A stretch of DNA of 64,000 nt from Patescibacteria group bacterium (lineage in GTDB: Bacteria > Patescibacteriota > Microgenomatia > 0-14-0-10-38-17): NCBI GenBank assembly GCA_050947035.1, contig JBMNVW010000001.1, forward strand, positions 48,967 to 112,966, read 5' to 3'. A program made the position numbers and the translations under genes. Shown here piece after piece: positions 1-64,000 of the stretch (positions are counted from its first letter, which is position 1; each line of letters starts with the position of its first letter). The notes beneath the pieces are model-generated. The model was not told the DNA's origin. It did no database searches and saw nothing but the letters and a program-made list of their open reading frames with translations.

Positions 1-1403
1 TCACCCTTCTTATCGGTAACGATACCAATAGCAATTCCGGCTACAGGATCAGAAATGGGAACTCCGGCATCCATTAGTGACAAAGATGAGGAGCAAACTG
101 AAGCCATCGAAGTGGAACCATTGGAAGACATCACTTCAGAAACCAAAAGAATCGTGTAAGGAAAATCTTCCTCCGAAGGAATAACCGGCAACAGGGCTTT
201 TTCAGCCAAAGCGCCATGGCCAATTTCTCTTCTACCCGGACCACGCATAAAGCCGGCTTCACCAACAGTAAAGGGAGGCATAGAATAATGATGAATATAG
301 CGTTTTTCTTCTTCACCCTCAGGGCTTTCAATCATTTGACCCAAAGATAATGGCCCCAAAGTAGCAATATTCAAAACATGAGTTTGGCCTCTTTTGAAAA
401 GAGAACTACCGTGAGTCCGAGGCAAAAGATCGATCTCAGCACTAATTGGCCGAACCTCGTCTGTCTTTCGGCCATCAGGACGAAGCCCTTTTAGAAGACG
501 TTTCTTAATCGCTTTCTTAAAGAGTTTTTCAACTATCTTGCCAACCTCTTTGGAATCGTCATCTTGAAAATGATCAATGGCTGCCTCTTTAATGGCTGAT
601 AAATGATCTAAGCAATTCCCCTTCTTTTCAAAAATTGCCGATAGATCTTTGCTTGCAAAGCGGGAAACTTCTTCTTCCAAAACCTTGTTTTCGGTCGGTT
701 TGAAAGTAACCTTATCTTTACCCGCCTCTTTACCCATATCGACAATAAAGTCTATCAATTTGCCATTGCCTTTCATAGCAAAATCAATCGCTGAATCAAC
801 GGTTTCTTCTTTAACTTGGTTGCCTTCTGCCTCAATCATAACCGCTCTCTTATCGGTACCAGCCACAATTAAATCTAGGGCCGACTTCTCTTTTTGATCA
901 GTAGTAGGGTTAAGAATTAGCTCTCCCTTTTCATCTTGACCAACACCAACAATTCCTAATGGTCCTTGCCAGGGGGCTGGTGAAAAGGTTAAAGCAGTAA
1001 AAGAGGCAATTGCTCCCAGCAAAACCGGATCATTTTGTCCATCAACTGACAAAACAGTAATAACAATATGTGTCTCATTCAAATAGCCTTCAGGGAAAAA
1101 TGGTCTAATAGAACGATCAATTAAGCGCCCTGCCAAAACCGCCTCATCGGAAGGGCGGCCCTCACGCTTTACCCAACGACTACCCTTAATACGACCACCG
1201 GCATAAAGCTTTTCTAAATAATCAACGGTTAGGGGAAAATAACCCAATTCCGGCTTCTCCCTACCGGTAACTACTGTTGCTAAAACACAAGTATCGCCAT
1301 ATTGGGCCAAAACCGCCATATCGGCTTGAGGAGCAAAACGCCCCACTTCTAAGCTTAGGGACCGACCACCTAATTTGATTTCTTTTTTAATAACTTTGGT
1401 CAT
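1..1403 (-). CDS. pnp: Polynucleotide phosphorylase (PNPase), N-terminal ~467 aa; gene continues beyond the window start
   Basis: Reverse strand reads MTKVIKKEIKLGGRSLSLEVGRFAPQADMAVLAQYGDTCVLATVV...GRIKGSRWVKREGRPSDEAVLAGRLIDRSIRPFFPEGY..., typical of the RNase PH domains of PNPase. ATG is at 1403..1401. No stop before position 1, so it is absent from the ORF track. Directly downstream of rpsO as in the conserved rpsO-pnp operon. Confidence 0.9.
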   Translation of the reverse strand, partial: MTKVIKKEIKLGGRSLSLEVGRFAPQADMAVLAQYGDTCVLATVVTGREKPELGYFPLTVDYLEKLYAGGRIKGSRWVKREGRPSDEAVLAGRLIDRSIRPFFPEGYLNETHIVITVLSVDGQNDPVLLGAIASFTALTFSPAPWQGPLGIVGVGQDEKGELILNPTTDQKEKSALDLIVAGTDKRAVMIEAEGNQVKEETVDSAIDFAMKGNGKLIDFIVDMGKEAGKDKVTFKPTENKVLEEEVSRFASKDLSAIFEKKGNCLDHLSAIKEAAIDHFQDDDSKEVGKIVEKLFKKAIKKRLLKGLRPDGRKTDEVRPISAEIDLLPRTHGSSLFKRGQTHVLNIATLGPLSLGQMIESPEGEEEKRYIHHYSMPPFTVGEAGFMRGPGRREIGHGALAEKALLPVIPSEEDFPYTILLVSEVMSSNGSTSMASVCSSSLSLMDAGVPISDPVAGIAIGIVTDKKG

Positions 1404-1507
1404 AATAATGTTTGTTCTTTAAACTTCGAATAATTTTTAATAACAAGAGGGATTTGGCCAAGGGAAATTCTTTATTTGGAAGGTCCTTGGGGAAACAATC
1501 CTTAAGT

Positions 1508-1777
1508 TTATCTTTTTAATTCTAATTTTTTGATTAATCCTTGATAGCGTTTTTGATAACGGTTAGACAGATAGTTTAATAATCGACGTCTTTTAGAGAC
1601 CATCGAAAGCAAGCCTCGACGAGAATGAACGTCTTTTTTGTGTTCTTTCAAATGATCAGCCAACTTGTTGATTTGGGCGGTTAAGAGAGCAACTTGAATC
1701 TCGGGAGAACCAGTATCACCTTTTTCAACCGCAAACTCTTTAATAATCTTCTCTTTTTCCTCTTTTTTTAAAGACAT
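1508..1777 (-). CDS. rpsO: 30S ribosomal protein S15
   Basis: 89 aa, [70 protein letters not shown], the classic S15 sequence; sits upstream of pnp. Confidence 0.92.
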
Positions 1778-1869
1778 TTTAAGTGGACTTGATTTTTTTT
1801 ATCCTTTTTAATCGTTCTTATTCTAACACCTTAATGGGGAAAAAAACAAGAGGCAATTTTTTCATCACT

Positions 1870-2697
1870 TTATTGACCGCTGCCTCGATAAATTTTGGGC
1901 TTATTAAAACGGCCTGGCTCTTTTTGCTTTTCTTGACTTTGACTGACTTCTTTATCTTTAAGTTGACCGCCAGCCCTCAGACAAAAAGCCGCCGCTTCAA
2001 AAGGACCAGGACCAATTTCCGAAAGAGAAAAAGAATTAGTGGCCGCTTGAAGCCCCAATAATAAATTCTGGGCCGCCTCTGATCCAAAAGACAACGATAG
2101 ACCTTCAATAACCCCAGCAACAACCTCGGAAAAAGAGAAGGCCTCAGTATCAATTAACTTAATTTGACCAAAAAACTCCGCCTGGTCAATGTTAATGTTA
2201 ATCAAGTTTAAATTATTAGGAATATCTTTGGCTCCCACAGACTGAATGGCTTGATCAAGCTGGGCTCGAGAAGAAAAACCCAAAGCAATAATATTATTAA
2301 TTTGGCCATCGCCTTTTTTAAACTTGACTAGATCCTGGCTAATAGCCGGAGCCTGGGTTTTTGGTTCAATTACCAAACTAACCCGTTCTTCTTCTTGATC
2401 ATCCCAATTAATTTTCTCAATATTTTTTAAAGGATAATTAATATTAATAATAAAGCTTCTTCCTTCCGCCTGATCGGTGATTTTGTCAACACCAATAACT
2501 TGACTAAACTCGACTGTCAATGATCGGGGACAAAGAACCTGAGTTTTTTTACCACTTTTATTTAATGAATCAGAAAGAGCAGCGGCAGCGGCCACCTGAT
2601 CTAAACGAGGCTTTTGGGGAAGCAAAATCTTAATCTCTTCAACCTGGCTTAACCAAGCATTGAGATCAGAAAGTGGATAACTTTTTTTATTCATCAA
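1870..2697 (-). CDS. DHH/NrnA-like protein with degenerate catalytic motifs (hypothetical)
   Basis: 275 aa between infB and rpsO, where many bacteria carry rbfA/truB/nrnA. The N-terminus LLPQKPRLDQVAAAAALSDSLNKSGKKTQVL aligns in shape with the DHH motif region (HxxPDGDAIGSxLAL) but lacks DHH/GGGH residues. Confidence 0.35.
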   Translation of the reverse strand: MMNKKSYPLSDLNAWLSQVEEIKILLPQKPRLDQVAAAAALSDSLNKSGKKTQVLCPRSLTVEFSQVIGVDKITDQAEGRSFIININYPLKNIEKINWDDQEEERVSLVIEPKTQAPAISQDLVKFKKGDGQINNIIALGFSSRAQLDQAIQSVGAKDIPNNLNLININIDQAEFFGQIKLIDTEAFSFSEVVAGVIEGLSLSFGSEAAQNLLLGLQAATNSFSLSEIGPGPFEAAAFCLRAGGQLKDKEVSQSQEKQKEPGRFNKPKIYRGSGQ

Positions 2698-2713
2698 TAT
2701 AGTGAATCAAACT

Positions 2714-4153
2714 TTAATCTTGCTGATATTTTATCATATCGCCAATCTTAAAATCAACGGCCGGAGAAAATGTTGCCCCAAACTCTTGGCCTTTTTTGAC
2801 ACGGTCAATTTTCTTCGATCCCTGTTGTAAAGAAACAATTTTAGTTTTTTTCTTCTTCCCTCCCTGGTTAATAATTGTTACTCTGGTTCCTTTTTCAATT
2901 TCACCTAAAATAACTTTAGCTCCTGCCACTCGGCCATCAGGAACGGTAAAATCGGCAATAATTTCTGCTTGACCGAGAATTTTTTTCTCCTCTTCGATTG
3001 TTTCCAAAGCTTTCAACTTTTCTTCAATAGACTGAAGTAGCTCATAAATTATTTCTTCCGTCTGGACATCAACTTCTTCGGCTTCAGCCAAATCAGCCAC
3101 TCGCCGAGAAAGAGAAACATTAAAACCAATAATTTCCGCCCCACCTGAAGAAGCAAAGAAAACATCAGAATCATTAATGTCACCGACTCCACTTTCAATT
3201 ATAGAGATTTTCTTCTGGGGGATTGAATTAATCAATGCCTCCAGAGTTCCTTGAGTATCGGCCTTAACAACTAATCTTAATAGGGTCTTTTCTTCTTGAT
3301 CAGCGGAGACTTCCTTTAAAAAGGGACGATCCGATTTGCCTACTTCAAGGGCAGGATCAGAAATTAAGCTTCCCGCCGCCAAGGGTTTGGTAAAACCCAA
3401 AATTGATACCGGCTGACTAATAAGGGCCTCTTTAATTGGCTGACCAGAATCATCAAAAAGGGCCCGAACCTTAGCCTCCTCTTCTTCGGCAACTAATTTC
3501 TGACCAACCAATAGCTTGCCCTGCTTAACAATCGCTGTTACTAGCATCCCTCTTTTGACATCAAGACCAGATTCAAGTACCACTCCTTGAAACGGCTTCT
3601 GGGGTTGATAGTCAAGTTCATTCATTTGAGAAAGCAGGACAATCATTTCTAAAAGTTCGTCAATTCCTTCCCCAGTTTTGGCCGAAACGGGCACCAAAAC
3701 AATATCTCCACCTCGATCCTCAGCAACAATCCCAAATTGGGTTAATTTATTTTTAACTTCTTCTTGATTGGCATTGGGTAAATCCATCTTGTTTAGGGCA
3801 ATTAGAAAGGGTACACCGGCACTTTTTATATGGTCAAGACATTCTTTGGTTTGAGGCTTAATTCCCTCATCGGCGGCAATAACCAAAACAACTAAATCGG
3901 TAATTTTAGCTCCTTGGGCCCTCATTTTCTCAAAAACCTTGTGACCAGGAGTATCAATAAAAGTAATTTTTTGATCATTGAAAACAATCTGATAAGCACC
4001 AACGTGCTGGGTAATACCACCAGCCTCCTTGTCTTGCAGTTTGCTTTGACGAATCCGATCTAAAAGAGATGTTTTACCATGATCAATGTGCCCCATTAGG
4101 GTAACGACAGGGGGGCGAGAAGGGGTGGAGGAATTTGTCTTTTTCTTGACCAT
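2714..4153 (-). CDS. infB: Translation initiation factor IF-2 (short form lacking N-terminal domains)
   Basis: 479 aa with a GTPase G-domain (GHIDHGKTSLLD, DTPGH, NKMD) followed by typical IF-2 domains; directly downstream of nusA. Confidence 0.95.
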   Translation of the reverse strand: MVKKKTNSSTPSRPPVVTLMGHIDHGKTSLLDRIRQSKLQDKEAGGITQHVGAYQIVFNDQKITFIDTPGHKVFEKMRAQGAKITDLVVLVIAADEGIKPQTKECLDHIKSAGVPFLIALNKMDLPNANQEEVKNKLTQFGIVAEDRGGDIVLVPVSAKTGEGIDELLEMIVLLSQMNELDYQPQKPFQGVVLESGLDVKRGMLVTAIVKQGKLLVGQKLVAEEEEAKVRALFDDSGQPIKEALISQPVSILGFTKPLAAGSLISDPALEVGKSDRPFLKEVSADQEEKTLLRLVVKADTQGTLEALINSIPQKKISIIESGVGDINDSDVFFASSGGAEIIGFNVSLSRRVADLAEAEEVDVQTEEIIYELLQSIEEKLKALETIEEEKKILGQAEIIADFTVPDGRVAGAKVILGEIEKGTRVTIINQGGKKKKTKIVSLQQGSKKIDRVKKGQEFGATFSPAVDFKIGDMIKYQQD

Positions 4154-4209
4154 AAATATTAATTAATAAATTGTTTTCGAAAATCTGGCTAATTAGAAAA
4201 TTCTTGCCT

Positions 4210-5370
4210 TTATTCATCTTTTCCAGACTGCTTTTTGTCTTGATCAGGCTTTTTGTCTTGATCAGGCTTTTTCTTTTTAGTCTTCTTGGCTTTTTTATTT
4301 TTTTTGGTTTCTTTAGCCTCATCAGCCGTTTCATTAGCGGACTCATCAGCGGATTTTTTATCAGCCTTTTTGGTCTTTTTTTCAGGCAAGGCTGAGGAGT
4401 CGATGTCAATCTCAAAATCAGTTAATTGACTGGCCAAACGAACGTTTTGACCATCTTTGCCAATTGCCAAAGATAATTGGTCCTCAGGAGCAGAAACTTT
4501 AGCTTTTTTTTCTTCTTGATCAAGATCAATAACTAAGTCCTCGGCCGGTAAAAGAGCCGCCGCAATCAATTTCTCCGGATCGGAAGAAAACTGAATAACA
4601 TCAACCTTTTCTCCTCCCAAAGCCTTAATAACTTCGGCCACTCGAACTCCTTTTTGGCCAACACAAGCTCCCACCGGATCAACGCCCCGCCGATTAGAAT
4701 AAACCGCCAACTTTGTTCTAACACCGGCTTGACGAGCGATAGCCCGAATTTCAACCGTGTTGTTGTTAATTTCCGGTACTTCTCGACGAAAAAGAGATTT
4801 AACCAAATCCGAACTTGTCCGAGAAAGAACAATTTGCCGCCCTCTTTCTTCGCTTTGGGTAATTTCTTTAATTAAAAAGTTAAGCTTAACTCCAATCGAG
4901 TAATCTTCGCCGTGAATTTGCTCTGATAAAGGCAAAATCCCATAAGTTCGACCAATATCAACAACCACCCTCCGACCATCTTGGCGAATAACTGTTCCCA
5001 TTGTCACCGAACCCACCTTGTCTTTATAATCATCAATAATGGCCGATTTTTCTGCCTCACGCACTTTTTGTAAAATAACTTGTTTGGCTGTTTGAGTAGC
5101 AATTCGGCCAAAACCGGGCGGAGTTACTTCCAACTTTTGGTCCGGTTTTTCTTCTGGAAACCCATAAATTTTTACTCCACCAGTTTTATTATCCAGACTA
5201 ACCTGATACTCCCAGTCCTCATGAAAACTACCCTCTTCTTGGGCATCACGGACAAAGGCGGCTAAAATTGCCTCCTCAATACTCAATAAAACCACCTCTG
5301 GGTCAATACTTCTTTCCCGAGCTAGCTCAGCAACGGCAATAGAAAATTCTGTTCTTGATAATTGGGCCAT
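4210..5370 (-). CDS. nusA: Transcription termination/antitermination factor NusA with Lys-rich C-terminal tail
   Basis: 386 aa, MAQLSRTEFSIAVAELARERSIDPEVVLLSIEEAILAAF..., S1/KH architecture, nusA-infB order. C-terminus is KK/PDQDKK repeat-rich. Confidence 0.93.
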   Translation of the reverse strand: MAQLSRTEFSIAVAELARERSIDPEVVLLSIEEAILAAFVRDAQEEGSFHEDWEYQVSLDNKTGGVKIYGFPEEKPDQKLEVTPPGFGRIATQTAKQVILQKVREAEKSAIIDDYKDKVGSVTMGTVIRQDGRRVVVDIGRTYGILPLSEQIHGEDYSIGVKLNFLIKEITQSEERGRQIVLSRTSSDLVKSLFRREVPEINNNTVEIRAIARQAGVRTKLAVYSNRRGVDPVGACVGQKGVRVAEVIKALGGEKVDVIQFSSDPEKLIAAALLPAEDLVIDLDQEEKKAKVSAPEDQLSLAIGKDGQNVRLASQLTDFEIDIDSSALPEKKTKKADKKSADESANETADEAKETKKNKKAKKTKKKKPDQDKKPDQDKKQSGKDE

Positions 5371-5599
5371 AAATAATTAATAAAAAATTAAAAAAAATGG
5401 TGGGCTCTCCCCACCACCAACTTCTTCTCTTAAAAAATAACTAACGCTACTACTAATGGTAGTTTTCTTTATCGCTATTAACCGTCTAACTTTCTAAACC
5501 TTCTTGTTCGTTATTCGATTAAAAGCTATCAAAACCACCCTCTAATCTAACATAAAAAGGCTCCCTAGTCAATGAAAAATATAGACAAAATTGCTCTTT

Positions 5600-5652
5600 C
5601 TAAGGGTCCGAAGCTATCCGACCCTTAGGGTTAAACAGCTTCGGACCTTTGG
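5600..5652. repeat. REP-like palindromic element, copy A (full, one mismatch in left arm)
   Basis: CTAAGGGTCCGAAGCTATCCGACCCTTAGGGTTAAACAGCTTCGGACCTTTGG. Outer inverted repeat GGTCCGAAGCT/AGCTTCGGACC encloses an inner near-palindrome CCGACCCTTAGGGTT. It is the reverse complement of the copies at 14860 and 34201. Confidence 0.8.
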
Positions 5653-5689
5653 TTTTGATTGGCAAGGACCAGCCAAGCTTGACATCTTC

Positions 5690-5716
5690 TTAGCAATCGT
5701 GATATAGTTTTGCTAA
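5690..5716 (+). promoter_or_regulatory. CIRCE-like HrcA operator (TTAGCAATC-N9-TTTTGCTAA) overlapping a -10-like TATAGT
   Basis: TTAGCAATCGTGATATAGTTTTGCTAA lies 16 nt upstream of the hrcA ATG. Consensus CIRCE is TTAGCACTC-N9-GAGTGCTAA; the 7-bp inverted repeat TTAGCAA/TTGCTAA is conserved. Confidence 0.7.
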
Positions 5717-5732
5717 TCAAGGCGAGAAAAAT

Positions 5733-6458
5733 ATGGCCCCAACTAATCGTCAAATTGCCATCTTGAAAGCTCTAATCGAAGAATACATTGAAACAGCCGA
5801 ACCCGTTTCTTCTGATGCGGTAGAAAAAAAATATAACCTTGGAGTTTCTCCGGCTACCATTAGAAATGAAATGGCCGTTTTAACTGAGGAGGGCTTCATC
5901 AAAAAACCTCATGTTTCGGCCGGACGAGTCCCTACCCCAATGGGGCTCAAGTTTTATATTCAAAATCTTCTGGAAACCAAGCCTGTTCCCGTTACTCAAG
6001 AAGTCACGGTAAAAGAGCGGGTTTGGGATTATCGCCAAGAAGTTAATAAATTAATTGACGAAGCCCTTAGTGAGTTAGCCAGATTAACCGGTTCGATGGC
6101 TTTGGCGATATCAGAAAAGGACCAAGAGTTTAATTGGTCGGGGGTAGCTAATATTTTAGATTTCCCCGAATTTTGGGATATTGACCTAACCCACGCCCTA
6201 CTTTCTCTTTTAGATGATGTTTCTTTTTGGCAAAAATTAGCCAATCAAGTTCACGGCGAAGCTCGAGTTAGCGTTTTATTGGGGGATGATTTTGGCAACG
6301 AAATCTTAGAGCCTTGTGGTTTTGTTTTTACTAAAATTAAGCTTGGCTCCAAAGACTATATCTTGGGAATTGTCGGCCCTAGCCGCTGTCCATACCAACA
6401 AGTTATTCCTTTAGTTGATTATTTTGGCCGATTAATTAGTGAAATTGGCCAAGAGTAA
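5733..6458 (+). CDS. hrcA: Heat-inducible transcription repressor HrcA (short, 241 aa)
   Basis: MAPTNRQIAILKALIEEYIETAEPVSSDAVEKKYNLGVSPATIRNEMAVLTEEGFIKKPHVSAGRVPT is a winged-helix HrcA N-terminus; first gene of the hrcA-grpE-dnaK-dnaJ operon. Confidence 0.85.
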   Translation: MAPTNRQIAILKALIEEYIETAEPVSSDAVEKKYNLGVSPATIRNEMAVLTEEGFIKKPHVSAGRVPTPMGLKFYIQNLLETKPVPVTQEVTVKERVWDYRQEVNKLIDEALSELARLTGSMALAISEKDQEFNWSGVANILDFPEFWDIDLTHALLSLLDDVSFWQKLANQVHGEARVSVLLGDDFGNEILEPCGFVFTKIKLGSKDYILGIVGPSRCPYQQVIPLVDYFGRLISEIGQE

Positions 6459-6557
6459 GAAATAAAAATTTCCAATTCCCAAGTCCCAATTTCCAAATCC
6501 CAGACATTAAATCATTAAAAATTAACTAAAAACCTTAAATTAATAATTTTTAATATT

Positions 6558-7025
6558 ATGGTTAAGAAAAAAACCGAAAAAAGCAAGAAAAATTCAAAAA
6601 AAGATCAAGATTTTCGTCAAGAACTTAAAAAATTAGAGGAACAATTAAAAAGGGCTCTGGCTGATTATGATAATTTGGAAAAAAGAATTAATCGGGAAAA
6701 AAATAATTGGATCAATTCGGCCAATGAGGCTCTAATTGACAAGTTGCTGTTTGTTTTTGATGATTTAGAACGAGCCTGTCAAAGCATCTCTGATCCCGGT
6801 CTGTCCATGGTTCGAGATCAGTTTTGGAAAATTTTATCTAACGAGGGTGTGGAAAAAGTTGACAGTCAAGGCAAAAAATTCAACGCCCAAACCATGGACG
6901 CCCAAGAATTGGTACCCGGAGAAAAAGAAAAAGTTATTGAGGAAACTTGTCCTGGCTATTTATATCAAGGCAAATGTCTTCGTCCAGCCAAAGTCAAGGT
7001 TGGCCAAGGAAAAAATGGCTCTTGA
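6558..7025 (+). CDS. grpE: Nucleotide exchange factor GrpE
   Basis: 155 aa, coiled-coil N-terminus, LKRALADYDNLEKRINREK... GrpE signature; between hrcA and dnaK. Confidence 0.9.
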   Translation: MVKKKTEKSKKNSKKDQDFRQELKKLEEQLKRALADYDNLEKRINREKNNWINSANEALIDKLLFVFDDLERACQSISDPGLSMVRDQFWKILSNEGVEKVDSQGKKFNAQTMDAQELVPGEKEKVIEETCPGYLYQGKCLRPAKVKVGQGKNGS

Positions 7026-7068
7026 CAACTCTTTAGCAGTCATGATAACTTATTGCTAAGAATTAATT

Positions 7069-8982
7069 ATGACCGACAAAACAAGCGCAAAAATTATTGG
7101 CATTGATCTGGGTACCACCAACTCCTGTGTGGCCGTTATGGAGGGAGGCAAACCCACCGTTATCCCCACTGAAGAAGGCGGCCGACTTATTCCTTCTGTG
7201 GTTGAACCCACTAAAAGCTTGGTTGGCGAACCAGCCAAAAGGCAAATGATCATTAATCCCCAAAATACTTTCTTTTCTATTAAGCGATTGATGGGCAAGC
7301 GTTTTGATGCCGATTCCGTCAAAAAGGACAAAAAATGGCTCCCCTACAAAGTAGTTAAAGGAAAAAACGATTTGGCGGTTGTCGAAACTGAAGATGGCAA
7401 ACAGTTTACCCCCCAAGAAATTTCGGCCAAAATTTTACAAAAGGCCCGAGCAGACGCTGAGAGCTATTTGGGTGAAAAAGTAGGCCAAGCCGTTATTACT
7501 GTTCCGGCCTATTTTGATGATTCTCAACGCCAAGCCACCAAAGAGGCCGGCGAGATTGCTGGCTTAAAAGTGGCCCGAATTATCAACGAACCAACCGCTT
7601 CGGCTCTAGCTTATGGTTTAGATAAAAAAAAGGCCGAGAAAGTAGCTGTTTTTGATTTAGGCGGGGGAACCTTTGATATTTCTATTTTAGAAATCAGTGA
7701 TGGGGTCTATGAGGTCCTTTCCACTAACGGCGATACCCACCTGGGGGGAGACGACTGGAATCAAAAAATTATCGAATATGTTTTAGCTGAATTTAAAAAG
7801 GAACAGGGCATCGACCTGTCCAGCGACTCCCAGGCCAAACAAAGAATAAAAGATGCCGCCGAAAAAGCTAAAATTGAACTTTCTTCTTCCCAAAAAACCG
7901 AAATTAACCTCCCCTTTATCACTCAAGGAGAGTCTGGCCCTCTTCATCTTAACGTTTCCTTAACCAGAGCCAAACTAGAACAAATTACCAACGATCTGAT
8001 AGATCGGCTTCTGTCCCCAGTCAAAGCCGCCCTAAAAGATGCCAAGCTTAAGGTTGACGACATTGATGAGATTTTATTAGTAGGCGGTCAAACTCGAATG
8101 CCCAAAATCCGTCAAATAGTCAAAAAATTCTTTGATAAAGAGCCTAATAAATCGGTTAATCCTGACGAGGTAGTGGCTCTGGGAGCCGCCGTCCAGGGCG
8201 GGGTTTTGGCTGGTGAAGTCAAAGATGTAGTTTTACTAGATGTTACCCCACTCACCTTGGGTTTGGAAACTTTGGGCGGAGTGGCGACGCCTTTAATTGA
8301 AAGAAATACTACTATCCCAGTTAGTAAATCCCAAGTTTTTTCCACCGCCGCCGATAACCAAACCCAAGTAGAAGTTCACGTTGTTCAAGGCGAGCGGCCA
8401 ATGGCGACTGACAATAAATCTCTGGGCCGTTTTATTCTTGATGGCCTACCACCAGCTCCTCGAGGCGTACCCCAAATTGAAATTACTTTCGATATCGATT
8501 CTAACGGAATTTTAACCGTTACCGCCAAAGACAAGGCTACTGGCAAATCTCAAGATATTACTATTAAAGGTTCAACCGGCTTGTCAGAAGAAGAAATTGA
8601 AAAAATGACCCAAGAAGCTAAAGCCCATGAAGAAGAAGACCAAAATAAAAAAGCCCTAATTGAAGCCAAAAATAAAGCCGACAACTTGGTCTTCAGCGTA
8701 GAAAAAAACTTAAAAGACCTGGGTGATAAAATGGGCAAAGACGATCAAAAAACCCTAAAAAGCCAAATTGAAAAAATTAAAAAACTGTTAGAAAAAGAAT
8801 CGGTCACCAAAGAAGAGCTGGATAAAGAAACTAACCAATTAATGGAAACCTGGCAAAAATTAGGCCAAAAAATTCACCAAGCTGCTCAAAAAAATAAAGA
8901 CGACCAAGCCAAGGGATCAGCCAAATCAAAAAATAAAGAAAATGATAAGGGGGAAGCTGAAGAAGGCGAAGTAGTTAATTAA
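7069..8982 (+). CDS. dnaK: Chaperone DnaK (Hsp70)
   Basis: 637 aa, [30 protein letters not shown] Hsp70 signatures. Confidence 0.97.
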
Positions 8983-9012
8983 TTTACCTTTCCCCTACCA
9001 ATTTATTAATAG

Positions 9013-9039
9013 GGCGCCCTTTTTAGGAGCGCCTTTTTT
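9013..9039 (+). terminator. Rho-independent terminator after dnaK
   Basis: GGCGCCC...GGAGCGCC stem (7 bp with a 1-nt bulge) followed by TTTTTT. Confidence 0.5.
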
Positions 9040-9090
9040 GTTAAAATAAATTACATTGCTAGATTCTAAATACTAAATACTATTTTACTT

Positions 9091-9924
9091 ATGGCCAAAG
9101 ACTATTATCAAATTCTAGGTTTAGAAAAGGGGGCCAGCCCTGAAGAAATCAAAAAAGCTTATCGAAAATTGGCTCTTAAATGGCATCCGGACAAAAACAA
9201 GTCGGCTGAAGCGGAAAAGCGTTTTAAGGAAATTAATCAAGCCTACGAAGTCTTGTCTGACCCACAAAAAAAACAAGCCTACGACCAATATGGAAAAGCG
9301 GCTTTCTCGGGCGACTCTCCTTTTGGTCAAAACAAAGGCCAGCAAGGCCCTTTTACTTATAGTTACTCCTGGGGTGGGCAGGGTGACGATTTTTTTGCCG
9401 GTTTCTCCGATCCTTTTGATATTTTTGAATCATTTTTTGGCGGTCGGTCTCCTTTTGGTCGTCGAGAACAAGTTCCCGGATATCAAATTAATCTTCCCCT
9501 AAAAGAGGCAATTACCGGCACAGAAAAAGAAATTGAAATTAACGGGGAAAAAAGGAAAGTTAAAATTCCCCCCGGTGTTGAAACCGGCTCTCGCATTAAG
9601 TTTAAAGACTTTTACTTAATCACCCAAGTTTTACCTGATGACAATTTCTCTCGTCAGGGCACTGATTTAATTACCAAAAAAAAGATCAAATTTAAAACCG
9701 CCATCTTGGGCGATACCGTTACTATTACCAATATCGATGGTGAAAAAATTAAATTCCGGGTTCGACCGGGAACCGATTCTGGTAAGGTTATTCGGCTAAG
9801 AGGTTACGGAGCCCCAAAAAGAATTGGTTCCGGACGAGGCGATTTATATGTCCGCTTGGAAATTAAGACTCCAAAAAAATTATCAAGAAAGGAAAAAGAA
9901 ATAATTAAAAACCTAAATTTTTAA
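9091..9924 (+). CDS. dnaJ: DnaJ-family co-chaperone lacking the Cys-rich zinc-finger domain (CbpA/type II-like)
   Basis: J domain with HPD ([13 protein letters not shown]), G/F-rich region and a C-terminal substrate-binding domain; no CxxCxGxG repeats. Confidence 0.8.
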
Positions 9925-10625
9925 TCCTCGAGGCTTTGGGCTTGTTGGCCAATTAGATAGGTGATTTTGGCTTCTTCTCTTAGAGTCTGATACCAATCTT
10001 GAAATTTTTGGTTCATCTTGTCCATTCTTATCGCCTCAGTGGCTTCATCGGTTCGCTCTTTCTCACCCTCAGCCATAATTGTTTCCTCATTATCAACCAA
10101 ATATTGATCAATTTCCTCCTGAGACACTTCCACTCCTGACGATAATAGCTCTTCTAAAATCAACTGGTTCTTAATTTCTTCTCTTAGACCGGCCATCGTC
10201 ATTCCCTGAAAAGTCAAAATTTCTTCTAAGGAATTGTCTGGACCCAAGCTTTCTTTAATCTGATCAATTTCTTGATCGATAACCTCTTGATCAACAACCA
10301 CTCCTTCTTCCTTAGCCTTTTGCTCAATCAAACGCTTATCAATTATTTGATCCAACACCTGAGTGCCATATTGCTCTTCTAGAGTCTGATTATACTGCCA
10401 ACGCCAAATTGGTTGACCATTAACAACCGCCACCACCAGCCAGTGACGCTTAAAATAAAAAAAGCCCAATAAAAACAGGCCAATAACTATGGCGATAGTT
10501 GTTTTTCGAGAAAAACGAGGAAAATTTTTGCCTTTTTGAGTAGTTTTTTTCAGGCTGGTTTTAGAGGCTTTCTTGGCTTTGGAATCTTTGCTTTTAGTTT
10601 TAACCATCGCTAAATATTGTATCAT
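9921..10625 (-). CDS. Membrane-anchored SurA N-terminal-domain-like chaperone (PrsA/SurA family, no obvious PPIase domain)
   Basis: 234 aa, Lys-rich N-terminus, one TM helix, then an acidic helical domain resembling the SurA_N domain. Confidence 0.45.
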
Positions 10626-10667
10626 AAGTTTTTTTAAAACAAAATGTTATTTACATTATCCGAGGTC

Positions 10668-10704
10668 ATCCGACCCTTAGGGTTAAACAGCTTCGGACCT
10701 TTAG
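10668..10704. repeat. REP-like element, copy B (right half only)
   Basis: ATCCGACCCTTAGGGTTAAACAGCTTCGGACCTTTAG; lacks the left arm. Confidence 0.7.
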
Positions 10705-10785
10705 AATTAAGTAAAAAAAGGGCAAAAAAACAACCAACGGGGTTGCCAAGAAGCCCTCTTCTTGATAATAATATTCTATAAATAA

Positions 10786-11379
10786 ATGGCCAATCCAGAA
10801 AGAAGTAATCTCGATCGCTTAAAAACAATTTATGGTTCCCAAACTGGTGACCTTTGGGCTGAACCCACTACCCCCTTAGAAATTCAAAGAAGAGTTTTGG
10901 CCAGCCAAGACCGGCTCGAGGAACTGCCTTTTTCCTATTTGGTTGATCAATACCCTCCCTTCCAGGAAGATGTTCTGGCCAAGGGAGATGGACCAGAAAA
11001 CAAGGAAAATCTTAACCAAGAAAAAGAAAAAAGTTTTCTTCTTGGGATTAAGACAATTTTTGAAGAAATAAGCTCTTGGCCTGATTTTCCTTACCAACAA
11101 TGCGATCGAGCCTCGCGTTTCTTAGCCAAAAAAATGAAAAATATAAGCGTGGTCATGGGTTGGTTTCATCTTGATCGACCCATTGGCCTTTACTTGCCCT
11201 CTTGGGACAAGCCAATTGAACCTCATACTTGGAATGTCGACCAGAGAGGACGCATTATTGATCTAACTGTTTTTCAATTTAATCAGGGCCTTGATGATCC
11301 TTTTCCCAAACAACCCCTAATCATTGAAAAAGACATCTTTGTTGCTAATCGCTACCAAAAATCAGGCGGCCAAATTTAA
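10786..11379 (+). CDS. Hypothetical protein (197 aa)
   Basis: ORF only; no recognisable motifs. Confidence 0.3.
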   Translation: MANPERSNLDRLKTIYGSQTGDLWAEPTTPLEIQRRVLASQDRLEELPFSYLVDQYPPFQEDVLAKGDGPENKENLNQEKEKSFLLGIKTIFEEISSWPDFPYQQCDRASRFLAKKMKNISVVMGWFHLDRPIGLYLPSWDKPIEPHTWNVDQRGRIIDLTVFQFNQGLDDPFPKQPLIIEKDIFVANRYQKSGGQI

Positions 11380-11435
11380 AAAACTTCTTTTTTCCTCTTT
11401 TCAAAACACCTTCCTCTGTTATACTAAAAACCAGA

Positions 11436-13067
11436 ATGATCAATAGGGCTTTTAAAAACGGTAAAAAGTTTTTTTCTCAACAACAAACCAGCATTTTTTC
11501 CGCTGCTTTTACCATCGGCTTGGCTATGTTGGGGTCAGCAATTTTAGGAATTTTGCGCGACCGGCTTCTTTACGCTAAATTCTTTGCTACCAACCCGGCC
11601 CAATTAGACGTCTATAACGCCGCCTTTAAAATTCCTGACATTCTCTTCCAAATTTTAATCACCGGCGCTCTTTCGGCTGCTTTCATCCCTATCTTTTCCG
11701 AATGGATTAACAAAGATAAAAAAACCGCCAATCGCATTGCCTCCATTATGCTCAATTGGCTGTTGTTGGCTTTTATGGGTTTGGGAGTGCTCATTTTTAT
11801 TTTTGCCCGGCCATTGTCTGGCTTAATTACTTTTGGATTTTCGGCTGATCAGCTAGGCCTAATGGCCCTGTTGACCCAAATTTTAATTTTGGCCCAACTC
11901 TTTCTTTTGACTTCTAATTTCTTAACCGGCATTATTCACTCTCATCAACGCTTTGTTATGCCCGCCCTATCGCCGATTGTTTACAATCTCGGCATTATCG
12001 GCGGGATTATCTTTTTTTCTGATCAGGTCGGCATTCTTGGTCCTACCATTGGCGTAGTTATTGGTGCTTTTTTCCATCTCTTAATCCAGGTACCACTGGC
12101 GCTATCTTTAGGCTTTTCTTTCAAGCCATTTCTTTTTGATTTTTCTGATCCGGTTATCAAAAAAATTGTCAATCTTATGGCCCCAAGAAGTATCAGCCTA
12201 ATTATTTCTCAAGTTGAAGCGGCTATTATTATCTATTGGGCCACGGCAGTCGGGGAGGGGATGTTGTCTTTATTTTATCTAGCCCAGCACTTATCACAAT
12301 TACCGGTTCGGTTAATTGGCGCCACTATTGGCCAGGCCACCCTGCCCGCCTTGTCTCATCAAAAAGTCAAAAACGGCCTAAATTCTTTTGGTAAATTACT
12401 TCGACAAACTTTTTCTCAAACCGCCTACCTGGCTCTGCCGGTAACCGCTCTTTTATTAACCCTAAGGATTCCCTTGGTTCGCTTGGCTTTCGGAGCTCAA
12501 GAATTCCCCTGGGAAGCCACTGTTTTAACTGGGCAAATTTTGGCCATTCTTTCCGTGGCTATTTTTACCCAAACCCTTTGCGAAATTACCCGTCGGGCCT
12601 TTTATGCTTTTACCGATACCAAAACCGTTCTAATCATCGATGGTTTAGCCACCGTTTTTAATCTAATCTTCATTGCCATTGCTGTTAATTTTAGTTGGGG
12701 AATTTTGGGGTTAACCGCCGGCATTTCCTTATCCAACCTCATTCGCCTAATTTTATTCACAGCAAAACTGGAGAAAAAAATTAATCTTATCACCAAACCA
12801 GCAGTCTACTCTTGGTTAAAGATGGGGATTTCGGCCATGGTCAGTATTTTAATTTCCTGGCAGGCAATGCGGCTTTTAGATCGTTTTGTCTTTGATACTA
12901 GCCGGGTTATTCCTTTGGTTTTTTTGACCACTTTTTCTGCCCTTTTGGGAGGAAGCGCTTACTTGGCTTCTTCTTGGATCTTAAAAATTGCTGAATTTAC
13001 TCAATTTGCTAATTTGGCCCAGAAATTAATTAAAAAATCTCTCCTTCTTAAAAGTAAAAAAACCTAA
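11436..13067 (+). CDS. murJ: Lipid II flippase MurJ/MviN
   Basis: 543 aa polytopic membrane protein; the N-terminus SQQQTSIFSAAFTIGLAMLGSAILGILRDRLLYAKFFATNPAQLDVYNAAFKIPD is typical of MurJ. Confidence 0.85.
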   Translation: MINRAFKNGKKFFSQQQTSIFSAAFTIGLAMLGSAILGILRDRLLYAKFFATNPAQLDVYNAAFKIPDILFQILITGALSAAFIPIFSEWINKDKKTANRIASIMLNWLLLAFMGLGVLIFIFARPLSGLITFGFSADQLGLMALLTQILILAQLFLLTSNFLTGIIHSHQRFVMPALSPIVYNLGIIGGIIFFSDQVGILGPTIGVVIGAFFHLLIQVPLALSLGFSFKPFLFDFSDPVIKKIVNLMAPRSISLIISQVEAAIIIYWATAVGEGMLSLFYLAQHLSQLPVRLIGATIGQATLPALSHQKVKNGLNSFGKLLRQTFSQTAYLALPVTALLLTLRIPLVRLAFGAQEFPWEATVLTGQILAILSVAIFTQTLCEITRRAFYAFTDTKTVLIIDGLATVFNLIFIAIAVNFSWGILGLTAGISLSNLIRLILFTAKLEKKINLITKPAVYSWLKMGISAMVSILISWQAMRLLDRFVFDTSRVIPLVFLTTFSALLGGSAYLASSWILKIAEFTQFANLAQKLIKKSLLLKSKKT

Positions 13068-13152
13068 TTTCACTTCTTTTTTTGTGTTAAAATAAACCTT
13101 GCCTCAACAAGCCCTATTTGTTCCTAAACAAACTTTGCTTGTTTTAATAATT

Positions 13153-13225
13153 GGCCTGGTCGCCAAGTAGTAAGGCAAGGGTCTGCAAAACCCTCATTTC
13201 GTGGGTGCAATTCCCACCCAGGCCT
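13153..13225 (+). tRNA. tRNA-Cys (GCA)
   Basis: Cloverleaf with acceptor GGCCTGG/CCAGGCC, anticodon stem AGGGT/ACCCT, loop CTGCAAA (anticodon GCA), T-arm GTGGG-TGCAATT-CCCAC, and discriminator U73 (a Cys identity element). No encoded CCA. Confidence 0.8.
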
Positions 13226-13248
13226 CAAAATTTTAAAATTAGCCAATA

Positions 13249-14103
13249 ATGAAAAAATTTGTTCTGCCCTTATCAGCCCTTTTGACAGCCGCTGCTTTTG
13301 GGCTTTTTTTTCGTCATTCCTTGTTTTCTGCTCAGGGAGTTTTAGAAATAAACTCTAATCCACCGGTATCAGTTTTCATAAATGACCAAAAAATGGGAAC
13401 AACACCATTTAAAAAAGAGTTTAAACCCCAAAAACTAACAATTAAATTGGTCTCAGAAGAAGACCCAGAAAAAGCGCTTTGGCAAGGAAAAGCTCCCATT
13501 ACCTCCTCGGCCATCACTTTAATAAAATATCAGTTTGGCCAAGAAAGACAAGAAGATTATGGCGAAATTTTAACTCTAAGCAAAATTCCCGATAGAAAAA
13601 ACGGCGCCCTTTTGGTTTCCTCCTATCCTGATAAGGCTATCGTTAATCTAGACGGAGAAACTAAGGGTTACACACCACTGCTTTTAGAAGAAATTTCTCC
13701 TGGTCATCATAGCCTAGAAATTAATCTCGATGGTTATAAAAATTCTATTATTGGTCTTAATATCGCCACTGGTTTTCAACTTAACGCCGAAATAAAACTG
13801 GCCGAAATTATGGCTAGCCAAGACCAGGAAACTATCCCAGAAGAACAAGCTTTAACCCAAAAAACCCTCGTCACTATTCTTTCTACTCCTACCGGTTGGC
13901 TCAGGGTTAGAAGTGGGCCGGGAACTGGTTTTGCCGAGATTGCCAAGGTCTCTCCCGGTGAAAAATATCCTCTTTTAGCAGAAGATGAGGGTTGGCTAAA
14001 AATCTCCCTAGAAGACGAAATTGAAGAAGCCGAAGGAAAACAAACCGAGGGCTGGATATCAAGCCAATACGCAGAAACAGATGAACAAGACACCCTCCCC
14101 TAA
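13249..14103 (+). CDS. Secreted PEGA-domain protein with C-terminal SH3b-like domain
   Basis: Signal peptide, two PEGA-like beta domains (VSVFINDQKMGTTP, AIVNLDGETKGYTPLLLEEISPGHHSLEI) and a C-terminal GWLRVRSGPGTGFAEIAKVSPGEKYPLL SH3b-like segment. Confidence 0.55.
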   Translation: MKKFVLPLSALLTAAAFGLFFRHSLFSAQGVLEINSNPPVSVFINDQKMGTTPFKKEFKPQKLTIKLVSEEDPEKALWQGKAPITSSAITLIKYQFGQERQEDYGEILTLSKIPDRKNGALLVSSYPDKAIVNLDGETKGYTPLLLEEISPGHHSLEINLDGYKNSIIGLNIATGFQLNAEIKLAEIMASQDQETIPEEQALTQKTLVTILSTPTGWLRVRSGPGTGFAEIAKVSPGEKYPLLAEDEGWLKISLEDEIEEAEGKQTEGWISSQYAETDEQDTLP

Positions 14104-14117
14104 TCCAACCCCTTCCA

Positions 14118-14152
14118 ACCCGACCCTAAGGGTCGGATAGCTTCGGACCTTT
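14118..14152. repeat. REP-like element, copy C (right half), immediately 3' of the RAYT gene
   Basis: AACCCGACCCTAAGGGTCGGATAGCTTCGGACCTTTGG; inner palindrome CCGACCCTAAGGGTCGG. Confidence 0.75.
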
Positions 14153-14155
14153 GGA

Positions 14156-14818
14156 TTATTCCAAAATTAAATGCTTAATGGCCTCCAACTTCTTGCCATA
14201 ATTAACCTGATCATAAACAAAAGTCTTTAATTCTTTTATAGAAGAAAAATAATCAAGAATAGGCTTTTTGTTACAAATTCCCCTTTTCTTATCTAAATAT
14301 TCAAAAAAAGAAGAATAAGGATAGTGGTCTAACTCGGCTTCTTTTATTACCAGAGAAACTACCGGATTAATTTGAATATATCGCCAAACATGAATAAATT
14401 GGTCATCGTCTTCTACTCTCACCGCTTTAAAAACCCCTTGGAAAAGATGGCCGACTCTTTTGTATTTAATATTAAGGTAACGAGTATAGCTGTTAGAAAA
14501 ATCACTCATAAACTTGGCGATGCCATTGTCAATTAATTGCTTAAGGAGAAAATGAAAATGGTTGGGCATTAAGCAATAACCGAGAATGTCTACCCGTTTT
14601 TTGCCATCTTTTAATAATTGAGAGAAAAAACGGCTTTTTTCTTCTTCTCCCAACTTAGAAAACTGGCTTAATCCAAAAGGAAGATCGTCAAATCGATAAA
14701 AGTTCAAGGCTGACAAGGCCTTGCCATATTCTCGTTTACTGGTAAAAACCGGCCGTTTCTCGACACCAAGATTAAAAACATGGTAAATTTCTCCATTAGC
14801 AAAAATTGTTTTTCTCAT
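14156..14818 (-). CDS. REP-associated tyrosine transposase (RAYT) / IS200-like HuH Y1 transposase
   Basis: 220 aa, MPNHFHFLL (HuH motif) and WRYIQINPV (catalytic Tyr motif, compare YxxxNP of TnpA_REP); flanked on both sides by the REP-like palindromes. Confidence 0.75.
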   Translation of the reverse strand: MRKTIFANGEIYHVFNLGVEKRPVFTSKREYGKALSALNFYRFDDLPFGLSQFSKLGEEEKSRFFSQLLKDGKKRVDILGYCLMPNHFHFLLKQLIDNGIAKFMSDFSNSYTRYLNIKYKRVGHLFQGVFKAVRVEDDDQFIHVWRYIQINPVVSLVIKEAELDHYPYSSFFEYLDKKRGICNKKPILDYFSSIKELKTFVYDQVNYGKKLEAIKHLILE

Positions 14819-14859
14819 TTTAAAATCTCTCTAAAAAAAACATAAAAATTAATATTTTT

Positions 14860-14912
14860 CTAAAGGTCCGAAGCTGTTTAACCCTAAGGGTCGGATAGCT
14901 TCGGACCTTTAG
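14860..14912. repeat. REP-like element, copy D (full), immediately 5' of the RAYT gene
   Basis: CTAAAGGTCCGAAGCTGTTTAACCCTAAGGGTCGGATAGCTTCGGACCTTTAG; 16-bp perfect outer inverted repeat. Confidence 0.85.
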
Positions 14913-14988
14913 ATTAGTGCCTACTTCAATTTTTACTAATACCCCAATACCCTTCTATTGCCTCTTATTCCCTCTCTGTTGTCCTCTC

Positions 14989-16065
14989 TTACTGTTTTCT
15001 TTTGATAAAAAACAACTTAAACCAAACCGAAAAGGCCAATAAAATAACAAAAACCATTACTATGGCATAGGCTTTTTGCTGAGAATTAAGGGATAAAGCA
15101 ATTAGGCCTAAAGCCAGAGAGGAAAGCAAATAAAAAAGGGCAATTGTTCGTTTGCTAAAACCAAGGTCTAAAAATTTATGATGCAAGTGGCCCCGATCGC
15201 CCCAAACCGGAGATTTCCCCTTAGATACTCTTCTTGCGATGGTAATCAACGCATCCATCGTCGGCACTCCCAAAACCAAAATAGCGGTGGCAATTTTTGC
15301 CCCAGAAAGAATCGCCAGCACTCCTAAAAAAAACCCGGCCAAGCTTTTGCCGCTATAACCGGGCATAATTTTTTGAGGATAAAAGTTCCAAGGCAAAAAA
15401 CCAAAATATGCCCCAGAGACAGAGGCTGACAAAACAATGACCGGCCACTGAGTAATATCAGCCCCAAAACGAGCCCCCAAAATCGCCATTACTAGAGCGG
15501 CGATAAAAACAAAAGCCGGTAGCTGACCATCCACCCCCGAAGACCAACCAACAATATTCATATTCCAAACTATCCATAACAAACCAAACAAACAAGACAG
15601 GAGCCAAATGGAGTGTGGTTGACCCCAGAAATTAAAAATAATTTGCGGTTGGTCAAGACGAACCAAACCATTAAAGGGGTTAGTAATAAAAGCAATGCCA
15701 ATTCCGGCCCCAACTACGCAAAGAGCCGCTAGACAATTAAAAAAGAGTCGCAAATAAGGACTAAGATCGTATTTATCATCAAACAAGCCCACTATCAGAG
15801 TTATTAAGGCCCCAGTAAAAATCCCCCACCAGTGTTTGTCCATTGGCAACCAAAAAAAACCGGTTAAAAAAACTGCTAAAAATATAGGCAACCCCCCACC
15901 CCGAGGAACCGGATACTGATGAACCACCTTAGGATGATGGTGCTCTTGGGGATCATCAATACCAATTAAGTTTGTCCGCCAAGCCAAAAATATCGTTGCC
16001 TTGGTAAGAACAAAACTTAACAAGAAAGAGAGTAAAAAGGGGCCAAAAAATAAACCATTCACCAT
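14989..16065 (-). CDS. Polyprenyl-phosphate sugar-1-phosphate transferase (WecA/MraY/TagO family, GT4 of the GPT superfamily)
   Basis: 358 aa, about 10 TM helices, motifs DDKYDLSP and NMNIVGWSSGVDG typical of the MraY/WecA family. Confidence 0.75.
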   Translation of the reverse strand: MVNGLFFGPFLLSFLLSFVLTKATIFLAWRTNLIGIDDPQEHHHPKVVHQYPVPRGGGLPIFLAVFLTGFFWLPMDKHWWGIFTGALITLIVGLFDDKYDLSPYLRLFFNCLAALCVVGAGIGIAFITNPFNGLVRLDQPQIIFNFWGQPHSIWLLSCLFGLLWIVWNMNIVGWSSGVDGQLPAFVFIAALVMAILGARFGADITQWPVIVLSASVSGAYFGFLPWNFYPQKIMPGYSGKSLAGFFLGVLAILSGAKIATAILVLGVPTMDALITIARRVSKGKSPVWGDRGHLHHKFLDLGFSKRTIALFYLLSSLALGLIALSLNSQQKAYAIVMVFVILLAFSVWFKLFFIKRKQ

Positions 16066-16470
16066 CTAGATAATAATAACAATAATCCGAAAGAGAGTAA
16101 AAAAAGATAAAAAAGAAAAAACAACTGAGGCCCACATGAGAACCTGAACCAAAAAGGGTCGATCAAAAAAAAGCCCGCTTAAAATAAAATTCAACAAACT
16201 AATAAAAAAAGACAGGGCCGGTAAAACTAATAATAACCAAGGAGAAGCTAATTGGGCCTCTCCCCAAGGTCGACTATAAAACAGGGGTACCTGAGGGGGC
16301 AATTTATTATAAACAACAAAAAATAATCCCACCATAAGAAAAATCAACCCCAAGCTAATAAATAGGGCCAACTTAACTGTCTTTTGGCCTAAAACAACCC
16401 CCGATAATAAGCGATTTTGAGACGACACTCTAAGTTTAGGCAAAGTCTTTTCTATTAAAATAAAAACCAA
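16066..16470 (-). CDS. Small hydrophobic membrane protein (hypothetical)
   Basis: 134 aa, about 4 TM helices; overlaps the upstream GT-C gene by 16 nt (same operon). Confidence 0.3.
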   Translation of the reverse strand: MVFILIEKTLPKLRVSSQNRLLSGVVLGQKTVKLALFISLGLIFLMVGLFFVVYNKLPPQVPLFYSRPWGEAQLASPWLLLVLPALSFFISLLNFILSGLFFDRPFLVQVLMWASVVFSFLSFFTLFRIIVIII

Positions 16471-17948
16471 ACTTGTAATGAGCCAAATTCTTCAATCGGA
16501 TAATAATTTTTGTTTAAAAAAGTTAATAAATCAGGAAAAGAATATCGATAATCTCGATCATAAACGACAATTTTAGGTAAATTCGTTTTAATGGCCGATA
16601 ACACTTCTTGGTGACGATCAAAATCACGAATATGATAAGCAACCGTATAACGACCAGCCGGCAAATGTCGAGACAGGGCATAAATATGAGGCTGATTTCC
16701 CCAAACAAAAATTTCCTCATTCCAAGGCAAGGCTTGGCTGATAAATTCGACCACTTGATAGTTCTCCAAAACATCTTGACCAAACCAACTAAAATATTCC
16801 TGCCGATTCTTTCTTCCTAAAGCAAACTGAGCGAAGTTTTGATAATAAGAAACAACGGTGTGGGTATAAAAATGATAACTAAAAAAACCGGCTACTAAAA
16901 AAACAACCGGGATTATGCCAACCAAAAGAAGTCGAATTTTCTTCTCAAAAAGAAAAACAAATAAAAACCCAAATAGAATTAACAAGGGGGCAACAACTTG
17001 AAGCAAATAATGGGGATAGGGTCGGGATGATAAAAAAGCCCCAAAAATAGCCAAAAACAGCCACAAAAAAACCAAAAGAAATCGTTTATTTTTTAAGAAA
17101 AATTTTCTTTGCCAAAAAATTCCCAACAAAACGATCATTAAAATTATCCCCCGCCAAAATAGTTGGTTAGATAAAAGAGAAGCTTCTTTTTGTCCTCCCC
17201 AAGAAGACAAATAGGGAAGGTTTTGCAACCAGGCTGATTCCCAATAATAAAAAAGAGCTCCCGGCCTTAGGGCATAAAAAACAAAAGTTAAAAGAGGGGG
17301 AATTAAAAAGCCGATCACCAATGGCGCCTTTGCTTTTACTTTGGCAAAAAAATCTTCTTTATTTTTGGCGAGGGTGAAACTTAATAAAAAAGAGAAAATT
17401 AACAGGGCCGACCAATCAAAAAGAGGCGGACTTTTAAAAAGAAAAGCCGCTCCCATCATCAAACCAGAGTGCCAAAGTTTTTCTTCCAAGAAAAAATAAA
17501 CTCCTAAGATAACTAAACCGATAAAAAAATGTTCGGCGTTGGTAATTGGTCCCTCAAAAATAGGCAAAGAGGTTAAAAAAACAAACAAGGTGGTTAAAAC
17601 CAGAGTCAGATTCTTTGACTTAAAAAACTTCTTGGCCAATTTAAAAAATGCTATTGTGGTTCCCATCATCCAAACCAGCAAAATAAAGCGGAACCAAAAA
17701 ACATTTCCGGCTATAGCGGCTAGCCAATATAAAAGCGGAGGCTTGTTGTCGTGAATATCCCGATAGAGAGTTTGGCCTTGACGAACGGATTGGCCGAGAG
17801 TTAAATAAATTCCCTCATCGCCATACCAAAAGGGCTCAAACAAAGAGGGCAACCTTAAAACCAAAATCAAAAACAACAAAACAAGCAAAAAAGCCGGCCA
17901 GTTTTTGGTTTTTGATTCAATTTTTTCTAAAAAAGATGAAAGTTTCAT
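16455..17948 (-). CDS. GT-C fold membrane glycosyltransferase (GT39/GT83, ArnT/PMT-like)
   Basis: 497 aa polytopic protein with a periplasmic-loop acidic motif (FEPFWYGDEGIY), as in ArnT/PMT-type transferases. Confidence 0.55.
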   Translation of the reverse strand: MKLSSFLEKIESKTKNWPAFLLVLLFLILVLRLPSLFEPFWYGDEGIYLTLGQSVRQGQTLYRDIHDNKPPLLYWLAAIAGNVFWFRFILLVWMMGTTIAFFKLAKKFFKSKNLTLVLTTLFVFLTSLPIFEGPITNAEHFFIGLVILGVYFFLEEKLWHSGLMMGAAFLFKSPPLFDWSALLIFSFLLSFTLAKNKEDFFAKVKAKAPLVIGFLIPPLLTFVFYALRPGALFYYWESAWLQNLPYLSSWGGQKEASLLSNQLFWRGIILMIVLLGIFWQRKFFLKNKRFLLVFLWLFLAIFGAFLSSRPYPHYLLQVVAPLLILFGFLFVFLFEKKIRLLLVGIIPVVFLVAGFFSYHFYTHTVVSYYQNFAQFALGRKNRQEYFSWFGQDVLENYQVVEFISQALPWNEEIFVWGNQPHIYALSRHLPAGRYTVAYHIRDFDRHQEVLSAIKTNLPKIVVYDRDYRYSFPDLLTFLNKNYYPIEEFGSLQVWFLF

Positions 17949-18020
17949 TAGATAATCTTTTTAAACCACAAAAATGATTTATGGTCAAGAAAAAAGCGAA
18001 ATTAATTTGAATTTTTTAAC

Positions 18021-19508
18021 CTATACCTTCTCTGTTACTCGATATTCTAGATACTTACCTAACATTAATCTAGTGTGAGCATCAATGCCGGGAAGAGCAC
18101 CAAAGAAAAAGCCGGAAATAGGCATCAAGAAAAACTCAAAAGGAATTAAAAGAGCCCGAAGTCGAGAAACACTTTTTGGTCTTTGAGGCCGCTGTTTACC
18201 ATTAACCCAAAGGGCCATCGCCAGGGAAAGCAAAGTCAAAGAAAGAATCGCTGAAGAAAAATTGGCCATCATATAACCCATCGATGATTTAGTAAATTGG
18301 GGATTTATAAGGGCGGGAATGTTCACTCCCAAAGTAACAACAAACCAATGAACCGGCCACAAAAAATGATCCCGCAAAACATGCAAAACCCGAACCGTTT
18401 TATTCCAAAAAGAAATTGACCCGGAAGTTAAATAACGATAAATTATATAAGCATCATCAACCACTCCCCACGCCCAACGTTTATATTGTTCATATTGATT
18501 AATTAGGGTTTTCCAAGTTGAGGTCGATTCGGCCGCATCAACCAAAACCGGCAAAGAAATTGGGTCAACTTCTACTTGGCCTTGCTTGTCAAAATAGGCC
18601 TTGAAAAAAATTCGATAATCTTCCGGAATAACATCCGGGTCCCAATAACCAACTTCGTCAACCAATCTTAACGAAGTTGAATAATTAGCACAACTAACAA
18701 CTCGATAAGAATGAACTGATAAAGAAATGTGGCGAATGGAGGAAAAAGTATTGCTAATTCTGGTTAGGGCCGGCAAATTCCAAAAGTTGTTATAAAACAA
18801 AACCACCGGCTGCCAAAACCTTAAGTATCGCTTAGGATTATCTAAAAAGTGATAGGCAAGAGCGGAAAAATACTTGGGATGATAAACGTGATCGGCATCG
18901 CAACTGGAAATAGTTAAATAATTAATGTCATAACCGTTCTCATCAACCAAATATTTTTTTGCCTTTTGAGCGGCCCAACGTTCATTGGAAGATTTACCCG
19001 CTACTTCACCAGACTGAAGCTCGTGAACCGTTACTAAAAAATGACCAAACTTATCACCAAATTCTTTCTTCAAAGCTCCAACCTTCCTTTGCCTTGCCTT
19101 AGCCTCCTCTTTGGCTTCAGTAGCCAAAACAACGGTAATATTTTCTAAAGGAAAATCCTGCTGAGCAATTGCCTTAAGGGTCCTTTTCAAAACATGAAGC
19201 GGTTCTTTATAAGTGACTACCATAACAATATGATGAACCCTCTTCCAATCACCAAAGCCCTTGGCCTCGCCTAACCAATCGGTAATCTTTGAGGCTTCCA
19301 TTTTATAATGGCCCATAACCGCTCCCACCCCAAAAACGGCCGACTGATAAAGCCAATAAATATCATAAAAAAGAATTAAATAAGCTACCGCCAAAGGAAA
19401 GAAAAACGATCCCCAAAACAAAAAAAGGATTAAGTTCCAAGAAGCAAGCCCGGGTAGAATTTCTAAAAACCGAATAACTAAATGACGGTGTTTTTTCAAA
19501 AAACTCAT
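18021..19508 (-). CDS. Processive family-2 glycosyltransferase (cellulose-synthase/NodC-like, QxxRW type)
   Basis: 495 aa, DAD (SSCDADHVY) and QYEQYKRWAWG (QxxRW) motifs, N- and C-terminal TM segments. Its ATG overlaps the metG stop (TAATG). Confidence 0.8.
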   Translation of the reverse strand: MSFLKKHRHLVIRFLEILPGLASWNLILFLFWGSFFFPLAVAYLILFYDIYWLYQSAVFGVGAVMGHYKMEASKITDWLGEAKGFGDWKRVHHIVMVVTYKEPLHVLKRTLKAIAQQDFPLENITVVLATEAKEEAKARQRKVGALKKEFGDKFGHFLVTVHELQSGEVAGKSSNERWAAQKAKKYLVDENGYDINYLTISSCDADHVYHPKYFSALAYHFLDNPKRYLRFWQPVVLFYNNFWNLPALTRISNTFSSIRHISLSVHSYRVVSCANYSTSLRLVDEVGYWDPDVIPEDYRIFFKAYFDKQGQVEVDPISLPVLVDAAESTSTWKTLINQYEQYKRWAWGVVDDAYIIYRYLTSGSISFWNKTVRVLHVLRDHFLWPVHWFVVTLGVNIPALINPQFTKSSMGYMMANFSSAILSLTLLSLAMALWVNGKQRPQRPKSVSRLRALLIPFEFFLMPISGFFFGALPGIDAHTRLMLGKYLEYRVTEKV

Positions 19509-20908
19509 TACTTCTTTCTAATAAATAAAGTCTTGGGGGGGGTAATTTTTTGGGCCAAAAAAGTCTCTTTGATTATTTTGGTTGTCCGAGGCAAAAATGG
19601 CTCAATCATCACCGCAACTAACAAAATATCATCAACAAACCCAGCCAGTAGTTGGCCTTTTTTCTTCTTATCCTTAATTTTCCAGGGTTGAGCCCGATTA
19701 AGCCTTTGATCAATTAAGGTAATTTTTTGCCAAATTAATTTTAAAGATTTTAAAATTTGGTAATTATTTAGGGCCTGGCCAGCTTCTCCCTGAAAAACCT
19801 TTTCGGGATTTGGCCAAGAAGCAAAAAATTCTTGTTCCGATAATTGACAAAGCCTAGAAAGACGAGCCACCAAATTACCCAGGCCATTAGCTAAATCAGC
19901 ATTATATTTTTCCTTCATTTTAGACCAAGAAATATCACCATCACCACTTAGAGTTTTGGCGGTAGCCAATAAATACCGGGCTCCATCAGAACCAAACTCT
20001 TCGGCTAATTCCTGAGGACGAATAATATTACCCAAAGATTTGCTAATTTTTTGACCATTAAGAGTCAAAAAACCATGAGCATAAATTGTTTTAGGCAAGG
20101 GGTAACCGGCTGATTTTAACATTGCCGGCCAAAGTAGAGCGTGCCAGCGAGTATTGTCTTTGCCTAAAAGATGAAGGTCGGCCGGCCAAAAATCTTTTGG
20201 CGCCCCCGTTAAATAATTAATCAAAGCATCAAACCAAACATAAAGAGTTTGATCCGGATCATCAGGAACAGGAATTCCCCAGCTAACATTTTGCCGAGAA
20301 ATAGAAATATCCTTTAAGTCCTGGTCTAAAAAAGCCAACATTTCCTTGGCCCGACTTTGGGGTTTAATAAATTCAGGGTTATTTTTAATATGATCCTTTA
20401 AGAAGTCCTCATATTTTGACCAAGCAAAAAAATAGTTTTCTTCGGCTAATTTTTTAATTGACAAATTGGGGTGATGGGGGCAATGACCGTCCTCAAGATC
20501 GGCCACCGTCTTATACTCCTCACAACCGGAGCAATAAAAACCAGAAAACTTATCTCGATAGATATCGCCTGATTTTTTAACCCGAAGATAAAAGTCCGTT
20601 GCTTGTTTGACATGGTCTTTGTCGGTAGTACGAATATAGCGGTCAGGACAAATATCAAGAGCGGATAATTGTTTTTTGTTACCCGAAACTACTCGATCAA
20701 CAAAATCAGCCACCTTGAAACCGGCTTCTTTGGCCGCCTCTTCGGCTTTGCCACCATGCTCATCAGACCCAGTCAAGAAGAAAACCTCCTCACCCAAAAG
20801 CCGGTGAAAACGAGCCAAAATATCGGCTACTACCTTTTGATAGGCATGACCGATATGAACCACATCATTGACATAATCAATGGCCGTAGTAAGATAAAAT
20901 CTTTTCAT
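19508..20908 (-). CDS. metG: Methionyl-tRNA synthetase (short form)
   Basis: 466 aa, class I aaRS with HIGH (VHIGHAY) and KMSKS (KISKS) motifs and a CxxC zinc knuckle; the N-terminus is MetRS-like. Confidence 0.9.
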   Translation of the reverse strand: MKRFYLTTAIDYVNDVVHIGHAYQKVVADILARFHRLLGEEVFFLTGSDEHGGKAEEAAKEAGFKVADFVDRVVSGNKKQLSALDICPDRYIRTTDKDHVKQATDFYLRVKKSGDIYRDKFSGFYCSGCEEYKTVADLEDGHCPHHPNLSIKKLAEENYFFAWSKYEDFLKDHIKNNPEFIKPQSRAKEMLAFLDQDLKDISISRQNVSWGIPVPDDPDQTLYVWFDALINYLTGAPKDFWPADLHLLGKDNTRWHALLWPAMLKSAGYPLPKTIYAHGFLTLNGQKISKSLGNIIRPQELAEEFGSDGARYLLATAKTLSGDGDISWSKMKEKYNADLANGLGNLVARLSRLCQLSEQEFFASWPNPEKVFQGEAGQALNNYQILKSLKLIWQKITLIDQRLNRAQPWKIKDKKKKGQLLAGFVDDILLVAVMIEPFLPRTTKIIKETFLAQKITPPKTLFIRKK

Positions 20909-20979
20909 AATTTGTTAAAAAAAATTATCAGTGCTTTTTATTAATCTTACCACTCTCCAGAAGAAGGTAAAGGGTTTTT

Positions 20980-21339
20980 TTAAGAGGAAAGGCTAAAAAT
21001 ATTCTTAATCTTCTTTTCCCAATTAGCTGCCCATTCTTCTGCTTCTAGTTTTTCTAAGATCTTTTTAACCCCCGGTTTAGTAAGATCATTTTGAAGCTTG
21101 GCAATCGTGGCTGGGGAAATGTGAAACCTGGCCCTAATTTGACTATATTTTTGGCCTTTTTTTAAGGCCCAAAGAATGGCTAATCTTTTGGCTAAAGCAA
21201 TTTGTTCGGCCGAGCTTAATAATTGACGACAAAAACTTTCGGCCTCTTTGGGAGAGCCAATATCAGCAATCAACTGATAAAGATAAGCAAAAATCTCCTC
21301 TTTAACTTTGGGATCTAATTTCTTGCCGGATAGGCGCAT
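20980..21339 (-). CDS. TrpR-like DNA-binding protein (YerC/YecD family)
   Basis: 119 aa; SFCRQLLSSAEQIALAKRLAILWALKKGQKYSQIRARFHISPATIAKLQNDL aligns with the YerC/YecD TrpR-fold family. Confidence 0.6.
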   Translation of the reverse strand: MRLSGKKLDPKVKEEIFAYLYQLIADIGSPKEAESFCRQLLSSAEQIALAKRLAILWALKKGQKYSQIRARFHISPATIAKLQNDLTKPGVKKILEKLEAEEWAANWEKKIKNIFSLSS

Positions 21340-21454
21340 AATTCAATAGATTAATGATTATTACAATATAGTATAGCATATTTTTTCTTCTGACTATCTT
21401 GCATAATTAGTTGTCTACTGATAGAATGGCACCAGATAAACAAAATAATAATTT

Positions 21455-21703
21455 ATGCCTATTACCAAATCGGCCAAAGGGGCCCTTAAAAAAGACCAGC
21501 GACGCCAAGCAGAAAACCTAAAAACCAAAAGCGCCTATAAAAAGGCGATTGACTATTTTAAGAAAAATATTTCTGCCAAAGCTTTATCTAAGGCTTATAC
21601 CAAAATTGACCGAGCCGCCAAAAAACACGTAATTCATAAAAACAAAGCCTCCCGTCTTAAGTCCCAGCTGGCCAAACTCCTAAAAGAAAAGGGGGAAAAA
21701 TAA
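21455..21703 (+). CDS. rpsT: 30S ribosomal protein S20
   Basis: 82 aa basic protein, MPITKSAKGALKKDQRRQAENLKTKSAYKKAI... S20 pattern. Confidence 0.85.
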   Translation: MPITKSAKGALKKDQRRQAENLKTKSAYKKAIDYFKKNISAKALSKAYTKIDRAAKKHVIHKNKASRLKSQLAKLLKEKGEK

Positions 21704-21831
21704 TCAAGATCGTATTTATCTTTCCTCTTTCTTTCTTAGACTTTTACTTTTCTTCCGACTAACAATAATAGCAAATAATTAAAACCTTATTTAGCTAAAG
21801 ACCAAGGACAAAAGACCAAAGACCAAAGTCT

Positions 21832-21860
21832 TTGACAATCCCTCAAAAAATGCCTATACT
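21832..21860 (+). promoter_or_regulatory. Sigma-70-type promoter (TTGACA-N17-TATACT) for the pilN/pilO-like operon
   Basis: Exact -35 TTGACA (21832..21837), a 17-nt spacer, and -10 TATACT (21855..21860), 25 nt upstream of the 21885 ATG. Confidence 0.65.
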
Positions 21861-21884
21861 GGTTTTTAAGATTGTTTATCTTTC

Positions 21885-22418
21885 GTGCCTAAAAAAAAGC
21901 CAGAAATTTCACTATTACCAAAAGAGGGGGGACGATTTGACCAAGTCTCCGATTGGGTTATCGAAACTGGCCGCTGGATTGTAGTTTTAACGCTTTTTTT
22001 TGTTCTCTTGGCCTTTTTATCTCGTTTTTGGTTAGATCAAAAAATTGCCGACCTTTACGCCCAAACGGCTCAAAGAGTGGCTATTGTTGAGGCCACTCAA
22101 GATTTTGAAGAAGAATTTCGTTTTTTACAAAACCGGCTTGAAAAAATAAAAGCTCTTGATGGGCAAAAACCCGACCAAGCAGAAAAAATTGAAAAAATTG
22201 TTGCTATTCTACCCGAAAAAATTAACCTAACCTCTCTCGAAATCAGCCAAGATCAAGTTAGTTTTTCTGTTGTTTCTCGAAACGAGACCGACTTAAATAC
22301 TTTTTTCCAAAACTTAATCCTTTGCCCTTATCTAGATCAAATCAATATTGCTAGCATTTCTAGCAAAACCTTTGGCCTAGAAACAGAACTATCTATTAAG
22401 GCCAAATTTAATGATTAA
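21885..22418 (+). CDS. pilN: Type IV pilus assembly protein PilN-like
   Basis: 177 aa; N-terminal ISLLP (INLLP-like) motif, single TM, periplasmic coiled coil plus a ferredoxin-like domain. Confidence 0.5.
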   Translation: MPKKKPEISLLPKEGGRFDQVSDWVIETGRWIVVLTLFFVLLAFLSRFWLDQKIADLYAQTAQRVAIVEATQDFEEEFRFLQNRLEKIKALDGQKPDQAEKIEKIVAILPEKINLTSLEISQDQVSFSVVSRNETDLNTFFQNLILCPYLDQINIASISSKTFGLETELSIKAKFND

Positions 22419-22420
22419 AA

Positions 22421-23068
22421 ATGATTAACCTGCCAAAACCATCTTTTCGCCATTATCTGTCTCAAGTTCCCGCTCCGGTTCGGGAAAAAAGTCAAAAATG
22501 GGCCCCCACTGTCGCCGCTCTTTTCTTAACCACTTTTTTTATTATTTTTGCCATTCGGCCAACCGTTATTACTATTTCTGAGCTTTTGGCCGAAATTAAA
22601 GCCCGAGAAGAATTAAACCAAAAGTTAGGGGTAAAAATTGATCAAATCTTTGCCGCCCAAGCCCTTTACAATCAGGTTTATGATCGTCTTTATCTTCTCG
22701 ATCAGACTTTACCCACCAATCCCGACTTTGCCCACTTTTCTCAAACTCTGGAAGGCAATCGCTTAGAGACTAATTTGGCTCTAAAAACCCTTAACTATTC
22801 TTCAATTGTTTTAACAGAAAAAAAAGATCAGGGGTTAACAAAAGAAAGTCAAAGTTTTATTTTCTCTTCTGGTCTAGCCGGCAATTATCCCAATTTAAAA
22901 ACCCTTCTTGATAATATTTTTCATCAAAGAAGAATTGTCTATATCGACAACCTTAAAATTAGCCAAACCAAAAACAATCAAGATGAGGAAGAATCAACTA
23001 ATTTACCATTGACAATTAGCCTTAACGGCAAAGCTTTTTATCTGGGTTATGAACAAAACAAAGAATAA
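22421..23068 (+). CDS. pilO: Type IV pilus assembly protein PilO-like
   Basis: 215 aa bitopic protein with a coiled coil, immediately after pilN (3-nt gap). Confidence 0.4.
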   Translation: MINLPKPSFRHYLSQVPAPVREKSQKWAPTVAALFLTTFFIIFAIRPTVITISELLAEIKAREELNQKLGVKIDQIFAAQALYNQVYDRLYLLDQTLPTNPDFAHFSQTLEGNRLETNLALKTLNYSSIVLTEKKDQGLTKESQSFIFSSGLAGNYPNLKTLLDNIFHQRRIVYIDNLKISQTKNNQDEEESTNLPLTISLNGKAFYLGYEQNKE

Positions 23069-23393
23069 AATAAAAAAAGACAACGACTGGTTGATTATTG
23101 CTATTTTTGTCTTGATTTGCGCTCTTGCTTGGGTAGGCACCAACACTTATCACAGTTATGTTGATAAAAAAGAAGTTGTGGCTCAAAAAGATTTGCTTGT
23201 TCCTCTAGAACCGAAAATAGACCAAGCCCTGTTTGATATTTTGGAAACAAAAAATTATTTAGAGGAAGGAAGACTAATCGAAATTCTTTCTGATTCTGAT
23301 ATCAGCCTAATAACCCCAACCCCAAGCCCAGTTGAATTGCCAACCGAAGAGGATTTGGCCCCTATTCCACCAGAAGAAATAGAAATTCCGTAA
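23049..23393 (+). CDS. Small bitopic membrane protein with Pro-rich C-terminus (hypothetical, pilus-operon associated)
   Basis: 114 aa, one TM helix, overlaps the pilO-like gene by 20 nt. Confidence 0.3.
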   Translation: MNKTKNKIKKDNDWLIIAIFVLICALAWVGTNTYHSYVDKKEVVAQKDLLVPLEPKIDQALFDILETKNYLEEGRLIEILSDSDISLITPTPSPVELPTEEDLAPIPPEEIEIP

Positions 23394-23397
23394 AATT

Positions 23398-24807
23398 ATG
23401 GGGAGAAAAAAAAGAACAAGGACAATCCCCAGTATCGTCGGTCTATTAATCTTATCCAGTCTTGTTTTGGGTGGTGTTTATCTGACGCAAAGGTTAAAAA
23501 CAGGCCGACAGGTTTCCGCCTCCGCTCAACCGGTGTCAGTAAGGGTAGCCAATATCAAGGCTCAATCGGCCACCATATATTGGTTAACTGAAGAGCCGGC
23601 CCAGGGCAGCGTTAAAATTAATAATCAAGTTTATCTTGACGACCGAGACAAAAATCTTAACCAACCCCAAAACTATCTAACCCACTACGTCACCCTTGAC
23701 AATTTAAAGCCAGAAAAAAATTATCAATTTACTATTATTAGCCAAGGCCAAGATCATCAAGAAAATAATTTCCAATTTACTACCGCCCGCTCTTTGGCTG
23801 GTCCGACTAAAGAGGCTGATTTGGCCTTTGGCCTAGTCTTGGACCAAACAGGCCAACCCTCGTCTGGAGCCCTGGTTACTTTATCTTTAACCGGGGCGGC
23901 TAGTCTTGCCAGCCTAACCGATCAGGCCGGCTTTTGGTCTATTCCCTTAAGTACGGCTTATCAAAAAAATTTAACTAATCCAATTGATTACGACCAGGAA
24001 AAACAAATCTTGGAAATTTTTGTTGAGGCTAAAATTGGCACAGCGGCTACCGTTATCACCAATACCGGTAACGATCACCCTGTTCCCCCCATTACTATTG
24101 GCCAAACTTATGATTATTCCCAAAATCCCCCCTCTCCTAAACAACACCCCCAAGATTTCGACTGGTCAAGTCCGGAAATAAAAGAAGAAATAAATAATCA
24201 TTTTTCTCAAGAGGAACCGGCCAAAACCGAGACAACAACTCAAGAAGCAGAGAAGCTTCTTCTTGATATTGACAACCCTCAAGAAGGAGAAACTGTTCTT
24301 ACTACTCGACCAAAATTTTCCGGTCAAGGACCGGCCAATCAAAAAATTAAAATTACCCTAGAATCGGAAAAAAAGTTTGAAGAAGAGGTGGCTGTTTCTT
24401 CTTTTGGCTCCTGGCAATGGACCCCGCCGGAGGGCCTTGCCCCCGGCCAACATACCATTACTGTTGAATATTACGATGATAATAATCTTCTTCAAACTAT
24501 CTCTCGAACTTTTGTTGTCCAAGCCGCCAGCGCTTCTCCTTCGCCAACCCCAATTACCCCCCTGCCAACCAGACCAGCCAATACCCCAACCCCAACTCCA
24601 AAACCACAAAATACAATTACCCCTTTATCATCACCAACAACAACTTTAACCAGCCAGCCTTCTCCCACTACAGTCTCTCCCATCCAAGAAGATCCCGGCC
24701 CGGAAAAAATTGTTTCCGGCAGCTTGACTCCCTTGGTCATTCTTGCTATCTTGGGTTTAGGCCTTATCTGTTTTGCGGTTAATATTTATCAAAATAAATG
24801 GCAATGA
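23398..24807 (+). CDS. Cell-surface protein with N-terminal FN3-like domain, Pro/Thr-rich stalk and C-terminal TM anchor
   Basis: 469 aa; signal/TM at the N-terminus, an FN3/purple-acid-phosphatase-N-like domain (SATIYWLTEEPAQGSV...KPEKNYQFTII), a PTPxP linker, and a C-terminal hydrophobic helix. Confidence 0.45.
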   Translation: MGRKKRTRTIPSIVGLLILSSLVLGGVYLTQRLKTGRQVSASAQPVSVRVANIKAQSATIYWLTEEPAQGSVKINNQVYLDDRDKNLNQPQNYLTHYVTLDNLKPEKNYQFTIISQGQDHQENNFQFTTARSLAGPTKEADLAFGLVLDQTGQPSSGALVTLSLTGAASLASLTDQAGFWSIPLSTAYQKNLTNPIDYDQEKQILEIFVEAKIGTAATVITNTGNDHPVPPITIGQTYDYSQNPPSPKQHPQDFDWSSPEIKEEINNHFSQEEPAKTETTTQEAEKLLLDIDNPQEGETVLTTRPKFSGQGPANQKIKITLESEKKFEEEVAVSSFGSWQWTPPEGLAPGQHTITVEYYDDNNLLQTISRTFVVQAASASPSPTPITPLPTRPANTPTPTPKPQNTITPLSSPTTTLTSQPSPTTVSPIQEDPGPEKIVSGSLTPLVILAILGLGLICFAVNIYQNKWQ

Positions 24808-26171
24808 TACCACCTAAGCCCCAAAAACCACCCCTACCACCGAAACCCGACCAAAAACCCTTAAAGGTTAACACTAAAACCGCTAACATTAATCAACCAA
24901 AAGAAGGAAAAACTTCCTCCTCCCAAAACCAAAAAAGAAAAAATATTTTTATAATTGTGGCCCTTATTCTTTTGGCGGCGGCGGCCATAGCCGGAGCCTT
25001 CTTCCTGCTTCAAGAAAGGCAAGATATTAGAAAAGCGGCCGCCCCATCAGATCTACCCTCATGTGATAATTACACGACAACCCGTTGCTATGGTGAATGT
25101 GAGGGATGTATAGAATATGAAATTTGCGAAATTGACGGAGGAGGTTGGTGCCGAAATCGTCTAATTAATCCTGATTCTCCCCGGTGCGGCCCCGATTGTG
25201 GTGAGGATAGCGGTGGTGGTGATGATGGTGGAAGTGGCGACGAAGAAGCCCAAACTTGCTCACCAGAAAATCCGGGAGCAGAAAACAGCTGGTGTGTTAG
25301 CCAACACAGTCAGGAAACCAAAGAAAATGCTACTTGGTCTTGCGAACCGAATAGCCCGGATTCCGGCGATGACGGCTGCTTGCAAATTTGCCAATCCGGC
25401 TACGTTTGGGAAAGCGATTTTAGCAAATGTATAAAAACCGCCGGAGAATCGGGCCAGCTAATTTGTCAAAGAATTAACAACCACGAAATCAAAATTACCA
25501 ACAATACGGGCACGACTATTCCTTATGAGAAAATTGTCTTCCGCGGCTGCCCCTATGATAGTGCTGATTGCCAAGGCAGTCAATATCGAACCGAATATGT
25601 CCAGCCCTCAATTAATACCGGCCAGACTAAAACCGAATCCACCGCCCCAGCCTATTGCGAAACAATCCAGCTTGATATTAAGAGTCTTTCTTCCCAATAC
25701 TCCTGCCTTACTTCTGAGGGCCAACCTTGGGACGGAGGAGTCGCTTTTGCCATTGATCATCATTGGGACGAAACCTGCGAAGAAGATGAACCCCCAACAC
25801 CAACAGAACCAGAACCCACTATTACTCAACCCGAATATAGTTGCAACTGTCATACGATAAAAATTTACGATCAAGATAAAAACCTAATCAACGCTGACAA
25901 TCTAGAAAATTTAAGGGCCGGCGATCTAATTTATATTGGCGTTGTTGCCAACAACGGCTATCCCAATTACCCGGTTACCAAGGCCCAGATCCGGGTTAAT
26001 CGCAATTACTGGCTCGAACAAGACGAAACAACGGAAAAAATTGATCACGACCATCCGGCCCATCTAGTGGAATTTATTAAGCCCTACACAATCCCTGACG
26101 GTATTTTAAACTTTAAGGTTGAAGCAGAAGTTTATCTTGATGCCCCGGGCGATCTTGGGGGCTGGTTATAA
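24798..26171 (+). CDS. Cys-rich surface protein with N-terminal signal anchor (hypothetical)
   Basis: 457 aa, Pro-rich cytoplasmic head, one TM helix, about 30 Cys in the extracellular part. Confidence 0.4.
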   Translation: MAMIPPKPQKPPLPPKPDQKPLKVNTKTANINQPKEGKTSSSQNQKRKNIFIIVALILLAAAAIAGAFFLLQERQDIRKAAAPSDLPSCDNYTTTRCYGECEGCIEYEICEIDGGGWCRNRLINPDSPRCGPDCGEDSGGGDDGGSGDEEAQTCSPENPGAENSWCVSQHSQETKENATWSCEPNSPDSGDDGCLQICQSGYVWESDFSKCIKTAGESGQLICQRINNHEIKITNNTGTTIPYEKIVFRGCPYDSADCQGSQYRTEYVQPSINTGQTKTESTAPAYCETIQLDIKSLSSQYSCLTSEGQPWDGGVAFAIDHHWDETCEEDEPPTPTEPEPTITQPEYSCNCHTIKIYDQDKNLINADNLENLRAGDLIYIGVVANNGYPNYPVTKAQIRVNRNYWLEQDETTEKIDHDHPAHLVEFIKPYTIPDGILNFKVEAEVYLDAPGDLGGWL

Positions 26172-26177
26172 GTTATT

Positions 26178-26909
26178 ATGACAATTAAAAAATTCTTTAA
26201 AACTATTGCTATTGTTCTTTCGGTCCTTTCCCTTTTAGGACTAACGGTTTTTTTGGCTTATAAAATCCATCAAACCCGGCAGGAAAGCCTGGCCCCCACC
26301 GAGCCGGAAGCGGTGAGTCAGGACTGTACCCTAGAATTTAGCATTAAGCCGGCCCCGGTAGAACCGGAATGTTATCAAACCTGTGACCTTGATAATGACC
26401 TTTGTCCTGATGGTCTAGCCTGCCAAGAAGTCGATGGAAGCCCGGTTTGTGTTAATCCCGATTGTCCGGAAGAGGAAGATTGCCTTTGTCCGGAACCTAT
26501 TCCTGAATGCTATCAAACCTGTGACCTTGATAATGATCTCTGCGCTGGCGATTTAGTTTGCCAAGAAGTCGATGGAAGCCCGGTTTGTGTTAATCCCGAT
26601 TGTCCGGAAGAGGAAGATTGCACCTGCCCGGGGGAACCAACCGCCACTCCCACCCCCACCGCTACTCCGACTCCAACCGCTACCGCTACTCCTTCCCCAA
26701 CAGTAACTCCTACTCCCACTTCTCAACCAGAAGCCACTACTACCCCTGGCCAAGATGAGCCCACCCAAAAACCAGCCACCGTTGCTCAGACTACTCCTAC
26801 CAGTCCACCCCCAACAACCCTACCGGAAGCTGGCAGTATCTTGCCTACTTTGGGAGTAATTTTGGGCGGGTTAACCCTGGCTGCTCTAGGCTTCTTTTTC
26901 GTCTTTTAA
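26178..26909 (+). CDS. Surface protein with 2 x 46-aa Cys-rich tandem repeat, TP-rich linker and LPEAG sorting-signal-like C-terminus
   Basis: 243 aa; a repeat unit ECYQTCDLDNDLC..CQEVDGSPVCVNPDCPEEEDC.CP occurs twice, then TPTPTATPTPTAT, then LPEAG followed by a hydrophobic helix at the extreme C-terminus. Confidence 0.5.
   Translation: MTIKKFFKTIAIVLSVLSLLGLTVFLAYKIHQTRQESLAPTEPEAVSQDCTLEFSIKPAPVEPECYQTCDLDNDLCPDGLACQEVDGSPVCVNPDCPEEEDCLCPEPIPECYQTCDLDNDLCAGDLVCQEVDGSPVCVNPDCPEEEDCTCPGEPTATPTPTATPTPTATATPSPTVTPTPTSQPEATTTPGQDEPTQKPATVAQTTPTSPPPTTLPEAGSILPTLGVILGGLTLAALGFFFVF
26367..26642 (+). repeat. Tandem 138-bp near-identical direct repeat inside the CDS (2 units)
   Basis: Units 26367..26504 and 26505..26642 are about 90% identical at the nucleotide level. 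Confidence 0.85.
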
Positions 26910-26921
26910 CCACTTTTAACA

Positions 26922-28145
26922 ATGACCAAGAAAAAAATCGCTATTGTCGGCGGCGGTATTACCGGTTTATATCTTGGCTACCGATTAGGCGCCAAAAACA
27001 AAGTAACTATCTTTGAGAAAAAAAAAGCCCTCGGCGGACTGTTATCGAGTTTTTCTCTAGGCAATAACGGTTGGGCCGTTGATAATTTCTACCACCACTT
27101 TTTTCCCTCCGATAAAAATTTAATCAGCCTCCTAAAAGAACTTTCCTTACCATACTCTTTTAGTAAACCAACCAGCGCCATTTGGCATAACGGAAAAATT
27201 AGCCGCTTTTCTTCCCCCGCTGATTTAATTGCTTTTCCCAACCTTGGTCTTATTAATAAACTGCGCTTTGGGGCAACCATCGCCTTGGCAAAATTAATTC
27301 CTAATTATCACCTAATCCCCGATCAAAAAACAAAAAAGATTTTTTTACCCCTTGGCGGTAAAAAAGCCTATCAGGTGGTTTGGGAACCGTTAATGAGGGG
27401 CAAGTTTGGTCCCAAAAGCGAGCAAATATCGGCCATTTGGCTTTGGGCCAGAATCAAAAAAAGATCAGCCCGTCTTGGCTATCCTAAGGGAGGATTTATT
27501 ACCCTAAACCAAAAATTAGCCCAAGAAATAATTAATCAGGGCGGGCAAATTAAAACAAAAAATAAAATAAGCCAAATAAAGCAGCTGGAAAATTTTGACC
27601 AGATTATTTTCACCACTCCCAAAGCCGTCTTCAACCAAATTACCAAGCAAAAAAGGACCGATAACATTGACTATTTAGCCAGCCTTAACTTGGTTCTATC
27701 TGGAAAAGAACCTATTCTTAATAACAATCTTTACTGGCTTAGCATTGCCGATGCCTCCTTTCCTTTTGTGGCCGTTGTCAACCAGGCCGGATTAGTTGAT
27801 AAAAAAAATTACCATAATCTTTACCCGACCTATATCGGTGGCTACTACCAGCAAGACGATCCCTTATTGGCCGCTTCACCTCAGGAAATTTTGGCCCGAT
27901 TTGCTCCTTTTATTAAAAAAATTAACCCCCGCTTTGAAGAAAAAAATTTTCAAGCAAAAATAACTAAATACCGCTGGGCCCAACCGATCGTCGAGCCGGG
28001 CTACCAAAAAAAACGCCCCGCCTTTAAAACTAAATGGCCCAATACCTATCTGGTTAATATGGCCCAAATTTACCCTTGGGACAGGGGGGTTAATTATGCC
28101 ATTTTTCTAGCCGATCAATTCTTGAAAACAGTTGCTTTTGGATAG
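26922..28145 (+). CDS. FAD/NAD(P)-binding oxidoreductase (amine-oxidase / protoporphyrinogen-oxidase-like fold)
   Basis: 407 aa; N-terminal Rossmann dinucleotide motif IAIVGGGITGLYLGYRL...E....GG. Confidence 0.6.
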   Translation: MTKKKIAIVGGGITGLYLGYRLGAKNKVTIFEKKKALGGLLSSFSLGNNGWAVDNFYHHFFPSDKNLISLLKELSLPYSFSKPTSAIWHNGKISRFSSPADLIAFPNLGLINKLRFGATIALAKLIPNYHLIPDQKTKKIFLPLGGKKAYQVVWEPLMRGKFGPKSEQISAIWLWARIKKRSARLGYPKGGFITLNQKLAQEIINQGGQIKTKNKISQIKQLENFDQIIFTTPKAVFNQITKQKRTDNIDYLASLNLVLSGKEPILNNNLYWLSIADASFPFVAVVNQAGLVDKKNYHNLYPTYIGGYYQQDDPLLAASPQEILARFAPFIKKINPRFEEKNFQAKITKYRWAQPIVEPGYQKKRPAFKTKWPNTYLVNMAQIYPWDRGVNYAIFLADQFLKTVAFG

Positions 28146-28169
28146 TTAATTAGTTTAGAATAAGGCTAA

Positions 28170-29081
28170 ATGAACAACCTTAAGGCCGTAATCACCTCCC
28201 TAAGGCCCTATCAGTGGATTAAAAATTTAGCTATTTATTCGGCGATTCTTTTTACTGGTCATCTTTTTGACGAAAACTATTTTCTAATCACCACCGCCGG
28301 TTTCGTAATTTTTTCTCTTCTTTCTTCAGCCTCATACTTGCTAAATGATATCGCTGATATTGCCCATGATCGGCTTCATCCAGTGAAAAAAAAGCGGCCC
28401 ATTGCCTCCGGTAAATTGCCAATAAACACCGCTTTTCAAATTTCAATTTCTCTTTTTATTTTTGGTTTAGCGGGAGCCTTTTTAATCAATAAAAATTTCT
28501 TTTTTATTTCTTTAGTTTTTTCTCTTCTTCATCTTGTCTACTCCTTTTTTCTAAAAAAACACCCCCCCCTAGATATCTTGGCTATTGCCACTTCCTTTGT
28601 TTTGCGCACCTTGGCCGGGGAAACACTAACCGGATTCCATATCCCTATCTGGTTAATCTTTTCAGTAATTTTCTTGTCTTTATTCATTGCCAGTGGTAAA
28701 AGAAGGTCGGAATTATTAAAAGAGGGCCAAGAAACCAGACCAGCTCTAAAACAATATCGCCAGGAATTGCTAAATTCTTATTTATCTATTTTTGGCACCG
28801 CCACTCTAATTTCTTATGCCCTTTTTACCTTTACCGCCTCACCACCAGACTTTAGTGGTAAGCTTTTAAGTTTTTTATTGGCCAATTATCCTAAAACTGT
28901 TGACCGAAAATGGCTAATGCTCTCTGTCCCCTTTGTCATCATCGGCCTAATGCGCTACGCTCAACTGGTCTTCTTGGTTCAAGAAGGGGAAGCACCGGAA
29001 AAAACCATCAAAGATCCTTACCTATTTCTTTCTATTTTGAGTTGGGGAGCCACTATTTTTGCCATCATTTATGTCTTCTAG
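28170..29081 (+). CDS. UbiA-family polyprenyl-phosphate 5-phosphoribosyltransferase (DPPRT-like, Rv3806c family)
   Basis: 303 aa, 8-9 TM helices. LRPYQWIKNLAIYSAIL, YLLNDIADIAHDRLHPVKKKRPIASGKL (NDxxDxxxD) and ASGKRRSELL align closely with mycobacterial decaprenyl-phosphate phosphoribosyltransferase. Confidence 0.85.
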   Translation: MNNLKAVITSLRPYQWIKNLAIYSAILFTGHLFDENYFLITTAGFVIFSLLSSASYLLNDIADIAHDRLHPVKKKRPIASGKLPINTAFQISISLFIFGLAGAFLINKNFFFISLVFSLLHLVYSFFLKKHPPLDILAIATSFVLRTLAGETLTGFHIPIWLIFSVIFLSLFIASGKRRSELLKEGQETRPALKQYRQELLNSYLSIFGTATLISYALFTFTASPPDFSGKLLSFLLANYPKTVDRKWLMLSVPFVIIGLMRYAQLVFLVQEGEAPEKTIKDPYLFLSILSWGATIFAIIYVF

Positions 29082-30675
29082 GAAAAAAGTCTTTTTCCTA
29101 ATTATTATTTTAGCTTTGGCGCTTTTCTTTCGCTTTGCTGGTCTTGATTGGGGAGGAGGCCACTATTTTCATCCTGACGAAAATAATATGGCCCAAGCCG
29201 TTCTTTCCCTAGAAAAAAATGGTCAACCCGATTTTTATGCTTATGGTCAGTTACCGCTTTTTTTGACCCTTTTTTCGGCTCGAACCTATAAACTGTTTTC
29301 TTTTATTCACCAGCAAAACCAGCTGGACTTTTCGGAGGCCATATTTTTCCTCCGCTTTTGGTCAGCAATAGCCGGAGTAACCACTGTTTTTTTGGTTTAC
29401 CTATTGGGAAAAAAACTAATTAACACCCAATCAGGGATAATGGCCGCTTTGGTTACCGCCTTTTTGCCCGGTTTAATTCAAGCCAGCCACTTCGGTACCA
29501 CCGAGTCTTATTTGGCCCTTTTCTATTTGGCAACTGCTTATTTTTCTTTAAATATTTACCAAGAAAAAAATCGCAAAAACTTCTTGTTCACCGGTTTATT
29601 TTTAGGGCTAGGACTAGCTACTAAAATATCAGCCGCTGCCTTTTTCCTCTTGCCGCTTACTGCCAGCGCTCTGGCCGGTAAAAACAAAAAAAGGCCGATA
29701 GGGGATTTAGCTAAAAATCTTTTTGCTGGCGGTCTTCTTGCCGTTATCACTTGGCTGATCTTTTCTCCTTTTTTAATCATTAACTTTTCCCAAACTCTAA
29801 CCACCCTAAAGTATGAAATTGCTGTTGCCAAAGGGGAAGTTATTCCTTTTTATACTCGACAATTCCTAAACACTATCCCTTTTTGGTTTCAGGCCAAAAG
29901 GGTCTTGCCCTTTTTGCTGGGCTGGCCGGTTTTTATTATTTACTTATTGGGAATAGTTAGATTAGTGAAAGAAAAAAAGAAGGCTCCTCTCTGGTTGATT
30001 ATTCTTTTACCAAGTTTGATTTTCTTTCTTTATCAGGGACAGTTATTTGTTAAGTGGACTCGTTTTATGGTACCGATCGTCCCTGTTTTTCCACTGCTGT
30101 TTGCTAAAGCAATTAATAAAATATCTAAGCCACTACAATATATTGTACTAATAGTTTCTTGCTTGCCGGGACTTTTTTTCTTCGACTTAGTTTATAATCA
30201 ACCCAATATTCGCTGGCAATTTTCCTCTTGGGCTAAAGAAAATCTACCTAAAAATTCACTTATCTTATCCGAATCAGGCAACGTTATTAATCTTCCCATT
30301 AATACTAACCATCAAGTCATTAACTTTGATTTTTATCAACTAGAAGAGGGGCAAAATTTAAAACTCCTTTGTCAACATCTTGAAGGGGCTGATTATATTC
30401 TTGTTCCCAGCCGAAGAGTTTTTGCCAACCACCAAGAGAACCAATTTCCCAATATTGCCGACTACTACCAAAAGCTTTTTTCCAACCAATTAGGTTTCTC
30501 TTTAGTAAAAACCTTTTCTCCTACTAGTCGTTATCCTTTAGCTAATCTTTATTATCAAAAAAGCGAAATCAGGGCTGAGGAGACCTGGACTGTCTTTGAT
30601 CATCCCACCATTAGGCTGTATCAAAAAAATAAACCCCTATCAACAGAGGAATATTGTCACATTTTAACCTATTAA
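29059..30675 (+). CDS. GT-C fold membrane glycosyltransferase, paralog 1 (PMT/ArnT-like, HPDE motif)
   Basis: 538 aa polytopic protein; first extracytoplasmic loop GGHYFHPDENNMAQAV. The start may be the internal Met at 29071. Confidence 0.6.
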   Translation: MPSFMSSRKKVFFLIIILALALFFRFAGLDWGGGHYFHPDENNMAQAVLSLEKNGQPDFYAYGQLPLFLTLFSARTYKLFSFIHQQNQLDFSEAIFFLRFWSAIAGVTTVFLVYLLGKKLINTQSGIMAALVTAFLPGLIQASHFGTTESYLALFYLATAYFSLNIYQEKNRKNFLFTGLFLGLGLATKISAAAFFLLPLTASALAGKNKKRPIGDLAKNLFAGGLLAVITWLIFSPFLIINFSQTLTTLKYEIAVAKGEVIPFYTRQFLNTIPFWFQAKRVLPFLLGWPVFIIYLLGIVRLVKEKKKAPLWLIILLPSLIFFLYQGQLFVKWTRFMVPIVPVFPLLFAKAINKISKPLQYIVLIVSCLPGLFFFDLVYNQPNIRWQFSSWAKENLPKNSLILSESGNVINLPINTNHQVINFDFYQLEEGQNLKLLCQHLEGADYILVPSRRVFANHQENQFPNIADYYQKLFSNQLGFSLVKTFSPTSRYPLANLYYQKSEIRAEETWTVFDHPTIRLYQKNKPLSTEEYCHILTY

Positions 30676-30696
30676 ATAAAATTAATAATCAACTAA

Positions 30697-32361
30697 ATGA
30701 CTAACAAAAAAAAACTTCTTTTTTTCTTAATCATTATTTTGTTAGCCGGTTTTTTTCGGTTTTTGGGTTTAAGTTGGGACCAAGGCCAAATGCTTCATCC
30801 CGACGAAAGGTTCTTAATGATGGTAACCAACAACCTTGATTGGCCCCAAAACTGGTCTAGTTTTTTTAATACCGATCTTTCTCCCCTTAATCCCCATAAT
30901 CGAGGTTACGATTTTTTTGTTTATGGCACTTTGCCGATTTTTTTGCTTAAAAAATTGGCCAATATTTTTGGCATAAGCGGCTATCAAGACCTTCTTCTGT
31001 TAGGTCGATCTTTGTCGGCCACTTTTGATCTTGCTTCTGTGGTTTTGGTCATCCTTATCGGCCAAAAACTTTTCCCCAAAAAATCGATCGGTCTTTGGGC
31101 CGGTCTTTTCTACGCTATTAGCGTTTTACCTATGCAACTGGCTCATTTTTACACCACGGATGTCTTTTTAAACTTTTTTTTACTAGTCGCTTTTTATTGG
31201 CTGGTGCTTTTTAGCCAAAAGGGAAAGGTCGGCCCTTTAATCTTGTCGGCAGTTTTTTGGGGAATGGCAGCCGCCTGCAAAATTACCGCCCTATTTTTTG
31301 GCCCCGTCTTAGCCGCCGTAGTTTTTTTCCAAAATAAAAAAAGATTTTTATCTAAACTGATAATTGCTCTTTTGGCTTTTTTTATTACCTGGCGCCTTTT
31401 CCAGCCCTATGCTTTTACCGGCCTTTTTACCCCTAATCAAAAATTCTTGGCTAATCTTGCCTCACTTAAAAATTTTAGCCGACCCGATTCTCTCTATCCT
31501 CCCTCTGTCCAGTGGCTAAACACCCGGCCGATTCTTTATTCTTTAAAAAACTTGACCCTTTGGGGCCTAGGGATACCGCTATTCGTTATTATAATTACCA
31601 GCCTATTCTTTTTCCCTCTTTATCTTAAGAAGAAAAAAATATTTTCCCAAGAGATAATCTATTATTGTCTTTATTTTTGGCCCCTGGCTCTTTTCTTTTA
31701 CCAAGCTTGCCAGTTTGTTAAACCAATGCGCTATCTTCTGCCTATTTATCCCTTTTGGTCAATTATTGGCGCCTGGGGGATAAGAAAAATTATAAATAAT
31801 AATGGCCAAGTTGGTTCTAAAATAGTTTGGGTTTTGGCTGGGTTAGCCTTTATTTGGCCCTTAAGTTTTATCAGTATTTATCTTCGCCCCCATTCCCGCC
31901 TCCAAGCCTCAAGCTGGATTTATGATCACATTAGCCCCGGCTCAACTTTATCTTGTGAGCACTGGGATGACTGTTTGCCCTTATCGGTCGAGAGCAAAAG
32001 CTGGCAGAGTCAGCCTTACCAAATCGAAACTCTTTCTCTTTATGATCCAGAAAGCCCGGAAAAATGGCAGAAAATAAATCACCAGCTGGAAAAAATCGAC
32101 TATTTAATCTTGTCTTCTAATCGTCTTTGGGGCAGTATTCCCAAAAACCCCAAGCGATATCCCAAAACAACCAAATTCTATCAAGATTTGTTTCGAGATA
32201 AACTGCAATTTAAAAAAGTGGCCGAGTTTACCTCTTTGCCCTGTTTTCCTCCCGGCCTGGACTGGTTTTGTTTTAATGACCAGGGGGCGGATGAATCTTT
32301 TACTGTTTACGACCACCCTCAAGTTATTATTTATCAAAAAGCCAATCATAGCAGTCAATAG
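30697..32361 (+). CDS. GT-C fold membrane glycosyltransferase, paralog 2 (PMT/ArnT-like, HPDE motif)
   Basis: 554 aa; N-terminus LLFFLIIILLAGFFRFLGLSWDQGQMLHPDERF parallels the upstream paralog. Confidence 0.6.
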   Translation: MTNKKKLLFFLIIILLAGFFRFLGLSWDQGQMLHPDERFLMMVTNNLDWPQNWSSFFNTDLSPLNPHNRGYDFFVYGTLPIFLLKKLANIFGISGYQDLLLLGRSLSATFDLASVVLVILIGQKLFPKKSIGLWAGLFYAISVLPMQLAHFYTTDVFLNFFLLVAFYWLVLFSQKGKVGPLILSAVFWGMAAACKITALFFGPVLAAVVFFQNKKRFLSKLIIALLAFFITWRLFQPYAFTGLFTPNQKFLANLASLKNFSRPDSLYPPSVQWLNTRPILYSLKNLTLWGLGIPLFVIIITSLFFFPLYLKKKKIFSQEIIYYCLYFWPLALFFYQACQFVKPMRYLLPIYPFWSIIGAWGIRKIINNNGQVGSKIVWVLAGLAFIWPLSFISIYLRPHSRLQASSWIYDHISPGSTLSCEHWDDCLPLSVESKSWQSQPYQIETLSLYDPESPEKWQKINHQLEKIDYLILSSNRLWGSIPKNPKRYPKTTKFYQDLFRDKLQFKKVAEFTSLPCFPPGLDWFCFNDQGADESFTVYDHPQVIIYQKANHSSQ

Positions 32362-33457
32362 TTTTTTGATAAGAAAAAATCTCTTCAGCCTTGCTTTTAT
32401 CAACGGCTGTTTTAGGACCACTTAAAAGGCTAACAATTTTTTTAGCTAAATCGGAAGAATCGCCCACCAAGAAAGTCTTGCCAAAACCGGTTTTTTCAAC
32501 CGGCTCTCTTACTCCAGGTAAATTAGCCGCCACTACCGGCCTACCAAAAAGCATCGCCTCAACTTGAACAATACCAAAAGATTCCAGAGTATCATCGCTT
32601 GGCAAAACCAAAAGGTCAATGACTTGATAAAAAGCGGCCAATTGTTTTTGGTCAAGAGGGCCTAAAAAAAGAATATTTTCGGAATATTTTTTAATTTCTG
32701 GGGCAATTTCTTGGGCAAAATCTTCGCCAATAATTTTCTTTGGACCGGCTAAAATAATCTTAAAAGAGGCCAGCTCTTTTTTTAAAATGGGAATCGCCTT
32801 TAGCAAGATCGGCAAACCCTTTTGGCGGGCAATTCTACCCGAAAAACCGATCCGATATTTTACTCCCGACAACTTTTGAGACAATTCTTTTTTATAAGCC
32901 TTGTCAGGCTGGGCAACGACTACCGGCGGATAGGTAAAAACCAACTTTTGCCTAAAGCGCGATAAAAACCGAGAATGATTAGCATAGTCTTTGGTATAAA
33001 CCACGATTTTATCAGCCAGACTGGCCGTTATAATCTGCGACAGGTTAACCACCCCTTCCGACAGACGATTAAAAAATCCCGGCCAGCCGGAAAGATCAGT
33101 ATGATGAGTCAAAATTAGCCTTTTTTTTAAAATTTTGGCCCAAAAGGCTAAAAAAATTGCCTCAAATTGAGGCAAGTGGCAATTGACTACATCGGCTTCT
33201 TTTACTAGTCGATAAGAAGAAAAGGGAAAAAGGGGCATTATTACTCCCTTGCCCAAACAAAAAGCTACCCAGTCCCGAATAATTGTTAAACCGGCTTTTT
33301 TTTCTCTCTTAGGCAAATCTGGTTGGTGCCGAGAAGTTAAAATCGTAACTTGATGGCCTCGGGCTAACAAGCCTTGGGCTAACCTTTTAGCATAAATTGT
33401 TACCCCGGAAATATTGGGCTCAAAGTAGGTTAAAGAGATTAAAATTTTCATCGTCAA
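32327..33457 (-). CDS. Glycosyltransferase family 4 (GT-B fold)
   Basis: 376 aa; C-terminal EAMLFGRPVVAANLPGVREPVE (E-x7-E) motif. Confidence 0.8.
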   Translation of the reverse strand: MTMKILISLTYFEPNISGVTIYAKRLAQGLLARGHQVTILTSRHQPDLPKREKKAGLTIIRDWVAFCLGKGVIMPLFPFSSYRLVKEADVVNCHLPQFEAIFLAFWAKILKKRLILTHHTDLSGWPGFFNRLSEGVVNLSQIITASLADKIVVYTKDYANHSRFLSRFRQKLVFTYPPVVVAQPDKAYKKELSQKLSGVKYRIGFSGRIARQKGLPILLKAIPILKKELASFKIILAGPKKIIGEDFAQEIAPEIKKYSENILFLGPLDQKQLAAFYQVIDLLVLPSDDTLESFGIVQVEAMLFGRPVVAANLPGVREPVEKTGFGKTFLVGDSSDLAKKIVSLLSGPKTAVDKSKAEEIFSYQKTIDCYDWLFDK

Positions 33458-33941
33458 CCCAATAAAACTTCGTTTGGGGAAGGTTCTCTTTCAAGAAAGA
33501 AACAATCTGCTCATCATCCTCCAAATAAATATCTAAATTAAGCTTTTTAATAATCTTTTCTTTAAAAAGATGAGGAGGCAAATTTTCTTCATTAAGGAAA
33601 ATACCACCAATGCCATTGTTTATTCCCCATCTATTAAGCCATTTTTGGGTTTCTTTTTTCAAAAAACCATAACGGCCGGAAATTAAATAAACTTCAACAT
33701 CTGGGTCCTGAGCCAGCTTTTTTAAAAAGGTCAAATTTTCTTTTATCGGCGGCCGAAAAAAATAATGATGAGATAATTTTCTTAAGTGTTGCTGAAATTT
33801 GCTAGTGGGAAAACGATAAACCAACCCCTCTTTTCCACCGCGAAAAAGCCTCTCTAAAAACTTCTTTGGTACTAAGGGAGGGCGGCCAATAATCACCCCA
33901 TCCAAATCAAAACCAATTTTTATTTTTTTTCTTTGGGCCAT
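33420..33941 (-). CDS. HAD-superfamily hydrolase/phosphatase-like protein
   Basis: 173 aa; motif I FDLDGVII near the N-terminus. Confidence 0.55.
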   Translation of the reverse strand: MAQRKKIKIGFDLDGVIIGRPPLVPKKFLERLFRGGKEGLVYRFPTSKFQQHLRKLSHHYFFRPPIKENLTFLKKLAQDPDVEVYLISGRYGFLKKETQKWLNRWGINNGIGGIFLNEENLPPHLFKEKIIKKLNLDIYLEDDEQIVSFLKENLPQTKFYWVDDENFNLFNLL

Positions 33942-34020
33942 TATTCAAAAATCTTTCTTAGATTATAACAAGTTTTGGACTTTGTTTTTTTCTTAAAATT
34001 CATACCCTAAAAATAGATAC

Positions 34021-34118
34021 CCACGGGCAAAGCCCGTGGTTCTTGTGTTTCGCCCTGAGCACTCGTCTTCGGCGAGTGAACTATTGATATCGGCTTTATC
34101 CATGGGTATAACCCATGG
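34021..34118. other. Cluster of three GC-rich perfect hairpins (candidate structured RNA / terminator array)
   Basis: CCACGGGC-AAA-GCCCGTGG (34021..34039), CACTCG-TCTTCGG-CGAGTG (34060..34078, UUCG-type loop), CCATGGGT-ATA-ACCCATGG (34100..34118), in an otherwise AT-rich spacer. Confidence 0.5.
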
Positions 34119-34200
34119 TTTTCACCTTTCTTAAAATAAAAGAGCCAACCCAACCCTTAGAGTAGCTTAGGTTTCCCATCTCTGCCTGTTTGCTTGTTTT

Positions 34201-34255
34201 TCTAAAGGTCCGAAGCTGTTTAACCCTAAGGGTCGGATAGCTTCGGACCTTTAGA
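34201..34255. repeat. REP-like element, copy E (full), 3' of the 1024-aa secreted-protein gene
   Basis: TCTAAAGGTCCGAAGCTGTTTAACCCTAAGGGTCGGATAGCTTCGGACCTTTAGA; identical to copy D. Confidence 0.85.
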
Positions 34256-34300
34256 AGGAGCCGGATAAATAGGCTAAATACTAAATACTAAATACTATTT

Positions 34301-37300
34301 TTACGGGGCCAGTTCCTGCCAAATTTGGGGACTGTAACGAAAAACTTTTGGAGCAGTAAAAAAGTATTTCGGGTCAAAACGGAAAAATTCCGCTGATAAA
34401 GTTTCATTATTCGAGCCCAAATCCCGGCCTAAAGAGAAACCATTACGAGCAAAGAAAATCCCCCGGCCAATAAAGCGACTAGAAGAAACGCTAGTGGTTA
34501 TCTGATCACCGGCAACAAAAACACCCAAGGCCGAAGCGGTACCAATGTAAACACCGGAGGTGTCACCAGTGTTACCGGTGAAGTTAATACTGCCTGAAGC
34601 AATTAAGGCAAAAAAGTCAGCCGGAGCCAATTGTTCACCATCTTCCAAACTAACCTCAACATCGCCATCAAAGAGAACAATTACTTTTCGCCCCGAAAAA
34701 TCAGCCGAATCAGTAAATAATAAGGTTCCGTCACCACCCGGCTCCTGATAAACAAAAACCTCCTTACTGGGATTACCATTAATGGCATTAACAACTGCAT
34801 CCCCCTCACCGCCTTCAACCCAAACAATCTCTTCGTTGGCCTGGTTTAGATCCAAAAGAGAAGCAAAATAATTATAAGTGTAACGATCGGCCAAACGGGA
34901 AAGATCAGCCTCAACCAACCAATCATCATTATCAGGATTAGATTTTGTCGCCGCTAGGGCGTCACCAAATTCCTTAGCGGTTCCTTGCGGGGAAGCAATA
35001 ATAGCAGAAGAACCAAAATCACCAGAATCAAGGGAAAAATATCTGGCCCAATCGGAAACACTGCTAGAAACCAAAGAAGAAACACCATTATGGCCATATA
35101 CATTGCCCGATTGGCCCTGGAACCAGCCAACCGGAGACAGAGTTTCAAAGCACCAAACTTCGGAATCGGCCGTTAGAGCGCCATTGTCGGCCCGCACCCC
35201 CCAACAATAGCGGGTATCATAACTAACGTCCAAGCCAACGCTGCTCGTGTTCTCATCAACCGTCTGGTAACTACCCAAGGCAGAAAACTCCGGTGTGCCG
35301 GAAGGAACTTCGTTAACAAAAACCTCGAAGCTGTTATTATTGCCGGCGGAATTTACCCCCCACGCTCCATCATGGGTCCAGACTAAGGAAACATCATCAA
35401 TCCGAATTTGGGCTCCATCAGGAGGCTGGGAAAGAGAGGGGGCAGTTGGCGGTGAAATCGGTTCTGGACACTCGCAAATACTAAAATTTTCAAAAGCCGA
35501 TTGCTGAAGATACCCGCCACAGCCGTGCTTAGTTCCCTTGCTCGTTAGGGTGGCCGTTATGGTACCATCCTGAGGAACAATCCTCATTGTTTTTTCCTGC
35601 CAGTCACATTCTTTATCCACTATCATATAGTCTACCGTGCTTAAACTGCCTGATTCCAACTTCATAAAGGGTCTGGTTTGAGATTCACAATCAAAACCGG
35701 GAGCGTGGGCATTAACACCATAACCATAAACAGACACTAAATACTCCCGATCAGAATCCAAATTCTGGATATCTAAAGATACACTATAGTCATCGTTATC
35801 ATCGTTTGATGTACCCAAAAAATTACTAGCATTATATCCTTCAATACCAGCGCAACCATCTGGACAACTATCACTTCCCCTCAAATAACAAGTCCAACTA
35901 GAACCAGTACTTTTCGGATCCCCATATTCTGTTCTCCAAACCCGCAGAAAACCACCCCAATCAAAGTTTGATACCCACTCATTATCAGTCCAAATACCAT
36001 AATCAATATAATCACCGCTGGTAAGATCTAATGGAACACATTCCCCTCCATAGCTACAAGTCTGCGAAGCGGTAAAATAAATTTCAGATTCCCCCCACAA
36101 AGTAGTATCGTCAGAGGCATCGGCTGATTCATCCTTGCAAACGGGGTCGCTATGACCACCATAGTAAACCCCGGCCGTATACGGCCCGGCCGGATACTGC
36201 CTCACCGGCAACTCATAGGCCCGATCATCAGGAGCCGCCTGAACATTATTAGTATTCCAAATACAGGTTCGGCATCTTCCCTCATCTCCTCCCCAACTAC
36301 AGCCATTGTCCACCGATTCATCTTTGAACCCTCCAGCCTCACAAACAACATAATCAGGTGGCAAAACTATTCCTCCCGGATTGTTTACCTTCACCTCAAT
36401 ACTGGCATAATAGCAATCATCATTGGGAGTATCAGTATTGGCCGGCTCTTGATAAACTTGAATTGTTACCGGCTCTCCCACCTCGTGTTCTGTGCCAACA
36501 ATATTGACTTTTATCCGGGCAGCTTCTTCCTGAGAAGAAGGACAGCTACAGCAAATATCCCCCTCAATAGCACAGGCCCCATAGGGAGTATCGGCCACAG
36601 TGCAACCACTAGCCGCACACTGGTCAGGATTAGTGCACCACTGAGCCCCCACAGCACAACTTCCTGTTGTCGGAGTGGGATCACCGGGGGCTGAAGTTGG
36701 AGCGGTAGTCGGAACTCCACCACAAGGACCCACTGTCCAGGTGCCATAAGCATCAACTGAACCTAAACAACCATCGCAGCTGGTCCCCCAGACTCTGGCC
36801 CCACTACTACAACCACCACCATTGGTACAGCTAGTCCGATTTCCTGTTAGTTGGGCTCCCGACTGAACGACGCCGCTAACTTGACAGCAAGTCTTATACC
36901 AACCGCCATTAGCACAGCCCGTAACACAAGAGGTACTGCACCAACCAGCCAAAATTTTACCAGTATCATTTGACCCTGAAGGGTCACCATCGCAGGCATA
37001 AGCGACATTGGAACTACCTTCACAGCGATCAGCCGCCGAGCAATCCCGATATTGCCACTCCCAAGAACACTCAAAGCCAAGATCGTCAACACGAGTAACC
37101 TTACATTGAGCATCATAGGCATAGTCCCAGGTGTCCCAACCCTCAGGACAATCGGCGTTTGGCAAACAGCAAATATCCTCCGGCTTATTCCCGGGGCAGT
37201 TAGGAGTACTACAAGAAGACCCAACATAACAATCTGATGGTGGAGAACAATAAACATAATCCTCTATTTCACAAATACCATTACCGCAATACGGCGATTG

Positions 37301-37375
37301 GGCCCAAGCAGAAAAAGCCCCAAAAAACAACCCGCCCAAAAAAATTGATAAAAACAATAAGAATTTTCTAGTCAT
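34301..37375 (-). CDS. Large secreted Cys/Gly/Ser/Thr-rich protein (1024 aa; hypothetical adhesin/toxin-like)
   Basis: Signal peptide (FGAFSAWA|QSP), then more than 60 Cys in CxxC/CC-rich modules (CGNGICE, CSTPNCPGNKPEDICC), a Pro/Thr linker and a long C-terminal beta-rich region. Codon composition is visibly more GC-rich than neighbouring genes. Confidence 0.5.
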   Translation of the reverse strand: MTRKFLLFLSIFLGGLFFGAFSAWAQSPYCGNGICEIEDYVYCSPPSDCYVGSSCSTPNCPGNKPEDICCLPNADCPEGWDTWDYAYDAQCKVTRVDDLGFECSWEWQYRDCSAADRCEGSSNVAYACDGDPSGSNDTGKILAGWCSTSCVTGCANGGWYKTCCQVSGVVQSGAQLTGNRTSCTNGGGCSSGARVWGTSCDGCLGSVDAYGTWTVGPCGGVPTTAPTSAPGDPTPTTGSCAVGAQWCTNPDQCAASGCTVADTPYGACAIEGDICCSCPSSQEEAARIKVNIVGTEHEVGEPVTIQVYQEPANTDTPNDDCYYASIEVKVNNPGGIVLPPDYVVCEAGGFKDESVDNGCSWGGDEGRCRTCIWNTNNVQAAPDDRAYELPVRQYPAGPYTAGVYYGGHSDPVCKDESADASDDTTLWGESEIYFTASQTCSYGGECVPLDLTSGDYIDYGIWTDNEWVSNFDWGGFLRVWRTEYGDPKSTGSSWTCYLRGSDSCPDGCAGIEGYNASNFLGTSNDDNDDYSVSLDIQNLDSDREYLVSVYGYGVNAHAPGFDCESQTRPFMKLESGSLSTVDYMIVDKECDWQEKTMRIVPQDGTITATLTSKGTKHGCGGYLQQSAFENFSICECPEPISPPTAPSLSQPPDGAQIRIDDVSLVWTHDGAWGVNSAGNNNSFEVFVNEVPSGTPEFSALGSYQTVDENTSSVGLDVSYDTRYCWGVRADNGALTADSEVWCFETLSPVGWFQGQSGNVYGHNGVSSLVSSSVSDWARYFSLDSGDFGSSAIIASPQGTAKEFGDALAATKSNPDNDDWLVEADLSRLADRYTYNYFASLLDLNQANEEIVWVEGGEGDAVVNAINGNPSKEVFVYQEPGGDGTLLFTDSADFSGRKVIVLFDGDVEVSLEDGEQLAPADFFALIASGSINFTGNTGDTSGVYIGTASALGVFVAGDQITTSVSSSRFIGRGIFFARNGFSLGRDLGSNNETLSAEFFRFDPKYFFTAPKVFRYSPQIWQELAP

Positions 37376-37928
37376 TTTTAATAAAGTTCTGCGGCTCCAG
37401 TTTTAGCCTATCCTGATCATCGTAAACTGAGACCAAAAGATTAACTTTAAAATTAGCAATATTACCGACTCGGGCGGTTGAAATTTCTTCTGTTTGAATA
37501 ACATTATCAAAGCCTAGATAATCATCCCCCGTTAATATGTAATGGACTCTAAGATCGTTGCTGGGACTAGAAATTATCAGACCCGGATAACGACCGGTGC
37601 CGCCGCCGCTTTCTTTTAAAACAACTCCACTACCCTTTATGTGGCCAGGTAATACTGCCAAAATCGGCGTTCCCTCTGGCACCCGATAACCAACGCCAAC
37701 ATATTCCCCCTCAAGCTCAATTATTTTACCCTTAGAACAGTATTCTCTTGGAACTGGACAAGAAAAACTTTTTTGACCTTCTTCTTCTTTTAAAAAGTCA
37801 ACCCTATTATTACCGAAAAGCAGAAAATAAAAAGTCAAAAAAATACCGAAAGAAAGAAAGAGAAAAAAAACCAAAAACAAAAGCTTCTTCATAAATTTCA
37901 GTTTAGGAAAAAGGGGGGACAATGTCAA
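37368..37928 (-). CDS. Membrane-anchored hypothetical protein (186 aa)
   Basis: N-terminal TM helix; overlaps the downstream large gene by 8 nt (operon). Confidence 0.3.
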   Translation of the reverse strand: MTLSPLFPKLKFMKKLLFLVFFLFLSFGIFLTFYFLLFGNNRVDFLKEEEGQKSFSCPVPREYCSKGKIIELEGEYVGVGYRVPEGTPILAVLPGHIKGSGVVLKESGGGTGRYPGLIISSPSNDLRVHYILTGDDYLGFDNVIQTEEISTARVGNIANFKVNLLVSVYDDQDRLKLEPQNFIKND

Positions 37929-37933
37929 GAATT

Positions 37934-39907
37934 TTACTCATTATCCAAACTAAAAACGGGGGCATCATCAATCATCAAAATTCGATTTACGGAAAAATCA
38001 ATTGGACCCCTTAGACTACCGCCGGTAATAATAATTTGATTATCACTAGATACAGACGGATGAGATAAATAAGAATTATCAATATTAGCAAAAATAAGTT
38101 CATCAAAATTAACTTTCCGGCCAAAATTATCCATCGTTACCTTTTCCGCCGAAACGAAAGTAAACCCCAAGGAATAATTAATTCCCTTCTGAGAATCAGC
38201 CAAGAGATTTTCCGGAATCCATAAACCAACAGAATCGCGTGTTTGATGAAAAAATCTTTTAGCAAGAACCGCCTCAATAAACGGAGACCTAAACTCCACC
38301 CTATTAGGCAAATTAGCAATCCCGATAGAATTAACAGTTATTTTAATATGCCTTATCGTTATTCCTTCTCCTTTCGGATCAAAGGGGAAAGTCATTCGCC
38401 ACTCACCTCTCTCGATCGCCTCTGGCGTATTGGCCTGCTCTAACAATCTTCTCCTTACTTCACCAGCCAAAACCAAACCTTGTCCGGAGGAAACACTAGT
38501 CTCATCATCAAATTCAAATAAATACCCGGCATATTCGCCCTCTTTCATATTGTAAGGATTACCAGATTCAGCTCGATAAATTATTTTATCTCCCTCCTCA
38601 AAGGCCGATAAGCCCTCGATAATTGGTGCCCGGTTTAACAAATCCTCCGCGCTAGAACCTCCCATCTCCTCCCACCCCCACGCCTCTTTCTCCTGATCAT
38701 AACTGGCCTTAAAGGTAATTTCTTTGCCTTCCTCGTTTTGGCCGGTAAAGATGAATTGATTATCCTCTCTTTCCAACTGGTATCTATCTTGGACTCCTTG
38801 AGGATAGGGCAAGATAGGATTTTTAATCTGCTCCCCATCAAGCTGGTCAACAAAGGTTAAACCAGCCGCTCGGTAAAGATCAGAAGACAAATCCTGACCA
38901 ACAAGCTTATTTAACTGCCAAATTGTTTTTTGATCAGTATCCGGATCAACAAAAGAAACGGCTCTTTGGACAGGATCATAATCATAACCATTGCCCTCCA
39001 AGAGGTTGGCTAATGTTAGGGCTTGTTTGTTGTCCGGATCAGCCGGGAAGTGAGTAGGAAGAAGGGCCAAATAGTGGCGGGGAGCGCCGCTATCTTCATC
39101 GGCCCGATTATAATCGGTGAAAGCTGTTAAAGCATAAACCAGCTCTGAGCCTTCTTTTCCCTGGTCAATAACCAGCTTGCCTTCTCTATCTTGCTCGAGA
39201 TAGCCCAAAACAGTCATTTGAGTGTCTCTTAAAAGCTCTAACCCTTGAGGAAAAGTCCACTCTGAATAATCTTCTCCAGAAGGATCTTTTGAGGGTAAAT
39301 TTTCAAGCTCCAATCTTAATAGAGTCAGGGGTTTTTCCTGGCCTTCTTTGTCTTCAACCAAACCGGGAAAGGCAATTGTTTCTCCTTCCTTGCCCGGGCA
39401 AAAGAAACCAAGTCGACCCTGATAAGCCCCCAAAGAAACTAGATATTTTAATGAGGTAATAGAATCTTCTGATAAAGAGGCAAAATCAATTTCCTCACCC
39501 CAAGATCGTCTAACATAGTCTTGGCCAAACTGGGCAAAGGAGACCTCTTTCCCTCCATTGTCAATTGTTTCTCCCCCGCCGATACCGGTAAAAGCATTTT
39601 GTAAATATTCCCGGTCAATATCAACCCCCTCCAGTAATTTGGCCTCCGGGGTGGGGGTCACTTCCGGAGTAGGAATGCCGGTGGGTTCTTCGGTAGCTGT
39701 GGGTAATGAGGTAGGCGAGACTTCTTTAGTAGGGGTTTTGCTGGGTTGATCGGTGGGGCTTTTTTCCGGTTGAGAAGAAGGGGTTTCTGGCTGACAACCA
39801 GAACCAACCAAAGCGCTAGCTCCCAAGGCTAAGGCGCCTTTCAAAAACTGCCTTCGAGTAAAGCCTTTCTTTTCTTTAGTCGGCTGGTTCTCTTTCCTGT
39901 TAGCCAT
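37934..39907 (-). CDS. Tat-signal lipoprotein (657 aa, hypothetical extracytoplasmic protein)
   Basis: N-terminus KGFTRRQFLKGALALGASALVGSGC has a twin-arginine motif (T-R-R-Q-F-L-K) followed by a lipobox-like LVGSGC, then a Pro/Thr/Glu-rich linker. Confidence 0.5.
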   Translation of the reverse strand: MANRKENQPTKEKKGFTRRQFLKGALALGASALVGSGCQPETPSSQPEKSPTDQPSKTPTKEVSPTSLPTATEEPTGIPTPEVTPTPEAKLLEGVDIDREYLQNAFTGIGGGETIDNGGKEVSFAQFGQDYVRRSWGEEIDFASLSEDSITSLKYLVSLGAYQGRLGFFCPGKEGETIAFPGLVEDKEGQEKPLTLLRLELENLPSKDPSGEDYSEWTFPQGLELLRDTQMTVLGYLEQDREGKLVIDQGKEGSELVYALTAFTDYNRADEDSGAPRHYLALLPTHFPADPDNKQALTLANLLEGNGYDYDPVQRAVSFVDPDTDQKTIWQLNKLVGQDLSSDLYRAAGLTFVDQLDGEQIKNPILPYPQGVQDRYQLEREDNQFIFTGQNEEGKEITFKASYDQEKEAWGWEEMGGSSAEDLLNRAPIIEGLSAFEEGDKIIYRAESGNPYNMKEGEYAGYLFEFDDETSVSSGQGLVLAGEVRRRLLEQANTPEAIERGEWRMTFPFDPKGEGITIRHIKITVNSIGIANLPNRVEFRSPFIEAVLAKRFFHQTRDSVGLWIPENLLADSQKGINYSLGFTFVSAEKVTMDNFGRKVNFDELIFANIDNSYLSHPSVSSDNQIIITGGSLRGPIDFSVNRILMIDDAPVFSLDNE

Positions 39908-40080
39908 AAAATTTTGATTAAAATATCAAAAAGCCTATAACAAGAACAACTACTTTGCTATAATAAACTTTAATCCCGGCTTTGTCAAGTCTTGCCCCCT
40001 CAACAACCAAGACCCTATAGTAAATGTGGGGTCAATCAAAAATTTCTTGGAAAAGAATATCACGCCCCCCCCAAACCTCC

Positions 40081-40116
40081 AACCCGACCCTTAGGGTTAA
40101 ACAGCTTTGGACCTTT
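40081..40116. repeat. REP-like element, copy F (right half, one mismatch)
   Basis: AACCCGACCCTTAGGGTTAAACAGCTTTGGACCTTTATTC. Confidence 0.65.
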
Positions 40117-40951
40117 ATTCCGGCTTGGAATCCTCAATTTCAGATAGGGCTTCAGAAACGGTAATCATCTTTAAACTTTTTTCTTTAATGCCGGCAGCTA
40201 TGGTTTCTAAACAAGTCGTGTCCCACTTATTCCAGTGAAGAAGAAAAATTGAGCCCCTTTGGGAAGCACCAACAACATGATCGGCCACCTCTTGGGCGAT
40301 AGGTAAAACCGGATCAACCTTAAGATCGTAGTGTCTTAAAATGGCATAATAAGTATCGGCCGACCAAGCAATCGGGCGGTAACCGGCTTCGGCCACGGCA
40401 GCCAAAACCTGTTCGTCTTTATGACCAGCCCCTCCGGGAAAACGAATAAAAGGGTGTTTTTGTTTAACTTTCTCAAGATAATCCTGGCCCAAAACTTCTT
40501 TTGCTGCTTCCTCCCAACGAAAAATTTCTTTCTTAATTTGTTCCGAAGAAAGAGAGGTTAAATAAGTATGGCTATAGGTGTGGTTGCAAATCTCATGGCC
40601 ATCAATGGCCGCCTGCTGCCAAAGATCAGGATAGGCTTCTAACTGCCGGCCAATAACAAAAAAGCTGCTTTTAATTTCATTGGCCCGCAAAACTTCTAAG
40701 CTGGTAGCCACTGATTGACGACAAAAGCCGTCGTCAAAGGTTAGAGCCATTTCCGGACGCTGGCGATTTCCCCAAAAAACAGGCCGATAAACCCTGACTG
40801 GCGCTTCTTTTTCAATAGGAGAATCTTTTTTTATCTGGGGTTCAGGCCAATTAGGAGAAATTTGGTCCAAAAATAAACCGCCCGCCACCCCTCCAGATAA
40901 ACGCAGAAATTCCCGTCGAGAAAATTTGGGTTCTTTTTCACTATCTCTCAT
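40115..40951 (-). CDS. Polysaccharide deacetylase (NodB-homology, CE4) with twin-arginine signal peptide
   Basis: 278 aa; FSRREFLRLSGGVAGGLF Tat-like signal; TFDDG and HTYSH catalytic motifs. Confidence 0.8.
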   Translation of the reverse strand: MRDSEKEPKFSRREFLRLSGGVAGGLFLDQISPNWPEPQIKKDSPIEKEAPVRVYRPVFWGNRQRPEMALTFDDGFCRQSVATSLEVLRANEIKSSFFVIGRQLEAYPDLWQQAAIDGHEICNHTYSHTYLTSLSSEQIKKEIFRWEEAAKEVLGQDYLEKVKQKHPFIRFPGGAGHKDEQVLAAVAEAGYRPIAWSADTYYAILRHYDLKVDPVLPIAQEVADHVVGASQRGSIFLLHWNKWDTTCLETIAAGIKEKSLKMITVSEALSEIEDSKPE

Positions 40952-41085
40952 AAATAATTCTTGCTGAGTAAATAGTCTTGGATCAGGGTTGGCCCAATCT
41001 TACTATTAAAATAACTATAAGTCAACTAATCGATAATCATTTTGGCCCCTTTATCTTGAACCCCTGATCAATTAAAATAAAATCC

Positions 41086-43104
41086 ATGATTAATGATTTT
41101 TTAATTACTTTTTACTGGTGGTTTTTGCTCTTTGCTTTAGGATTAATTTTTTTGCCGATCAGCCAAAAATTATTTAAAAATTTCTTTGACCGGGGCTATT
41201 TGCTCTCCAAAACCATCGCCATTGCTCTTCTTTCCTGGCCAATGTTTTTGCTGGCCCACTTAAAAATTCTACCCTTTAGCCAAATTGGGATCTTATTTCT
41301 TTTGATTTTAGCAATGGCGATTAATATTTTTTTGGCCCAAAAAAAAGCTTTCTTAGATAAAAAACTCATTAAAACCATTATTTTCGAAGAGGGGTTTTTC
41401 TTACTGGCCCTGCTTTCCTGGTCTTATATCCGCAGCCTAAGACCCGACATCGCCGGTTTAGAAAAATTTATGGACTTTGGCTTTATGAAAAGCTTAGTTA
41501 ACAGCCGTTTCTTGCCCCCGACCGATATGTGGTTTGCTGGCCAAACTATTAATTATTATTATTATGGTCATTTTATCGCCGCCCTTTTAACTAAATTCTC
41601 CGGCTTAACGGCTGATATTACCTATAATTTAATGATCGCCACCCTTTTTGCCCTAACTACCACCGGAGTTTTTTCTCTCATTGCCAGTCTTCTTGCCAAG
41701 ATAACCAAAAATAAAAAGACGATTATTTTTGCCGCCCTTATTGGCGCCCTAATTATTGGCCTGGGTAGTAATTTTCACACCCCCTATCATCTTTTAAAAG
41801 ACGGTTTCCAAAATTATTGGTATCCCAATGCCACCCGCTATATCGGTTATGATCCTCCCACCAATGACAAAACTATTCACGAATTTCCTGCTTATTCTTT
41901 TATTGTCGCCGACCTGCATGGTCATGTTTCCGGACTACCATTAGTAATTTTATTTATTGGCCTGGCCTGGTCGATTTTTCAAGAAAAGAAAACCGCTTGG
42001 ACAAAACTTGTTTTTTTGGGTTTTCTTTTAGGACTTGTCTATATGACTAATGCCTGGGATTTGCCAATTTATCTTTTGCTCTTGGGGCTGGTTTTATTAG
42101 TTAAAAAACTAGCCAAAGAAAAGACTTGGCAAGGAAAAAAAACTTTCTTTTCTATCCTATCAATTATTCCACCCCTCCTGGTTGTTATCGGCCTATTTTT
42201 TCTAACCTCCCTGCCTTTTAATCTTAACTTTGACTCCATGGCCGAAGGCGTTGGCCTGGTGCATAGTCAAACTCCCATTTTTCAGCTTATTATTCTTTGG
42301 GGAGCTTTTATGTTTTGGGCAATAAGTTTTCTTGTTTTTCTAAAGCTTTTTCCCCAAACTAAAAACGCTGACCTTTTCATTCTTAGCCTAACCTTAACTG
42401 CCCTAATTTTAATCATCTTGCCGGAAATAATTTATATCAAAGATATTTACGGAGCGGATTTTTACCGGGCTAACACCATGTTTAAGTTCACTTTTCAGGC
42501 CTATTTAATGTTAACGATTGTCTCCGGCTATAGTCTTATTCGCATCAGCCAACAATTAAAAACACCAATCAAAATTATTTTCTTAACAATTAGTTTTGTT
42601 TTAATTTCTGGGGTATTAATTTATCCGGCTTACTCTATTCCAGGTTTTTACGGCAAGATCAGTCTTAAAAATTTTCAAGGCCTGTCAGGACAAAACTTTT
42701 TGGCTCAACGCTACCCAGAAGATTATCAAGCAATTGTCTGGATTGAAAAAAATCTCCCCCAAGAAGCAGTCATTTTGGAGGCCGCCGGAGACAGCTATAC
42801 TGATTATGGCCGAGTGTCCACCTTTACCGGCCGGCCCACTATTCAGGGCTGGATCGTTCATGAATGGCTTTGGCGGGGAGGTTACGATTTACCGGCCAAA
42901 AGGGCTAGCCAAGTTAAGCAGGTCTATCAAGAGGCTAATATTAAACTGGCCCAAAATATTCTAAACCAATATTCGGTCGATTATGTTTTCTTTGGTAAAC
43001 TAGAACAAGAAAAATATCCTAACGCCGATTTTGATCGCCTAAGCCTTCTGGGAAAGCCTGTCTTTAGAGCCGGGGAAACAGTAGTCTTTGAAGTAGGGAA
43101 ATAG
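41086..43104 (+). CDS. Large polytopic membrane protein of the DUF2298 / Chlor_Arch_YYY family (putative GT-C-like)
   Basis: 672 aa, more than 12 TM helices, motif GQTINYYYYGHF (YYY motif). Confidence 0.55.
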   Translation: MINDFLITFYWWFLLFALGLIFLPISQKLFKNFFDRGYLLSKTIAIALLSWPMFLLAHLKILPFSQIGILFLLILAMAINIFLAQKKAFLDKKLIKTIIFEEGFFLLALLSWSYIRSLRPDIAGLEKFMDFGFMKSLVNSRFLPPTDMWFAGQTINYYYYGHFIAALLTKFSGLTADITYNLMIATLFALTTTGVFSLIASLLAKITKNKKTIIFAALIGALIIGLGSNFHTPYHLLKDGFQNYWYPNATRYIGYDPPTNDKTIHEFPAYSFIVADLHGHVSGLPLVILFIGLAWSIFQEKKTAWTKLVFLGFLLGLVYMTNAWDLPIYLLLLGLVLLVKKLAKEKTWQGKKTFFSILSIIPPLLVVIGLFFLTSLPFNLNFDSMAEGVGLVHSQTPIFQLIILWGAFMFWAISFLVFLKLFPQTKNADLFILSLTLTALILIILPEIIYIKDIYGADFYRANTMFKFTFQAYLMLTIVSGYSLIRISQQLKTPIKIIFLTISFVLISGVLIYPAYSIPGFYGKISLKNFQGLSGQNFLAQRYPEDYQAIVWIEKNLPQEAVILEAAGDSYTDYGRVSTFTGRPTIQGWIVHEWLWRGGYDLPAKRASQVKQVYQEANIKLAQNILNQYSVDYVFFGKLEQEKYPNADFDRLSLLGKPVFRAGETVVFEVGK

Positions 43105-43116
43105 TAGCGCTATGGT

Positions 43117-43154
43117 CTGGCGCGAACTGTAAGTTCGCTAGTCCAGTCTTTTTC
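43117..43154 (+). terminator. Rho-independent terminator downstream of the 41086..43104 gene
   Basis: CTGG-C-GCGAAC-TGTAA-GTTCGC-TAGT-CCAG stem-loop followed by TCTTTTTC. Confidence 0.55.
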
Positions 43155-43299
43155 AAAGAGGTTTAAGAAATAAATAATAATTTAAATTAAGCTTGGGATT
43201 TAAAAACTTGTAGTTTATTTGTAATTTGGAATCCTGCCTACCGGCAGGCAGGTTGATATTTGAAATTTATTTTTAATTTGAAAAATTAAAAACTATCTT

Positions 43300-45102
43300 A
43301 TGTCTTTACTCGATTCTCTAAACCCTCAACAAAAAAAAGCCGTTTGCTTTAGCCAGGGACCATTGTTGGTTTTGGCTGGCGCCGGTTCAGGCAAAACTAG
43401 AGTAATTACTTACCGAACCGCCTACTTAATTGAACAAAAACTGGCCAATCCGGACGAAATTCTTTGTATTACCTTCACCAACAAAGCCGCCCAAGAAATG
43501 AGAAAAAGACTAGAAGGATTGCTCTCCTCATCGCCAACTCTTCCCTGGGCCGGCACTTTCCACGCTTTCTGCGCTCGAACGCTGCGAATTGAGGGTGAAG
43601 CCATTGGCATACCGGCCAATTATGTTATTTGGGACAGGAATGATCAATTATCCACTATTAAAAAATTAATCAAGGACAAGAGTAGCAAAAAGTATTCTCC
43701 TAGCACCATTATTAATAATATCTCCAGCGCCAAAAGCGAGCTTATCGGACCGCTTGATTATGCTCGTTTTGCCCAAGGATCGTTTCAGGAACTAATAGCC
43801 GAAATTTATTTAGGCTATCAGAAAGAGCTTCGTCTATCAGGCGCTCTTGATTTTGACGACCTATTGGTAAAAACAGTTAGCCTCTTCGATCAGGCACCAA
43901 AAATTTTAGAAAAATATCAACAAAAATACCGTTATCTTTTTGTTGATGAATACCAAGATACCAATCGAGCCCAATATCGATTAACCAAAATTTTGGCCCA
44001 AAAACATCATAATCTTTGTGTGGTCGCCGATGCTTCGCAGTCTATTTATAGTTGGCGGGGGGCCGATTATCGCAATATCAATCGCTTATCAAAAGATTTT
44101 CCCCAAATTAAAACTATTAACCTAGAACAAAATTATCGCTCTACTCAAAATATTCTTGATGCTGCTTATCACGTTATTATTCAAAATCGATCCCATCCGA
44201 TTCTTGATCTTTGGACCAAGAATAACCAAGGAGAAAAGGTTGACCTTTATCAAGCCCAAAGTGCCCAAGACGAGGCTCGTTTTATTACGGAAAAAATTTT
44301 AGAGCTAAAAAAAAGGGGCTTTTCTCTAAATGAATGCGCTGTTCTTTATCGGACCAACGCTCAATCTCGAAGTCTGGAAGAAGCACTACTTCATTATAAT
44401 ATACCGTATCATCTGGTCGGCGGTTTTCGCTTTTATGAGCGTAAAGAAATCAAAGATGTTTTGGCTTTTTTAAAAATTATTGCCAACCCTAAAGACTTAG
44501 CTTCAAAAAGAAGGGTCGAGAAAATCGGCAAAAGAATTTCGGCAGCTATCAAAACCTTAACTAAAGACGAAGCTAATCAAAAATTAAAAACAAGCGAAAT
44601 TATTAATTTGGTTTTATCTAAAACTAACTATTTATCCCGCTTTAAAGTCGAAAACGAAGAAGACTTGGGCCGACTAGAAAATATTGAAGAGTTAAAAAGC
44701 GTTGCCCTTGAATTCCCTGATTTAAATAAATTTTTAGAAAATATTGCTCTAATGGAACAAGAATATTTCCCTCAAGGAAAAATAAAAGAAAAAGAAACAG
44801 AATCAGAAAAGGTTACTCTAATGACCCTTCACGCCGCCAAGGGCACTGAGTTTGGAGCGGTTTTTTTGGCCGGCTTTGAAGAAGGATTATTGCCTCACTC
44901 TCGGTCCTTATTTGAAAAAGAGGCCTTAGAAGAAGAGCGGAGGCTGGCTTATGTTGGCATTACTCGAGCCAAAAGAAAATTATTCTTAACTTATGCTTCT
45001 TCTAGATTAATCTTTGGCCGAAATCAAACTAATGGACCATCAAGGTTTTTGGCCGATATTCCCGAAGAAATAATTAATCAAGAGACTACTTCGTGGCTTT
45101 AA
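43300..45102 (+). CDS. pcrA: ATP-dependent DNA helicase PcrA/UvrD (compact form)
   Basis: 600 aa, SF1 helicase motifs (AGAGSGKT, DEYQDTN, ...VGITRAK...). Confidence 0.9.
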   Translation: MSLLDSLNPQQKKAVCFSQGPLLVLAGAGSGKTRVITYRTAYLIEQKLANPDEILCITFTNKAAQEMRKRLEGLLSSSPTLPWAGTFHAFCARTLRIEGEAIGIPANYVIWDRNDQLSTIKKLIKDKSSKKYSPSTIINNISSAKSELIGPLDYARFAQGSFQELIAEIYLGYQKELRLSGALDFDDLLVKTVSLFDQAPKILEKYQQKYRYLFVDEYQDTNRAQYRLTKILAQKHHNLCVVADASQSIYSWRGADYRNINRLSKDFPQIKTINLEQNYRSTQNILDAAYHVIIQNRSHPILDLWTKNNQGEKVDLYQAQSAQDEARFITEKILELKKRGFSLNECAVLYRTNAQSRSLEEALLHYNIPYHLVGGFRFYERKEIKDVLAFLKIIANPKDLASKRRVEKIGKRISAAIKTLTKDEANQKLKTSEIINLVLSKTNYLSRFKVENEEDLGRLENIEELKSVALEFPDLNKFLENIALMEQEYFPQGKIKEKETESEKVTLMTLHAAKGTEFGAVFLAGFEEGLLPHSRSLFEKEALEEERRLAYVGITRAKRKLFLTYASSRLIFGRNQTNGPSRFLADIPEEIINQETTSWL

Positions 45103-45382
45103 TTTCAAAACCGGAGAAAAAATTCTTGTTAATTTTTTTCCGATCAATTATTTCAATATCGTCCACTCTGGCCAAGGGCGAGCCTTGGTTTAGCCAAGCC
45201 AAAAAATCCTCTATCTTATCTTTTGGGCCAATCGCCTTAATTTCCACTCGACCATCCGTCCGATTTCTTACCCAACCAGACAAATCTAGTTTTTGAGCTT
45301 TCTGGCGAGTAAAAAAACGAAAACCAACCCCTTGCACCCGACCGGAAATAAAAAGGTGAATTTTAATCATCTTGAAAAACAA
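45086..45382 (-). CDS. acyP: Acylphosphatase
   Basis: 98 aa, GRVQGVGFR signature. Confidence 0.85.
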   Translation of the reverse strand: MFFKMIKIHLFISGRVQGVGFRFFTRQKAQKLDLSGWVRNRTDGRVEIKAIGPKDKIEDFLAWLNQGSPLARVDDIEIIDRKKINKNFFSGFEIKATK

Positions 45383-45441
45383 TTCATTATTATATAGCTG
45401 CTCTTTGAATTTGTTTTATCAGTAAGTTATTATAACAACTA

Positions 45442-46431
45442 ATGAAGGCTAATATAAACACCAACCCCGAACAAAAAAAATACGACTCGCTGGTTACTCA
45501 TCCCATCCAATCTTGGGCTTGGGGCCAATTTCGTCAAAAAATGGGCGCCCAGGTTGACCGCTTTATAATTGAAAAATTGGCCGGGGAAGTCTTTTTTTAT
45601 CAACTGCCCCTACTGCCATTCACCATCGGCCATTGCCCTAAAGTTAACTTTATTAATCAAAATTTAATCGATCATCTTACTTTACTTGGCCAAAAAAGAA
45701 AAGCCTTGTTTATTAAAATTGAACCTCATCTTTTGGCCAATCAAGAAAGAGAAAAAAAATTGATTGGGTGGGGTTTAAAAAGAGGTAAAGAAATTTTCTC
45801 TCAATACACCATGATTGTTGATTTAACCCAAAGCAAAGATCAGCTTTTAGCTGGCTTTAATTCCAAAACTCGCTATAATATTCGCTTGGCCAAAAGAAAG
45901 GGGGTAAAAATAATCGAAGATAATTCCCCAGCGGCTTTTAGGATCTATTGGCAATTAACCAAAAAAACTACCGCCAGGCAAGGATTTTATGCTCATAATT
46001 ACCAGTATCATGAAAAAATGTGGCAAACCATGAGTCAAGCCGGCATTGCCCACCTCTTTCGAGCCGAATTTCAAAAAGAAACTTTGGCCACTTGGATTCT
46101 TTTCAAGTTTAAAGACGCCCTTTATTATCCTTATGGGGCCTCCTCTAGAAAAAATCGCCAAGTTATGCCTTCAAATTTATTAATGTGGGAGGCTATTTTG
46201 TTTGGCAAAAAAAATGGCTGTCGGGAGTTTGATCTTTGGGGAACACCAGGACCAAATCCTAAAAAGACGGACCCCTGGTATGGTTTTCATCGTTTTAAAG
46301 CCGGCTATAGCCCTGAGATTATTAAACTCGTTGGTGCTTATGATTTTGTCATTCGCCCTGGCCTATATCGACTCTATCAAACAAGCGATTATCTTCGCCG
46401 CCAATTTCTAAAACTGAAAACCCGTCTTTAA
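45442..46431 (+). CDS. FemAB-family peptidoglycan interpeptide-bridge aminoacyltransferase
   Basis: 329 aa; NSKTRYNIRLAKRKGV and the overall FemX/FemA pattern. Confidence 0.7.
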   Translation: MKANINTNPEQKKYDSLVTHPIQSWAWGQFRQKMGAQVDRFIIEKLAGEVFFYQLPLLPFTIGHCPKVNFINQNLIDHLTLLGQKRKALFIKIEPHLLANQEREKKLIGWGLKRGKEIFSQYTMIVDLTQSKDQLLAGFNSKTRYNIRLAKRKGVKIIEDNSPAAFRIYWQLTKKTTARQGFYAHNYQYHEKMWQTMSQAGIAHLFRAEFQKETLATWILFKFKDALYYPYGASSRKNRQVMPSNLLMWEAILFGKKNGCREFDLWGTPGPNPKKTDPWYGFHRFKAGYSPEIIKLVGAYDFVIRPGLYRLYQTSDYLRRQFLKLKTRL

Positions 46432-46477
46432 CCTCTTTAGAAAAAATGCCAAAGAAGGCGTGGTAAAATTAGCCAAC

Positions 46478-46500
46478 ACGGGAAAAACCCCGTATTTTTT
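46478..46500 (+). terminator. Rho-independent terminator after the femAB-family gene
   Basis: ACGGG-AAAAAC-CCCGT stem-loop followed by ATTTTTT. Confidence 0.55.
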
Positions 46501-46508
46501 AAACCAAA

Positions 46509-47321
46509 ATGAAAATCGGCGTTTTTGATTCTGGCTTAGGGGGTTTGTCAATTTTAAAAGCTTTTAGAGAAAACCTTCCCCAATACAAATATCTTTATCT
46601 TGGCGATAATCTTCATGTCCCCTATGGCAATCAAAACCCGGAAAAAATTACCAATTGGGCCAGAAAAATTATCCCTTTTTTTATCGAAAAAGAATGCCCT
46701 TTGGTAATTTTTGCCTGCAATACTATCACTGCCACTTCTTTACCTAAAATCCAAAAAGAATTTGCCAATCAAGTTAAGGTTTTGGGAATTGTTAGGCCAA
46801 CAACAGAGTTTCTCCTTAGTCAAAGAGGCAAAAAAATTGGTCTTATCGGTACCACTAATACTATTAACTCCAATATTTTTAATCGAGATTTGGCCAAAAT
46901 AAATCAAGGCAAAACAATTAAATTTTATCAACATGATTGTCCCGGCCTGGTAAAAGAGATTGAAAAAGGCGCTTTCTATTCTAAAAAGTTAAAAAGATCT
47001 CTTCGCTCCTGTCTTGGCCCTTTACAAAAAAAGGAAATTAATCTCCTGGTTCTGGGTTGTACCCACTATAATCTAATTACCGACCAGATACAGGCTCTTT
47101 TACCCAAAACAAAAATTATTACTCAAGGGGCAATCGCCAGCCAAAAACTAGCTCAATATTTAAAAAAACACTTCGATATCGACCAAAAACTAGGCAAACA
47201 AAAAAAATTAGCCCTATATTTTACTAAAGAAAATGATAATTATCCTTCTTTAGTCAACTTAATTCTAGGTGAAGAGCATCAATATACTAAATTAAAGAAG
47301 GCAAAAATCGACTTTGAATAA
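46509..47321 (+). CDS. murI: Glutamate racemase
   Basis: 270 aa; GVFDSGLGGL, ACNTITA and GCTHY motifs. Confidence 0.9.
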   Translation: MKIGVFDSGLGGLSILKAFRENLPQYKYLYLGDNLHVPYGNQNPEKITNWARKIIPFFIEKECPLVIFACNTITATSLPKIQKEFANQVKVLGIVRPTTEFLLSQRGKKIGLIGTTNTINSNIFNRDLAKINQGKTIKFYQHDCPGLVKEIEKGAFYSKKLKRSLRSCLGPLQKKEINLLVLGCTHYNLITDQIQALLPKTKIITQGAIASQKLAQYLKKHFDIDQKLGKQKKLALYFTKENDNYPSLVNLILGEEHQYTKLKKAKIDFE

Positions 47322-47328
47322 AAAGAAA

Positions 47329-48366
47329 TCATTTTTCTAAAGAAATTCTCTTGGCCTGATAATCAAGATCAACATCTTCTGCTGAAGTTACCAGTGTCTG
47401 ATGATTAACAAAACTGGCTACCACCAACTTCTTATGTTCCTTGTCAAGTTCAGAAAAAATATCATCCAACAATAAAACCGGCCGTTTTTTAGTCATCTCT
47501 TCTAAGAATCTTAATTGGGCTAATTTTAGCCAAAGCACGCTTAATCTTTGTTCTCCCCGACTACCAAAAACAGCCAAACCCCGATCACCAGCAAAAACTA
47601 AAAAATCGTCTCGATGGGGACCAAAAAGAGTTTGGCCAGCGGCAATTTCAGCTGATTGTTTTTCCGATAATTTTTTAGGAGAAATAAGGCTGGGTTGATA
47701 AACTAATTTATAGCCAGCCGCCGACTCCTGCTGATTAACAAACTCTATTAAATTCCTTCTTTCTTGATTAATTTTTTGGCCATTTTCTATTAAAAGACGA
47801 TTCCAAAAAAACAAGGCCTTGGCTTCGGCTTGGCCATTTCTAATCTGTTCCAAAACCTTGTTTCGAGAACGCAAACCCTTTAGATAAGAACGCCTGGATC
47901 GATAATAATCTTTATCAGCCTGATCTAAAACATCATCTAAAAACCGCCTCCTAAAAGAAGGCGAGTCAGTAACAATATCCAAGTCTTGAGGGGAAAAAAG
48001 AACTGTTAGCAAATTGCCGACAAACTTGCTTTGGCTTCTTTTATTGCCATCAACAGAAAATTGCCTTAAAGGAGTTTTTTTACCATTAATTTCGCCTCGA
48101 GATAACACCGAAACCAAATTTTTTTCTTCCTGATCTCGACTGACCAAAGCCTTAACATGAGCCACTGGTGATTGATGGTTAATCATTTGAACAATTTTAC
48201 TGGCTCGAAAGCTTTTGCCAACTGAAAGAAGGACCACCGCCTCTAAAAGATTGGTTTTTCCAGAAGCGTTAGGGCCCAAAATCAAATTAATACCATCAGA
48301 AAAAGAAAAACTCTTTTCCTCTTTATAATTGCGAAAATCGGTTAAAGATAATTCTTTTAAAAACAT
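47329..48366 (-). CDS. recF: DNA replication and repair protein RecF
   Basis: 345 aa; Walker A GPNASGKTN and an SMC-like architecture. Confidence 0.9.
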   Translation of the reverse strand: MFLKELSLTDFRNYKEEKSFSFSDGINLILGPNASGKTNLLEAVVLLSVGKSFRASKIVQMINHQSPVAHVKALVSRDQEEKNLVSVLSRGEINGKKTPLRQFSVDGNKRSQSKFVGNLLTVLFSPQDLDIVTDSPSFRRRFLDDVLDQADKDYYRSRRSYLKGLRSRNKVLEQIRNGQAEAKALFFWNRLLIENGQKINQERRNLIEFVNQQESAAGYKLVYQPSLISPKKLSEKQSAEIAAGQTLFGPHRDDFLVFAGDRGLAVFGSRGEQRLSVLWLKLAQLRFLEEMTKKRPVLLLDDIFSELDKEHKKLVVASFVNHQTLVTSAEDVDLDYQAKRISLEK

Positions 48367-48581
48367 TCTAATTAATTTTCAATTTTTAATGATTTAATGT
48401 TTCTTCCTCCGTCATCATGAGCCTTCGGCGAAGGATCTTATTCTTAATTACCTTCTCGGTCGAGATTCTTCGAGAGTACTCTCAGAATGACGAAAACTGA
48501 GTTTTTTATTTTTAACTTTGCCCCAACACCACGTGGGGTGTGGGGCAACCCTGAACCCGACGTGGTTCACGGGTTGGACTG

Positions 48582-49445
48582 TTAACTGTTAACTGATCTT
48601 TGGCAGTCTGGACACCAAAAAGTACTCCGGCCACTTTGCTTGAATCTTTTTACTATTCCCTCACAACGATAACACTTTTGACCATCCCTCTGGTACACCC
48701 TAAGCTTTTCTTGATATCGGCCAGGTGAGGCATCCGGTTGAACATAGGCCTGATCAGCGGCGCTAGTTCCGCCATAACTAATTGCCTCCGACAAGATCTT
48801 CTTTATTGCCTGATGCAACTTGATAATCTCTTGCTCAGACAGGGAATTAGCCTGACGATGAGGGTCAATCCCGGCCCTGAATAAAGCTTCACTGACATAA
48901 ATATTGCCAATCCCGGCTACCACCTTCTGGTCCAAAAGAACCGTTTTTATCGCCCGCTTAGTTTGACCTAATTTATTAACCAAATATTTTTGGGTAAAGG
49001 CTTTTTTTAACGGCTCCGGACCAAATTTTGATAGCTCCCTTTTTACTTCTTTCTGATTTAATAATTTTAACCAGCCAAATTTCCTTAAATCATTAAAAAA
49101 TAGTTTTCCCCCATCGTCTAAATCAATAATTACTCGGGTAGTTTTATTGGGCAACTGATTAGCCGAAAACGGCAAGGGATGACCAACACTAACTAGTTCT
49201 TTTTCATTAGAAAGATAAATAATTTGACCCGTCATTTTGAGATGAATCAGTAAGGAAAGGCTATCAATATCAATAGCCAGTATTTTAGCTCGCCGCCAAA
49301 GACTTTTTATTTTTTGGCCAATAATTGCTTTCGGATCACCTAAAAACTGCTTTTCTTCCAAAACCTTTACTTTGGTAATTTGGCGACCGATAATCTTTTT
49401 TGTTAATTTTCTTTTGACTGTTTCTACCTCTGGTAATTCCGGCAC
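48582..49445 (-). CDS. mutM: Formamidopyrimidine-DNA glycosylase (Fpg/MutM), GTG start
   Basis: The track ORF runs to the ATG at 49571, but the conserved N-terminal PELPEVETV (catalytic Pro2) begins at the GTG at 49445..49443. The C-terminus has a CxxC...CxxC zinc finger. True product is about 287 aa. Confidence 0.85.
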   Translation of the reverse strand: MPELPEVETVKRKLTKKIIGRQITKVKVLEEKQFLGDPKAIIGQKIKSLWRRAKILAIDIDSLSLLIHLKMTGQIIYLSNEKELVSVGHPLPFSANQLPNKTTRVIIDLDDGGKLFFNDLRKFGWLKLLNQKEVKRELSKFGPEPLKKAFTQKYLVNKLGQTKRAIKTVLLDQKVVAGIGNIYVSEALFRAGIDPHRQANSLSEQEIIKLHQAIKKILSEAISYGGTSAADQAYVQPDASPGRYQEKLRVYQRDGQKCYRCEGIVKRFKQSGRSTFWCPDCQRSVNS

Positions 49446-49484
49446 AATGACAATTAAAAATTGATAATTAAAAGTTAAAAAATA

Positions 49485-49552
49485 AATGGCTAAATGGTTA
49501 TATGGCTGGCGCGCACTAAAGTGCGCTACTTCAAAAACTGAAGTGGCGGGCT
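49485..49552. other. Cluster of three GC-rich hairpins between mutM and the upstream GT4 gene (candidate terminator/structured RNA)
   Basis: GCGCAC-TAAA-GTGCGC, ACTTCA-AAAAC-TGAAGT, GCGGGCT-TT-AGCCCGC in series. Confidence 0.45.
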
Positions 49553-49628
49553 TTAGCCCGCGCTTTGGCATTAAAAAAACAATTTAACAATATAACAATT
49601 GGGTTTCGGGTTTTGCTTCATAAATAAT

Positions 49629-50747
49629 TCAGTCAAAGCTAACAACCCCACTAATAAAACCCCTAATCTTTTTTTTAAATCTTTCTTCGCTAAAGTTTTT
49701 AGCCCAAGACTGAAGAACTCTTTTGTCCCACTTTATTTTATTAAATCTCTTTATCGCCTGACTGATAGTCGAAACTTGAGTGCTATCAATTAAAATTCCA
49801 GTTTTGCCATCCTTAACCGATTCCTTAAACCCACCACCGTTGAAGGCAATTACCGGCGTTCCGGCAGCTTGAGCCTCAACAACCGTAATACCAAAATCTT
49901 CATCTTGGGCTAAGGCCAAAAAACCCTTGGCCCGAGCATAAAAATCAGCCAAAGCTTCATCAGAAACTCGACCCAAAAACTCGACTCTTCCCTGGCCAAT
50001 TTTTTCCAACTTCTTTTTAACAGTTTCATATCCGGCCGTGCCACCAATAATTTTTAAATTAAAGCCTAAATTTTTGGCGGCAACAATCGCTTCTTCCAAG
50101 CCCTTGGCCCCGACTAGGCGAGAAACAATTAAAAAATAGTCTTCTTTTTTATTTTTTTGGCTTGCTTTAATAAAGCGGTCAACCGCCACCGGTGGATAAA
50201 TAACCTTCGATTTGGCCCGATAAAATTTTTTCACCCGCTTGGCCACGTTATTGGAATTAACCAGCCAATGATCAACTCTTTGGGCTGATCGATAATCAAA
50301 TTGGCGCAAAAAGTGATTAACAACCAAACCATAAACCCGAACCGGCCAATATTTTTGCCAATCTCGACTAGTCTGATAACCATATAAAAACCTGGGCGGA
50401 GTATGACAATAAGCAACAATTTTAGTCGTCGGCCCAACTCGAAAACCTCGAGCAAAATAACCAGAACAAGAGGTGATCACCAAATCATAAGCGGACAAGT
50501 CCAGGCTTTTCCAAATTTGGGGAACAAGAAAGCGCAAGGGACTGTAAAGATTTTTTTTCTTAATTAAGCTGGCCCAAGAACTTTCAATAATCTTCCGATC
50601 GGCAAAAGATCGAGCCGCCAAAGAATCTTGATTGGCAAAAGCTGTATAAATCGGTGCCTGAGGAAAGATATCACACAGGGCCCGCAAAACTCTCTCGGCA
50701 CCACCAAATTCCTTTAAATAATCATGGATTAGAGCAACTTTTACCAT
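49629..50747 (-). CDS. Glycosyltransferase family 4 (GT-B)
   Basis: 372 aa; C-terminal E-x7-E region (GITVVEAQAAGTPVIAF). Confidence 0.8.
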   Translation of the reverse strand: MVKVALIHDYLKEFGGAERVLRALCDIFPQAPIYTAFANQDSLAARSFADRKIIESSWASLIKKKNLYSPLRFLVPQIWKSLDLSAYDLVITSCSGYFARGFRVGPTTKIVAYCHTPPRFLYGYQTSRDWQKYWPVRVYGLVVNHFLRQFDYRSAQRVDHWLVNSNNVAKRVKKFYRAKSKVIYPPVAVDRFIKASQKNKKEDYFLIVSRLVGAKGLEEAIVAAKNLGFNLKIIGGTAGYETVKKKLEKIGQGRVEFLGRVSDEALADFYARAKGFLALAQDEDFGITVVEAQAAGTPVIAFNGGGFKESVKDGKTGILIDSTQVSTISQAIKRFNKIKWDKRVLQSWAKNFSEERFKKKIRGFISGVVSFD

Positions 50748-50752
50748 TTTTT

Positions 50753-51637
50753 TTAAAATAAGTTCATCTGCTGGTCTTTTTTCTCTAAATCGGCCAAAAG
50801 AGAACGAAAACCCAAAAAAGAAAAAGCCAACCTTAGTTGTTCGGTATCAACCCTATCCAGCCGATATTCTTCTAAATTAATTTTAATCGGTACTTGGCAA
50901 TCAATTTTAGCTAAATCAGCCGATAAAAAAACATCATCTTTATAATCAACCAATTTTTCCCTTACCGCTGGTGAGTCAACCTTATCAAGATCATTATAAA
51001 TTGCTTTTATCGTTCCAAAATGATTTAACAGCTTGGCTCCGGTTTTGGGACCAATGCCCAGAGCGCCGGGATAATTGTCGGAATTATCACCCACCAACCC
51101 CTTATAATCAACCACTTGATCAGGCCTAACGTCTAAATCTTTCTTTACCTGAGATGGCCCAACAATTTGACCAGTGGATAGACCATTCTTAGGTAAAAAC
51201 AAACTAACCCGATCATTAACCAATTGCATTAAATCTTTGTCACCGGTAACAATTAAAACCGGCAATTTCTTGCTTACCTTTTTGGCAACCGTCCCGATAA
51301 CATCATCAGCTTCAAAACCCTCTTTTTGCTTGTTGGCAATTTTGGCTCGGTTAAGAATCTCCCCCACTAAAATAATTTGATCAACCAGCTTTTTGTCAGC
51401 TTTTGGTCGTTTGGCCTGGTAACCAACAAATTTTTCATGACGAAAGTTGGGTCCCGGAGCATCAAGGGCCACTAAAAAATATTTCGGAGAAAAATTGTCC
51501 CAAAGACGAAAAAGCATTTTAAAAAACCCATAAACCGCTCCTGTCGGCTGACCATCAGGAGAAGTTAGAGCGGGCAGGGCGTGAAAGGCTCGATGCAAAA
51601 CGGCGTGGCCGTCAACAATAATAAACTTTTTATTCAT
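50753..51637 (-). CDS. Stand-alone 5'-3' exonuclease (Pol I N-terminal/FEN-like)
   Basis: FIIVDGHAVLHRAFHALP... and EADDVIGT motifs. The start is reset to Met17 (51637) because the longer ORF would overlap ftsH by 56 nt. Confidence 0.8.
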   Translation of the reverse strand: MNKKFIIVDGHAVLHRAFHALPALTSPDGQPTGAVYGFFKMLFRLWDNFSPKYFLVALDAPGPNFRHEKFVGYQAKRPKADKKLVDQIILVGEILNRAKIANKQKEGFEADDVIGTVAKKVSKKLPVLIVTGDKDLMQLVNDRVSLFLPKNGLSTGQIVGPSQVKKDLDVRPDQVVDYKGLVGDNSDNYPGALGIGPKTGAKLLNHFGTIKAIYNDLDKVDSPAVREKLVDYKDDVFLSADLAKIDCQVPIKINLEEYRLDRVDTEQLRLAFSFLGFRSLLADLEKKDQQMNLF

Positions 51638-53504
51638 TGGCGTTTTTCTTTTTGCCAACCACCTTTTCAAATTCAGTTTGATCAAGAGTTTCTTTGGCTA
51701 ATAATTCTTTGGCTAATTTTGCCAAAACTTGCTTGTCTCCTTTTAATAATTTTTTGGCTTGCTGATAAGCCCGGTTAATAATTGTCTCTATTTCTTTATC
51801 AATTCTGGCTTTCATTTTGGCCGAAACAGGATCAATTATTGACCATTCACCTTCTTCGCCTTGGCTATCCCAAGTAACCGGACCCAAAGAGCCCATACCA
51901 AAATCAACCACCATTTTCCGCGCCAATTGATTGGCTTTTTTAATATCATCAGTGGCCCCAGTAGTCATTTCTGAAAAAATTAACTCTTCAGCCGCTCGTC
52001 CCCCCAACAAAACTGATATCCTTTCCATTAGTCGGCTTTTTGTCTCTTGGGTCCGATCTTGAACCGGCGAAATCATCGTGTGGCCCAAAGTAAGGCCTCG
52101 GGCTACAATTGAGACTCGCCCAATCGGATCAACATTGGGCAAAAGATGAGCAATTAAGGCATGGCCCGACTCGTGATAAGCGGCAATTTCGCGTTCTTTT
52201 TTACTCTGCAATCTTTTTCTTTGTGGACCCAGTTTAACTTTGGTAGCCGCTTCTTGCAAATCCTCCATTTCGATTGATTTTTTATTCCCCCTAGCCGCTA
52301 AAATTGCCGCTTCATTGAGCATGTTTTCTAAATCAGCACCAGAAAAGCCCACCGTTTGCTTGGCAATTCTGTCCCAATCAACCGACTTAGCAAATGGTTT
52401 GCCTTGAGCATGAATTTTCAAAATTGCTCCTCGCCCCTGAATATCAGGCATATCCAAAACCACTCGCCGATCAAAACGACCCGGACGAAGTAGAGCCGAA
52501 TCTAAAAGATCGGGCCGATTGGAAGCCCCAATGACAATCACATTATCATTAGGCGAAAAGCCGTCCATCTCCACCAACATCTGATTTAGAGTTTGTTCCC
52601 TTTCGTCATGGCCACTACTGACGGTGCGGGATCGGGACCGACCAATGCTTTCAATTTCGTCAATAAAAATAATGGCGGGGGCGTTTTTCTTGGCCGTTTC
52701 AAACAAATCGCGCATTCTGGCCGAACCAACTCCAACCAACATCTCCATAAATTCTGAACCGGCCATAGAATAAAAAGGAACACTGGCTTCTCCGGCTACC
52801 GCCCGGGCCAACAGGGTCTTTCCTGTTCCTGGCGGCCCAACTAAAAGAACCCCCTTGGGGGTTCTGGCTCCCAGGCGCCGATATTTGGCCGGATTTTTTA
52901 AAAAATCAACTACTTCTTCTAGTTCTCTTTTAGCCTCATCAACACCAGCCACATCACCAAAAGTGGCATCCTGCTTACCTTTAAAAAACTGTTTTGCTTT
53001 CGACTTCCCAAAAGAAAAAATTGAATTTTGCGCTCCTTTAGCCTGTTTAAAGGTGTAGTAAAAAAAGCCGCCAATCAAAACCAGGGGAACAATAGTAAGA
53101 AGAACATCAATCCAAACCTGAGAAAGGGTTTCGTCTTTTACCTTAATCTCCAGGCTTGAAGGATCAACTCCTTCTTGCTGTAAGATACTAACCAAGCTTT
53201 CGCCTGATTCTTTTCTGGTTGTTACCAAAGACTCATCCTGATAATAAAGACTAATTTGGTTGCCGGAAATTTCCGCTTCTTCAACTTTTTCATTCTTAAT
53301 ATCAGACAGAGCCTGAGAAAAAGGAATTTCTTCCGGTGAAACAGTAAAGCTCGCCAAAGCTCCCAAAAGCCAAAAAATTAAAAATATAGCTAATATCCAA
53401 GTAAAAATCTTCTTAAGATTAATTTTTATCTCCACCTTTTTAAATTTTTTTTGAGAAAATTTTGAAATCGGGGTCTTTTTTTTCTCTTTTTTAGCCATGG
53501 ACAT
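51630..53504 (-). CDS. ftsH: ATP-dependent zinc metalloprotease FtsH
   Basis: 624 aa; two N-terminal TM helices, AAA module ([18 protein letters not shown]), HESGHAL zinc site. Confidence 0.97.
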
Positions 53505-53571
53505 ATTGTATCAAATCAGCCACCAATAAAGTAGAGTTTCTTTTCTTAAAATATCTAGTAAATACCCCATT

Positions 53572-53636
53572 TCTAAAGGTCCGAAGCTATTTGACCCTAA
53601 GGGTCGGTTTGGTTTTGGACCCTAAGGGTCGGATTT
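53572..53636. repeat. REP-like element, copy G (variant with duplicated inner palindrome)
   Basis: TCTAAAGGTCCGAAGCTATTTGACCCTAAGGGTCGG...GGACCCTAAGGGTCGGATTTTC; has the left arm plus two copies of GACCCTAAGGGTCGG and no right arm. Confidence 0.7.
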
Positions 53637-53677
53637 TCTTTTAATAGCCGCCCTTTATGCTATAATATTTTTTGACG

Positions 53678-53747
53678 TGCGGGGTAGTGTACGGTGGCAC
53701 GTGAGGCTCATAATCTCACAGATCAGGTTCAACTCCTGACCCCGCAA
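53678..53747 (+). tRNA. tRNA with CAT anticodon (Met elongator or Ile2-lysidine type; not initiator-like)
   Basis: Acceptor TGCGGGG/CCCCGCA, short D-arm, anticodon stem TGAGG/TCTCA with loop CTCATAA (CAT), T-arm TCAGG-TTCAACT-CCTGA, discriminator A, no encoded CCA. A TATAAT -10 lies at 53661..53666. Confidence 0.7.
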
Positions 53748-53781
53748 CACTAGTCTTTAGTCGTTAGTCATTGGTCGTTGG
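53728..53781 (+). repeat. 54-bp perfect direct repeat, copy 1 (3' 20 nt of tRNA-CAT plus 34 nt of flank)
   Basis: TTCAACTCCTGACCCCGCAACACTAGTCTTTAGTCGTTAGTCATTGGTCGTTGG. Confidence 0.9.
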
Positions 53782-53933
53782 CAATTTGAAAAGTAAATAA
53801 TTAAGGCCTATTTAAGGCTTAGGGGCTCAGGTGGTGAACCTGATAAAGGATTCCTAAATTAACGCGGCACCTTAACTAACAGTCGTGGTGTTATTACACC
53901 AACCAGCGAGGAAAGAAAAAGGAGCGTGTCGTC

Positions 53934-53987
53934 TTCAACTCCTGACCCCGCAACACTAGTCTTTAGTCGTTAGTCATTGGTCGTTGG
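53934..53987 (+). repeat. 54-bp perfect direct repeat, copy 2 (not associated with a complete tRNA)
   Basis: Identical 54-mer 206 bp downstream of copy 1; the upstream context cannot form the tRNA 5' half. Confidence 0.9.
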
Positions 53988-54014
53988 TTCCTGATACTTT
54001 TTCTCTTTCCGAAA

Positions 54015-54383
54015 ATGTATAAATTCGAAAAATTAAGGGTTTGGCAATCGGCGATGGATTTGGTAGTTGAAGTTTACAAATTCACAAAACAGCTACCCAA
54101 AGAGGAAACTTATGGCCTAAGAGACCAAATAAGAAGAGCAAGCGTTTCTATTGCTTTAAACATTGCCGAAGGGACGGGAGATAAAAGCGACAAAGAATTA
54201 ATAAGATATCTTTATTTATCTAAAAAGTCTCTTTTTGAAACAATAACCGGATTAAAGCTTACTCAAAGAATTTATCAACTAAAGCCAGAACAAATTTTAA
54301 AAAATTGCGATAACCTTGGTAGATCGCTTCAAGCTTTAATAAACTCTTTATCTAAAAGCCAAAAACTAAAGACTAACGACTAA
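54015..54383 (+). CDS. Four-helix-bundle protein (TIGR02436 / 23S rRNA intervening-sequence protein family; Avd-like)
   Basis: 122 aa, MYKFEKLRVWQSAMDLVVEVYKFTKQLPKEETYGLRDQIRRASVSIALNIAEGTG.... The family signature is unmistakable. Confidence 0.8.
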   Translation: MYKFEKLRVWQSAMDLVVEVYKFTKQLPKEETYGLRDQIRRASVSIALNIAEGTGDKSDKELIRYLYLSKKSLFETITGLKLTQRIYQLKPEQILKNCDNLGRSLQALINSLSKSQKLKTND

Positions 54384-54400
54384 AGACCAAGGACTAACCT

Positions 54401-54474
54401 GGCAGGGTAGCTCAGGTGGTTAGAGCAGGCGAATCATAACCGTCAGGTCGTCGGTTCAACTCCGACCCCTGCCA
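54401..54474 (+). tRNA. tRNA with CAT anticodon (second, distinct species)
   Basis: Acceptor GGCAGGG/CCCTGCC, D-arm GCTC-AGGTGGTTA-GAGC, anticodon stem GGCGA/CCGTC (A31.C39 mismatch) with loop ATCATAA, T-arm GTCGG-TTCAACT-CCGAC, discriminator A, followed by a T5 run. Confidence 0.7.
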
Positions 54475-54478
54475 CTTT

Positions 54479-54826
54479 TTAAAAAAATAATTCCCACCAC
54501 TGGCGCCAATTGGGGACTGGACTAATTTCTTGACTATCAGCCTCATTTTGCCAGAGAATATCTTGAGGTAAGATTAAAATTGTTTCATCTTTTGTCAATC
54601 CCAAACTATTACGCGCTTCTTGCTCCAAGAATTCATCGGTTTTAATATAATCAAGGTGGGCCCTAAGCTGTTCGTTTTTTTCTTGTAAGGCCTCTAGTTC
54701 TTGGTGTTCTTTTCTAACCACCAAGCCGCGACTAATAAGATTGACAGTATTAGTGCCCAAAGAAATAATAACAAAAATTAAAAATATCAATAGTAGAATC
54801 TTAAAGGTCTTCTTTATGGTTGACAT
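54479..54826 (-). CDS. Septum formation initiator (FtsB/DivIC-like) protein
   Basis: About 115 aa from the internal Met (MSTIKKTFKILLLIFLIFVII...): one TM, a coiled coil (EHQELEALQEKNEQLRAHLDYIKTDEFLEQEARNSLGL) and a C-terminal tail. Confidence 0.55.
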   Translation of the reverse strand: MSTIKKTFKILLLIFLIFVIISLGTNTVNLISRGLVVRKEHQELEALQEKNEQLRAHLDYIKTDEFLEQEARNSLGLTKDETILILPQDILWQNEADSQEISPVPNWRQWWELFF

Positions 54827-54950
54827 ATGGGCCGATCCAGTGTTATTATAAGCCATACTTGAGCTAAAACCTCTTCGCTTGAAAAATTTTCTTATTTTGT
54901 CAAGAAAAAGCCAAGAAAAAGCCAAGAAAAAAATTAAATCTTACTAAAAA

Positions 54951-55823
54951 ATGAACAGCAATCTTACTTCTTTTGACGGGGCCATAGACAAATTTTTAAC
55001 CCACCTAAAAAACGAAAATCGCTCCAGCAACACTATCATAGCATACGAAAACGACCTTAAGCAGTTGGCGGACTTTATCAGGCCCCAAAAAATTACCGAA
55101 ATCGATCAGGTCAAGACCGACCACATTAAAGCCTTTAAAAACCATCTTTTAGAAGAAAAAAAATACACCAACAAAACCGTTTCCCGCAAACTAAACTCAA
55201 TTAAATCTTTCTTCCGCTTCTTAACTAATTCTGCCGTTATTAAAAAAGACCCGGCCGACGATATTGCCCACCCAAAAATTAAACAAAAACTGCCCCGAAT
55301 TCTTTCTCCTCTAGAATACCGAGCCCTAAGAGATGTCTGCCGAGACGACTCCCGAAGTTATGCCATTATCGAGCTGATGCTTCAGGCCGGTTTACGAATT
55401 TCGGAAGTGGCCAATTTGGAAATAGCCGATATCCAAGAAGACAAAATCATCATCCGCCCTTACGAGTCTCACGATGGACGAGTAATCCCTCTTAACAAGG
55501 CCGCCAAAAGAGCGATTGAGGACTATTTGGAGGAACGACCCAAAACTAGAAAATCAAATAACTTGTTTATTACCAAAAACGGCAACCCTTTGTTAGTAAG
55601 AAACATTAGAAACAGCATTAACCGCTATTTTAAAATCGCCGAAATTACCGATGTTTATGTTAATAATTTGCGGGACACTTTTGTCGTCCAGCAATTAAAG
55701 GCCGGCGTTCCTTTAAATGTTGTCTCCCAAATTATCGGCCACAAACGAGTCTCCTCAACCGAAAAATACCTAGAACTAGTCGAAGAAAAAGAAACTGACA
55801 ACGTTAAGCTAAAAGAGCTCTAA
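54951..55823 (+). CDS. Tyrosine recombinase (XerC/XerD-like / phage-integrase family)
   Basis: 290 aa; N-terminal core-binding domain, C-terminal catalytic domain with R...HxxR...Y (IGHKRVSSTEKYLEL). Confidence 0.75.
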   Translation: MNSNLTSFDGAIDKFLTHLKNENRSSNTIIAYENDLKQLADFIRPQKITEIDQVKTDHIKAFKNHLLEEKKYTNKTVSRKLNSIKSFFRFLTNSAVIKKDPADDIAHPKIKQKLPRILSPLEYRALRDVCRDDSRSYAIIELMLQAGLRISEVANLEIADIQEDKIIIRPYESHDGRVIPLNKAAKRAIEDYLEERPKTRKSNNLFITKNGNPLLVRNIRNSINRYFKIAEITDVYVNNLRDTFVVQQLKAGVPLNVVSQIIGHKRVSSTEKYLELVEEKETDNVKLKEL

Positions 55824-56564
55824 AGATATCCCTACCGGGCAATGATCAGAACCCAAAATTTTGGGTAAAATAAAAGCCTTCTTAACCTCTTTTTTTAAGT
55901 CTTGGCTGACAAAACAATAATCTATTCGCCAACCAACATTCCTTTCCCTTGCCCGGGCAAAATAAGCCCAAAAAGAATAATTGTTTCCCTCTTTATTAAA
56001 CATTCTAAAAGTATCTACAAAACCCAAATCCAAAAGTTGGTCAATCTTTTTCCTTTCTTCCGGAGTGAAACCAGTATTGTTTTTGTTTTCTTGCGGCCTA
56101 GCCAAATCAATCGCTTTATGGGCAATGTTAAAATCACCAATCAAAATCAGCCTTTTTTTATTTTTAATATAATCAAAAAGTTTATCGTAAGTTTTAAGTT
56201 TATAAGCCATGTCCTGTTTTTGCCGGCCGCCGTTGGGTAAATATAAATTCATTATATTAAAGTCGGCAAATTCTAATTCTATTAACCGGCCCTCATTATC
56301 AAAACGATCAAGGCCTAAGCTTTTGTTTGTTGGCTTTGGCTCTTTTTTAGAATAAACGGCTGTACCGCTATAGCCGGGCCTTTGGGCCGGATTTAGAATT
56401 AATTGATAACCGGCAACCTCAAGAAGATCAGTCGGCAATTGCTCTCTTTTGGCTTTAATTTCTTGAAGGCCGATAATATCGGGGTCAATCTTTTTTAAGC
56501 TAGCAAGAAAGTTTTTTCGATAAACTGCCCTTAGGCCATTGATGTTCCAAGAAACAATTTTCAT
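55809..56564 (-). CDS. xth: Exodeoxyribonuclease III
   Basis: The conserved start MKIVSWNINGLRAV is at 56564 (the track ORF extends further 5'). The EEP-nuclease motifs continue through to SDHCPV. Confidence 0.9.
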   Translation of the reverse strand: MKIVSWNINGLRAVYRKNFLASLKKIDPDIIGLQEIKAKREQLPTDLLEVAGYQLILNPAQRPGYSGTAVYSKKEPKPTNKSLGLDRFDNEGRLIELEFADFNIMNLYLPNGGRQKQDMAYKLKTYDKLFDYIKNKKRLILIGDFNIAHKAIDLARPQENKNNTGFTPEERKKIDQLLDLGFVDTFRMFNKEGNNYSFWAYFARARERNVGWRIDYCFVSQDLKKEVKKAFILPKILGSDHCPVGISLELF

Positions 56565-56648
56565 ATCACCAAAAACAAACAACTGAATTGTCCAAAGTAA
56601 ATAAACCAATGGAGGATGGTAAGGACGAAACGAACACAATACCCCCAG

Positions 56649-56723
56649 TGGGTCAGGGTGGATTCGAACCACCGAACCTCGATTTTATAAGAATCGCGCT
56701 CTTACCAACTGAGCTACTGACCC
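56649..56723 (-). tRNA. tRNA-Ile (TAT anticodon, AUA-reading)
   Basis: Minus-strand sequence GGGTCAG-TA-GCTC-AGTTGGTAA-GAGC-G-CGATT-CTTATAA-AATCG-...-GGTGG-TTCGAAT-CCACC-CTGACCC-A. The anticodon loop has U33, TAT at 34-36 and A37. Confidence 0.65.
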
Positions 56724-56763
56724 AAAAGACTGGCTTTCCCCATATTATACCCGAAAAAGGGGA

Positions 56764-59106
56764 TTATAATTTAGCTCGTCGGGTAATCTGCGCCTCAATT
56801 ACCGCTTTGTCCTTGCCATACTTTAGTCGAGACAGCTCAATAATATTCTTAGCCAGCTCCGGTTTCTCTAAAACCTTCTCCTTAGTCATATCCTTAGTCA
56901 AATCAAGAGAGAATGGCGGCACCGGTTCATTATTAACAATTGTTTTAACATAGGCGTTAAACCTCTCGATATTAAGAAGATCGTTTTCAGAAAAATCGGG
57001 CTGGAACTCATGTTGAAGGTAGGAGGCATCGGCTACCCCCACCCGAAAAGAAATCAAGCTCCCCACATTGCCAAAAACAGCGTTTTTAACTTCTTCTTCC
57101 ATCTGACCAATAAACTGATTGGCCACTGCCAAATTAAGATGATATTTTCTGGCTTCGGATAAAATCTGGGCAAAGTCTGGAGTAGCAAAATTTTGGAACT
57201 CATCAACATAAAGATAAAAATCGCGCCTTTTCTCTTCGGGAATATCCTGTCGGCTCATGGCGGCAATTAAAATCTTGGGTACCAAAACCAAACCCAAAAA
57301 GCTTGAGTTTTCTTCGCCAATCTTGCCTTTAGCCAAATTAATTAAAAGAATTTTCCCCTCATCCATTACTTTTCTAAAATCAAAAGATGATTGAGATTGA
57401 CCGATAATGTTGCGCATCATACTATCAGTAACAAAACGGCCAAATTTGGAAACAATATAATCCAAAACTTCGCTTTTATGAAAGTCTGATGTTTGAGCAA
57501 TCTGATCGGTCCAATAACGTTTAACCATTGGGTCCTTAATTTTAGGCAGTAACTCTTGAACATAGGAAACATCGGTTAGGACCCGAACCACCTCAACAAA
57601 AGTCGCTCCCGGTTCCGACATTACCGTTAACATCGCATTCCTAATAGCATGCTCAAAACGGGGACCAATAATACCGGTTTTATAAGGATCATAAAGCTTG
57701 TACATCAAATTAATAATTGAAGAAACAACAAAGTTTTTTTGCTCCTCAGTATAAGCCTCCAGTAAATTAAGACCCATGGGGCGAGCAGTATCGGAAGGGT
57801 CAAAATAAATTACATCTTCGGCCCGATCGGCAGGAATTCTAGGCAGAATTTTTTCAATCGTATCGTGGGGATCAATAAAACAAACTCCTTTGCCTTCTTC
57901 AATATCCTGGACAATCATCTGTTTTAATAGCTCGGACTTACCGGTGCCAGTTTTACCAATAATATAAAGGTGGCGACGACGATCGTCATCAGATAAACAA
58001 ACCGGACGAACCTCACCCCGATGAACGCTTTTGCCTAAATAAAGACCGGTTTTGGGCACTTCCGACGGCACTGGGGCTCGTTTGGCATTAAGCCAAGCAA
58101 TATTGGGCGTTTCAACAGTCTTGTTAGGAAGATGAAATATCGTCGCCAATTCGGCTGAATTAAGAATAATCTTTTTTCTATTCCATGGCCAAAGCGGCCA
58201 ATATCGATAAATAAAATTAATCATAAAAGCTCGCTTCCACCAAACTTTTTTACTGCTCAGGCCATTTTGGTCAGAATTAAATTGAGAAAGAGCGCTTTTG
58301 ATTGATGACAAATGCGCCTTGGCTTGATCGGTAGTTTTAGAACAAACCACTACCCGCAATTCCACCTCAAAACCGGGCTTAGCACACTTTTCTTCTATTT
58401 TTTCCAAAGTCTTACTATCCATCTTAAACTCGGCCTCTTCAGGATCAGCCTCTTTCTTTTTGGTCGAAGATAAAAACGACTTACCAATTTTTTGCCACTT
58501 ATTTCCTGCTGGCGATATTAAAATTTGGATAGCCACTCCTTCACCTTCAGCTAATTTAGATAAGGTTGAGGTTAAAGAAGAAAGGGGATCAACCGAAAAA
58601 TCCTGATAGGTTTTAATTGGATAAAAGGGTGAGTTTTTGAATTCGAAGGTTTTATAAACGACTTTGCCTTTTTGGGAGAAAATATTATACTCATCAATCC
58701 GTTTAATTACCGCATTCGGATAAAGACCATAAATTTGTCTCTCTAAAAGATTAACTTTTCCCTGAGGAATGGCAAAATAAAAACGAATGCTGTCCGGAGT
58801 ACCGACAATTTCGGCACTAAAGAAAAATTTCGGCTTTAAAAAAGAAAATTTACCGCCAGCTTTTAAAGAGTGTAGGTTAGTAAACAGTTGTTCGGCGGCG
58901 TCAATTTTAATTTCATTATCTCGAGGCAAAATTACTTGCAGTAAGACCAAATCAAGAGAGTGTTTTTCCCGATTTCTTTCCCGCCAAAGCAAAAACAAAA
59001 AATAAAACAAAAAACCCAAAAGGGCAAGACAAAAAAAACCCACTACCAACAAGATAATAGAACGGGCTAGAAAATAAAATAAATCATTTAAATTATAAAT
59101 CGTCAT
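56764..59106 (-). CDS. VirD4/TraG/TraD-like type IV coupling protein family membrane ATPase (FtsK-HerA superfamily)
   Basis: 780 aa; N-terminal TM helix, Walker A IIGKTGTGKSE, Walker B LYVDEFQNF. Translationally coupled to the upstream small ORF (ATGA overlap). Confidence 0.55.
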   Translation of the reverse strand: MTIYNLNDLFYFLARSIILLVVGFFCLALLGFLFYFLFLLWRERNREKHSLDLVLLQVILPRDNEIKIDAAEQLFTNLHSLKAGGKFSFLKPKFFFSAEIVGTPDSIRFYFAIPQGKVNLLERQIYGLYPNAVIKRIDEYNIFSQKGKVVYKTFEFKNSPFYPIKTYQDFSVDPLSSLTSTLSKLAEGEGVAIQILISPAGNKWQKIGKSFLSSTKKKEADPEEAEFKMDSKTLEKIEEKCAKPGFEVELRVVVCSKTTDQAKAHLSSIKSALSQFNSDQNGLSSKKVWWKRAFMINFIYRYWPLWPWNRKKIILNSAELATIFHLPNKTVETPNIAWLNAKRAPVPSEVPKTGLYLGKSVHRGEVRPVCLSDDDRRRHLYIIGKTGTGKSELLKQMIVQDIEEGKGVCFIDPHDTIEKILPRIPADRAEDVIYFDPSDTARPMGLNLLEAYTEEQKNFVVSSIINLMYKLYDPYKTGIIGPRFEHAIRNAMLTVMSEPGATFVEVVRVLTDVSYVQELLPKIKDPMVKRYWTDQIAQTSDFHKSEVLDYIVSKFGRFVTDSMMRNIIGQSQSSFDFRKVMDEGKILLINLAKGKIGEENSSFLGLVLVPKILIAAMSRQDIPEEKRRDFYLYVDEFQNFATPDFAQILSEARKYHLNLAVANQFIGQMEEEVKNAVFGNVGSLISFRVGVADASYLQHEFQPDFSENDLLNIERFNAYVKTIVNNEPVPPFSLDLTKDMTKEKVLEKPELAKNIIELSRLKYGKDKAVIEAQITRRAKL

Positions 59107-59441
59107 GACTGCTCCTTAAAGCCAACTTGGGCGCCAAAAATTTTAACCAATCTTTTCGACCATTCGGCCAACCAACGCCAAGAATCTTCTATTTTAGTTC
59201 TTAAGCCCTGTTCATATTCTTCTAGGCTTAAGGGCAAAACAACCTTAGGGTCTTGAGCCTTAGAAGAGGTTACTAAAGTCTGGCCGGTTTGGTCGTCTTG
59301 AATCGGCTGAATTAAATCATGCTCAGCTTTTTTTACTTCTTCAATATGACCGGCCATTTCCGGAGGAATACCCGAGGGTTTTATTTCTATAATCGGATAT
59401 TGATCAAGAGGAGCTAGTCGTTCTTTTTTGGCCGCTGACAT
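59103..59441 (-). CDS. Hypothetical small protein coupled to the T4CP-like ATPase
   Basis: 112 aa; its stop overlaps the start of the 56764..59106 gene. Confidence 0.3.
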   Translation of the reverse strand: MSAAKKERLAPLDQYPIIEIKPSGIPPEMAGHIEEVKKAEHDLIQPIQDDQTGQTLVTSSKAQDPKVVLPLSLEEYEQGLRTKIEDSWRWLAEWSKRLVKIFGAQVGFKEQS

Positions 59442-59462
59442 ATTAGCTATTAGTATACAAGA

Positions 59463-60215
59463 TTACTCCCGTCCTCGCCAAATAGTTTGGGGCAAAATTT
59501 CCTGAACGGTCTTTAAAAATTTTTCTTCTTGATTATAGGAAAAGGGGGTTAGTTTGCTGAACTTATTGTCAAGACAATTTTGGGGGCGAAAACTTTGCAA
59601 CGCCCAAAAACGGTCTTTTTCTTCAATCTCTTGCTCAACAAAAAAAGCCTTAAGCTGATTGGCCATTATTAACAACTCTTTTTCATTGTGAAGACTAGGA
59701 ACCACCGTTGTCCTAAAATCATATTGGCCGCTACCGGTTAAAAACCAATCTAGCACTAGTTTAAAACTCTCCTGAACCTTTTCTGACGGAAATTTCACTC
59801 CAACTGCTTCGGCGTATCTTGACCAGCTAATTTTATAATCTAGAGCAAAATAATCAACCACACCTGCCGTTATCAATTTCTTAACTATTTCGGGCCGGCT
59901 GCCATTGGTGTCTAACTTAAGAGCCAGGCCTCGATCTTTTATCTTTTGACAAAACCCAACAAGATCTTTCTGCAAGGTTGGTTCGCCCCCAGTAATACAA
60001 ACCCCATCCAAAATTTTTTGACGAGAAGATAAAAAATTAAAAAAATCCTCTTCTTTTACCTGCTTATAATCAGATTTTTCAAACGCCTCACGGGAAAGAA
60101 TGTCTTTGTTGTGACAAAAAGGGCAAGCAAAATTGCAACCAACCGTAAAAACTGTACAAGCAACCTTGCCAGGATAATCAACCAAAGTGGTTTTTTCTAA
60201 TCCTCCTAATAACAT
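59463..60215 (-). CDS. nrdG: Anaerobic ribonucleoside-triphosphate reductase activating protein (radical SAM)
   Basis: 250 aa, CNFACPFCHN (CxxxCxxC) cluster motif; downstream of nrdD. Confidence 0.85.
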   Translation of the reverse strand: MLLGGLEKTTLVDYPGKVACTVFTVGCNFACPFCHNKDILSREAFEKSDYKQVKEEDFFNFLSSRQKILDGVCITGGEPTLQKDLVGFCQKIKDRGLALKLDTNGSRPEIVKKLITAGVVDYFALDYKISWSRYAEAVGVKFPSEKVQESFKLVLDWFLTGSGQYDFRTTVVPSLHNEKELLIMANQLKAFFVEQEIEEKDRFWALQSFRPQNCLDNKFSKLTPFSYNQEEKFLKTVQEILPQTIWRGRE

Positions 60216-60241
60216 TTTAAGTCGACCGTTTTTAATTTAAT

Positions 60242-60401
60242 CTCAAACCTTATATTCTTTTCTATCACTGTATTCGGAAGACTTGCCGTTATTCCATTGA
60301 TTAACCGGACGTAAATAACCGACAACACGAGAATAAACTTCGCAAGGAGTACGATCGGCGTTTGTTACTTTTTTGGCAGATTTTTTTGCTTTTTTGTTCA
60401 T
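60242..60401 (-). CDS. Separately encoded NrdD C-terminal glycyl-radical tail (mini-ORF with its own SD; needs a +1 shift at 60300-60302 to read the conserved WNNGK segment)
   Basis: ATG at 60401 is preceded by AAAGGGGGTGA. It encodes MNKKAKKSAKKVTNADRTPCEVYSRVVGYLRPV; frame 0 stops at 60288, whereas the +1 frame continues NQWNNGKSSEYSDRKEYKV* to 60242. Together these match the NrdD C-terminus (compare E. coli RRVCGYLGSPDARPFNAGKQEEVKRR). Confidence 0.6.
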
Positions 60402-60623
60402 TTTTCACCCCCTTTATAAAAAATTTATAATTGTTAAAAATAATTTTTTATAAAGCCCACCAACGATTGCGACAAGAGCCATATACGAATAGTATTAAAA
60501 AGGCGACTGCGAAAATTGGGTGGGGCCCACCTTTTAAATTCAAAGCCCTAAGCTCAAAATTAATTTTTAAATTTTAAAATTTCTTTTGGAATTTAGAGTA
60601 TTTGGAATTTCCAGGAAAAGTGT

Positions 60624-63600
60624 TTACTTTTCCTGGTACCCTATTTCTTCATCGCACTTAGGACAAAATTGCCATTCACCCTTAAGGTAGCCATGAATTG
60701 GACAAATCGAAAAAGTAGGCGTAATCGAAAAATAGGGAAGCTTATAATTTTGAGAAACTTTTTTTATTAAGTTCTTAACGCTTTCGGTATCCGGCAGGCT
60801 TTCTCCTAAAAAACCATGTAAAACTGTATTATGAACAAACACCAGACAGTCCTTGCCAGCCAAATAATTATGGTTTTTCTTGGTCATCAAGTCATAGAAC
60901 AATTTGTTTTCTTTGGGCTTCAGCTTGGTTGTTCTCTTAACCCGCACCACCGGCAGTTGTCTTTTGGTTCGCCGTGATAATTGATTATTTATTCTTGAAA
61001 AATTAAAAGTATTTGTTAATCTATCGCTTATTCTCGTCATCTCATAAGCCGGAATTTTCAATCGCCAGATGTTTTTTTCATTTTTTCTCTTGGTCGGTTT
61101 TTCACTCTTGCTAATTAATATCCCGGCCAGAGTAAATATTTCTAATAAGTCGTCCGTTAATTTAGGGGAAACCGTATAATATTCAAAACTCCCGTCCCGC
61201 CTGGACAAATGTCCGTCACTATCCATTAATCCCGATAAAAATGAAAAAATATTATCGTTGCCAATTATATCTTTTACTTTCTTGGGCACCCCAACACTAT
61301 AAACCTTGCTGCCCGGCAAAAAACCCTTTTTTAGAAAAAAATCTACCGCTTCTTTCTTTGAGGTACTAACCTCCAGCAACCGATCGGATCTTTTGTCATT
61401 TTTTATAACATTAACCATACAGCCAAAATTGTCATTTAAAACTTGGGCAACTTTATTCATCGCCTCTTGATGTTCACTAAAAAACCTCAGTTTATATTTT
61501 TTAAGCTTATTACCGCCCCGATTGTCAATAAATTCTGACAGACAACCATCGCCAATATAAAAACCAATTAACCACATCAATTGATTTTCTAGCTCTCCCT
61601 TATTCGGTAAAATATTATTATTATTTTGTAAAATATAGTCTCCTTTTTTAAGTTCATCGGCCCGCCTGGTAACTACCTGATACTTGGATAGCTGGTGGTA
61701 TTTTTTTCGACAATCAGGATGATAACGCAAATGGGCGGCAAAAGCTTTAACATTTATAACCGGCTGATCACAAATCGGACATTTTTTAGCAACCCGTCTT
61801 TTTTTCATGACAAAAAATGGATGCCAATCAGAAGTAACAATATCAAGACCTCGCTCTCCTTCTATTCTTACTTTCCTCTTGCGCTCAACGTCAATTTCAA
61901 CCGCCTCCAACACTTCGTCCCACTCCGAAACCTCTTTCCCGGAATGATAACTTACCACCCGCAAAGGGCGCAATTTATTAAATTTCTCTACAATCTCCTC
62001 TATGGGCATCAACCCCTTATCGGTTAAAACTTTATTGCCTTCTTCGATACAACCTCCCGTATACTTACACTGCAACTTATCTTGCAAGTCTAGAGCTTCA
62101 AAAATATCCGTCGTATAATCAACTGGTAAATGTGAAGAATTGGTGTAATAAGGGGAGGCGCCATTTTCCTGATAATTCTTTTCGTTGGCACAAATTATTT
62201 TAGGAAATTGTTCTTTATCAAGGCGAGCAAAACGATAGGCAGTACTCTCGGCGGGGGTAGCTTCCAAATTAAACATTTCGCCTGTTTCTTGTTGATAAGC
62301 CAATAGTTTTCCTCTCATATAATCCATTATCTCAAGAGCAAAGGCTTGTCCTTCGGGATCGGCAATATTTTTACCTAAAAAATTAACCATCGCTTCATTC
62401 ATACCGTTTAAGCCGATCGTATTAAAATGGTTGCGCCAATAAACTTTGTTGCGCTTTTTTATGTCTTGTAAATAATGACGACAATAGGGGTAAAGCCCTT
62501 TTTCGGTAAATTCTTCTACGGTTTCTCTTTTGATCATCAAAGAATCTTTAGCCAAATCCATTAAGTGCCCAAGAAGAGTAAAAAACTTTCTTTTAGCAAA
62601 CCCTGGTGTCTTGGAATTAGTCTTAGCCAAATAACCAATTCGAGGTAAATTAATGGTTACCACCCCCAAAGAGCCAGTTAAGGGGTTAGCAGAAAAAAGA
62701 CCACCTCTTCGGCGCAATTCCCGATTATCCAAACGAAGTCGGCAGCACATACTCCGGGCATCATCTGGGTCCATATCAGAATTAACAAAATTAGAAAAGT
62801 AAGGAATACCGTATTTTCTAGTCATCTCCCAAACCGGCTCTAAGTTTTTATTATCCCAATCAAAATCTTTGGTAATTGAATAGGTGGGGATTGGGAAAGT
62901 AAAGACTCGGCCTTGAGCATCACCTTCCATCATATTTTCGGCAAAAGACCGATTGATCATGTCCATCTCTTTTTGGAAATCCTTATACTTGTCTTTCGTT
63001 GGCTTTCCGCCGATAATAACCATCTCTTCTCCCACCATCTTGGTTGGGTGAATATCTAGGGAAATATTAGAAAAAGGGGTTTGAAATCCGACCCGAGTAG
63101 GAACGTTCATATTAAAAACAAATTCCTGAAGGGCTTGCTTAGTCTGCTTATAAGTCAGACCATCATAGCGAACAAACGGGGCCAGGTAAGTATCAAAATT
63201 GGAAATGGCTACCGCCCCGGCCACTTCCCCCTGAATGGTATACATAAAATTAACAATTTGGCCCAAGGCGGAAGAAAAATGCTTGGGGGGGGCGCTATTA
63301 ACCTTACCGGAAACACCACCAAAACCCTTAGCCAAAAAATCTTTTAAATCCCAACCGGTACAATAAGCCGAAAGAGAAGACAGGTCATGAATATGAAGAT
63401 CACCCTGGCGATGAGCTTTTCTTATTTCCCGAGAATAAATTTTATTAAGCCAAAAGTTAGCCGAAATAATGCTAGCCACATGGTTATTTAAGCCCTGCAA
63501 AGAATAAGTCATGTTGGCATTTTCCTTCACTCGCCAATCACCTTGATTTAAATATTTTTCCGTTAGCTCATCAGCATCCACCAAACTACTAACACTTCTT

Positions 63601-63935
63601 AATTTATGGTGAAGTTGACGATAAAGGGTATAGGCGTTATGAACCTCGTCGTGGGAATGTTTAAGCAAGGTTTGCTCGACAATATCCTGAACTTGTTCGA
63701 CTTCGGGAACAATCGAAGAATTAAAGCGCTTTTCTAGTTCTGAAATCACCTCTTTGGCTAATCGACGAACCTCTTGGGCATCATCTTTACCGGCGGCTTT
63801 AAAAGCAGACTTAATCGCCCGGGCAATTTTGCTTGGGCTAAAGGCAACTACTCGACCGTTTCTTTTTTTTATCTTGGCAATTTTTGATTTTATTGCTTTT
63901 CTGGCCATCAATAACACCCTAAAAACCCTCTTCAA
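60624..63935 (-). CDS. nrdD: Anaerobic ribonucleoside-triphosphate reductase (class III) with ATP-cone, containing an intein; ORF ends just after the zinc ribbon, before the glycyl-radical motif
   Basis: 1103-aa ORF. ATP-cone N-terminus (KIKKRNGRVVAFSPSKIARAI), NrdD core, KYTGG|[intein]|TVLHGFLGE, and a C-terminal CPIHG...CPKC zinc ribbon, then stop. The likely start is Met10 (63908). Confidence 0.9.
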   Translation of the reverse strand: MKRVFRVLLMARKAIKSKIAKIKKRNGRVVAFSPSKIARAIKSAFKAAGKDDAQEVRRLAKEVISELEKRFNSSIVPEVEQVQDIVEQTLLKHSHDEVHNAYTLYRQLHHKLRSVSSLVDADELTEKYLNQGDWRVKENANMTYSLQGLNNHVASIISANFWLNKIYSREIRKAHRQGDLHIHDLSSLSAYCTGWDLKDFLAKGFGGVSGKVNSAPPKHFSSALGQIVNFMYTIQGEVAGAVAISNFDTYLAPFVRYDGLTYKQTKQALQEFVFNMNVPTRVGFQTPFSNISLDIHPTKMVGEEMVIIGGKPTKDKYKDFQKEMDMINRSFAENMMEGDAQGRVFTFPIPTYSITKDFDWDNKNLEPVWEMTRKYGIPYFSNFVNSDMDPDDARSMCCRLRLDNRELRRRGGLFSANPLTGSLGVVTINLPRIGYLAKTNSKTPGFAKRKFFTLLGHLMDLAKDSLMIKRETVEEFTEKGLYPYCRHYLQDIKKRNKVYWRNHFNTIGLNGMNEAMVNFLGKNIADPEGQAFALEIMDYMRGKLLAYQQETGEMFNLEATPAESTAYRFARLDKEQFPKIICANEKNYQENGASPYYTNSSHLPVDYTTDIFEALDLQDKLQCKYTGGCIEEGNKVLTDKGLMPIEEIVEKFNKLRPLRVVSYHSGKEVSEWDEVLEAVEIDVERKRKVRIEGERGLDIVTSDWHPFFVMKKRRVAKKCPICDQPVINVKAFAAHLRYHPDCRKKYHQLSKYQVVTRRADELKKGDYILQNNNNILPNKGELENQLMWLIGFYIGDGCLSEFIDNRGGNKLKKYKLRFFSEHQEAMNKVAQVLNDNFGCMVNVIKNDKRSDRLLEVSTSKKEAVDFFLKKGFLPGSKVYSVGVPKKVKDIIGNDNIFSFLSGLMDSDGHLSRRDGSFEYYTVSPKLTDDLLEIFTLAGILISKSEKPTKRKNEKNIWRLKIPAYEMTRISDRLTNTFNFSRINNQLSRRTKRQLPVVRVKRTTKLKPKENKLFYDLMTKKNHNYLAGKDCLVFVHNTVLHGFLGESLPDTESVKNLIKKVSQNYKLPYFSITPTFSICPIHGYLKGEWQFCPKCDEEIGYQEK
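60828..62051 (-). mobile_element. Intein (408 aa) with LAGLIDADG homing-endonuclease domain inserted in NrdD after KYTGG
   Basis: Begins with Cys (CIEEGNKVL) and ends VFVHN followed by the +1 Thr; LAGLIDADG blocks LIGFYIGDGCL and FLSGLMDSDGHL; internal CPICD...HPDC zinc knuckle. Removing it restores the conserved NrdD motif KYTGGTVLHGFLGE. Confidence 0.85.
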
Positions 63936-64000
63936 AAAAATAAATAAAGAACAAGCGACCTGAGAAAAGGCCTATTTTGCCGGGGCAGGCTACCTCTTGT

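Follow-up and report, generated by a model that had tools for sequence, protein, structure and literature searches.

The 64,000-nucleotide stretch of DNA analysed here (the window) carries, with a probability that we put at about 0.9, a class 1 intein that contains a LAGLIDADG endonuclease, probably still active, and interrupts NrdD, the catalytic chain of class III ribonucleotide reductase (RNR), between Gly619 and Thr620, in a Patescibacteria (Shapirobacteria-like) bacterium whose nrdD gene is in two pieces. Judged by its sequence, the 408-aa segment is an ordinary class 1 intein of an already known kind. We infer both splicing and DNA cleavage from motifs, fold and evolutionary signatures, and the features that bear on these functions are collected in Table 1.

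Splicing signature, fold and insertion site

An earlier note on this DNA placed a canonical intein at positions 60828-62051, and these borders proved to be exact. The strand had been left unstated; the minus-strand translation is open over 408 aa (CIEEGNKVLT...DCLVFVHN) and continues as TVLHGFLGE, and the plus-strand translation over 60828-62051 contains many stops. The description as canonical is borne out by a complete class 1 signature in the sequence, consisting of Cys1, TSDWH with the TxxH of block B, block F, His407-Asn408 and Thr+1. Residues T73, S74, W76 and H77 of block B are invariant in a 29-sequence alignment, an HN/T junction with Thr+1 is present in 39 of 39 extracted same-site inteins, and all 33 significant relatives of the intein are located in NrdD. 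The profile searches that had been proposed as a check gave 47.8 bits for the intein profile PF14890 (curated cutoff 35.8), 28.6 bits for TIGR01445 (cutoff 24.5) and 18.1 bits for TIGR01443 (cutoff 15.6), and PF14528 likewise exceeded its curated cutoff. At the level of sequence, the match of the intein to curated profiles is far above chance. No further intein was found among the ten largest other ORFs of the window.

An AF2 model of the intein (pLDDT 91.4, pTM 0.89) predicts that the segment has the HINT fold. Its top Foldseek matches are solved inteins only (1dq3, 7qsu, 7qss, 7qst, 1vde and 2cw7), and the named neighbours are PI-PfuI (TM 0.72, E 3.8e-24), the TliVMA and PhoVMA inteins and PI-SceI. 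The insertion splits the invariant NrdD motif KYTGG/TVLHGF, in which G619 and T620 are invariant in alignments of 22 and 34 NrdD sequences. Empty alleles (P0017, P0018, P0019, P0020, P0023, P0026 and P0033) read KYTGG/TVIHGFL, which agrees with the site originally proposed.

Following established intein chemistry, a precursor of 1094 aa would be translated first, Cys1 would form a thioester with Gly-1, and Thr+1 would then attack this thioester. Cyclisation of Asn408, aided by His407, would release the intein, and an O-to-N shift would yield a 686-aa NrdD chain with the junction KYTGG-TVLHGF. The spliced junction peptide expected from these steps is ...CKYTGGTVLHGFLGE....

Table 1. Features of the nrdD locus, with positions in the window
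Feature	Position	Strand	Basis
nrdD precursor ORF, 1094 codons from ATG 63908, stop TAA at 60626..60624	60624..63908	-	NF006126, relatives
N-extein, 619 aa: ATP-cone, NxN flap (KENANMTY), thiyl-radical loop SMCCRLR, end ...LQCKYTGG	62052..63908	-	
Intein, 408 aa, Cys1 to Asn408	62051..60828	-	Profiles, alignment, PI-PfuI match, predicted fold
N-terminal splicing (HINT) part, residues 1-85: block A CIEEGNKVLT, block B GLDIVTSDWHPFFV (T73, H77)	61797..62051	-	TIGR01445, alignment
Putative C2HC knuckle module, ~38 aa, inserted after block B	61683..61796	-	Alignment, PI-PfuI comparison, secondary structure (pLDDT 84-90)
LAGLIDADG homing endonuclease domain, ~residues 151-345	61017..61601	-	PF14528, I-DmoI and I-Tsp061I fold matches, dN/dS 0.088
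LAGLIDADG motif 1, LMWLIGFYIGDG, residues 158-169, predicted catalytic Asp168	61545..61580	-	Alignment
LAGLIDADG motif 2, IFSFLSGLMDSDG, residues 268-280, predicted catalytic Asp279	61212..61250	-	Alignment
C-terminal splicing (HINT) part, residues 366-408: block F FYDLMTKKNHNYLAG, block G LVFVHN	60828..60956	-	TIGR01443, alignment
C-extein, 67 aa: Thr+1, Zn site (ICPIHGY...CPKC), DEEIGYQEK; stops before glycyl-radical motif	60627..60827	-	
Empty-site DNA around the insertion point, predicted homing target: CAGTGTAAGTATACGGGAGGT/ACAGTTTTACATGG			
Empty site of L001 and L006: CAATGTAAGTATACGGGTGGC/ACTGTCATCCATGGC			
RNA hairpin CCAGGAAAAG-TAAACA-CTTTTCCTGG around the nrdD stop codon	60611..60636	-	-17.9 kcal/mol, z ~-6
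Spacer from nrdD to small ORF, 222 bp, conserved only at the 3' Shine-Dalgarno AAGGGGGTGA	60402..60623	-	
Glycyl-radical chain, separate 52-aa ORF: MNKKAKKSAKKVTNADRTPCEVYSRVVGYLRPVNQWNNGKSSEYSDRKEYKV	60243..60401	-	NF006126 positions 649-682, PF13597, P0155
nrdG-like radical-SAM activase, 250 aa	59463..60215	-	Radical_SAM, Fer4_12

Endonuclease, probable homing and the Cys/His knuckle

Two LAGLIDADG blocks had been reported, and both are present. PF14528 scores 48.3 bits against a cutoff of 22.5, both motifs are intact and each retains its acidic residue (LMWLIGFYIGD168G and IFSFLSGLMDSD279G), and the central domain of the AF2 model matches I-DmoI (target TM about 0.75) and I-Tsp061I by Foldseek. 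Released from the precursor, the 408-aa protein would cut intein-less nrdD around the predicted target listed in Table 1, and repair off the occupied allele would copy the intein in, which constitutes homing.

Evidence for mobility comes from one pair of intein-bearing lineages, the window and a relative designated L088, in which the intein is 91.2% identical at the nucleotide level (dS 0.39) compared with 78.5% for the exteins (dS about 1.7), a contrast in dS whose size is approximate because the extein value is saturated. The flanking genes of the same pair are 69% (nrdG) and 76% (small ORF) identical, and the identity step coincides with the intein borders. Over its full length the intein has a dN/dS ratio of 0.086, and the ratio of its endonuclease domain (0.088) is as low as that of the splicing domain. 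This mismatch in divergence between intein, exteins and flanks, together with a dN/dS of about 0.09, points to a recent lateral transfer by homing and to an endonuclease whose function has been maintained, and it supports the mobile-DNA traffic that had been suggested for this locus. The window extein is closer to those of the intein-free alleles L006 and L001 than to that of L088, the distribution of the intein is patchy, and its presence does not go along with extein relatedness. Alleles of its family are common in Patescibacteria genomes from metagenomes, where they occupy five or more different sites and a single gene can hold as many as three inteins.

A genuine intein with a dead endonuclease would splice without homing and could persist vertically, since precise loss is rare. 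Such decay does occur in the allele family, because the LAGLIDADG motifs of members P0032, P0045 and P0145 have degenerated. It might also be argued that activity is read from the sequence, and that cultured phages offer no related vector intein; a tblastn search of 50,697 phage records returned no related intein, only a distant RecA-intein match. However, the window intein keeps both motifs and the two catalytic Asp residues, the endonuclease domain is constrained to the same degree as the splicing domain, the intein is far less diverged between the two lineages than its exteins and flanks, and its presence does not track extein relatedness. We consider a dead endonuclease unlikely, and the nested endonuclease is probably still active. 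The low divergence of the intein could conceivably be due to strong selection on its DNA for some other reason. An IMG/VR contig of 7 kb (L086) carries a two-intein split nrdD together with nrdG and no evident viral genes, and it looks like a CPR fragment.

The earlier note further described an additional knuckle of the form CxxC...HxxC. An extra Cys/His cluster (CPICDQPVINVKAFAAHLRYHPDC) is indeed found at residues 91-114, but the histidine of the proposed HxxC (H111) is not conserved in the alignment. Conserved instead across the ~408-aa inteins is the pattern C-x2-C-x12-H-x6-C, which points to C91, C94, H107 and C114 as putative zinc ligands. The AF2 model forms a hairpin at residues 89-98 and a helix at 101-110 in this region, and the knuckle is missing from the 366-371-aa subgroup of the intein family and from PI-PfuI. 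No zinc-finger family of Pfam reached threshold, the DUF7501 match (E 0.005) being below cutoff. By analogy, the knuckle is most likely an accessory DNA-binding module, and it may be a new kind of such module within an intein splicing domain.

The nrdD gene and its separate glycyl-radical ORF

The ORF had been given as 1103 aa, and a mechanical ORF of 1103 codons does run from a TTG at 63935 (63935..60624). However, the ATG at 63908, which is preceded by AGGGTG, is the likely start because relatives begin there, and the precursor is probably 1094 aa long. The spliced large chain measures 686 aa, close to the mature length of about 690 aa that had been anticipated, although this chain alone does not make up a whole NrdD: the segment with the glycyl radical is a separate 52-aa product. 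NF006126 scores 970 bits with the intein in place and 999.9 bits on the spliced sequence (cutoff 548), and the spliced extein scores 530.5 bits (cutoff 326) with the second NrdD profile of the NF006126/TIGR02487 test. The loop SMCCRLR and the zinc-site residues C661, H664, C674 and C677 are invariant in the NrdD alignments, and the gene order, including nrdG, is syntenic in L001, L003, L087 and L088. Since the closest alleles are annotated as Candidatus Shapirobacteria or Patescibacteria, the host is assigned to the CPR/Patescibacteria, consistent with its initial description as CPR-like.

The spliced extein spans positions 3-651 of the 684 positions of NF006126, and the small ORF downstream spans 649-682. 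The glycyl-radical motif RVxGY is absent from the large chain and was found in the 52-aa ORF, and we therefore file the locus as a two-chain variant and not as a canonical single-chain NrdD. The small ORF matches PF13597 with 40 bits (cutoff 26.2; positions 532-562 of 562) and is 100% identical to P0155, and its best 120 matches are all stand-alone proteins of 40-78 aa. A genome scan covering the best 80 contiguous matches, all without an intein, found the two-ORF split in 61 of these 80 species-representative loci. The split ORFs are spaced from -100 to +810 nt apart and occur in all three relative frames (frames 0, 1 and 2 in 18, 21 and 29 of 68 loci). Every small ORF opens with a start codon of its own and a Lys-rich leader that varies between loci, in Microgenomates-type genomes it is preceded by a strong Shine-Dalgarno sequence, and distant lineages share the large-chain tail CDEEIG[YF]. 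The gene is split in Halanaerobium too, where nrdG lies between nrdD and the small ORF, which in Halanaerobium saccharolyticum encodes 42 aa. Among close relatives of the window the spacer varies from 41 to 304 nt, and an alignment of seven Shapirobacteria-type spacers contains no conserved element besides the Shine-Dalgarno sequence; in the window the two ORFs are in frame. In L088 the hairpin at the nrdD stop codon persists despite sequence changes, one of them compensatory and three wobble. An AF2 model of a natural fusion (P0061) is uninterpretable because its mean pLDDT is 68.8 and barrel segments fall below 50; its linker region (about 88-91) is not predicted to be disordered.

According to the reading that we favour, the spliced chain would end past the zinc site, the glycyl-radical loop would be translated from the 52-codon ORF located 222 bp downstream and before nrdG, and the working enzyme would consist of the large chain and the small radical chain, activated by NrdG. 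Evenly balanced, in our judgement, is the broader proposal that the host enzyme represents a natural two-chain class III RNR, composed of a barrel and zinc-site chain ending in CDEEIG[YF] and a separate glycyl-radical peptide of ~45-55 aa, that this arrangement is in the majority in the Patescibacteria NrdD clade and extends to the cultured Halanaerobium saccharolyticum, and that it is apparently undescribed. Full-text searches of openly accessible papers found no description of a two-chain class III RNR.

A single NrdD chain could be produced if the stretch separating nrdD from the small ORF were removed or skipped by means of a group I or group II intron, a programmed frameshift or a bypass of the gene-60 type. 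The shared frame of the window ORFs and the strong hairpin at the stop codon (z ~-6) would suit such a mechanism, and the nrdD gene of T4 has a group I intron (PMC1865063, PMC3653736). We find it very improbable, given that the spacer is unconserved and of variable length even in close relatives, that frames and spacings scatter widely across loci, that the small ORFs start independently, each at an ATG and with a variable leader, that nrdG sits between the ORFs in Halanaerobium, and that the hairpin occurs in few loci (z < -2 in 8 of 71). An Rfam search of positions 60150-60750 gave no intron or other RNA family, matches with E up to 10 being noise, and at the gathering threshold the whole window yields four tRNAs only. 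An intron or structured RNA in the gap was rejected on this result, and a frameshift or bypass was rejected on the frame and spacing statistics and the Halanaerobium gene order.

Alternatively, the locus might be a decaying pseudogene with a mid-gene insertion, a truncated C-terminus and the glycyl-radical ORF as a leftover, as might be suspected from a large ORF that stops at CPKCDEEIGYQEK without RVxGY and from the 222 bp ahead of the motif, which contain stops in every frame. The chances of this are slimmer still, because the dN/dS of the exteins (window versus L088) is only 0.056, the two-ORF layout recurs across most of the 80 best-matching species with independently initiated small ORFs, the tail CDEEIG[YF] is kept in distant lineages, and the adjoining nrdG is intact. 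Nothing was found in favour of the 408-aa segment being a domain native to NrdD, the refutation that the earlier note had itself named, and the prospect of this is negligible, because the extein-only comparison reveals intein-free alleles of Candidatus Shapirobacteria whose proteins are 80-89% identical, the spliced gene and its L001 counterpart are 2061 nt each and collinear without gaps, and the segment itself matches intein and LAGLIDADG profiles and has a PI-PfuI-like predicted fold; this reading is refuted by the empty alleles.

Significance and relation to known systems

The window intein would offer a clean natural case of recent homing between uncultured CPR lineages, and the presence or absence of the knuckle within one intein family provides material on how accessory domains tune homing-endonuclease targeting. 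The warning that annotation based on ORF length is misleading here proved justified, and for a second cause as well: the intein adds 408 aa to the nrdD ORF, and the location of the radical segment on a separate gene takes ~35 aa from it. Depending on the source, the small radical gene is annotated 'anaerobic ribonucleoside-triphosphate reductase' or 'hypothetical protein'. An RNR survey has used a length filter of 400-1100 aa (PMC9531940), which would lose both multi-intein alleles of more than 1100 aa and chains of ~50 aa.

A two-chain NrdD would be relevant to substrate recognition by NrdG and to the required mobility of the glycyl-radical domain (PMC11226230), as well as to the ways in which small-genome anaerobes cope with oxygen damage, and it would be addressable in a cultured organism, Halanaerobium. 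If true, it would be without precedent among glycyl radical enzymes in having a detachable mini-subunit as its primary radical carrier, possibly a cheap and replaceable 'radical cartridge' after oxygen damage that makes the spare-part logic of GrcA the default.

The closest solved relative of the intein is PI-PfuI (the Pfu RIR1 intein of Pyrococcus furiosus RNR, PDB 1DQ3; sequence E 4.4e-18, with the fold match given above), which shares the HINT domain, the double-motif LAGLIDADG endonuclease and a ribonucleotide reductase host. Block B reads TSPWHPFFVL in PI-PfuI and TSDWHPFFVM in the window, and block G reads IFVHN and VFVHN, respectively. However, the two inteins are only ~20% identical, the host of PI-PfuI is an archaeal class II RNR whereas a bacterial class III enzyme is interrupted here, PI-PfuI is without the ~38-aa C2HC knuckle after block B, and the post-endonuclease region is shorter in the window intein (408 aa in total, compared with 454 aa). 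The yeast VMA1 intein PI-SceI also matches in fold, and its DNA recognition region occupies the same topological position as the window knuckle, although that region is no zinc finger and bears no sequence relationship to the knuckle. PI-SceI is 14-16% identical to the window intein and resides in a different host protein, in a eukaryote.

Inteins, introns and homing endonucleases are known to recur in class III RNR genes as hot spots, and interrupted nrdD genes include those with the Clostridium phage c-st/D-1873 intein and the T4 group I intron as well as that of Lactococcus phage 949 (PMC3653736, PMC2795772, PMC1865063); about 80 RNR inteins are curated in RNRdb. These earlier NrdD inteins and interruptions come from phages or cultured organisms, whereas the allele family of the window intein comes from Patescibacteria metagenome genomes.

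Two systems resemble the split host enzyme. According to PMC9669993, which cites Crona et al. 2015, NrdJa/NrdJb of Pseudomonas aeruginosa and its relatives is a split class II RNR. As portrayed there, it likewise places a C-terminal functional module of an RNR on a separate adjacent gene, although it belongs to another RNR class with another chemistry, and NrdJb is large and folded (IscU-like plus a zinc finger) and not a radical peptide of ~50 aa. GrcA/YfiD is an autonomous glycyl-radical 'spare part' of pyruvate formate-lyase (PFL) that is radicalised by the cognate activase (PMC8683613). The small chain described here is similarly a small stand-alone homologue of the radical-bearing C-terminus of an enzyme. 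E. coli GrcA has a length of 127 aa, compared with 52 aa for this chain. Furthermore, GrcA coexists with full-length PFL and swaps in only after oxygen damage, whereas the partner large chain at the window locus is without a radical segment, so that the enzyme would depend on the small chain as its primary carrier of the radical.

The intein in NrdD and its putative zinc knuckle

The earlier note described a 408-aa LAGLIDADG intein at KYTGG/T of NrdD, and on sequence evidence this description is correct and well supported. The coordinates it gave hold and the strand, which it omitted, is minus, where the frame stays open for 408 residues (CIEEGNKVLT...DCLVFVHN, then TVLHGFLGE); the plus strand of 60828-62051 carries stop codons throughout. 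Cys1, the terminal His-Asn, Thr at +1, two LAGLIDADG blocks and a Cys/His cluster are all seen in the minus-strand translation. Profile scores for the segment all exceed their cutoffs, both in Pfam (LAGLIDADG_3, 48.3 bits, cutoff 22.5; Intein_splicing, 47.8, cutoff 35.8) and in NCBIfam (intein_Nterm, 28.6, cutoff 24.5; intein_Cterm, 18.1, cutoff 15.6); in the flanking sequence, NRDD, ATP-cone and the NrdD equivalog NF006126 are recognised. The precursor is likely to be 1094 aa long, because relatives' NrdD proteins begin MARKAIK or MVRGGIK and AGGGTG lies upstream of ATG 63908.

The alternative of a native NrdD domain is contradicted by intein-less homologues that lack the segment. Among the closest homologues are 686-689-aa proteins from Candidatus Shapirobacteria MAGs (P0017, P0018, P0019, P0020, P0023, P0026 and P0033), 80-89% identical to the window NrdD, and these are empty alleles with KYTGG/TVIHGFL uninterrupted. 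Without the intein, the window nrdD aligns gap-free with the empty allele at locus L001 (2061 nt each). The insertion falls between G619 and T620, neither of which varies in two NrdD alignments, one of 22 and one of 34 sequences.

Two further alignments, of 39 same-site inteins and of 29 sequences, reveal the full class 1 element set: block A with Cys1, block B (GLDIVTSDWHPFFV, T73 and H77 invariant), LAGLIDADG motifs LMWLIGFYIGD168G and IFSFLSGLMDSD279G, block F (FYDLMTKKNHNYLAG) and block G (LVFVH407N408). Thr occupies +1 in all 39 same-site inteins, and the LAGLIDADG residues missing in a few relatives (P0032, P0045, P0145) are intact in the window copy. A confident AlphaFold2 model built from the same-site alignment (mean pLDDT 91.4, pTM 0.89) matches, among solved structures, inteins with nested endonucleases in all top positions: PI-PfuI is best (E 3.8e-24, TM 0.72), with TliVMA and PhoVMA inteins, PI-SceI and PI-TkoII also found. 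The central domain resembles I-DmoI and I-Tsp061I, and PI-PfuI is the sole PDB match by sequence (E 4.4e-18).

The Cys/His cluster proposed earlier as CxxC...HxxC stands, although its ligands must be reassigned on the conservation pattern across the ~408-aa inteins: C91, C94, H107 and C114 are conserved (C-x2-C-x12-H-x6-C), whereas H111 is replaced by N, S or Y in relatives. This module (residues 86-123, directly after block B) is predicted to form a short beta-hairpin plus helix, and no Pfam zinc-finger profile scored above threshold on the intein. A subgroup of the family with inteins of 366-371 aa (P0043, P0132, P0136-P0148) lacks the whole module, as does PI-PfuI, where block B continues straight into FKIVEKRADELKEGD. 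Homing-endonuclease inteins are described as combining HINT and endonuclease domains with an accessory domain, variable in kind, through which DNA recognition is tuned, and purely by analogy we infer that the knuckle is a putative accessory DNA-binding module.

Coordinates of features (window positions unless a relative's locus, L###, is named; intein sites of the NrdD clade are numbered on the intein-free protein P0017)
Feature	Position	Strand	Detail
ORF enclosing intein	63935..60624	-	1103 codons from TTG
Intein	60828-62051	-	408 aa
Stop-codon hairpin	60611-60636	-	CCAGGAAAAG-TAAACA-CTTTTCCTGG
Spacer, nrdD to small ORF	60402-60623	-	222 nt, stops in every frame
Palindrome	60518-60532		GGTGGGCCCCACC
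Small ORF	60243-60401	-	52 codons, MNKKAKKSAKKVTNADRTPCEVYSRVVGYLRPVNQWNNGKSSEYSDRKEYKV, then nrdG
nrdG	59463-60215	-	
112-aa ORF	59103-59441	-	overlaps gene of 780-aa protein
780-aa protein	56764-59106	-	weak HerA/DUF87 ATPase match; DUF8128 in relatives
657-aa ORF	37934-39907	-	
1024-aa ORF	34301-37375	-	
Small ORF, L001	6311-6460		
Small ORF, L003	~6149-6289		
Small ORF, L005	8096-8224		
Small ORF, L087	6508-6666		
Small ORF, L088	3852-3998		
Multi-intein nrdD, L086	415-4800		
Intein site, P0017	about 182		
Intein site, P0017	about 227		QGE/C...N/S
Intein site, P0017	276/277		VGFQ/C...GN/TPF
Intein site, P0017	388/389		SM/C...HN/CRLRL, at thiyl-radical cysteine
Intein site, P0017	619/620		KYTGG/C...HN/T

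Mobility of the intein

The earlier suggestion of mobile-DNA traffic is supported by a single-pair comparison of the window with L088, the locus of P0002 from another intein-bearing Shapirobacteria-like lineage. The intein is 91.2% identical at the nucleotide level (dS 0.39), versus 78.5% for the N-extein (dS about 1.7, saturated), 76.6% for the C-extein (dS not computable), 76% for the small ORF and 69% for nrdG. In 60-nt windows, identity steps from ~0.65-0.78 to ~0.92 at the 5' border of the intein and drops again at the 3' border. The window extein is nearer to intein-free L006 (81% nt) and L001 (80%) than to intein-bearing L088 (78%), and dN/dS against L088 is 0.086 for the whole intein and 0.088 for its endonuclease domain. 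Taken together, these patterns indicate that at least one lineage of the pair acquired the intein long after the two had split, and that the endonuclease domain of the intein is under purifying selection. Such a pattern is what an active homing element predicts, and the window intein is probably still mobile. For the same pair, NrdG is 49% identical in protein sequence versus 86% for the NrdD exteins; sequence change is much faster in the activase than in the enzyme on which it acts.

An intein-only search returned 34 proteins, 33 of which are NrdD or NrdD fragments (one from a Nanoarchaeota MAG), the last being a marginal class I/II RNR match; the full-ORF search added a same-site intein in Halanaerobium saccharolyticum. 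Because intein GC and GC3 (0.374, 0.38) match those of the host (0.40, 0.37), the donor was of similar composition. A search of 50,697 phage genomes turned up no related intein; one short IMG/VR contig (L086) has the same architecture and is probably a CPR fragment.

At least five intein sites, all at conserved motifs, occur in this NrdD clade, with up to three inteins in one nrdD and ORFs of up to 1861 aa. Two- or three-intein NrdDs from related CPR genomes include P0004, P0005, P0006, P0010, P0016, P0021, P0022, P0027, P0029 and P0032. NrdD inteins and introns are known from phages, and about 80 RNR inteins are curated in RNRdb (PMC3653736, PMC2795772). To this known kind, the window copy adds a clear signature of recent transfer and a modular, putative zinc knuckle.

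A split nrdD and its surroundings

The first reading of this locus overlooked that the host gene is itself divided. The C-extein ends in ICPIHGYLKGEWQFCPKCDEEIGYQEK and a stop codon, so the spliced product lacks the glycyl-radical motif; this motif, CEVYSRVVGYLRPV, is encoded by an independent ORF of ~45-55 aa that has a start codon of its own and, in the window, is preceded by AAGGGGGTGA. On NF006126 (684 positions), the match to the spliced large chain spans 3-651 and that to the small ORF 649-682. By this profile, the two make up exactly one predicted NrdD, with the break falling after the zinc site and ahead of the radical loop.

Large chains without the radical end account for 86 of the 120 best NrdD matches, and each of the 120 best matches for the small ORF is a stand-alone protein (40-78 aa). 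All six loci from exact protein look-up (intein-free L001-L004, plus L087 and L088) have the small ORF, and on a 467-kb contig of GCA_015657915.1 it is 100% identical, with NrdD 99% identical. Among the 80 best contiguous NrdD matches in species-representative genomes (loci L006-L085; Shapiro-, Woese-, Beckwith-, Falkow-, Buchanan-, Uhr-, Kuenenbacteria and others), the small ORF is separate in 61, fused in 17 and cut off in 2. Judged from these sequences, most Patescibacteria nrdD genes are split. Many contigs that are clearly Patescibacteria-like in gene order and NrdD sequence bear the title 'uncultured Gammaproteobacteria' or 'Pseudomonadales' bacterium (L006, L012, L015, L018-L020, L028, L030, L036, L042, L044 and others, from binchicken / TPA assemblies); these MAGs look mislabelled, which is a trap for taxonomic summaries.

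An intron, frameshift or ribosomal bypassing can be excluded as general explanations for the gap, since Rfam has no match there, the spacer is unconserved and in close relatives has lengths between 41 and 304 nt, the spacing varies from -100 to +810 nt with relative frames 0/1/2 in 18/21/29 of 68 loci, and Halanaerobium saccharolyticum has the order nrdD - nrdG - small ORF. The CDEEIG[YF] tail is conserved among split large chains, and natural fusions (P0040, P0061, P0068) keep both this tail and the Lys-rich leader.

The nrdD stop codon lies within a perfect 10-bp hairpin (-17.9 kcal/mol, z about -6). L088 retains this hairpin, with one compensatory change (G-C to A-U) and three that are wobble-compatible, whereas most other split loci have a weak one or none (z < -2 in 8/71); possible roles are those of an mRNA 3' stabiliser, attenuator or termination-coupling element. 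A GC-rich palindrome in the otherwise AT-rich spacer was flagged as terminator-like when the plus (antisense) strand was scanned, and is not conserved in relatives' spacers. Immediately downstream of nrdG, the genes for the 780-aa and 112-aa proteins form a pair that is syntenic in L001, L003, L087 and L088. Further away, the 1024-aa and 657-aa ORFs match no Pfam family at E <= 1e-5.

A candidate two-chain reductase

We infer that the class III RNR here is a two-chain enzyme. The large chain would supply the barrel, thiyl cysteine and zinc site, and the ~6-kDa chain would supply Gly28 (VVG28Y), to be radicalised by NrdG. A detachable radical chain is plausible because the glycyl-radical domain of single-chain NrdD is highly mobile by cryo-EM and HDX (PMC11226230). 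For a natural fusion, the AlphaFold2 model obtained was of too low quality to be informative.

We found no published description of a split NrdD in a search that reached few subscription journals. A two-chain class III RNR would be widespread and apparently undescribed, and we consider it more interesting biology than the intein. The precedents that come closest are NrdJa/NrdJb, a split class II RNR (PMC9669993), and GrcA, the spare part of PFL (PMC8683613), although neither is the same thing.
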